Of a DNA stretch of 32,000 nt, positions 1 through 32,000 are shown piece by piece. The notes under the pieces are model-generated. The model searched no databases. It saw only the letters and a program-made list of their open reading frames with translations, and was not told where the DNA came from. Made by a program: the position numbers and the translations under genes. The stretch comes from Opitutales bacterium (GTDB lineage Bacteria > Verrucomicrobiota > Verrucomicrobiia > Opitutales > PNEW01): positions 390,001 through 422,000 of the forward strand of contig CBDCNV010000001.1 of the NCBI GenBank assembly GCA_965219535.1, read 5' to 3'. Position 1 is the stretch's first letter. Every line of letters begins with the position of its first letter.

Positions 1-938
1 TAAGTACCGCTGTGTTCACTTTCCCCCTCTGGGCGAAAATGCATCATAACATCCCGCTTGCCGGCAATGGCACTAATCGGCATCCCGCCGCCGAATGCTT
101 TGCCCAGAACACATAAGTCGGGTATTACATTGAGATAGCTCTGCGCTCCACCGGTAGACAGGCGAAAGGCAGTTAAAACTTCGTCGAAGAACAGCAAAGC
201 ATTATGATGATCGCAGAGGTCGCGGCAATGTTGAACAAACCCTGGCTTGGGTAGTATACAACCTGCATCATAGTTGATGGGTTCCATTATGAGGGTCGCG
301 ATATCCTGTCCCTGTTCAGTAAATACTTTTTCCAGTGCGTCAAAGTCATTGAAGGGAACAATGATCAATTTATCTGCCAGGGTTTTCGCCATCCCGGCTG
401 ACTGTGGATAGGGAAGGGGGTTCGCATTGGGCCCGGCTTCATTCAACGGCGGTGCGACACTGTAGTTGAGATCATCAGAATAACCGTGGAAATGGCCTTC
501 GAATTTGATGATCTTTTCTCGCCCTGTAGCAGTACGCGCCAAACGTAAGGCGTGCATTATGGTTTCAGTACCGGATCCCGCGAAGCGCACCATCTCGGCA
601 CAGGGTACCATTTCAGTGATGCGCTTTGCTAACGCGGAATGATGCTCGGTTTCGTAGGCACAAATAATTCCAAGTTCTAACGCGCGTGTAACGGCAGCTT
701 TTATTAATGGATGATTGTGACCAATCAGTGATGCGCCATGGGACATACACATGTCTATATACTCGCGGCCGTTTATGTCGTATACTTTTGCTCCATCACC
801 GCGAGATATATAGAGCGGGTGTCCCAGCGCCCCATTCGCGCGGGCGGATGCCGACACGCCTCCGGGCAGGTATAGCTTCGCGAAGTCGTATAATTCATGA
901 CTGCGATCGGTAGGAGACTCTTGGATGGGTTTGGGCAT
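1..938 (-). CDS. Class-III (PLP-dependent) aminotransferase, glutamate-1-semialdehyde-aminomutase-like; 3' end truncated by window edge
   Basis: Absent from the ORF track because it runs off the window. My minus-strand translation from the ATG (complement of 936-938) reads MPKPIQESPTDRSHELYDFAKLYLPGGVSASARANGALGHPLYISRGDGAKVYDINGREYIDMCMSHGASLIGHNHP... The same frame (938-122 is divisible by 3) gives ...PDLCVLGKAFGGGMPISAIAGKRDVMMHF..., the PLP-lysine region typical of this family. Confidence 0.8.
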   Translation of the reverse strand, partial: MPKPIQESPTDRSHELYDFAKLYLPGGVSASARANGALGHPLYISRGDGAKVYDINGREYIDMCMSHGASLIGHNHPLIKAAVTRALELGIICAYETEHHSALAKRITEMVPCAEMVRFAGSGTETIMHALRLARTATGREKIIKFEGHFHGYSDDLNYSVAPPLNEAGPNANPLPYPQSAGMAKTLADKLIIVPFNDFDALEKVFTEQGQDIATLIMEPINYDAGCILPKPGFVQHCRDLCDHHNALLFFDEVLTAFRLSTGGAQSYLNVIPDLCVLGKAFGGGMPISAIAGKRDVMMHFRPEGESEHSGT

Positions 939-1023
939 TTCTACTGCATATATATGTCAACCTGTCATCGCTCGGCAATACGAAACTATAACTCGGCTTG
1001 GCAGAGCTTCTTCAATCTAAATT

Positions 1024-2601
1024 CTATGACGCGCTTGCTATCGAAACACCCACGAGGAGTATAAGTATTCCAATCAAGAAGAATGCAACGAGTGTACTCG
1101 CTTTTTTACTTTCTCTTCGCGGCCCGAAATAACTCACGAGGCAGCCGACGATAATATTCATCACCAAGCCGGTGGCGCCCACATATTGGGGGCTTAGGGG
1201 CGTTAGACCGGTGAAAATATGCCAGAAGGAAAACATGAGGCTGGCAGTAAACCCATAGATCACACCCATGAGTGCGCCTAAAGGTGTTGCAAAGGGGACA
1301 AAGAATACGAGGAAAAAGAGTCCAAAGTTTTGCGGCAACAGTAGATTGGCCAAACGCATCGTCATCTCAACAAAATTGCCCGGCATATACTTCATATACA
1401 TGCTGGCAATGATCACTACGAATCCGGCTCCGAATGTAATCCCTTTTGCACAGAGCACATGTTTCATTTCAGACTCCGGTTTTAGTCCGAAACGATCGAT
1501 GAAATCAGTCATCACCACCGCTGTGATGGAGTTTATTCCTGAGTCGAGGCTGGACATCCCGGCAGCCAGCATGGCGGCGACGACTAGACCGGCAATCCCC
1601 ATAGGCAAGTGGTTGGCAATATAGTAGGGGAAAATTTTATCAGCGTCTCTTATTAAATCCATGTCTTGTGGCAGCAGCTGCGGGTTCGCGCTGAAATAAC
1701 CCAACAAGGCAAACCCGAGTACAACTAAGACGAAGACAACGATAAAGGTGACGAGAGAATTCACACCATAGGAACGGCGAGCGTCACGAGCATCCCTCGT
1801 AGCCATGAAGCGTTGGATTGGCAATTGGTCGCCTCCAGCCATGCAAACTTTCCAGACGACTCCCGAGATGATGGCGCCTATAAGCGAGACGCGCATATGG
1901 GGATCAAAACTGAATAGAGGTTGTGTGTCCCAGGTTGACACCCAGGATGTGGGCCACCAGGAAAATCCACCGCTTTCAATAGTGATAATCAATACCGTTA
2001 TGACCGCACCGCCAGTGAGCAGACAAAACTGCGCGAGGTCGGTATAGACAACCGCGAACAAGCCGCCTAACGAAGTGTAGGTAATGGCAATAATGCCAAT
2101 TATTACGACCATAAGCGGAGTCCAACTGTCGTCGAGACCAACGATCACGGTCAATGCTACCGCGCAAAAATAAACGAGGAGTGACATCCAAACAATGCGA
2201 AGCAGGATAAACATCAATGCGCCTAACAAACGGATGCCAATACCGAGGCGAGCTTCAAGGAGTTCATAAGCGCTCGTGATGCGCTGTTTCATCAGAAAGG
2301 GGACCAGTAAATGACCGACGATGAAATAGGAAAGTGGGATAGAAAAGATCAAGCCGGTGAAAAGAATGGGGCCATGTTTAATGACTTCGCCCGGTTTGGA
2401 GAGATAGGATGCGGTACTGATAAGGGTAGCGAAAAGTGAGATCCCGATGAGGATCGGATTCATTTTACCAGTGCCAACGAAATACTCATTCGTGTTTTTC
2501 TGTTTCTTTGAGTAGTACCACCCTAGGCCGAGCACACCGACGACATAGCCCGCGATCATCACCCAATCGAGCCAGACCAAGCCGCTATCTGTATAAGACA
2601 T
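1024..2601 (-). CDS. Sodium:solute symporter (SSS) family transporter
   Basis: 525-aa ORF that is highly hydrophobic with many predicted TM segments. The N-terminus (DWVMIAGYVVGVLGLGWYYSKKQKNTNEYFVGTGKMNP) is typical of the SSS/PutP/PanF-type family. Confidence 0.8.
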   Translation of the reverse strand: MSYTDSGLVWLDWVMIAGYVVGVLGLGWYYSKKQKNTNEYFVGTGKMNPILIGISLFATLISTASYLSKPGEVIKHGPILFTGLIFSIPLSYFIVGHLLVPFLMKQRITSAYELLEARLGIGIRLLGALMFILLRIVWMSLLVYFCAVALTVIVGLDDSWTPLMVVIIGIIAITYTSLGGLFAVVYTDLAQFCLLTGGAVITVLIITIESGGFSWWPTSWVSTWDTQPLFSFDPHMRVSLIGAIISGVVWKVCMAGGDQLPIQRFMATRDARDARRSYGVNSLVTFIVVFVLVVLGFALLGYFSANPQLLPQDMDLIRDADKIFPYYIANHLPMGIAGLVVAAMLAAGMSSLDSGINSITAVVMTDFIDRFGLKPESEMKHVLCAKGITFGAGFVVIIASMYMKYMPGNFVEMTMRLANLLLPQNFGLFFLVFFVPFATPLGALMGVIYGFTASLMFSFWHIFTGLTPLSPQYVGATGLVMNIIVGCLVSYFGPRRESKKASTLVAFFLIGILILLVGVSIASAS

Positions 2602-2774
2602 TTTTGTTCAAAAAAAGAAATGAAATTAACAATTAATACAGGCATGGAAGAATTTAAACCAGAGCTAGGCAAACTAATACTATTTCGCACTATTATGAAG
2701 AATAGGTGAATCAGCTGTGTTTAGACAGCTTCTGAAGTTTGATTTGTCCTAGAGAGTATTGTATTTTAACTAAG

Positions 2775-2804
2775 TTGTTTCGATTGTAGACATTTCACTA
2801 TAAT
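2775..2804 (+). promoter_or_regulatory. Candidate sigma70-type promoter (TTGTTT-18 bp-TATAAT) only 4 nt upstream of the DUF3179 ATG
   Basis: A perfect TATAAT lies at 2799-2804 and TTGTTT at 2775-2780. There is no purine-rich RBS before the ATG at 2809, which would imply a leaderless or near-leaderless mRNA. This is motif matching only. Confidence 0.25.
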
Positions 2805-2808
2805 ACTT

Positions 2809-4524
2809 ATGTTACATCCCCCTTGTCTGAGCTGGCGTTGGTGGGCGCCGTTGCTAATCATAATTATATTTGAAACCCGTGTTTGCGCCCAAACCGTTGT
2901 TTATCAAGACTGGCGTGGCGATGACACAATGGATGTAGGATCGGGTTGGAAGCATTCGTCATGGTTTGGCTATTTTTATGACGAATCCTTTCCCTGGATA
3001 TATCACGAGACACAGGGTTGGCTCTACAGCGAGAGTGTAAGTTCAGAAAGTGTATGGTTGTGGGATCAAAATATTGGTTGGATTTGGACTAGTGATGAAT
3101 CCTATCCCTATCTATTTATTTCCGAGACGTCGGCATGGGTAACAGACCTGGGTGATGTACGGCTAACGGAGAAGGAAGAAACGGCGAAAACTCTAGACAC
3201 ACTGGTAAGCGAAAACAGTGATTCAGCTAGAGCATTAATTGATGAAATAGTAAGACATAAAGACATCCGTTATATTGCCGTATTTATCGAGTTGATGCGT
3301 GCACAGGAAGTTTTCATCCAAGTGGCCATAGACCGCACATTAATAATTGATACATTGGAAGCGTTAAGTGGTGAGAATTTTGGCAGCAATTGGGCCGCCT
3401 GGGTAGAGTGGTATGGACTAACTGACCTCGCGCCACCTTCCGGATTTACGAGTTGGAAAGGTCGATTATTATCCAATATCGATCCTGAATTTGGTGATTT
3501 TCTCAGTGATGATTTTCCCTCGCGCATACGCTCCGAGGAGATTTTATGGGGGGGTGTGCTCGTTGATGGCATCCCTCCTCTTGATAATCCGAAAAGGTTG
3601 TTGGCTGAAGCAGCAACTTACCTGGAACCCACGGACCTCGTTTTTGGGATCTCTATTAACGGTGACGCCCGCGCTTATCCATTACGTATTATGGACTGGC
3701 ACGAAATGGCCAATGAAGTCATTGGCGGCGTGCCCGTTTCTCTTGCTTACTGCACGCTCTGTGGAGCCGCTATCGCGTATGATGGCCGTGTAGCTGAAGG
3801 GATCACTTATAACTTTGGGACCTCCGGGTTTCTCTTTCGCAGCAATAAGCTGATGTACGATCGCCAAACACGAACACTCTGGAACCAGTTCACGGGGAAA
3901 CCTGTACTGGGCACGCTTGCGGGAACGGATCTGCGGCTTAGTATTTTACCTCTTGTTCTCACCGACTGGGCCTCATGGCAGGAACAGCACCCGCATACAA
4001 CGGTTCTCGATATCGACACGGGTTATAGTCGACCCTATGCCAATGGAAGAGCTTACGGATCATACTTTGGCTCGCCTGATACATTATTTCCAGTTGCGCA
4101 AAGAAGAGATCTGTTAGACACCAAGGATCAAATTTACGCCCTTGAAATTGAGGGGATTCCAAAGGCGTATCCCATCGAAACCCTTACCGAGGAACAAGTG
4201 GTCAACGATATCATCGGAGATACTCCTGTTGTTCTAGTCGCACAAAGCGGTATTGCTACAGTTGACTTCGTTGAAACTCCATTTCCGTTGACCTATTCAG
4301 CGGGTGCGGAAGTGCGCGCTTACAACAGGGGTGAACTTAATTTTAACCCAGGATTGAATGCGGGCAGCGTTATTGATTCCGAAGGTCAGGTTTGGAGCAT
4401 AACTGAAGAAGCATTGACCAGTGAAGAGGGGATAAAAGTGCCACGAATCAATGGCCATCTAGCCTACTGGTTTGGCTGGTACGCTTTTTTCCCCAACACC
4501 CTTGTGTATGGAGTAGGAGAGTGA
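2809..4524 (+). CDS. Secreted DUF3179-domain protein with Trp-rich N-terminal extension
   Basis: 571-aa ORF with an N-terminal hydrophobic signal-like segment (WWAPLLIIIIFETRVCAQ). The C-terminal two-thirds match the DUF3179 pattern: DGIPPLDNPK...GDARAYPLRIMDWHEMANEVIGGVPVSLAYCTLCGAAIAYD...FGTSGFLFRSNKLMYDRQTRTLWNQFTGKPV. Confidence 0.75.
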   Translation: MLHPPCLSWRWWAPLLIIIIFETRVCAQTVVYQDWRGDDTMDVGSGWKHSSWFGYFYDESFPWIYHETQGWLYSESVSSESVWLWDQNIGWIWTSDESYPYLFISETSAWVTDLGDVRLTEKEETAKTLDTLVSENSDSARALIDEIVRHKDIRYIAVFIELMRAQEVFIQVAIDRTLIIDTLEALSGENFGSNWAAWVEWYGLTDLAPPSGFTSWKGRLLSNIDPEFGDFLSDDFPSRIRSEEILWGGVLVDGIPPLDNPKRLLAEAATYLEPTDLVFGISINGDARAYPLRIMDWHEMANEVIGGVPVSLAYCTLCGAAIAYDGRVAEGITYNFGTSGFLFRSNKLMYDRQTRTLWNQFTGKPVLGTLAGTDLRLSILPLVLTDWASWQEQHPHTTVLDIDTGYSRPYANGRAYGSYFGSPDTLFPVAQRRDLLDTKDQIYALEIEGIPKAYPIETLTEEQVVNDIIGDTPVVLVAQSGIATVDFVETPFPLTYSAGAEVRAYNRGELNFNPGLNAGSVIDSEGQVWSITEEALTSEEGIKVPRINGHLAYWFGWYAFFPNTLVYGVGE

Positions 4525-4588
4525 AAATGGAAATTAGCGAATGCGGATTGATGCATAAAGTAAGAAACAAAAATTATTATATAAGAAA

Positions 4589-4664
4589 GGTGGAACGCGC
4601 TGTCCCTAGCGCGTTTAATAGTTACATAGTGTTAAGAAGCGTGCTAGGGACAGCCCGCTCCACC
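4589..4664 (-). repeat. Palindromic REP/MITE-like hairpin element, copy 1 (inverted relative to copies 2 and 3)
   Basis: GGTGGAACGCGCTGTCCCTAGCGCG-26 nt-CGTGCTAGGGACAGCCCGCTCCACC. The 25-nt arms match those at 24004-24078 and 29251-29328. It lies between convergent genes and is followed on the minus strand by a T-rich tract. Confidence 0.9.
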
Positions 4665-4704
4665 TAAAAACTAATTACTGCAATCTCTCGGGTTGACTGG
4701 GGTC

Positions 4705-5034
4705 TTAATAACTCTCGGTTATTTTATCTCCGGTCCTCGTGGTAACGGTAAGGGTACCCCCGGTGTTTTTCACTACGAGGTTATCGTAACTTTCACCTTT
4801 TATCGAACGAACGGAATTAACCATTCCGGCGCTCTTCAACTCCTTGAAAGTCACCTGTGATTTACCATTTTCCAAAAGTACAGTTCTACCAGCTACAGAG
4901 ATACTTTTTAGGTGTGCTTGAATGGCTATTTTCTCTGCGGTGCCCAGTATCTCTGCTGATTTTTCAGGGCTGGCACTGCAGCCGTAGAAAAGTAATAGCG
5001 CGATCGGGGATAAAAAAATCAGGAGGTGTTTCAT
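4705..5034 (-). CDS. Small lipoprotein, function unknown
   Basis: 109-aa ORF with a signal peptide and lipobox-like LLFYGC (MKHLLIFLSPIALLLFYGCSAS). I recognise no family. Confidence 0.55.
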   Translation of the reverse strand: MKHLLIFLSPIALLLFYGCSASPEKSAEILGTAEKIAIQAHLKSISVAGRTVLLENGKSQVTFKELKSAGMVNSVRSIKGESYDNLVVKNTGGTLTVTTRTGDKITESY

Positions 5035-5241
5035 AGGTGAAGTTATTTCTTTAATTTTAACATTATGTATTAATCAATTTAAGACTATTAGCTTATCCAC
5101 GGTTTGTCATGATTAAAGAAAAAATTCAACGCTAAATATATTGACCCCATGCAAAGATAACGGTCATCATAACGCCCGTGCTTAACACAGACTTAGCCTT
5201 CTATTCGAGTATTCTAAATCATCAAAATTCAGGAGATTATT

Positions 5242-5661
5242 ATGTTTAATCCGCTCACTTATCTGATAAGCGAAGTCAATTGGCTCGCTATAATTGTAGT
5301 GTCAGTTGTCACCTTCTTTCTTGGATGGCTCTGGTATGGGCCCATCTTTGGAAAAGCGTGGATGAATGCTACCGGGATCACCGAAGATAAAATGGGTAGT
5401 GCTACTAAGCCCATGGTTTTCACTTTTATCCTGGCCTTTGGTACCGCCATCGTCATTTCCCTCGCAGTTGAAGGGTTTGATATTATTTACTGGCCAAACG
5501 GGTTGCTGCTTGGCTTCGGACTGGGCTTGGCATTATACGCATTCAACGTATTTTCTGACTACCTTTGGGAAAGCCGACCAATGAAGCTGTTATTTATCAA
5601 TGCCGGCTACCGCGTGTTGTCAGCCACATTTATGGGTGCTGTTCTTTCCTGCTGGCGTTAG
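5242..5661 (+). CDS. DUF1761-like small membrane protein
   Basis: 139-aa ORF with about 4 TM segments. The N-terminal motif LGWLWYGPIFGKAWM resembles the DUF1761 family signature as I recall it. Confidence 0.5.
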   Translation: MFNPLTYLISEVNWLAIIVVSVVTFFLGWLWYGPIFGKAWMNATGITEDKMGSATKPMVFTFILAFGTAIVISLAVEGFDIIYWPNGLLLGFGLGLALYAFNVFSDYLWESRPMKLLFINAGYRVLSATFMGAVLSCWR

Positions 5662-5836
5662 TCTATTTCAGGTATTCCATCTGCCTTCTCTTTTTCCACA
5701 TTTACGTGTGGATTGATTATTTATTGTGTGTATCTGAGGCGTAATGGCAGGTTCAAAAAAACACCCTCAGTGTTTTGATGTAGGTTGTATTAATTAAGGG
5801 AGTTCATTACAGGTTATAACATTTTACAGCTTATAA

Positions 5837-7077
5837 ATGTCAGATCCTAATAAATTGAGGATAGCCGTTAGGAAGTTGGATGCTTTTGAAAAGGCATTAA
5901 AAAAACAATCGGTTGAATTTTGTAGAATAGAGAAGATCGCGCTCAATCTGGAGATTATACCTTTAAATATTCCGGATTTACACACCGTGCTGTTTGAAAA
6001 AGAGGGACTAAAGCGAGGTGAATTCGACATCGCCTTTATCGTGTCTGATTGGGTCGCGGAAGCTGTTGCCGGGCAGCATGTGGTAGATTTAAAACCTTTT
6101 CTAAAAATATCGCCACCGGATGATTATCCCCAGGGTTGGGATGACTCCTTATTGCACTATCAATCTTATGAAAATAAAGTGTATGGCCTGCCCTATCATA
6201 ATGGACAGAAATGCCTAATTTATCGTAAAGATCTTTTCAATGACCCAAAAGAACAGGCCGATTTTAAAAATAGATTTGGTAAAGCACTAAGCGTTCCGCA
6301 GACTTGGAATGCATTTAGACAGGTGGCCCGGTTTTTTAATCATCCGGAAGATGCCTTGACGGGAGTCGTTTTTCTCGCGAGCCAGGATGGGTACAATACA
6401 ATCTGCGACTTTTGCCTTTATTTGTGGTCTCGCGGGGAAAGCTTTTTGACGCGAATGAAAATATTAGACTGGATCACCCACAGGTGGAAGAGACCTTAAA
6501 TTTTTACCGCAATATTCTTAATGATTCCACCGTAATGAATGCGAATACACGGATGCTTGATGCCGTAGAATCTGGAATGATGTTCGCAAAAGGTGAAGCG
6601 GCAATGATGATAAATTGGTTCAGCTGTGCGGCACAGTGCGAGATCCTGCACGATTCAAAAGTAAAAGGTAAGGTTGGGGTAAGTCATTTACCGAAGGAAA
6701 AATTGGCGCATGGATTTACCCTTAATGTATACTGGGTCTTGGGAATTGCTGAAGGTAGTGATAAAAAGGATCTGGCCTACCGGTTTATCCGCCACTGCGT
6801 TAGTAAAAAAATGGATAGGTTGCTAACCCTGGAAGGGGGAAATGGCAGCAGACTTTCAACTTGGCAGGATGAGCGACTAAACAAACTTATACCTTTTTAC
6901 CGTGAGTTAGAGGCGTTGCAAAAGGATGCGTATGATATGCCGCGTCACCCTGAATGGACTAAGCTGGCAACAATCATTGATGATATGATGAGAGAAGCGA
7001 TTGATACGGATAGGTCTGTTACCGATATCGTACAAGACGGTCAGTATCGAGCGGAAAGCATTTTAAAAATAGACTGA
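5837..7077 (+). pseudogene. ABC-transporter-type extracellular solute-binding protein (family 1) homologue, frameshifted and without a signal peptide
   Basis: Two overlapping ORFs (5837-6499 and 6412-7077) together make one SBP-like protein: LRIAV...DIAFIVSDWVAEAV...YENKVYGLPYHNGQKCLIYRKDLF...TWNAFRQVARFF... / ...GKLFDANENIRLDHPQVEETLNFYRNIL... The frames switch at the G4 run 6434-6437. One extra G would give ...LWSRGGKLFDAN.... Confidence 0.7.
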
Positions 7078-7087
7078 TGTGACGTGT

Positions 7088-8056
7088 TTATTTGAGCATG
7101 TTTGCGAGCGAACATACTGTCATCGCGCAGTCAGCTGAATAGGCAAGGCGCATCCATGCTGGCTCATCTGTATTGTGCCCTGGTCTTGAATACCAGAATC
7201 CGTCATCACATTGATGGCTTAATAAAACATCGCCTAAGTGTTTCGCGTGTTCCAAGAGGGTCGGGTTGCCAGTCTCTTCATACAAGGTGAGCATGGCCCA
7301 GCCGAATTTAGTAGCCCGTCCGAAATGAGCCGGGTCCATTTCATGTCTATAGACCCATTCAACATAGCGTTGGGCAGCGGTAAAATAGGACTTTTCTCTT
7401 GCCGCGCGACCGGTCCAGACGAGAGCCATGACCACGGTTGCATAATTTGCGGGACGTTGTTCTTCCAATTTAAGATCATATGATTTTTCCCAACCTTTCG
7501 CCGACCGTGCAAATACGGAGCCATCGCGACGAAAACGATTGTAATAAATATCTTTCTTGGGTTGCTCATCGAGCAATGCCACAAAGCGATCAGCCATGAG
7601 TTTTGCATTGTCGATTTTCCCTGTGGCCGCCAATGCCATTCCAGCACCGGCGGAAAAACATACTTCAGCGACCTCTTCACCCGCGTCTTCATCGGGTAAA
7701 TGAATGCCTCCGGAATTCGTATCCTGCATTTGAATTATTCGGTTAGCTAAAATTTCCGCCAAATCAAACCGTTCCACAATCATCGCACCAAAACCCAACC
7801 AGCCCATGGCATAGACGCGATTTTCAAGCGAAAATTCCGGTCGTCCCATGAGATTGCCTTCTGAGTCGATAAATCGATCTATAACCTGTTTAGCCACTCG
7901 TGCGCCTTTGGATCGCGATCCCACCATCGTAAGGAGGTAGGGTGTCTTGTAATAATACCGCGAATCGTCAGCGTCGTCGGTGCTTATTCCCTCCTCATCG
8001 AAGTGAGCATCCAACCAGGTGCGTATATTTTCTATGGAACTTTGAAATTTATTCAT
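7088..8056 (-). CDS. Hypothetical protein, possibly alpha/alpha-toroid (prenyltransferase/terpene-cyclase-repeat-like) fold
   Basis: 322-aa ORF with no signal peptide. Motifs such as MQDTNSGGIHL and LLSHQCDDGFWYS loosely resemble Q..DGGW repeats of alpha/alpha-toroid proteins. The assignment is weak. Confidence 0.3.
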   Translation of the reverse strand: MNKFQSSIENIRTWLDAHFDEEGISTDDADDSRYYYKTPYLLTMVGSRSKGARVAKQVIDRFIDSEGNLMGRPEFSLENRVYAMGWLGFGAMIVERFDLAEILANRIIQMQDTNSGGIHLPDEDAGEEVAEVCFSAGAGMALAATGKIDNAKLMADRFVALLDEQPKKDIYYNRFRRDGSVFARSAKGWEKSYDLKLEEQRPANYATVVMALVWTGRAAREKSYFTAAQRYVEWVYRHEMDPAHFGRATKFGWAMLTLYEETGNPTLLEHAKHLGDVLLSHQCDDGFWYSRPGHNTDEPAWMRLAYSADCAMTVCSLANMLK

Positions 8057-8125
8057 AAATGAATTTTTGATTTTCGGATTTCATACGTCAAGACTTCGGC
8101 GGTCTTACTTGCCAATTGTCTGTTG

Positions 8126-9028
8126 TCAGCCGCTCTTTTCAATGGAAGGAGAGGGTTCAATGGGGTTGATCGGTATATCGAGCAGGTCCACCCCAAAAAT
8201 GATCGTGCCGTTAAATATCTTCCCAGCTTCAGACAAAACGAGCTCACGGGCACCAGGCTGATCTAATTGTTCTGAAATATGCACCAGAACTAAAATTTTG
8301 ACCCCCGCTTCTTGAGCAGTGCGGGCCGCATCCAAATGACCGGAACAGAAGTCGGTCAGTCGAGAATCGTTGTTAGCGCTGTTGAAGAAATGACACATGT
8401 GCAGCAGCACATCAGCGTTTTCAGCCAGTTTAGTCAGGCTGTCAATGGGCGCTGTATCACCTCCAAAGACGATGGCGTGGGATGAGGTGTTTAATCGATA
8501 GGCTAAACAGGTCAAGTAAGGTTGGACGTGAATAACTTCAGCAACTTCGAGACTCCAGTTATCGCGTTCAAGTAAAGTCCCTGAAGCTACCTCGGTCACG
8601 ACGGGGGAGGGCCGAACGCGCGGTAATTCGCCTCCACGCTGCTCATAGATGAAGTGACTGGTTGGATGTTGCGTTCGAGCAGTCAGGTCGGGATCAAAAG
8701 CTCCACCCTTGTTAAAAAGCGCGCTTGTTATCTGTTGCGTGTTTGCCGGACCGATGACGTCTAATTCAGGAATCTGGCCGGCTCCCTGATCCCAGCGATT
8801 TAAAACAAGATAGCTGTAGTCTACGCAGTGATCATAATGCAAATGGGTCAGGAAAAGACTGGTAATACGAGTAGGACTGATGCCTTTCTTAATCAATCGT
8901 CGCACGCAACCCGGACCACAATCAAAGAGCAGCATCTCGTCGTCAAGGGTGACTAAATAACTGGAACCGGCTCTTTGGATCAGCGGTGTTGGTGTGCCGG
9001 TGCCAAGGAGTGTTAGATTGAGCGACAT
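8126..9028 (-). CDS. MBL-fold metallo-hydrolase (RNase Z / beta-lactamase superfamily)
   Basis: 300-aa ORF. The start (LTLLGTGTPTP...GSSYLV...LLFDCGPG) and the metal-binding motif LTHLHYDHCVD are typical of the MBL fold. Confidence 0.8.
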   Translation of the reverse strand: MSLNLTLLGTGTPTPLIQRAGSSYLVTLDDEMLLFDCGPGCVRRLIKKGISPTRITSLFLTHLHYDHCVDYSYLVLNRWDQGAGQIPELDVIGPANTQQITSALFNKGGAFDPDLTARTQHPTSHFIYEQRGGELPRVRPSPVVTEVASGTLLERDNWSLEVAEVIHVQPYLTCLAYRLNTSSHAIVFGGDTAPIDSLTKLAENADVLLHMCHFFNSANNDSRLTDFCSGHLDAARTAQEAGVKILVLVHISEQLDQPGARELVLSEAGKIFNGTIIFGVDLLDIPINPIEPSPSIEKSG

Positions 9029-9054
9029 CTATCGATTTTCGATTGCCGAATGAA

Positions 9055-9093
9055 GGATGTCGAGCTTTGCTCTCGGTAGCCGAATGTCGATTG
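9055..9093 (+). repeat. Short GGATGTCGAGCTT(T/C)GC(T/C)CTCGG(G)TAG(C/G)CGA... repeat, copy A
   Basis: GGATGTCGAGCTTTGCTCTCGGTAGCCGAATGTCGATTG matches the copies at 28861-28898 and 29103-29140, which directly follow the two tRNA-Glu genes. This copy lies between the tRNA-Asn-linked array and the MBL gene start. Confidence 0.75.
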
Positions 9094-9162
9094 AATTTAC
9101 GTTCTGTTACGGCACCTGCAGGCCTGTCATGAGCGGATAGGCCCGATTAAGCCGGGGCCGAA

Positions 9163-9275
9163 TGGCTGCCCGGGCAGGATGGACGCTGCGCTTGTGTCGT
9201 CGCTGTCGCTCCTCGGAACGAACCTGCGACAAAGTGGTTAATCCCGACATATATATGTCGGGACTCCACCGCTGA
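9163..9275 (-). other. Rearranged tRNA-Asn 3' fragment (psi-1): tRNA positions from the D-loop to CCA with two insertions and no 5' acceptor strand
   Basis: The minus strand reads ..TCAGCGGTAGAG[TCCCGACATATATATGTCGGGA]TTAACCACTTTGTCGCAGGTTCG[TTCCGAGGAGCGACAGCGACGACACAAGCGCAGCGTCC]ATCCTGCCCGGGCAGCCA. Unbracketed parts are identical to the tRNA-Asn at 9957-10020, except for one substitution in this copy (C at 9267 versus T in psi-2). Confidence 0.85.
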
Positions 9276-9276
9276 A

Positions 9277-9558
9277 TTATATTTCAAACAACTTTCGAAT
9301 GGCTTTTGCAGATTTCCAATTCTTAATTTGTTTTTCCCGTCTCATGGCTGAAGATCTGTCAGACTGAATTTCCCACCAGACAAGAGTCCATGGACCGTTC
9401 TTATGGGTATACTTGCCTAAGTGACTCCTCCCGGACGAATCGGAGTGTTCATAATAGCGTCGTATAAGATTATCAGTATGACCGATGTAGAAGCGTCCCT
9501 TTTCGTTTTTCAATATGTAAACGAAATACTCCACAAGATAAACAATACCCCCCAACAA
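9277..9558 (-). CDS. GIY-YIG nuclease family protein (small COG2827/URI-domain type), copy 1
   Basis: 93-aa ORF reading ...YFVYILKNEKGRFYIGHTDNLIRRYYEH...MRREKQIKNWKSAKAIRKL. It carries the GIY/YIG motifs, the conserved R, and the C-terminal RE..IK.W region of the family. The track start is TTG. An in-frame GTG at codon 9 (giving MEYFVYIL...) is an equally plausible start. Confidence 0.85.
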   Translation of the reverse strand: MLGGIVYLVEYFVYILKNEKGRFYIGHTDNLIRRYYEHSDSSGRSHLGKYTHKNGPWTLVWWEIQSDRSSAMRREKQIKNWKSAKAIRKLFEI

Positions 9559-9559
9559 T

Positions 9560-9672
9560 TGGCTGCCCGGGCAGGATGGACGCTGCGCTTGTGTCGTCGC
9601 TGTCGCTCCTCGGAACGAACCTGCGACAAAGTGGTTAATCCCGACATATATATGTCGGGACTCTACCGCTGA
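9560..9672 (-). other. Rearranged tRNA-Asn 3' fragment (psi-2), same architecture as psi-1
   Basis: 113 nt carrying the same two insertions as 9163-9275. The one difference I saw is T at 9664 versus C at 9267. It begins 1 nt after the stop of GIY-YIG copy 2 and ends 1 nt before the ORF-track start of copy 1. Confidence 0.85.
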
Positions 9673-9673
9673 A

Positions 9674-9955
9674 TTATATTTCGATCAACTTTCGAATGGC
9701 TTTTGCAGATTTCCAATTCTTAATTTGTTTTTCCCGTCTCATGGCTGAAGATCTGTCAGACTGAATTTCCCACCAGACAAGAGTCCATGGACCGTTCTTA
9801 TGGGTATACTTGCCTAAGTGACTCCTCCCGGACGAATCGGAGTGTTCATAATAGCGTCGTATAAGATTATCAGTATGACCGATGTAGAAGCGTCCCTTTT
9901 CGTTTTTCAATATGTAAACGAAATACTCCACAAGATAAACAATACCCCCCAACAC
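9674..9955 (-). CDS. GIY-YIG nuclease family protein, copy 2
   Basis: The protein is identical to copy 1 apart from one residue near the C-terminus (RKLIEI versus RKLFEI). The track start (GTG, complement of 9953-9955) lies 1 nt from the CCA end of tRNA-Asn. Confidence 0.85.
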   Translation of the reverse strand: MLGGIVYLVEYFVYILKNEKGRFYIGHTDNLIRRYYEHSDSSGRSHLGKYTHKNGPWTLVWWEIQSDRSSAMRREKQIKNWKSAKAIRKLIEI

Positions 9956-9956
9956 T

Positions 9957-10031
9957 TGGCTGCCCGGGCAGGATTCGAACCTGCGACAAAGTGGTTAACA
10001 GCCACCTGCTCTACCGCTGAGCTACCAGGCA
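9957..10031 (-). tRNA. tRNA-Asn (anticodon GTT)
   Basis: Hand-folded 75-nt cloverleaf on the minus strand: TGCCTGG TA GCTC AGCGGTA GAGC A GGTGG CTGTTAA CCACT TTGTC GCAGG TTCGAAT CCTGC CCGGGCA G CCA. The acceptor stem has one G-U pair and the CCA is encoded. Confidence 0.9.
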
Positions 10032-10051
10032 TGGGTCGCGAAAAACGATCG

Positions 10052-10081
10052 GAATTACCATCGAAATTGCTGAATTGTCAA
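10052..10081 (-). promoter_or_regulatory. Candidate promoter for tRNA-Asn and the downstream array
   Basis: The minus strand reads TTGACA (10081-10076)-18 nt-TAATTC (10057-10052), with a TG one base upstream of the -10 (extended -10-like). It lies about 20 nt upstream of the tRNA 5' end. Motif-based only. Confidence 0.4.
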
Positions 10082-10164
10082 TCTTAAGGGTAAATACGGT
10101 AAGTTTAGAATGATTGTAAGCCCGTTCTAAGACAATTTAAAAATCCGCCCCCTATTAAATTAAG

Positions 10165-10290
10165 CTTCGTCTTCGTCTGCGTCCTCTTTTACCTTTTCCC
10201 CACCATCTTTCTGTAAACGAATGACTATTTATAAATTATTACTTTTTCATTATTTCGAAAATATCCACAGGGACGAAGACGAAGACGAAG
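10165..10290. repeat. Long inverted repeat with (CTTCGT)n arms, element A
   Basis: Left arm CTTCGTCTTCGTCTGCGTCC (10165-10184) pairs 19/20 with right arm GGGACGAAGACGAAGACGAAG (10270-10290), around about 85 nt of AT-rich sequence. TAAATTAAGCTTC occurs at both 10156-10168 and 10330-10342. Confidence 0.8.
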
Positions 10291-10379
10291 ATATACTGCC
10301 CGTCCCATGCCACTCTTTTAAGCCTCATGTAAATTAAGCTTCCTGTATTTGAGATTTATTGTTAATCGATTCAGTTAGG

Positions 10380-11558
10380 ATGAAAATAACAAAAATTGAA
10401 TCAATCGTTTGCAATGCGCGTATGCGTAACTGGATTTTCGTTAAGGTTTTGACCGATCAACCCGGCCTTTTCGGTTGGGGTGAAGCCACCTTGGAATGGC
10501 ACACGCATGGCGTCATCGGCGCGATTAAAGATCTTTCAACTCTGCTTATCGGAGAAGATCCCCGACGAATCGAACATCTCTGGCAAATGATATACCGTCA
10601 GCATTTCTGGCATGGAAATGGCGCTGTTCGAGGCACAGCAATCAGCGGGATCGATCTCGCGTTATGGGATATCTTAGGAAAACTTAAAGATACCCCTTGT
10701 CACCAGTTGTGGGGTGGACCCGTGCGCGACTATGTCCGCCTTTATTGCCATCTGGGGGGCGGAAAAATGGAAGACTTTTATGAGACAAAACCCCATGACG
10801 CGAAACGTTTCGCCGAGATGGCGCAAGAAGTCGTAGAGGCGGGTTTTACCGCTTTTAAATCAATGGCGGTTCCGGAAACGATGCCCATTGAAGGTCTCAA
10901 GCCCATTCGTTATGCAGAGGCTTGTGTAGGGGCCATGCGCGAGGCGGTGGGCGAGAACATTGACATCATGGTTGACTGCCACGCCCGACCTTCACCACGC
11001 ATGGGTATGCTCTTTGCCAAGGCCCTGGAACCTTACGGGCTGTATTTTTTTGAGGAACCCTGTTGGCCTGAAGTCTACGAGGACATTGGCGCGATCCAAA
11101 GAGCTGTTTCAACCCCAATCGCTACGGGTGAACGGATGATTGGATTACACGCTTTTCGCGATTTATTGGAAGCTCGCGCCTGCAGCATTATTCAACCGGA
11201 TATCACCCACTGTGGAGGTCTGAGTGAAGCGCGTCGAATCGCGAGCCTGGCTGAAGCTTACCGCGTGGCTATGGCACCCCATAATCCACAGGGGCCCGTC
11301 AGCACTGCGGCTTCCCTTGAGCTGGGTTTTGCTACTCCAAGTTATATTATTTGTGAAGCTGTTCATCAGGATGTGCCCTGGCGCGAGGATATTGTTACTT
11401 GGGGATTTGAAATTGAAAAAGAGGGCCGGATCGCGAGGCCGAACACCAAGCCCGGGCTCGGAGTTGAGATCGATGAAGATGAAGTAGCTAAACATCCTTA
11501 TAAGCAGGAATTACTTCAGCGTTCTTTCTACGCAGACGGTGCCGTTGGCGATTGGTAA
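10380..11558 (+). CDS. Enolase-superfamily dehydratase (mandelate racemase/muconate lactonizing family, D-galactonate-dehydratase-like)
   Basis: [10 protein letters not shown]...[20 protein letters not shown]...[14 protein letters not shown]...DCHARPSP...FFEEP...ATGER...[11 protein letters not shown]...APHNP...[10 protein letters not shown] is collinear with DgoD-type enzymes. I chose the ATG at 10380 over the track's TTG at 10359. Confidence 0.8.
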
Positions 11559-11747
11559 GCTTTATAGATCGCAATCAAGATACTTAAACACAATTCGTGT
11601 CACATTGCCTTGCTCCTGTCTCTATGTATTGTCGTGGGGGAAACAAGTTTTGGTATTCCGAGTCAAAAGTATTAGAATGAGGGTAGAATGCTTCTTCTTT
11701 CTCGGACTTGCTTTAAGCAACTAACTGCTTCATTATAAAAGAATAAG

Positions 11748-13457
11748 ATGGCATTACAAAAAAGGCATAATTTAAGAATGAAAGGTTATATCCAAGCGAT
11801 AGCGGCAATCGTTTTCACGCTGGGGTTGATTGTATTTAATGCCTCTGTATTTGCTGAGAACGAGGAGAGTAGTGGTAGTAATGATCAGGCTGTAACGGAT
11901 TCGAGCACCGATGATAAAAATAACATGACTATAGAACCGGTGGTTGATTCAGCTGAATCAGTTAACATTGAGCACAAGACTGAAATAGCTAACGGGTTAT
12001 CGGACAACACATCCGACAAGACAGTTGATGAAACAAACGCGGTTTCCCCTTCGATTGACGGGAACGATCAAGAAATTGAATCAAAAGATGAGATTGAATT
12101 GGCGACATCAACCGAGGATTCATTTCACAATGTTTATGTTATACCTATTGAAGGTCCGATTTCAAAACCCATTCATTTCATTCTCCGACGAAGTCTGAAA
12201 GAGGCCATTGATAATGACATCGATGTCTTTGTTCTCGATATGAACACACCCGGTGGAAGAGTCGACATTACCCTGGAGATAATGGATATGCTCGATCGTT
12301 TCGAAGGCGACACGATTACTTATGTGAATGTTGACGCCACTTCAGCGGGAGCATTTATTGCCGCGTCCACGAAGGATATATATTTTGCCCCCAAAGGACA
12401 GATTGGGGCGGCGGCACCGATCATGGCGGGCGGGCAGGAAATTCCCGAGACCGCCAAACTAAAAGTCATGAGTCATTTAAGAGCCAAAATACGCGCTTAT
12501 ACGGGAGAGTACCCCTATCGTGCCGAGGTGGTACGTGCGATGATGGACGAGACTTTCGTTCTTGAAATAGATGAAAAAGTTATCAAGCCCGAGGGCGAGC
12601 TGCTCTCTTTAACCGCGCGCGAAGCGATCGAGGAATATGGCGATCCTCCAAGCCCACTACTCGGTGCGGGTATTGCGGATTCTTTAGAAGACATGCTCAA
12701 CACGAAATATGGAGTGGGTAATCACGCTATTAAAACTTTTGAAATTACCTGGTCCGAATCCCTCGCACAGTATCTTGACATGATAAAACCCGTACTCATG
12801 GGACTCGGACTGATCTGCCTATTCATTGAATTTAAAACACCCAATTTCGGGATTATAGGCGGTATTGGTATCGGTATGCTGCTTATCGTTTTCATCAGTA
12901 ATTACGTGGCCGGGCTTGCCGGACAAGAGGCAGTTCTTTTATTTATCTTAGGGATTATACTTATCGGCGTTGAATTGTTTGTTTTTCCAGGGATGGTGAT
13001 TCCTGCGCTGGTTGGACTAGCTCTGGTTTTTGGTTCACTCATTTGGTCCCTGGCGGATATCTGGCCGGGCAAATCATTTGATCTAAATCCTGAAATTTTC
13101 TGGCCGCCTGTTTATCAACTCGCTCTATCCCTCTCTATAGCCATTTTCGGTGCACTGCTTATCTGGCGGTTTCTCCCTAAATCGTGGGTTTGGGATAAAC
13201 TTATGCTTGCGGGTGGTGTCGCCGCACCCAATCCGCTGACGTCGGGCGGGGGCAGTAGCTTTGACAGCGAGGTAGAGATGCCTTCCGTGGGTTCGCATGG
13301 TGTGGCGATTACCGACTTACACCCTACCGGTCAGGTTGATATTGACGGCAGACGATTTGAGGCCACATTGGGATTTGGAACATTGGATCGTGGCGAGGGC
13401 ATTCAGGTTACCGGACACCAGAATTTTGCTCTCAAAGTGAAAAAGATAGACGTATGA
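11748..13457 (+). CDS. NfeD-family membrane-bound ClpP-class serine protease (long form)
   Basis: 569-aa ORF containing VYVIPIEGPISKPIHFILRRSLKEAIDNDIDVFVLDMNTPGGRVD..., then a block of TM helices and a C-terminal OB-like NfeD domain (GVAITDLHPTGQVDIDGRRFEA). The N-terminal ~120 aa are acidic/Ser-rich low complexity. Confidence 0.8.
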   Translation: MALQKRHNLRMKGYIQAIAAIVFTLGLIVFNASVFAENEESSGSNDQAVTDSSTDDKNNMTIEPVVDSAESVNIEHKTEIANGLSDNTSDKTVDETNAVSPSIDGNDQEIESKDEIELATSTEDSFHNVYVIPIEGPISKPIHFILRRSLKEAIDNDIDVFVLDMNTPGGRVDITLEIMDMLDRFEGDTITYVNVDATSAGAFIAASTKDIYFAPKGQIGAAAPIMAGGQEIPETAKLKVMSHLRAKIRAYTGEYPYRAEVVRAMMDETFVLEIDEKVIKPEGELLSLTAREAIEEYGDPPSPLLGAGIADSLEDMLNTKYGVGNHAIKTFEITWSESLAQYLDMIKPVLMGLGLICLFIEFKTPNFGIIGGIGIGMLLIVFISNYVAGLAGQEAVLLFILGIILIGVELFVFPGMVIPALVGLALVFGSLIWSLADIWPGKSFDLNPEIFWPPVYQLALSLSIAIFGALLIWRFLPKSWVWDKLMLAGGVAAPNPLTSGGGSSFDSEVEMPSVGSHGVAITDLHPTGQVDIDGRRFEATLGFGTLDRGEGIQVTGHQNFALKVKKIDV

Positions 13458-13927
13458 GTTTAATTATTACTTTGATGGCAATTGCCCTGGTCCTCTTCTT
13501 TTTTGAAATAATTGTGCCTGGAGGTATCCTTGCGGTCATTGGGGGCATTCTCATGTTGATCGCCTGTGTAATTGCATACACTGAATTAGGGCCGCTTAGT
13601 GCATTAATCACTTTCTTTGTTGCCCTAGGAATTTCAATCGGAATGTTAATTCTGGAAATTAAAATTTTGCCCAAGACTTCTCTGGGCAAAAAATTTTTTT
13701 TAAAGACCGCCGTTGAGGGAAGCAGTAATATACCTCAAACCGAAGAGAATATTATCGGTAAAAAAGGTGAATCACTAACCACGATGGCACCTACGGGTAA
13801 AATACTGATTGAAGGTAAGGAATATGAGGCTACCACGAATAGCGGTTTGTTCGATGCAGGTACACCAATCGAAGTCGTCAATTATGATAACTATAAAGTG
13901 ATTGTAAAAAAGGCAGTAGTTGACTAG
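13454..13927 (+). CDS. NfeD-family protein (short form: TM helices plus C-terminal OB domain)
   Basis: 157-aa ORF with 2-3 TM helices and then GKKGESLTTMAPTGKILIEGKEYEATTNSGLFDAGTPIEVV. It shares a 4-bp ATGA overlap with the upstream gene. Confidence 0.75.
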   Translation: MSLIITLMAIALVLFFFEIIVPGGILAVIGGILMLIACVIAYTELGPLSALITFFVALGISIGMLILEIKILPKTSLGKKFFLKTAVEGSSNIPQTEENIIGKKGESLTTMAPTGKILIEGKEYEATTNSGLFDAGTPIEVVNYDNYKVIVKKAVVD

Positions 13928-14100
13928 ATATGTGTATTCGATTCGTTCTTTTTCAATTATCGCTTTTCAAGAGGTGTAAAACTTGACAATATTATGACTC
14001 AGACCAGTCAAATTTTAGAAATTATTTTAGTTTTATGATTTAACGCGATATTGTCGCTCAGCATGCTGCTGATTTTTTAACACGATACACAATTAATACT

Positions 14101-15150
14101 ATGCAAATTCCTCTCGCCATTACCTTCCCACAGATCGTTCTCGTTGTCGCGGGAATCTTTCTGCTGGTTGTATTTATTCTAATCATATCCTTCTTTAACG
14201 TGTGGTTGAAGGCGTGGTTATCGGGCGCGCCAGTCAGCATTGCCACCCTGATCGCCATGCGTTTGCGCGGAGTCCCTTACTCTTTAATTGTCGATGCGCG
14301 CATCACCGCAGCCAAAGCGGGTGTTGATATACCGAGTGACGAATTTGAACAGCACTATCTTGCCGGCGGCGACGTCATTCAAACAACCCAAGCGCTTATA
14401 AATTCAATGAAAGCCGGTATTACCATAGACTGGAATCGTGCTTGTGCTATTGATCTCGCCACGAAAGGAAGCGGTAAGTCAGTCATGGAAGCGGTGCGCA
14501 CTTCAATTAATCCTAAGGTTATTGACTGCCCCGCTCCCGAATCCGGACGTGCTACAATTGATGGCGTAGCCAAAGATGGCATCCAGGTAAAAGCGCGAGC
14601 GCGGGTAACGGTGCGAAGTGACCTCGATCATTATGTTGGCAGCGCACAGGAAGAGACAATAATTGCCCGGGTTGGCGAAGGTATTGTTACGACGATTGGG
14701 TCGGCTGATACTTATAAATACGTCCTGGAAAACCCCGATTCGATTTCGAAAAACGTCCTTCAGCGTGGTTTGGATACCGGGACAGCTTTTGAAATTCTAT
14801 CCATCGACATTGCGGATATAGACGTCGGGCAGAATATTGGGGCACAACTGCAGGAAGCCCAGGCTGAGGCGAATAAAAAAGTAGCTCAGGCTCAGGCTGA
14901 AATCCGCCGCGCGGCCGCGGTTGCCGTTGAACAGGAGATGAGTGCCAGAGTTGAAGAAATGCAGGCTAAGCTCGTCGAAGCGCAAGCACAGGTGCCAATG
15001 GCCATGGCTGAAGCCCTTCGCAGCGGTAATTTGGGTGTAATGGATTATTACCGTATGATGAATATCCAGTCAGATACCGAGATGCGCTCTTCCATCGGCC
15101 AGGAAGGTGAAGGCGGAGATGGCGGAGATGGCGGAGATGAAACAACCTAA
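14101..15150 (+). CDS. floA: Flotillin-like protein FloA (SPFH domain, UPF0365/YqfA family)
   Basis: 349-aa ORF with an N-terminal TM segment, then [25 protein letters not shown]...AKAGVDI...[10 protein letters not shown], which closely matches the pattern of Bacillus FloA/YqfA. The position downstream of NfeD genes is the conserved arrangement. Confidence 0.85.
15112..15138 (+). repeat. In-frame 9-bp tandem repeat (GGCGGAGAT)x3 at the floA 3' end
   Basis: Three perfect copies encode GGD-GGD-GGD in the acidic C-terminal tail. Confidence 0.9.
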
Positions 15151-15185
15151 AAGCTGATTATTTCCGGCGTCCTACGGAGTCGATT

Positions 15186-15791
15186 ATGGATACTAATTGG
15201 ATTGAATATTTACTGCCGATTATTTTCTTCGTTTTATACGGAATAAGTAAGATATTTGGCAAAGGTGATAAGCAAGAAGTTGATGCTCCCGCATCTCCTC
15301 CGGTTGATATTGGTGAACAACAAAGGAGAATACAGGAGGAGATTCGGCGAAGAATAGCGGAACGTCGAGCAGAGGCTACACCTGCTCAATCGACCCAAAC
15401 GTTGAAACCCGAGCCCCCGAAAATTGACCGCCCAGCCCCACCGCGAGCACCTTTTAGAGAGCCAGAGCTTGATGTGCCTCAAGTTGCCCAGCAGAAAATG
15501 CCAGACCCCGCTGTTCTGGATATGCAGCAGCAATTGGCTGAACAGATGGAGCGTTTGCGTGATGCAAACAAAAAATCGGATTCTTTAAGTCAATCGATAC
15601 GCCGGGTGGCGAAAAAAGACGATTTTGCGATAGCGACGAAACGCGGTAATCGGAGCCATTTTCGCAATGAAATCACCTCGATGCTTAATGATGCGCAGAG
15701 TGCAAAAAAGGCGTTTCTCTATTCGGAGATTTTCGGTGTGCCCATGGGTCAACGTAAACAGAGCGTCTTTGCTCCTCTTATTGATCAATAA
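15186..15791 (+). CDS. Hypothetical membrane-anchored Pro/Gln/Arg-rich protein (last gene of the NfeD-FloA cluster)
   Basis: 201-aa ORF with one N-terminal TM helix (YLLPIIFFVLYGISKIF) followed by low-complexity charged/Pro-rich sequence. I recognise no family. Confidence 0.45.
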   Translation: MDTNWIEYLLPIIFFVLYGISKIFGKGDKQEVDAPASPPVDIGEQQRRIQEEIRRRIAERRAEATPAQSTQTLKPEPPKIDRPAPPRAPFREPELDVPQVAQQKMPDPAVLDMQQQLAEQMERLRDANKKSDSLSQSIRRVAKKDDFAIATKRGNRSHFRNEITSMLNDAQSAKKAFLYSEIFGVPMGQRKQSVFAPLIDQ

Positions 15792-15856
15792 TCATTCGCA
15801 CTTTAACACAAGGCGAAGATGTATAATACGGTTTCTCTGGATAAGGGAACGTGATT

Positions 15857-16660
15857 TTAATCCAGGATTCGGCTGTTTATCCCCGTAACGCCCATCTTGA
15901 AATTCTTCCCGTCTTTCTCAACAACAACGTTTTCGCCTTCGGTAAAACTGATTTTTATCGGACCGATCTTGGTAAGTGACACGGATTCCCCTTCTGCTAA
16001 CGTTCCGCTATAGAGCCGCTTTCGATCAATTCGCTGTTCGACGATAACAGTTACATCATCTAAAGCGATAATCTTGATTTGCTCTTCATCCATAGGGGCG
16101 ACTTCATCGAAAGTTTCATTCGTGCCCTCGGTTATTGAGCCCTCTCTTAATTCAGGGTTTATTTCCGGTACATCATCTGAGATAATAAGGTTTACGAGCA
16201 CGATAATGATAAAAACGAGAAGAAATGTACCGCCGAATACCATCGCAACTTTATAGTAAAGATCCCGGTCAATAGAACTTTTATAAACGCTTGTCGTGTT
16301 GATCTGGCGGTCGTCCGGTTTCGGTAGATCATCCTCGTCAGGTGATCGTTGTGGCTCAACGGCGACCTTATCCGATAAATTCATTTGCCCAAGATACTCG
16401 CGCGATTCGGGTCTTACTTGCTGCGTATTTCGCAATTGCATCGCGGTGAAATCGGTTAAGATATTATCTGCATCAAGATTTAAAAATGATGAATAATTTC
16501 GTAAAAACCCGCGTATGTAGACATCCGGTAGAATATACTCAGTCTCATTATTCTCCATCCCGTGAAGTATATCACCACGAATCTTTGTAATCTCCGCTGC
16601 TTCACGCAATGATATCCCTTTGCGTTTGCGAGCTTCTTCTAATCTTTCTCCGATAGTCAT
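15857..16660 (-). CDS. rodZ: RodZ-like cytoskeleton protein (XRE-type HTH + TM + DUF4115-like C-terminus)
   Basis: MTIGERLEEARKRKGISLREAAEITKIRGDILHGMENNE is the RodZ-type HTH. It is followed by a central TM helix (VAMVFGGTFLLVFIIIVLVNLII) and a beta-rich C-terminal domain. Confidence 0.65.
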   Translation of the reverse strand: MTIGERLEEARKRKGISLREAAEITKIRGDILHGMENNETEYILPDVYIRGFLRNYSSFLNLDADNILTDFTAMQLRNTQQVRPESREYLGQMNLSDKVAVEPQRSPDEDDLPKPDDRQINTTSVYKSSIDRDLYYKVAMVFGGTFLLVFIIIVLVNLIISDDVPEINPELREGSITEGTNETFDEVAPMDEEQIKIIALDDVTVIVEQRIDRKRLYSGTLAEGESVSLTKIGPIKISFTEGENVVVEKDGKNFKMGVTGINSRILD

Positions 16661-16682
16661 AAATGCTGATTAATGATTGTTT

Positions 16683-19316
16683 TTACATCGAGTCCAAGTC
16701 AGTAAGAATTTCACGTGGCTGTGCTCCATTCTCAGGACCAACAATACCGCGGGCTTCCAGTATTTCCATGATCCGAGCGGCACGGTTATAGCCGATTCGC
16801 AATCGGCGTTGAAGCATGGATGTAGAGGCACGTTTAGTCGTTTGTAGTACTTTCATCGCATCTGGGAGGAGTTCATCATCATCGCCATCACCCCCCGCTA
16901 AATTTTCCTCCCCGGCAGTTTCCACATGTTTCTGGAAAGTTTCATCAATTTCAGGTGGACCGTTTTGTTTAAGATAATCGACGATCGTATTTATTTCTTC
17001 GTCGGAGACAAAAGCTCCTTGTGCTCGTAAAAGGCTATGTGCACCGGGAGGTAGAAAAAGCATGTCACCGCGCCCGATTAAATGATCTGCCCCCATCTGG
17101 TCAAGAATAGTACGGCTATCTACTTTTGCCGCAACTTTGAAAGCAATGCGGCTCGTTAAGTTAGCTTTTATCACGCCAGTAATGACGTTTACCGAAGGGC
17201 GCTGGGTGGATATGATGAGATGGATTCCCGCCGCACGTGAGAGTTGCGCAAGCCGTGAAACGCAAGTTTCTATATCAGCAGGGGCAACCATCATCAGGTC
17301 TGCGAGCTCATCGACAATACAAACAATGTAGGGTAGCCTCTTGGGGATTTCTATTTCGTCATCTCGAGGGACTTCGACGGTATTAACAGCCGCACGCTCT
17401 TCAGGAGTCAATTCGGCTTCTAATGCGTTTTGCTCCTTTTCCGCATCTGCATCCTGGGCGCGCTTGGCATTAAATCCTGCGATATTGCGAACGCTGATTT
17501 TGGCAAAGGTTTTATAACGATCTTCCATCTCTTTGAGCAGGTATTTCAAAGCGGCGGGTACTTTTTTGGGGTCAGTAACAACCGGGATCATCATATGGGG
17601 TAAATCATTGTAAACCTGTAATTCGACAATTTTCGGATCTACCATGATAAAACGAACATCTTCGGGGCTGGCATGGTAAATAAGAGAGGTGATTATGGAA
17701 TTGATACATACAGTTTTGCCAGAACCCGTTGCACCGGCGATAAGGAGATGGGGCATCTTTGTAAGGTCGGTTACGAGTGGCTTGCCACTGACTTCCTTTC
17801 CCAAAGCAATAGGTATTATCGCATTACTATCAGTCCAATCGGCGGATTCAATGATATCGCGAATTCTGACCTCAGAGGGATTTCGGTTGGGAACCTCGAT
17901 CCCCACACAGCCTTTTCCGGGAACCGGGGCCAGGATGCGTACCGATGTTGCTTTAAGCCCGAGAGCGATATTTTTATCTAAATTAAGAATTTTTTCAACG
18001 CGCACGCCGGCTGCCGGGTAAACATCGAATCGTGTCACTACCGGGCCCGTGTGTACTTCGCCCATGGAGACATTGACGCCAAATTCTGAGAGGGTGCGGA
18101 CAAGAGCCTCGGCTGTTGCAAGATGGTCTTCTTCATTGAAGCTTCCAAGAGACGCTGCATCCTGTGATTCGAGAAGGTCCAATGGAGGAAAGTTGTAATC
18201 ACCACGTTTCTGAGGAAGAGGAGTTTCAGCTTTCTTTGTCGGTTCACTGGCAATAATTTTGAGTCCTGAAGTAGCGCTCTGTTTCGTTGGAGTGGGTACG
18301 CTATCCAATTTGAGCGAGCCTCCTTTTTTCGCGACAGGTGCGGCACTTGCAGTTTGTGGCACGCTGCCAGGTCCTGAGGGCTGTGTCTCATCGAGAGGGG
18401 GTTCCTCATCATCGTCCATAAGCGGTTCTGCCCCCATTAGACCGATGCTTGAGTCTATCGAGGGTTCCTCTAATATCGCATCCCCATCCTCTGCTGCTTT
18501 TTCAGCCGCACGCTTAGACCCGGGACGAGGAAAGGGAGGTGTCCTCTTCGCATCAGCTTTGGCTTTTAATTCTGCTTCAGCCGCTAATCTTTTTGCTTCC
18601 TTACGTCCTGCTTTTGCCAATTTCCAATCTTGCCATTTTTTCTTCATCGCCCCTACGCGTGCGATGTTGTCGTAAAATAGAAAACCCGATGAGCCGAGAA
18701 AGAGGATCAGGATAATAAGATTACTCCCCACCGTCCCTAAGCTCCTGAAGAGTAAGCGTTCAAATAAAATATTGCCCGTGAGCCCACCCCAGCCATTGGG
18801 GAACTTTTGCAAATCTACGGACTCCTTACCAAAAGTTATAATTTCCAGCATATTGGAAAAAGCGGCAAAGCTTATTAAACCGAGCAATACTGCGCCCCAC
18901 CTCCATTTAGAAATGAGCTGTCCCATTTTATAAAAATTCATGTAACTCGCCCACATTAGGTAGAGAGGAATCAGCCAGGCGGAAAATCCAAGAAAGAAAA
19001 ACGAATAGAATCCGATTTGGGCGCCTATTTTACCAACGGCATTTTCCTCAGCCACAACCTCGTCTTCGTAATCTTCTAATTCCTCATCCTCGACTGGCTC
19101 CGGTGATAAATCGGGTGATTCATCCTCTTCCCAATCTTCATAGTCGCCAGCACCTGTTGTGATCTGTGGACTCTGGGAGGGATGATAATCCCATAGCGAA
19201 ACCAAAACGAGAACCGCCAAGAACAAAAATATCGAACCCAGGATAAAGTTGGGTTTAGCCGTTTTCGGGTTAAAGGTCGGCTTCTTTTTTGAACTTTTCT
19301 TTTTTCTATTCGCCAT
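16683..19316 (-). CDS. ftsK: DNA translocase FtsK/SpoIIIE
   Basis: 877-aa ORF with N-terminal TM helices, a Pro/Ala-rich linker and a motor domain carrying Walker A (HLLIAGATGSGKTV), IVDELADLM and STQRPSV. A C-terminal gamma winged-helix region reads STSMLQRRLRIGYNRAARIME. Confidence 0.95.
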   Translation of the reverse strand: MANRKKKSSKKKPTFNPKTAKPNFILGSIFLFLAVLVLVSLWDYHPSQSPQITTGAGDYEDWEEDESPDLSPEPVEDEELEDYEDEVVAEENAVGKIGAQIGFYSFFFLGFSAWLIPLYLMWASYMNFYKMGQLISKWRWGAVLLGLISFAAFSNMLEIITFGKESVDLQKFPNGWGGLTGNILFERLLFRSLGTVGSNLIILILFLGSSGFLFYDNIARVGAMKKKWQDWKLAKAGRKEAKRLAAEAELKAKADAKRTPPFPRPGSKRAAEKAAEDGDAILEEPSIDSSIGLMGAEPLMDDDEEPPLDETQPSGPGSVPQTASAAPVAKKGGSLKLDSVPTPTKQSATSGLKIIASEPTKKAETPLPQKRGDYNFPPLDLLESQDAASLGSFNEEDHLATAEALVRTLSEFGVNVSMGEVHTGPVVTRFDVYPAAGVRVEKILNLDKNIALGLKATSVRILAPVPGKGCVGIEVPNRNPSEVRIRDIIESADWTDSNAIIPIALGKEVSGKPLVTDLTKMPHLLIAGATGSGKTVCINSIITSLIYHASPEDVRFIMVDPKIVELQVYNDLPHMMIPVVTDPKKVPAALKYLLKEMEDRYKTFAKISVRNIAGFNAKRAQDADAEKEQNALEAELTPEERAAVNTVEVPRDDEIEIPKRLPYIVCIVDELADLMMVAPADIETCVSRLAQLSRAAGIHLIISTQRPSVNVITGVIKANLTSRIAFKVAAKVDSRTILDQMGADHLIGRGDMLFLPPGAHSLLRAQGAFVSDEEINTIVDYLKQNGPPEIDETFQKHVETAGEENLAGGDGDDDELLPDAMKVLQTTKRASTSMLQRRLRIGYNRAARIMEILEARGIVGPENGAQPREILTDLDSM

Positions 19317-19411
19317 ACCAATGTACTTTAAAGTATTGGGAAATGATTGAAATACAAGATCATATTGTTAATTTGGATCGCCAATACTTCACTCTTAGCG
19401 ATTATTAATTA

Positions 19412-20365
19412 ATGAATTTTGTAAAATTTAAGCCCCTATATCAAGAAAGGATATGGGGAGGCAATGGCCTGAAATCACAATTTGCCCGGTCATTACCGGA
19501 GAGTAAATATATCGGTGAAAGCTGGGAGCTTGTCGACCGTCCTGAGGCCCAGTCGGTTATTGCCTGCGGCGCAATGTCGGGGCTTACACTACGCCAGGCT
19601 ATTGAACAGCATGGAGCGCAACTTCTCGGGCCCGACTATCCTTTGAAACAACCTTTTCCACTCCTCGTTAAATGGCTGGATTGTCAAAAGCGTTTGAGCT
19701 TACAAGTGCACCCACCAGCTACCGTGGCTAACGCATTAAAGGGCGAACCTAAAACAGAAAACTGGTACGTCGCTACGGCGCAGCCCGATGCCACCATCGT
19801 TGTTGGTTTTGAACAAGAGATAACCCGCGAAATATTTAAAGAATCATTAAGAACCGATACATTCGAGTCCCTTATCCATCGCGTTACGGTCGAGCCGGGT
19901 GATTCTATGTTTGTGCCTAGCGGGAGAATTCATGCGATAGAAGGTGGTGTCTTAGTGCTCGAAATCCAACAGAACTCTGATACAACCTACCGTATTTACG
20001 ATTGGGACCGAAAGGGAATCAATGGGGAGTCGAGACAACTACATGTTGAAGAGTCATTACAGTGTATTAATTTTAATGATGTTAAACCCAATCCACTGCA
20101 AACCAATAGCGATGCGCAGATTATCGCTGACTGTCCGGAATTTTGTATTAGAAAAATAAGCTTAAATTCAGAATCGGGTCCATTGGAGTTTGAAGCTGAG
20201 GATCAACCGCGCCTTCTCCATATTATATCCGGCCGCATTGTTGAAAAGAAATCTGGAGCTTTCCTGAATAATGGAGACAATGTCCTCTTACCATTTTCCG
20301 CTTCATTTATTTTTGAAGCTGTCGATAATGCGGTGTTGCTTGTGACTGAAAACTTTATTGGGTAA
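19412..20365 (+). CDS. manA: Type I (class I) mannose-6-phosphate isomerase
   Basis: 317-aa ORF containing KPLYQERIWGG...GESWE..., LSLQVHPP and HAIEGGVLVLEIQQNSDTTYRIYDWDR, the cupin-type PMI motifs. Confidence 0.85.
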   Translation: MNFVKFKPLYQERIWGGNGLKSQFARSLPESKYIGESWELVDRPEAQSVIACGAMSGLTLRQAIEQHGAQLLGPDYPLKQPFPLLVKWLDCQKRLSLQVHPPATVANALKGEPKTENWYVATAQPDATIVVGFEQEITREIFKESLRTDTFESLIHRVTVEPGDSMFVPSGRIHAIEGGVLVLEIQQNSDTTYRIYDWDRKGINGESRQLHVEESLQCINFNDVKPNPLQTNSDAQIIADCPEFCIRKISLNSESGPLEFEAEDQPRLLHIISGRIVEKKSGAFLNNGDNVLLPFSASFIFEAVDNAVLLVTENFIG

Positions 20366-20395
20366 TTTCCCGCATCATCAGGCGTTACACGCTTT

Positions 20396-20420
20396 TAGTA
20401 AGATTATCTTACTATTTTTA
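20396..20420 (+). terminator. Weak candidate terminator or operator palindrome after manA
   Basis: Perfect palindrome TAGTAAGAT-T-ATCTTACTA (20396-20414) followed by TTTTTA. The stem is AT-rich with a minimal loop, so function is doubtful. Confidence 0.25.
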
Positions 20421-20582
20421 TATTATTAATTATAAATGTTCGGAATAAATGACTGGATTTTAAAAAAGTGTTTGAAAACTTGAAGAAAGATCAAAATCCT
20501 GCACGGTTTTATTTTAATTCTTTGCACATTTATAATTTATATGTGACTACATTTTATTTGATTATTCTAATCACAATTAGCC

Positions 20583-21269
20583 ATGAATAAATCTAATGAA
20601 GAATCGTCACCTTCTGATTCTGAGATAAATACTCAGTCGGAAAAGGAGTTGGATTCCAATAATCAAGATCTCAAGTCTGCGGTGGAAGACGAAAGTAATA
20701 CGGATACTGAATCGACGGATAAAGATAGCGAAGCTGATAAAAATTCCGAGACTACAGCCGGTACTGAGAACACAGTCGATGACTTAATAAAAAGGCTCGA
20801 TGAGGTTCAGGGTGAAGCAGAAGATAATAAAAATCTTTATTTGCGGGCTATCGCCGACCTCGAGAATTTTCGACGTCGTGCCGTTCGCGATAAAGAAGAG
20901 TCGAGAAGATTAGCAACTGAAGCGTTGATTGAAGATATGCTACCTGCACTCGATAACCTGGTTCTCGGTCTTGAAGCTGCAAAACAGCACCCAGAAGCCA
21001 AACCGGTAACAGAGGGATTTTCGATGGTCCTGACACAATTTGAAAGCATTCTTCAGCAACATGGGATTAAAGAAATTAATCCAGTTAATGAGAAATTTCA
21101 GGCAGACTTACATGAATGTGTTGCACATGAGCCCAGTAAAAAGTATAAGGAAGGTAAAGTTATTTCCGTAATACGAAAAGGTTATCTTTTGCACGAAAGG
21201 CTTGTTCGTCCCGCTTCGGTTATAGTATCGAGCGGAAAAGGTGGTAAAAAAATAAATCAAGATACCTGA
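20583..21269 (+). CDS. grpE: Nucleotide exchange factor GrpE
   Basis: 228-aa ORF with an acidic N-terminus followed by [21 protein letters not shown]...DMLPALDNL...[21 protein letters not shown]. Confidence 0.9.
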
Positions 21270-21271
21270 GT

Positions 21272-22402
21272 ATGTCCGAACAAGATTATTATGAGTTGCT
21301 CGGTATATCGCGCGAAGCTTCTGCCGACGAAATTAAAAAAGCTTATCGTAATAAAGCGATACAGTATCATCCTGATAAAAATCCGGATGACTCTTCAGCC
21401 GAAGAAAAATTTAAAAAAATTTCTGAAGCTTATGAAGTGCTCAAGGATTCTGAAAAAAAAGCCGCTTACGATCGATTTGGACACGCGGCATTTAAGCAGT
21501 CTGCCCGCGGTGGTGGGGCCGGAGGATTTCATGACCCTTTCGATATTTTCAAGGAAGTATTCGGCAGTGGCGGAGGGGGGATATTCGAGGAATTTTTCGG
21601 TGGCGGCAGATCTTCGCAAGGCGGTGCTCAGCGTGGTTCCGATCTTAGATATGATCTGGAGATCAGTTTGGAAGAAGCAGCTAAAGGGGTAACGAAGGAA
21701 ATCTCTTATCGCCGCGCCGTAGCGTGTAATCGTTGTGAGGGATCGGGTTCCGAACCAGATTCGCGTACCATACGCTGCTCCACTTGCGGGGGGAGCGGAC
21801 AGGTTACATCATCCCGCGGATTTTTCAGTGTCCGCCAGTCATGCCCGGGATGTCATGGTTCGGGGGTAGTGATGGAAAATCCCTGTAAAAAATGCCAGGG
21901 CGAAGGAAGAGTAATGGAGACGAGCAAAGTGAAATTACACATCCCCCCCGGTGTGGAAACCGGGTCCAAATTGCGATCTGCCGGAAATGGCGAAGCGGGT
22001 AATTTAGGAGGTGCGTCTGGTGATCTTTATGTCGTTATCCATTTAAAAGAACATGACATTTTTGAGCGCCAAGGGGACAATCTGTTTTGTGAGATTCCCA
22101 TTAAATTCACTCTAGCCGCACTTGGCGGCACCATTGATCTTCCAACACTCACGGGGAAAGCGTCCCTCAAAATTCCTCCCGGGACCCAGTCTGGCACCAC
22201 CTTCCGTCTTCGTGGCCATGGAGTTCCCAACTTGCGAAGTGGGCGCAAGGGCGACCAGTTGGTGCGTATGCAAATTGAAGTACCCGCTAAATTAAAAGCT
22301 GATCAGCGAAAGCTATTGGAAGATTTTGCGATCGCCTGCGGTGATGCAGATAATCCGGTGAGTAAGACGTTTTTGAAAAAAGCTAAACAGTTTTTTGAAT
22401 AG
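21272..22402 (+). CDS. dnaJ: Molecular chaperone DnaJ
   Basis: J-domain ([34 protein letters not shown]), a G/F-rich region and four CxxCxGxG zinc-finger motifs. The start is 2 nt after the grpE stop. Confidence 0.95.
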
Positions 22403-22419
22403 ATTATTTTCTCAATATA

Positions 22420-22935
22420 TTGATTCTTGTGACCGTCACAAATCAACTTCCCAATCCTAAATGGTTGTCTTTGGATGAAGCTGTAAAACGGCGCGCGCGC
22501 CTTCGCGAGGAAGGTACCTCACTCGTCCTTACTAACGGCTGTTTTGATCTTTTACATTCAGGACATATTTATTTTTTAATTAATACCGCGGCTCTGGGTG
22601 ACGTTCTCTGGATTGCCCTTAATAGTGATGAAAGTGTTCGCGATTTAAAAGGATCGTCCCGCCCAATACAGAATGAAAAACTACGCGCTTACAATCTTGC
22701 AGCCCTGGAGTGTATAGGCGGTATCATAACTTTCAATTCCAAGCGTCTGAATGTGGAAATACAAGCGCTTGAACCCGACATATACGCTAAGGCAGGTGAT
22801 TATTCATTGGAGACAATAAATAAAGAGGAGCGCCGCGCCTTAGAAGCGGCAGGGACTAAGATAGTTTTCATTCCCTACCTTGAAGGTCACAGCACGACGG
22901 AACTGATAAAAAAAATAAATCATCATAGTGATTGA
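22420..22935 (+). CDS. Cytidylyltransferase-like adenylyltransferase (RfaE/HldE domain II-like, D-glycero-beta-D-manno-heptose-1-phosphate adenylyltransferase)
   Basis: 171-aa ORF containing LVLTNGCFDLLHSGHIYFL (the nucleotidyltransferase HxGH motif) ...LNSDESVRDLKGSSRPI. The start codon is uncertain: TTG at 22420 or GTG at 22429. Confidence 0.7.
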   Translation: MILVTVTNQLPNPKWLSLDEAVKRRARLREEGTSLVLTNGCFDLLHSGHIYFLINTAALGDVLWIALNSDESVRDLKGSSRPIQNEKLRAYNLAALECIGGIITFNSKRLNVEIQALEPDIYAKAGDYSLETINKEERRALEAAGTKIVFIPYLEGHSTTELIKKINHHSD

Positions 22936-22975
22936 ATAAGTGATGAGACGGGGGATTGGATTTTAATTTCGAGTC

Positions 22976-23860
22976 ATGTACACAATTCATTGTGCAATAG
23001 ATCCTGAACTTACCGATCAACTTGAGGATTATTTTTGTGAATGGGTACGTTCACCATGGAGCTTGGTAAGAAAACCGACAGAACGAAATTACCTACTTTA
23101 CGGTTACTTTTTCAGCGAGAAAGAAGCGAATGAAAACTGGCATCAATTGCGCGCTCAATTTATCGAGCTGCCGAGGGAAGTTGATTTTCAAGTCCTGCAT
23201 GATCGCGATTGGAAAGATGCGTATAAACAACACCTCAAATATAGAAAGTTACGCGATCTTCACTGGGTCCCTGCATGGGAAAAAGCAAAGGTTATAATAC
23301 CAACGGATGAATATGTCGTTTACCTTGATTCAGGCATGGCTTTCGGTACGGGGAGCCATGAATCGACGAGGCTTTGTGCAAATCGCCTTCTCGATTTTCG
23401 TGAACGCTATGCTGACACATGGCAATCAGCCGCCGTAATCGATGCCGGCTGCGGGTCGGGGATATTGTCTATTTCTGCGGCTGCTCTAGGTTTTAAAAAC
23501 GTCTTTGGCTTTGATAGCGATCCTGAAGCAGTAAGAGTGAGTATAGAAAATAGCACAATCAATGGGGTGGATGACCGCGTCGAATATTCCCTTGCCGGAA
23601 TTGAAGAAGGACTGGATCTAAAGCCTCGCGCCGATCTGATATTAGCTAATTTACAGTCGAACCTGCTTTGTATTTACGCTCAGAATTTCCTATGGACATT
23701 AAAGGTAAACGGTATGCTCGCGATGAGTGGAATTCTTACTACAGAGGTGGAGGAAGTAAAAAAAATCTTTGAAGACCTAATGAAAAAGGAATCGATGAAA
23801 TTTGATGTCGATAGCCGCGACCTTGGAGAATGGGCCGATCTATGTTATCGGAGGTTATAA
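22976..23860 (+). CDS. prmA: Ribosomal protein L11 methyltransferase
   Basis: 294-aa ORF containing LDSGMAFGTGSHESTRLC, the SAM-binding motif VIDAGCGSGILSI and DLILANL. Confidence 0.85.
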   Translation: MYTIHCAIDPELTDQLEDYFCEWVRSPWSLVRKPTERNYLLYGYFFSEKEANENWHQLRAQFIELPREVDFQVLHDRDWKDAYKQHLKYRKLRDLHWVPAWEKAKVIIPTDEYVVYLDSGMAFGTGSHESTRLCANRLLDFRERYADTWQSAAVIDAGCGSGILSISAAALGFKNVFGFDSDPEAVRVSIENSTINGVDDRVEYSLAGIEEGLDLKPRADLILANLQSNLLCIYAQNFLWTLKVNGMLAMSGILTTEVEEVKKIFEDLMKKESMKFDVDSRDLGEWADLCYRRL

Positions 23861-23927
23861 AATGGCCCCGTAATGTTAAAAGAGATTGGGCTGAATGGTA
23901 CTGAGGTGAGGGGATTAGTAAAAGTAT

Positions 23928-24123
23928 CTTCGTCTTCGTCTGCCTCATCGTCTTCGTCTCAACTATTATTAGACAATATAGTGTGATTAGTCTTGCATCC
24001 CAAGGTGGAGCGGGCTGTCCCTAGCACGCTTCTTCAATTACTTATAAATCAAACGCGCTAGGGACAGTGCGTTCCACCATGAAATTGTAGTTAATAACTG
24101 CAGGGACGAAGACGAAGACGAAG
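23928..24123. repeat. Long inverted repeat with (CTTCGT)n arms, element B, containing a nested REP/MITE-like hairpin
   Basis: Left arm CTTCGTCTTCGTCTGCC... starts at 23928 and right arm GGGACGAAGACGAAGACGAAG is at 24103-24123. The first 14 nt pair perfectly. The arms match element A at 10165-10290, but the interior is unrelated and includes the hairpin at 24004-24078. Confidence 0.8.
24004..24078 (+). repeat. Palindromic REP/MITE-like hairpin element, copy 2
   Basis: GGTGGAGCGGGCTGTCCCTAGCACG-25 nt-CGCGCTAGGGACAGTGCGTTCCACC, between convergent prmA and the yebC-family gene. Confidence 0.9.
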
Positions 24124-24164
24124 CTTTATTCTTATCTATTTACGATCCTGAAAATGGCCCCGTT

Positions 24165-24902
24165 TTATTCCACGTCGTCCTCGATATCATAGTTGGCATA
24201 GACATGCTGAACATCTTCCAGGTCTTCCAAGGTATCAACAAGGCGCAAAACCTTTTTCGCGATTTCCGCGTCATCAACGGGTACGAGAGTTGATGGAATC
24301 CAGGCGATCTCGGCAGAGTCAGGCTCAATACCTGCCTTTAAGAGCGATTGTGACACGTTATCAAATTTACCTATCGCACAGAGGACTTCAAAGTGGTCCG
24401 ATTCTGTTTTGATGTCATCCGCTCCCGCATCAAGCACGGTTTCGATAAGTGCATCCTCGCTCGTTTTTTCGCTATCGATTAGGAATTGTCCCTGCCGCTG
24501 AAAATTAAATGATAAAGCCCCGGCACCCGCGAGGTTGCCGCCCGCTTTAGTGAACGTACTCCTGACATCAGATGCGCTTCGGTTTTTGTTGTCGGTCGTG
24601 ACCTCTACGATAACCCCCACTCCTCCTGGCGCGTATCCTTCATAAGTCAGCTGTTCGTAACTTAAGCCCGGTAGTTCACCGGTGCCTTTTTTTATCGCTC
24701 GATCGACATTGTCTGCCGGCATATTGGCGGCCTTGGCCTTACTCATTACGGTGCGCAACCGTGGGTTGAATTCTGGATCACTTCCGTTTTCACGAGCAGC
24801 GATGGAGAGTTCTTTACTGATAATGCTGAATAGCTTGCCTCGCTTGGCATCGATCGCGGCTTTGTGCCGTTTCGTCGTTGCCCATTTGCTATGACCAGAC
24901 AT
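24165..24902 (-). CDS. YebC/PmpR-family DNA-binding transcriptional regulator
   Basis: The start MSGHSKWATTKRHKAAIDAKRGKLFSIISKEL... and the 245-aa length are typical of the family. Confidence 0.9.
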   Translation of the reverse strand: MSGHSKWATTKRHKAAIDAKRGKLFSIISKELSIAARENGSDPEFNPRLRTVMSKAKAANMPADNVDRAIKKGTGELPGLSYEQLTYEGYAPGGVGVIVEVTTDNKNRSASDVRSTFTKAGGNLAGAGALSFNFQRQGQFLIDSEKTSEDALIETVLDAGADDIKTESDHFEVLCAIGKFDNVSQSLLKAGIEPDSAEIAWIPSTLVPVDDAEIAKKVLRLVDTLEDLEDVQHVYANYDIEDDVE

Positions 24903-24935
24903 TGCAGTGAAGAGAATTAAAGCGTTGAAGAATAG

Positions 24936-26801
24936 CTATTTTCGTTTGGGTCGGTTCTTCCCTCGAGGCTTACCTTTACTTTTGGTTTGGGTGGGAGCCG
25001 TGGTGATCGGTAATGGATCTTTTTGTCGGTTGGTAATAAACTGCTGTAAAATAGACATAAGGTTCGACATCGTCCAATAGAGAACAAGACCGGAAGAAAA
25101 AGTATAACAAAAGATGAGAAAGATAAAAGGCATCAATTTAATAATTTTCTGCTGTGCACTGTCGATGGAGGGGGTTGGCATGATCTTCATCTGATAAAAC
25201 ATCGTTGCCCCCATGATGAGCGGAAGAATGTTCAGCGGAAATCCAGCAATTGTCGCTATCGTATCTGCTCTTGAGAGATCATCGATCCATAGAAATCCCG
25301 CGAATCGAAGTTCAGAGGAAGTACGAAGCATGTAGAAAAAAGAGATGAATATGGGTATCTGTATTAATACAGGTAAACACCCAGCCGCTGGGTTCACCTT
25401 GTTTTCTTTAAATAATTTGAGCGTTTCCCGCTGTAGTTTTTTAGGATTATCTTTATATTTATCCTTAAGGGCCTGTAGCGGCTCAGAAATTTGCTGCATC
25501 TTTTTTGACGACTGAGCGGACTTGGCAGTGAGTGGCCACAATATTGAACGGATAACAATCGTCATTAAGATTATCGCCACCCCGTAATTCCCCACCATTT
25601 TTTCGATCGCGATAAGGACGATGAGCATGAATTTACTTAAAATCCCAAAGAACCCAAATTGCATTACGAGGTCTTCTCGTTGTTCAAGTTGGGTGATTCT
25701 CTTGTATTCTTTCGGGCCTACGTAATAACTCATTTCAATCATACGTTCGGAACCGGGGGCTACTTGTTTTAAATCAAATTCAATACTCCCGGTTATTCCT
25801 TCCGGAGCTTTTTCAGCATCGTCAAATTGAGGAAATTCGACCGGCTTCGTTTGTATCCCTACGCCAGCCTGTGCGGGTGTAAGGATACCTGTAAAAAACT
25901 GATTCTTTACCGCGGCCCAGGATGTATTTTGTTTAATCACGATTTCAGACACTGGATCACGTTTAAAAAATCCGAGGAAACCACTGCCCTTGAATTTTTT
26001 TACATTAATAAATTTGGCATCTTCACTATCGAAGTAGCCGAAGTTCAAATAAAAGCCGCGTGGATCAGCTTCGGCCGGGGCAGCAGTCCCTACATTGATA
26101 AAAAGTTTATCAATGTTAAAGACACTTGGCGTACTGTTTTTAAAAGTCGTCGAATGCTTTATGATGTAGGGATCTGTCCCGTCCAAAGCACCGGTGATCG
26201 TATAATTGCGGATGAGGTCTATTCCCGGAATCAAAGCGAGGCTAAAGGTTATACTTTCACTGTCTCGACTTAAAAGTTTATACGCGGGCGCGTATTCTTC
26301 AACTCGGCCCCCTACGCCAATAATGTTAATACTCAAAGCCGGGACTTCACTGTTAGCGTTAAAAATGTAGGGTGCTGATTCGCCTTTTATCGCGGGGTAT
26401 TTTTTCAACCCAACTTCTTTAATCGCTCCTCCGTGACTCGTAAAATCGACACGAATAAAACTGTTTTCAAGGGTATATATTTCTTCCTGTAATTGCTGCT
26501 CAACAGAGAATCTTCTGTCGTCGGATGGGCTGATCGCCGAAGCGTTGTCTGAACTTGAAATAGTTTCAGCCATTGAATTCTGCGATTGTAAATGGGGTGG
26601 TTCTTTATTATTGGATAAACTTCCCATCGGACTAATGGATCCATTTTCGTTCTCCTCGAGCTGAGTTTCCTGTCCCGTACGTTCCGCCGCTTGCTGGGCT
26701 TTCTCCCAGGCCTGTTTTTGCGACTTTTGTCCCTGCCAAAGCATTAAGGCAAAGGCCGCGATTAACATCGATATGCCAATTAATAGGTAATTTTTATCCA
26801 T
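24936..26801 (-). CDS. yidC: Membrane protein insertase YidC
   Basis: 621-aa ORF with an N-terminal TM helix, a large periplasmic domain and a C-terminal 5-TM core (...AIILMTIVIRSILWPLT...NPAAGCLPVLIQIPIFISFFY...) ending in a basic tail. It sits in the conserved rpmH-rnpA-yidD-yidC order. Confidence 0.9.
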   Translation of the reverse strand: MDKNYLLIGISMLIAAFALMLWQGQKSQKQAWEKAQQAAERTGQETQLEENENGSISPMGSLSNNKEPPHLQSQNSMAETISSSDNASAISPSDDRRFSVEQQLQEEIYTLENSFIRVDFTSHGGAIKEVGLKKYPAIKGESAPYIFNANSEVPALSINIIGVGGRVEEYAPAYKLLSRDSESITFSLALIPGIDLIRNYTITGALDGTDPYIIKHSTTFKNSTPSVFNIDKLFINVGTAAPAEADPRGFYLNFGYFDSEDAKFINVKKFKGSGFLGFFKRDPVSEIVIKQNTSWAAVKNQFFTGILTPAQAGVGIQTKPVEFPQFDDAEKAPEGITGSIEFDLKQVAPGSERMIEMSYYVGPKEYKRITQLEQREDLVMQFGFFGILSKFMLIVLIAIEKMVGNYGVAIILMTIVIRSILWPLTAKSAQSSKKMQQISEPLQALKDKYKDNPKKLQRETLKLFKENKVNPAAGCLPVLIQIPIFISFFYMLRTSSELRFAGFLWIDDLSRADTIATIAGFPLNILPLIMGATMFYQMKIMPTPSIDSAQQKIIKLMPFIFLIFCYTFSSGLVLYWTMSNLMSILQQFITNRQKDPLPITTAPTQTKSKGKPRGKNRPKRK

Positions 26802-26837
26802 CTGGATTAGAGCATTGTCGCGGCTAGTGATCCCGTA

Positions 26838-27116
26838 TCAATTCCGTTTTTCTGGAACGGGATCATGTCCACCACGATGAAATGGATTACAGCATAGGAT
26901 TCGCCGCAAGATGTAATAGCTTCCGTAAATAAAGCCGTGACTGCGCAGACATTCGATAGCGTATGTGGAGCAAGTTGGATGAAAGCGACAGCCAAACTGT
27001 GGACCTAAAAGGATGTTTTTCAGGGGGGAAAATATAAGCCGATATACATGTATGAAAAAAAGGCTAATCTGCACCGGTATGTTTCGTGCATGGTTTTTTA
27101 ATTCAGTATCTTTCAT
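26838..27116 (-). CDS. yidD: Membrane protein insertion efficiency factor YidD
   Basis: 92-aa ORF containing ISLFFIHVYRLIFSP...GCRFHPTCSTYAIECL...CNPFHRGGHDPVP. It has a 4-bp overlap with rnpA. Confidence 0.9.
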   Translation of the reverse strand: MKDTELKNHARNIPVQISLFFIHVYRLIFSPLKNILLGPQFGCRFHPTCSTYAIECLRSHGFIYGSYYILRRILCCNPFHRGGHDPVPEKRN

Positions 27117-27484
27117 TGGAAAACCTGACTTTTAATACCGGCTTTGTGGCAAAGATCGAGGAATATATCCTCTAATTGCTTATAACTATACTGTTTATAA
27201 CTTTTGCGGACTACGATCACAATATTAGCGTTATCACTTATTAAATGCAGGTTACGACGAAAAATTTCACGGAATACCCGTTTGGCTCGATTGCGGCAAA
27301 CCGCTTGACCAATTTTTCTACTGGCGATTATACCGAGTCGCGGGGGGGGTGCTTCACCTTCCTGTTTTGAACCTATTAATACTTGTAGGAGAAAAGCTCC
27401 ACCATTGATGTATTTACCATGATTGCGAACCGAAGTGAACTCTGCCGTCCGCCTCAAGCGGTGCCGGATGTTGCGCAGTCGCAT
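27113..27484 (-). CDS. rnpA: Ribonuclease P protein component
   Basis: 123-aa basic protein containing LGIIASRKIGQAVCRNRAKRVFREIFR, located between rpmH and yidD. Confidence 0.85.
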   Translation of the reverse strand: MRLRNIRHRLRRTAEFTSVRNHGKYINGGAFLLQVLIGSKQEGEAPPPRLGIIASRKIGQAVCRNRAKRVFREIFRRNLHLISDNANIVIVVRKSYKQYSYKQLEDIFLDLCHKAGIKSQVFQ

Positions 27485-27507
27485 TACGCTATTACGAGGC
27501 TTAAAGA

Positions 27508-27642
27508 TTAAAGAGCGAGACGTTTACGGCCTTTGGCTCGCCTTGCAGCTAGCACTTTACGGCCGCCACGCGTACTTTTACGTGCGCGAAATCCGAGTTT
27601 TCGCTTCCGTCTGATTTTCGATGGTCGATAAGTAGGCTTCAT
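27508..27642 (-). CDS. rpmH: 50S ribosomal protein L34
   Basis: [44 protein letters not shown] (44 aa). I used the internal ATG (complement of 27640-27642) instead of the 61-aa track ORF, because the extra 17 N-terminal residues are not L34-like. Confidence 0.9.
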
Positions 27643-27721
27643 AAACGTAATAGAAAAGCCTGAAAACAAATAGACTCCACACAGCAGTGTCAAGCGTACA
27701 GGCGACAGGATCTGCTATTCT

Positions 27722-28630
27722 CTAACTTATCAATAGTTCAAGAGCAGTTAAATATCGTTTTTGCGTGCCCGCGACGACTGATTCCGGGAGATGGGGGGCT
27801 GGCGGCTTTTTATCCCAATCGAGTGTTTCCAGGTAGTCGCGAACATATTGCTTATCATAGCTTGACTGGCTTTGCCCTGTTTTATATTCCGACTCTGGCC
27901 AGTAGCGTGAGGAATCGGGTGTAAGCATCTCGTCGATGAGGAATAATTTACCTTGCCCATCGAGACCAAATTCGAACTTTGTGTCGGCGAGAATAATATT
28001 CGCGTTCTTTGCGTGATTAACACCCAGTTGATATATCGCTATGCTCGTGTTTAGTACTTCACTATAATTTTCTTCCCCCAATATTTCTTCGCATTGAGCG
28101 AGAGAAATTGCCTCGTCATGTCCACTCGTAGCTTTCGTCGTGGGCGTAAAGAAGAGGTTGGGTAGGCGAGCACTTTCCTCTAAGCCTTCAGGCAGTGCCT
28201 GGCCAAAGAGCGAACCATCCTCCTGGTATGATTTCCAGCCGCTACCGGAGAGAAAGCCGCGAACAACGGCCTCTACGGGAAGCGGATCCAGTTTTTTAAC
28301 GAGCATACTGCGCGCAATTAGATGGGGGTAGTCAGCGAGTAATTCCTTGAGCGATTCCTCATGATTTTCTACCAGGTGATTTTCTATGATCTGTTGCGAT
28401 TCCCTGAACCAGTATAGACTTAGTTGAGTAAGAATGATTCCCTTAGCGGGGATTCCTTCAGGGAGAACGACATCGAATGCGGATATTCGATCGGTGGCGA
28501 TAATCAGCAGATTATCACCCAAATCGAAGATCTCACGCACTTTACCTGAACCGATTTTAGGCCAGGGTAAATTATCCACCTCGACGATGGGTTCAGGAGG
28601 GAGTGACTTTTTAAAAGTAGCGAAATCCAT
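27722..28630 (-). CDS. purC: Phosphoribosylaminoimidazole-succinocarboxamide (SAICAR) synthase
   Basis: 302-aa ORF containing GSGKVREIFDLGDNLLIIATDRISAFDVVLPEGIPAKG...ILADTKFEFG...LIDEMLTPDSSRYW. Confidence 0.9.
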   Translation of the reverse strand: MDFATFKKSLPPEPIVEVDNLPWPKIGSGKVREIFDLGDNLLIIATDRISAFDVVLPEGIPAKGIILTQLSLYWFRESQQIIENHLVENHEESLKELLADYPHLIARSMLVKKLDPLPVEAVVRGFLSGSGWKSYQEDGSLFGQALPEGLEESARLPNLFFTPTTKATSGHDEAISLAQCEEILGEENYSEVLNTSIAIYQLGVNHAKNANIILADTKFEFGLDGQGKLFLIDEMLTPDSSRYWPESEYKTGQSQSSYDKQYVRDYLETLDWDKKPPAPHLPESVVAGTQKRYLTALELLIS

Positions 28631-28773
28631 AACTGTTTTTAAATATGGGTATTTTTTATTTTTATTCCAAGCGTTGATTATTTACCGCATAAAGTCATAG
28701 GAATTTAAAGTATAAATCGAAAATGCTTGCACCCTCACTGCGAGAATCTAAATTTCTGGCCTTTCTCAATTAG

Positions 28774-28851
28774 CTCCCGTTCGTCTAGCTCGGTCCAGGA
28801 CACAGGGTTTTCATCCCTGCAACAGGGGTTCAAATCCCCTACGGGAGGCCA
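28774..28851 (+). tRNA. tRNA-Glu (anticodon TTC)
   Basis: Hand fold: CTCCCGT TC GTCT AGCTCGGTCCA GGAC A CAGGG TTTTCAT CCCTG CAAC AGGGG TTCAAAT CCCCT ACGGGAG G CCA. It is collinear with E. coli tRNA-Glu. By my fold the first pair is C1:G72. Confidence 0.85.
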
Positions 28852-28860
28852 TTCGATGGT

Positions 28861-28898
28861 GGATGTCGAGCTTCGCTCTCGGTAGCCGATTGGCGATG
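28861..28898 (+). repeat. GGATGTCGAGCTTCGC... repeat, copy B, followed by two degenerate units to ~28975
   Basis: GGATGTCGAGCTTCGCTCTCGGTAGCCGATTGGCGATG begins 9 nt after the tRNA-Glu(TTC) CCA. Degenerate relatives GGATGTCCATCCTTCGCACGAGGCTATGGATG and GGCGGGCTTCGCCCTCAGTAGCAGATTG follow. Confidence 0.75.
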
Positions 28899-29014
28899 AT
28901 GGATGTCCATCCTTCGCACGAGGCTATGGATGACAGGCGGGCTTCGCCCTCAGTAGCAGATTGATGATTGCTGATTGAGGGATTTTAATCCTAATATAAT
29001 TTATATCAGCTAAT

Positions 29015-29092
29015 GCCCCGTTCGTCTAGCCGGGCCAAGGACGCAGGGTTCTCATCCCTGAAACAGGGGTTCAAATCCCCTACGGGGTGCCA
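29015..29092 (+). tRNA. tRNA-Glu (anticodon CTC)
   Basis: Hand fold: GCCCCGT TC GTCT AGCCGGGCCAA GGAC G CAGGG TTCTCAT CCCTG AAAC AGGGG TTCAAAT CCCCT ACGGGGT G CCA. By my fold the first pair is G1-U72. It lies 241 bp downstream of the TTC isoacceptor. Confidence 0.85.
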
Positions 29093-29102
29093 TTTGATGG
29101 TG

Positions 29103-29140
29103 GGATGTCGAGCTTCGCCCTCGGGTAGGCGATTGGGGTG
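29103..29140 (+). repeat. GGATGTCGAGCTTCGC... repeat, copy C
   Basis: GGATGTCGAGCTTCGCCCTCGGGTAGGCGATTGGGGTG sits downstream of tRNA-Glu(CTC) in the same CCATT(C/T)GATGGTGG context as copy B. Confidence 0.75.
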
Positions 29141-29250
29141 AGTCGAAAGTCAAAGGTCTAATGTCGATAGTCTAATTGTTACCTTAAAGGTCGCGTGACG
29201 TGTCTTTGTATTCGTTTTCTGTAATTATAAAATACTCGAAATTACAAATT

Positions 29251-29328
29251 GGTGGAGCGGGCTGTCCCTAGCGCGCTTCTTAGTCATGAATAATCGAATA
29301 CAACGCGCTAGGGACAGCGCGTTCCACC
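29251..29328 (+). repeat. Palindromic REP/MITE-like hairpin element, copy 3
   Basis: GGTGGAGCGGGCTGTCCCTAGCGCG-28 nt-CGCGCTAGGGACAGCGCGTTCCACC, between tRNA-Glu (+) and the 3' end of the 735-aa gene (-). Confidence 0.9.
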
Positions 29329-29367
29329 TTATTACCTAACACTTAACACCTAAAACTGATCGATAGA

Positions 29368-31575
29368 TCATTCGATCGTTACCTCATCAATCTCGACGGT
29401 GACATCATCACCCTCTTCATTTGCGAAGGTGGCATTTATACTTCGCGTAGGCTGAGGGGTATTGTCGGATTTAAAATTGTTTTGGGTGATCAATCGATCG
29501 AAGCCACGTGTCGTTGAATCACTTTCTGCCACTACGATTGAAGCGCCGTTCGTTTGCACTAAGTCTCCTCCGGTAATTCGTAAACCGGGATTACCTGCGG
29601 CTACGGTGAACGATCCTTCACCGAACAAGAGGTGCGGGACTGCTTCGCCACTGGCATCTATGTCACCAATAGTTAAGCGTACCGCAATCGGTACCCCGCG
29701 CGCATCGACGCCGACCTTACCCGTGTTACCACTGAAGACAGTGTTTGATAATTGCATCCCACCCATTCCCGTGGAGTTAACTACTTCGACCAGGGTCACG
29801 TCAGCTTGCGCGTCGTAGATTTGTCCCTCGGGAAAGAGGGCCTGGTTCACCGCGTTAATTGATCCTACAGTGAAGATACTGAAAAAGGTATTAGCGTCAG
29901 CGCCCTCGATGACCACGCTGGGTTTGCCGGTGACATACTCTACAACTTGGTTGTAACGCGGTGGCAGGGCAGGGGGGAGGAAGGTGGCCGGGTCCAGGGT
30001 AACGGTAAAGGTGCCGCTCCCGGAAAATTCAACCTGCACGATGTCTTCGTCTTCGTCCATAAACGATACCCGAGTAATTTGATTCGGTCTCGCTTGAAGC
30101 TGAATGGATTCACCCGTGAGCAGGATCTGGTCAAAGACATTACCATTCGGATGCTGAATATTTTCACCGGCGATATCACCTGACCCATTGAGGACAAGGG
30201 GGACAGATGGAGCAGCCACGGTGATGACTGCAGTATCACTGTCGGTATTTCCTCCAGCATTGGAAATCCATACCCAGAAGCTTGTGCTCGCGGTGAGCGC
30301 GCCGGTGTCTAAAGTGCTACCGGTCGCGCCGCCTACAGGAGCAGCGGTGTCACCGCTGTTACCGGTATACCATTGATAGCTCAAGTCTTCTCCACTGGCG
30401 GTAACGGACAAACTCACCGAAGTGCCGGACTGCACTGCCTGGCTCGCGGGCTGAGTAGTGATGGATGGACCTTGTGCAGTAGGCGTATCTTCGAAACCCG
30501 GCGCACCGATCGGGGTAAAACCGAAATCGTCGATGCTCGTCGAGCTGATATTAAGATTTGCACGTATATTATCAGTATAGGTTATTTTGGCAATGCCGCC
30601 CACCGCACCCAATTCACTGGCTATTAATATAACCTGAAAAGGAAGGGTATTGGGGCTGAGGAATGCCGGCAGATCTTCGATCGTAACGAGCAAATTATCT
30701 TCCGTGTCAAATACCTCAATCGTACCGTCATCTTCGCCAACCGCTTGATCAAAGATGGCTGCGGCATAGAATTGAACCCGTGCTGCCGGCGTTTCGAAAG
30801 TGATCGTTCCGGTTTCACCTTCAAAAACTCTCCAGTAGTCGCAACATGAGCGGCTGAAACCTGAATGCAATGCTGTAAGGCCATTAGTAAACGTTGCGGT
30901 AAAAGGAGATGAGCCAACCGTAAAATTATCAATTCCTGTGGTGAATTCTTCAAATCGGGTATGCACGGTATTATTTCTTGGCACTTCTGAATGGGTAAAA
31001 CCAAGATCATCGATGACTAATTTTCCCGTGACATTAAATAATTTAACTTCAGTGATACCGTCAAAGTAGTAGTCGATATCAACAAAATTTGAAATGCCTT
31101 CAGGCACATTGACGAACCGTTGCACAGGAGGATTGCTATCGGGGCTGATACTGGTCGGTAAGCCAGTTATTGTATATTGCGGTAGTGGTATTAAGATTAA
31201 TTCAACATATCTCTTTTCTAAGCTAATTTCACCGACATTCCCAGGACCCCCGGCTTCAATTTTGCCCGCGCCCGTGTTCTCAGCCACGTAAAATTCGATT
31301 TCAGCAATTCCCTTTTCAGTGAAGATCTTCCCTTCTTCACCGGGACCCAGGGTTATAGCTTTGGTTCCCGAATGTAAGAGTGATGGATCATCTAAAGTTT
31401 CCACCTTAAAGCCAACTAACTTGATCCGGTTTGGCTCTACACCGATAAAAATTTCACCTTCCCCGCTGATGTCCTCAAAATCCGTGAATACTTCGAGGTC
31501 CTGCGGAAGAGCGCGAAGAAGAGTCGGAAATAAAAGTGAAATCAATAATACAGCTACGATATATCTAAAGTGCAT
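29368..31575 (-). CDS. Large secreted protein with a central Ig-like domain; function unknown
   Basis: 735-aa ORF with signal peptide MHFRYIVAVLLISLLFPTLLRALP. The central segment ITTQPASQAVQSGTSVSLSVTASGEDLSYQWYTGNSG...FWVWISNAGGNTDSDTAVITV is a typical bacterial Ig-like (I-set-like) module. The rest is beta-rich with no family I recognise. Confidence 0.6.
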   Translation of the reverse strand: MHFRYIVAVLLISLLFPTLLRALPQDLEVFTDFEDISGEGEIFIGVEPNRIKLVGFKVETLDDPSLLHSGTKAITLGPGEEGKIFTEKGIAEIEFYVAENTGAGKIEAGGPGNVGEISLEKRYVELILIPLPQYTITGLPTSISPDSNPPVQRFVNVPEGISNFVDIDYYFDGITEVKLFNVTGKLVIDDLGFTHSEVPRNNTVHTRFEEFTTGIDNFTVGSSPFTATFTNGLTALHSGFSRSCCDYWRVFEGETGTITFETPAARVQFYAAAIFDQAVGEDDGTIEVFDTEDNLLVTIEDLPAFLSPNTLPFQVILIASELGAVGGIAKITYTDNIRANLNISSTSIDDFGFTPIGAPGFEDTPTAQGPSITTQPASQAVQSGTSVSLSVTASGEDLSYQWYTGNSGDTAAPVGGATGSTLDTGALTASTSFWVWISNAGGNTDSDTAVITVAAPSVPLVLNGSGDIAGENIQHPNGNVFDQILLTGESIQLQARPNQITRVSFMDEDEDIVQVEFSGSGTFTVTLDPATFLPPALPPRYNQVVEYVTGKPSVVIEGADANTFFSIFTVGSINAVNQALFPEGQIYDAQADVTLVEVVNSTGMGGMQLSNTVFSGNTGKVGVDARGVPIAVRLTIGDIDASGEAVPHLLFGEGSFTVAAGNPGLRITGGDLVQTNGASIVVAESDSTTRGFDRLITQNNFKSDNTPQPTRSINATFANEEGDDVTVEIDEVTIE

Positions 31576-31624
31576 TGAAATATACGGGACATAATATTTA
31601 TGGCCCTAAATCTTAGGTAGGGCA

Positions 31625-32000
31625 TTACTCCTCAAGAAAAAACGGTTGGGTCCAGGCATTTCTCTCTCCCTCACCCCAACACTCGAAACGCAGGTAACCA
31701 GACATAGGCGGCCAATTTTCATCTTTGGATACATCCACTTTTATCATACCACTATCACTTGAGGCAATGCGTTGCCCATGTCGGGATATTCCTACGATTC
31801 TGCTCGCATTTTCACATTCTATTACGATTTCGGATCCTTCCACGTGAATGGTTTTTATGACGACACCGGTAGAACAATAAAAGCGTCCATTTTCTAATGA
31901 TTCCAAAATATTTTCAGAACTACGTGAGTCAGCATAAACAACATTCCATCCAACACCTGTATCAGAAATACCTGGCTTGCGGTTCCCCGCACACCAGAAA
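31625..32000 (-). CDS. C-terminal part of a conserved protein, possibly a PHP/CehA-type metal-dependent phosphoesterase; 5' end beyond the window
   Basis: The track ORF (31625-31906) continues without stops to the window edge in the same frame: FWCAGNRKPGISDTGVGWNVVYADSRSSENILESLENGRFYCSTG.... The motif 'ILESLENGRFYCSTG...YLRFECWG...AWTQPFF' resembles the C-terminal region of PHP/CehA-like hydrolases as I recall them. The assignment is tentative. Confidence 0.35.
   Translation of the reverse strand, partial: FWCAGNRKPGISDTGVGWNVVYADSRSSENILESLENGRFYCSTGVVIKTIHVEGSEIVIECENASRIVGISRHGQRIASSDSGMIKVDVSKDENWPPMSGYLRFECWGEGERNAWTQPFFLEE

Follow-up and report, generated by a model that had tools for sequence, protein, structure and literature searches.

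What is the gene for a small GIY-YIG nuclease doing between a tRNA-Asn gene and damaged copies of that same tRNA, and why is the arrangement doubled? This question is raised by the window (the whole stretch of 32,000 nucleotides analysed here), in which an intact tRNA-Asn(GTT) gene is followed on the minus strand by two 397-bp units, each composed of a GIY-YIG open reading frame (ORF) and a partial tRNA copy (psi) (Table 1). The first-pass annotation had already proposed this order, and ARAGORN, Rfam and Pfam agree with it. It had also placed an 18-mer at three sites 397 bp apart and counted four differences between the units. The 18-mer (TGGCTGCCCGGGCAGGAT) indeed occurs exactly at 9163, 9560 and 9957 (spacing 397 + 397), and a base-by-base comparison of 9163-9559 with 9560-9956 returned the same four differences and no more (9267/9664, 9286/9683, 9288/9685 and 9558/9955). 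Tandem Repeats Finder reports the array as a 397-bp period with 2.0 copies and a 99% match (9163-9974), and the two encoded proteins are distinguished by a single residue (I in copy 1, F in copy 2). The flanking genes encode an MBL-fold hydrolase and an enolase-superfamily enzyme; within the unit, the GIY-YIG ORF is the only one matched to a family.

Table 1. Coordinates of the tRNA-Asn gene, its putative control region and the two repeat units, in the order of the minus strand.
Feature	Position	Strand	Evidence
Candidate tRNA-Asn promoter (TTGACA, 16-nt spacer, GGTAAT)	10052..10081	-	read from sequence
Intact tRNA-Asn, anticodon GTT, CCA encoded	9957..10031	-	ARAGORN; Rfam RF00005, 68.9 bits, full length
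Spacer from CCA end to likely start codon, 25 nt (AGTGTTGGGGGGTATTGTTTATCTT)	9932..9956	-	homologue start positions
GIY-YIG ORF copy 1, 85 aa from likely start GTG 9931 (maximal 93 aa from GTG 9955)	9674..9931	-	Pfam, PDB match, AlphaFold model
psi-tRNA-Asn 1, five segments	9560..9672	-	alignment to tRNA-Asn
psi 1, D-loop fragment	9661-9672	-	
psi 1, hairpin TCCCGACATATATATGTCGGGA, in place of tRNA positions 25-34	9639-9660	-	
psi 1, tRNA positions 35-57	9616-9638	-	
psi 1, 38-nt insert, in place of A58	9578-9615	-	
psi 1, tRNA 3' end ATCCTGCCCGGGCAGCCA	9560-9577	-	
GIY-YIG ORF copy 2, 85 aa from likely start GTG 9534 (maximal ORF from TTG 9558)	9277..9534	-	
psi-tRNA-Asn 2, five segments	9163..9275	-	alignment to tRNA-Asn
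psi 2, D-loop fragment, one mismatch to tRNA (9267)	9264-9275	-	
psi 2, hairpin	9242-9263	-	
psi 2, tRNA positions 35-57	9219-9241	-	
psi 2, 38-nt insert	9181-9218	-	
psi 2, tRNA 3' end	9163-9180	-	

The functional tRNA copy is the one at the promoter-proximal end of the array. The element listed upstream of it is the presumed promoter of the tRNA-Asn transcription unit; it was missed by a consensus promoter scan because its -10 hexamer has no A at position 2. A promoter and terminator scan of 9000-10400 detected none inside the units. The earlier view that the ORFs have no room for promoters of their own holds for the window but not for several relatives, in which a stem-loop followed by a T run (a rho-independent-type terminator, as read by eye) lies between tRNA and ORF. 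The candidate promoter region is present in duplicate in a related strain, L001. Rfam scans (E <= 1) of the region and of a related locus yielded tRNA only, with no intron, ribozyme or known RNA family; weak miRNA-type matches at 10162-10293 correspond to an unrelated hairpin.

The psi copies had been described as a rearranged 3' fragment of the tRNA. Their tRNA origin stands, whereas the loose rearrangement does not: each consists of ordered blocks of 12, 23 and 18 nt, identical or nearly identical to the tRNA (only the D-loop block of psi 2 deviates, by one base), joined by a hairpin and an insert. The hairpin, TCCCGAC-ATATATAT-GTCGGGA, is perfect, spans 22 nt and substitutes for 10 nt of the tRNA, while the insert splits the T loop. 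The 5' acceptor strand is missing, and both the anticodon arm and the T arm are disrupted. Across 32 kb, two matches to the hairpin pattern were found where 0.03 would be expected, each of them within a psi copy. The RNA fold of psi is much more stable than that of shuffled controls (z = -4.0). Folded as RNA or as DNA, however, psi forms a long hairpin and no cloverleaf; given this and the missing or disrupted parts, the proposal that it serves as a tRNA-like processing signal of the RNase P/Z type, which would release the nuclease mRNA, is not supported.

Both ORFs (9674-9955 and 9277-9558 in their maximal extent) match the Pfam GIY-YIG profile PF01541 (E = 4e-16), with a score of 59.4 bits where the curated threshold is 22.6 and with positions 2-74 of the 78 in the profile covered. 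An alignment of 38 sequences revealed the invariant residues Y6, Y16, G18, R26, H30, E67 and K71. The closest proteins of known structure found by phmmer were 1zg2 (BH0048, UPF0213; E = 2e-7) and 1ywl (EF2693; E = 3e-3). An AlphaFold model (pLDDT 84) submitted to Foldseek retrieved 1zg2 first, followed by the Slx1 structures 6seh, 4xm5 and 7cq2, then 1ywl (rank 8) and At-HIGLE (7wme). Judged by sequence and predicted fold, the protein is a minimal UPF0213/Slx1-like nuclease of about 85 aa, in which only the catalytic domain is present, with no DNA-binding module and no second Pfam domain. An exact look-up of the 93-aa ORF product found none on record, and the PADLOC defence families and PHROGs gave no match.

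According to the first-pass annotation, each ORF fills the entire gap between tRNA sequences and begins 1 nt after the CCA end without an ATG codon. The non-ATG start is retained. Homologous proteins, however, open with M-x-x-VYIL, i.e. start two or three residues before the VYIL motif, so that the in-frame GTG at codon 9 (9931 or 9534) is the likely start; from there the product would be 85 aa long, preceded by a 25-nt spacer whose G run may act as a ribosome-binding site. Gene calls P0001 and P0021 carry spurious N-terminal extensions that run through tRNA sequence. The nuclease is, as substitution ratios indicate, under purifying selection: dN/dS was 0.05-0.25 in all pairs of orthologues or old tandem copies with estimable dS, and 0.6-0.9 in very recent duplicates, which carry few substitutions. 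The family is a large one, its profile collecting 27,850 clusters (50% identity) at E <= 0.001 and 6,107 at E <= 1e-10.

A neighbourhood survey, of the kind suggested by the first-pass annotation, covered the best 80 homologous loci from species genomes. A tRNA gene on the same strand abuts the ORF at 64 of them (tRNA-Asn upstream at 49, tRNA-Pro downstream at 12, and one case each of downstream tRNA-Asn, tRNA-Thr and tRNA-Val). A further eight loci are cut by a contig end; the ORF lies within 1 kb of the locus start at 15/80, and at eight of those the upstream tRNA is cut off. Among the eight loci lacking an intact tRNA, seven still have tRNA-derived sequence adjoining the ORF, with a tRNA 3'-end remnant or psi just before it in six and a hairpin psi after it in seven. 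A hairpin of the TCCC..GGGA type was found near the ORF at 71/80 loci, and two to five ORF copies or fragments at 15/80. Wherever an adjacent tRNA was found, the ORF was on its strand, in one of two layouts: (i) tRNA, ORF, hairpin psi, or (ii) the mirror order of hairpin psi, ORF, tRNA, which also occurs at a tRNA-Asn gene (L050). Arrays of psi without an ORF exist upstream at some loci.

The linkage, which the first-pass annotation had described for tRNA-Asn, is not specific to that tRNA: tRNA-Pro, -Thr, -Val, -His, -Cys, -Met and -Arg are used as well. The same grammar was observed in all six distant homologues sampled (L084, L085 and L088-L091, from Bacteroidota, Ignavibacteriae, Patescibacteria and Opitutaceae), where the neighbouring tRNA is a different one (His, Val, Cys, Met or Arg) and the hairpin is particular to the lineage. 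In total, the architecture spans at least nine named phylum-level groups and at least eight tRNA species. Each genome contains only about one or two such loci, always at the cognate tRNA.

The psi copies of these loci follow the local tRNA closely. Of the 49 downstream copies, 20 are identical to it from position 35 to the 3' end (39-42 nt), and 38 match it over at least 14 nt directly after the hairpin, whose 3' junction is constant, between tRNA positions 34 and 35. The stem covaries (position 6: AT 39, GC 8, CG 5; position 7: CG 38, TA 8, AT 2, GC 2), while the loop varies freely (2-9 nt), also between lineages with saturated synonymous sites. Hairpins are found at two or three tRNA positions (anticodon arm, T arm, D arm), and at some loci a second hairpin splits the T arm and leaves tRNA-derived blocks of just 12-23 nt. 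The ORF and psi overlap, the stop codon often coming from tRNA-derived sequence. Two simple readings of the hairpin were considered and rejected. As a terminator or mRNA 3' stabiliser (in its main role) it would be misplaced, since loci with the mirror order have it in the 5' leader and no T run follows it. As for a collapsed acceptor-stem microhelix, planctomycete tRNA-Asn acceptor strands (TCCCCGA / TCGGGGA) do resemble it, but we take this likeness to be a coincidence, because the same hairpin accompanies unrelated acceptor stems.

Several observations bear on turnover. Strain L001, whose flanks are 97-99.8% identical to those of the window, has a single unit and lacks an intact tRNA. In arrays of two to five units the distal copies are decayed, and tandem arrays are also present in complete chromosomes (L039 in OY763926.1 and L046 in OY759675.1). 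In a rough neighbour-joining tree (about 80 aa, without support values, and with taxa that binning of metagenome-assembled genomes may have mislabelled) tandem copies group by locus, a Thr-linked member is nested inside the Asn clade with the same hairpin, and members of different phyla group together. The grouping by locus fits unequal crossover between tRNA 3'-end homologies, already suggested in the first-pass annotation, as the likely proximate cause of the duplication. In viral contigs only two distant relatives were detected, neither of them near a tRNA, which makes carriage by phages improbable. Searches of JGI metagenomes gave no match to an empty site (in which an intact T loop would run straight into the downstream flank) or to the window's own hairpin.

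We propose that the 397-bp unit belongs to a class of selfish cassettes that is widespread and, it appears, undescribed. Each cassette comprises a gene for a GIY-YIG protein of about 85 aa and one or more partial copies of the neighbouring tRNA gene, in which a lineage-specific perfect hairpin replaces or interrupts a stem-loop region. The first-pass annotation had suspected a selfish GIY-YIG element that targets the tRNA gene and leaves its psi copies disrupted; the comparative data make this the best-supported reading and extend it far beyond the window. The ORF would be transcribed by read-through from the tRNA promoter, and the predicted nuclease would nick or break tRNA-derived DNA or DNA beside it. 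Its target may be the intact anticodon arm, in which case psi would be immune because the hairpin replaces that arm; alternatively, it may be the hairpin or branched structure itself, as expected of a structure-specific enzyme of the Slx1 type. Recombinational repair between the intact tRNA gene and psi might then copy the cassette into naive tRNA genes, enlarge or shrink the array (here to two units) and keep psi homogenised with the tRNA, one intact copy of which would always be kept because it is essential. We give about even chances to this complete scheme, i.e. a nuclease cassette residing in a tRNA unit and maintained and amplified by recombination of the intact tRNA with hairpin-marked partial copies. 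Several facts weigh against it. The protein, at 85 aa, has no DNA-binding domain, and the proteins nearest to it in structure recognise structures, not sequences; the nuclease would also attack the intact tRNA gene beside which it resides; simple immunity does not account for a replacement that is always a perfect hairpin with a conserved stem; and the blocks of 12-23 nt are short as recombination arms where the T arm is split. Furthermore, the scans of JGI metagenomes produced no pair of empty and filled sites, and the tree mostly tracks taxonomy, so that inheritance may be mostly vertical.

In an alternative reading, the hairpins themselves, on single-stranded or extruded DNA, would be the cognate recognition or cleavage sites of the nuclease, so that cuts there rather than in the intact tRNA would drive movement and rearrangement, with the tRNA flanks providing only landing homology. 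The hairpins would then act as the subterminal ones do for IS200/IS605 transposases or in REP/RAYT systems. Each subfamily has its own perfect hairpin, the fixed 3' junction and the occurrence at two or three different tRNA positions point the same way, a covarying stem with a free loop suits a folded single strand better than a duplex operator, and the fold is that of the Slx1 family, which cuts branched or stem-loop DNA. Nevertheless, we consider this alternative rather unlikely: cutting of its own copy alone leaves the spread to naive sites unexplained, confinement to about one or two cognate loci per genome is unlike transposons, and stems of 7 bp are on the short side for extruding a cruciform from a duplex. 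A variant in which the hairpin and the tRNA-identical stretch act as a nucleic-acid guide, making the locus a minimal guide-directed GIY-YIG homing system, is in our opinion very improbable. The hairpin would be the protein-specific handle and the adjoining 9-40 nt would pair with the opened tRNA gene, to be cut between positions 34 and 35; psi would be spared, since the handle lies at its flank.

The module might also work at the RNA level, the nuclease acting on tRNA or mRNA and psi being a decoy or antitoxin that resists cleavage, much as in type III toxin-antitoxin systems, or a processing or stabilising element of the nuclease mRNA. The shared strand of ORF and tRNA, the overlap of ORF and psi, the presence of one psi per ORF in every unit and the stability of the psi RNA would suit this view. 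It is nonetheless distinctly improbable, as psi, without the 5' acceptor strand and often without the T arm, could be neither an L-shaped mimic nor a substrate of RNase P/Z, and as decayed arrays, ORF-less upstream psi arrays and strain polymorphism would be left unexplained; in addition, PADLOC gave no defence-family match, and characterised GIY-YIG enzymes are, to our knowledge, DNA nucleases. In its favour, a bacterial Slx1-like domain fused to a TrmH-type tRNA methyltransferase has been reported, for which an RNA role was suggested (Dunin-Horkawicz et al. 2006, PMC1564403); that paper does not mention linkage to tRNA genes or hairpin pseudo-tRNAs. Two less elaborate explanations concern the doubling. 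An assembly artefact concealing a single unit is conceivable, considering that L001 has one unit and that short reads can mis-assemble repeats of this size, yet it is most unlikely, since four bases distinguish the copies, one codon being changed, and since many other assemblies, complete chromosomes among them, contain arrays of two to five units. That a housekeeping UPF0213 gene came by chance to lie beside tRNA-Asn and was doubled by unequal crossover at the tRNA 3' end is scarcely credible: crossover between shared blocks of 18-23 nt would yield exactly this product, and the units are 99% identical, but the idea is already contradicted by the survey, with the same grammar shared by 64-72 of the 80 independent loci and by 6/6 distant homologues, and by a hairpin that is conserved and covaries.

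If the selfish-cassette reading is correct, a compact element (about 400 bp) exploits essential and universally conserved tRNA genes with neither integrase nor ribozyme. No biology has so far been assigned to the very large family of minimal GIY-YIG proteins of the UPF0213/COG2827 type, and the location of many of them inside tRNA units with hairpin-marked partial copies (in Verrucomicrobiota, Planctomycetota, Bacteroidota, Patescibacteria and other phyla) offers a concrete and testable role. It also accounts for a share of the pseudo-tRNA fragments and tandem repeats seen next to tRNA genes, for contig breaks at such loci and for the extended gene calls P0001 and P0021. Should the nuclease turn out to be directed by a hairpin or a guide, its very small size would make it attractive as a programmable enzyme. 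The first-pass annotation knew of no GIY-YIG cargo in such repeats, and our full-text literature searches (outside subscription-only papers) likewise found no published description of the linkage between nuclease and tRNA.

Among known systems, genomic islands and prophages at tRNA genes share the succession of intact tRNA, inserted DNA and a directly repeated 3' portion of the tRNA, and the anticodon-loop and T-loop sublocations recall known integrase crossover sites. Such islands are integrated by tyrosine integrases, while the unit described here has about 400 bp, a single 85-aa ORF and no tyrosine or serine recombinase; its repeat is interrupted by a hairpin, and mirror layouts and ORF-less upstream psi arrays occur. 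Group I introns with GIY-YIG homing endonuclease genes in tRNA anticodon loops have in common with it a GIY-YIG ORF and a junction in the anticodon loop, but Rfam detects no ribozyme here, and in place of a tRNA divided between two exons there is an intact copy with a partial one, lacking the 5' part, next to it. Unlike in IS200/IS605 elements, there is no HUH protein, and the hairpins are embedded in tRNA-derived sequence. The stand-alone UPF0213/Slx1-like proteins (BH0048, 1zg2; EF2693, 1ywl) belong to the same family by sequence and fold and are likewise minimal single-domain GIY-YIG proteins; they have hitherto been regarded as vertically inherited repair or housekeeping nucleases of unknown function, whereas the window's members are linked to tRNA.

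The repeats downstream of E. coli tyrT (rtT/Tpr; 178-bp units with about 19 nt of the tRNA 3' end and a small ORF) had been named as the known analogue. The analogy is a formal one: both systems consist of tandem units after a tRNA gene, each ending in the tRNA 3' terminus and containing a small ORF, and both presumably arose by unequal recombination. The tyrT units, as described, contain neither a nuclease gene nor a hairpin replacement, in contrast to the GIY-YIG gene and extended, hairpin-disrupted tRNA copy of the window, and we know of no counterpart of them across phyla.

The phage protein SegB provides a precedent. In T4 and T6, as in the window, a free-standing GIY-YIG gene lies amid tRNA genes; with the proposed cassette it shares a selfish character and nuclease-dependent tandem (segmental) amplification that takes in a tRNA gene. 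SegB is a homing endonuclease that drives segmental amplification of the tRNA genes among which it resides, without isotype preference (PMC13096335), whereas each cassette subfamily is bound to one tRNA. SegB has about 220 aa with a DNA-binding region and its loci lack hairpin-disrupted partial tRNA copies; the window protein is a chromosomal, 85-aa catalytic domain of the Slx1/UPF0213 lineage, and its family is almost absent from viral contigs. Of the traits of homing endonucleases, the DNA-binding module attached to the catalytic domain is missing, but the gene does lie beside its putative conserved target (64/80 loci) and is accompanied by partial copies in which the anticodon arm has been replaced.

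The GIY-YIG array at tRNA-Asn follows a conserved three-part grammar: an intact tRNA gene, a nuclease ORF and hairpin-marked partial copies of the tRNA (psi). The tRNA, repeat, 18-mer and Pfam calls confirmed the first-pass observation of a tRNA-Asn-linked tandem array, in which each 397-bp unit holds one psi, a partial copy of tRNA-Asn, beside an ORF with a strong PF01541 match (E = 4e-16). A base-by-base comparison of both units recovered exactly the four differing positions that had been listed, and it is true of the window units that the ORFs have no room for a promoter of their own. Within the window only the Asn gene bears the cassette, since neither a GIY-YIG ORF nor a hairpin psi was found near the two tRNA-Glu genes (TTC and CTC, 163 nt apart).

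Positions of the array and of other features of the window
Feature	Position	Strand	Remark
Metallo-beta-lactamase-fold protein, 300 aa	8126-9028	minus	neighbour of the array
29-nt motif GGATGTCGAGCTTYGCYCTCGGTAGCCGA	9055-9083; 28861-28889	+	exact copies
Degenerate third copy of the motif	near 29095-29125		
Whole array: intact tRNA-Asn, then two 397-bp tandem units	9163-10031	minus	Tandem Repeats Finder
18-mer, complement of the tRNA-Asn 3' end	9163; 9560; 9957		
Intact tRNA-Asn(GTT)	10031-9957	minus	ARAGORN, Rfam
13-nt direct repeat TAAATTAAGCTTC	10156; 10330		brackets the inverted repeat (10156-10342)
Inverted-repeat arm CTTCGTCTTCGTCTGCGTCC	10165-10184		upstream of the tRNA-Asn promoter region
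Inverted-repeat arm GGACGAAGACGAAGACGAAG	10271-10290		
9-nt tandem repeat GGCGGAGAT	15112-15139		perfect, 3.1 copies
tRNA-Glu(TTC)	28774-28851	+	
tRNA-Glu(CTC)	29015-29092	+	

Other features were observed nearby. The long inverted repeat, whose arms are separated by 86 AT-rich nt, looks like a small MITE-like insertion; its Rfam matches are weak plant-miRNA hairpins only, and it recurs, altered, at 1720-1860 of the homologous locus L001. The 29-nt motif (zero exact copies expected) lies just past the array end and 10 nt after tRNA-Glu(TTC), and a sequence resembling it comes after tRNA-Glu(CTC); the motif might be a trailer or terminator that these tRNA genes have in common. The metallo-beta-lactamase-fold protein, whose L001 counterpart is recorded with PF23023 (Anti-Pycsar Apyc1) besides Lactamase_B, is probably a cellular cyclic-nucleotide phosphodiesterase-like enzyme.

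The decisive evidence for the cassette is comparative. In the first three homologue contexts tRNA-Asn stands immediately 5' of the ORF; the Phycisphaerae locus L003 has the order tRNA-Asn, 1 nt, GIY-YIG ORF, psi, second ORF and decayed psi, with the hairpin TCCCGAC-TGC-GTCGGGA at the same position as in the window psi. A neighbourhood survey of the 80 best homologous loci from species genomes revealed a same-strand tRNA adjoining the ORF in 64: tRNA-Asn(GTT) 6-130 nt upstream (49 loci), tRNA-Pro(CGG) downstream (12), and tRNA-Asn downstream, tRNA-Thr upstream and tRNA-Val upstream (one each). Eight loci were cut by a contig end, and in the remaining eight no intact tRNA was called; tRNA-derived sequence adjoins the ORF in seven of these eight, as a 3'-end remnant or psi just 5' of it in six and as a hairpin psi 3' of it in seven. 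Wherever an adjacent tRNA was found, the ORF and psi lie on its strand. A perfect TCCC...GGGA-type hairpin flanks the ORF in 71/80 loci, and 15/80 contain two to five ORF copies or fragments, the distal ones often truncated. The hosts are chiefly Verrucomicrobiota and Planctomycetota, with a minority of Acidobacteriota, Desulfobulbaceae, Nitrospirae, Gemmatimonadales, Armatimonadota and Anaerolineales.

Alignment with tRNA-Asn resolved the window psi into five segments in precise order: the 12-nt D-loop block TCAGCGGTAGAG; a perfect 22-nt hairpin, TCCCGAC-ATATATAT-GTCGGGA, substituting 10 nt (CAGGTGGCTG) of the tRNA, a stretch that starts with the last D-stem base, takes in the 5' half of the anticodon stem and ends in the loop at wobble base 34; 23 nt identical to positions 35-57; a 38-nt insert substituting A58 of the T loop; and the last 18 nt including CCA. 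The 5' acceptor strand is missing, and folding gives an extended hairpin and no cloverleaf. The hairpin pattern is confined to the psi copies within the 32-kb window (0.03 expected). In many psi copies of relatives the T arm houses another hairpin from this family, at the site that the T-loop insert takes up in the window.

Among 49 downstream psi copies at tRNA-Asn loci, position 35 always lies directly 3' of the hairpin; 20 match the local tRNA without a difference from there to the 3' end (39-42 nt), and 38 do so for at least 14 nt. Psi thus tracks the local tRNA and evolves in concert with it. The 5' junction of the hairpin falls at position 24 (42 cases) or 28 (24 cases), and many loci carry, upstream of the intact tRNA, ORF-less tandem units of ~95 nt (tRNA 1-24, hairpin, 35-48 and leader). 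Comparison of 57 non-identical hairpins from the anticodon site gave AT (39), GC (8), CG (5) and a mismatch (4) at stem position 6, and CG (38), TA (8), AT (2), GC (2) and a mismatch (2) at position 7; positions 1-5 were fixed by the search pattern, so that their invariance is no evidence. Even lineages with synonymous-site saturation in their ORFs have TCCCGAC/GTCGGGA stems in common, with differing loops. Judged from these comparisons, the hairpin is under selection as a structure, and a loop length that varies from 2 to 9 nt speaks in favour of a folded single strand and against a duplex operator.

The pattern is wider than tRNA-Asn, which supports and generalises the first-pass interpretation. 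In the Pro clade the order is mirrored (psi 5' part, ORF, leader/promoter, intact tRNA-Pro), psi consisting of positions 1-26, the mini-hairpin TCCCTTAGGGA in place of the whole anticodon arm, and a further 13 nt. The mirrored order also occurs at a tRNA-Asn gene (L050), with the tRNA promoter region duplicated 5' of the psi-ORF. Distant homologues (38-54% identity) adjoin tRNA-His (L085, hairpin TTCTGCTGG/CCAGCAGAA at positions 27-34) and tRNA-Val and tRNA-Cys (L084). All four contexts from a second protein search, at tRNA-Met (Flavobacteriaceae), tRNA-Cys (Ignavibacteriae), tRNA-Val (Patescibacteria) and tRNA-Arg (Bacteroidales), have a psi 5' part before the ORF, and its hairpin is particular to the lineage, e.g. 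CCTGCC..GGCAGG (D arm) or GTCGCC-TTA-GGCGAC (anticodon arm). In a subfamily from Bacteroidota, Ignavibacteriae and Patescibacteria (L088-L091, L084), the ORF extends 10-23 nt into the intact downstream tRNA and stops at its U8-A9-G10 (TAG) or a D-loop TAG/TAA. Maturation of the tRNA by RNase P would therefore leave the nuclease mRNA without its stop codon, and expression might be switched in this way.

The likely start of the window ORFs is the GTG at codon 9 (9931 and 9534; 85 aa), because homologues begin M-x-x-VYIL; this in-frame GTG had been named as one option in the first-pass annotation, whose 1-nt gap after CCA gives way to a 25-nt spacer. Residues Y6, Y16, G18, R26, H30, E67 and K71 are invariant in the family alignment. 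The nearest solved proteins by sequence are UPF0213 BH0048 and EF2693, and the AlphaFold model (pLDDT 84) resembles BH0048, At-HIGLE and, from the structure-specific endonuclease Slx1-Slx4, the Slx1 nuclease domain. By these closest sequences and model matches the protein, which has no DNA-binding domain, falls in the "Slx1-like" lineage of minimal, stand-alone bacterial GIY-YIG proteins described by Dunin-Horkawicz et al. 2006 (PMC1564403), outside the I-TevI/Seg lineage. No PADLOC or PHROG family matched it. The family profile recovered 27,850 clusters (50% identity) at E <= 0.001 and 6,107 at E <= 1e-10. Wherever dS was estimable, dN/dS was 0.05-0.25 for orthologue pairs and old tandem pairs alike (0.13-0.14 at dS 0.9 in L033), very recent duplicates alone being uninformative; the genes are functional and under purifying selection. 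Many Asn-type proteins end in ...GRVPxxRD*, the translation of GGTAGAG-TCCCGAC...CGGGA-TTAA. Gene callers often add spurious N-terminal extensions translated through the upstream tRNA, e.g. ...AVNRLVVGSNPTSGA... (P0001, P0021, P0202, P0203 and many profile matches), or fuse two tandem units into one ~210-aa protein with two GIY-YIG domains, an artefact diagnostic of the tRNA-ORF architecture.

In a rough neighbour-joining tree (~80 aa, no support values), tandem copies group by locus, which indicates local amplification. The Pro clade stands apart; the Thr-linked member sits inside the Asn clade, shares its hairpin and seems to have switched target to a tRNA whose loop/3'-stem sequence is similar. 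The tree largely matches taxonomy, apart from Acidobacteriota inside Verrucomicrobia and a cluster of Desulfobulbaceae, Nitrospirae, Gemmatimonadales and one deltaproteobacterium; inheritance would therefore be mostly vertical with some transfer, MAG mis-binning being a caveat. Array expansion and decay are seen across loci. The L001 strain, with flanks 97.4-99.8% identical to the window, has a single unit and no intact tRNA-Asn; in place of the tRNA's 5' 57 nt stands ACGCTCAAGCGCAACCATCC, a short remnant recognisable as a diverged end of the T-loop insert. The strain's tRNA-Asn promoter region is duplicated, and a ~1-kb insert (2007-3006) with only short broken ORFs, which looks like a degraded insertion sequence, separates the copies. 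Such differences despite near-identical flanks mean that the locus is polymorphic on a short time-scale.

We give an even chance to the explanation of the array as a selfish recombination cassette within the tRNA transcription unit. The nuclease would be expressed at a low level from the tRNA promoter; in some relatives, inspection by eye places a rho-independent-type terminator sequence in the gap from tRNA to ORF, so that read-through there would be leaky. Once the nuclease had damaged tRNA-derived DNA, the intact gene and psi would serve as partners for repair, by recombination or synthesis-dependent annealing. Shared blocks annealing out of register would yield tRNA-ORF-psi-ORF-psi, exactly the window structure, and repair from a donor chromosome would place the cassette at a naive tRNA gene. 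Because of the hairpins, the direct repeat formed by tRNA and psi is unbroken for only 12, 23 and 18 nt at a time, and the cassette should be harder to delete as a result.

What the nuclease would cut can be modelled in two ways. Its target might be the intact anticodon arm, psi being immune because that arm is replaced; however, the protein has no DNA-binding domain, and mere immunity does not need a conserved hairpin. Alternatively, it might recognise the hairpin or a branched structure, which is consistent with its Slx1-like fold but leaves spread unexplained by self-cutting. A weaker reading places psi at the RNA level, as a decoy or processing signal, yet psi cannot attain a tRNA shape and the DNA dynamics would remain unexplained.

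The cassette lacks at least one hallmark of each of three known classes: integrase islands, group I introns and IS200/IS605 elements. Searches of the full-text literature, a scope outside which most subscription papers fall, found no account of a linkage of UPF0213/GIY-YIG genes to tRNA genes and hairpin-disrupted copies of them. We rate the cassette as an apparently undescribed form of nuclease-driven selfish element at a conserved gene; the hairpin-plus-tRNA-match module could, with low probability, set it apart as a category of its own. The analogy with the E. coli tyrT repeats, drawn in the first-pass annotation, holds as a formal likeness and does not extend to closer kinship. The nearest functional analogue is the phage protein SegB, a GIY-YIG homing endonuclease located among tRNA genes, whose segmental amplification it drives (PMC13096335). 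Unlike the window nuclease, SegB is larger, phage-borne and of a different lineage, and is not accompanied by hairpin pseudo-tRNAs.
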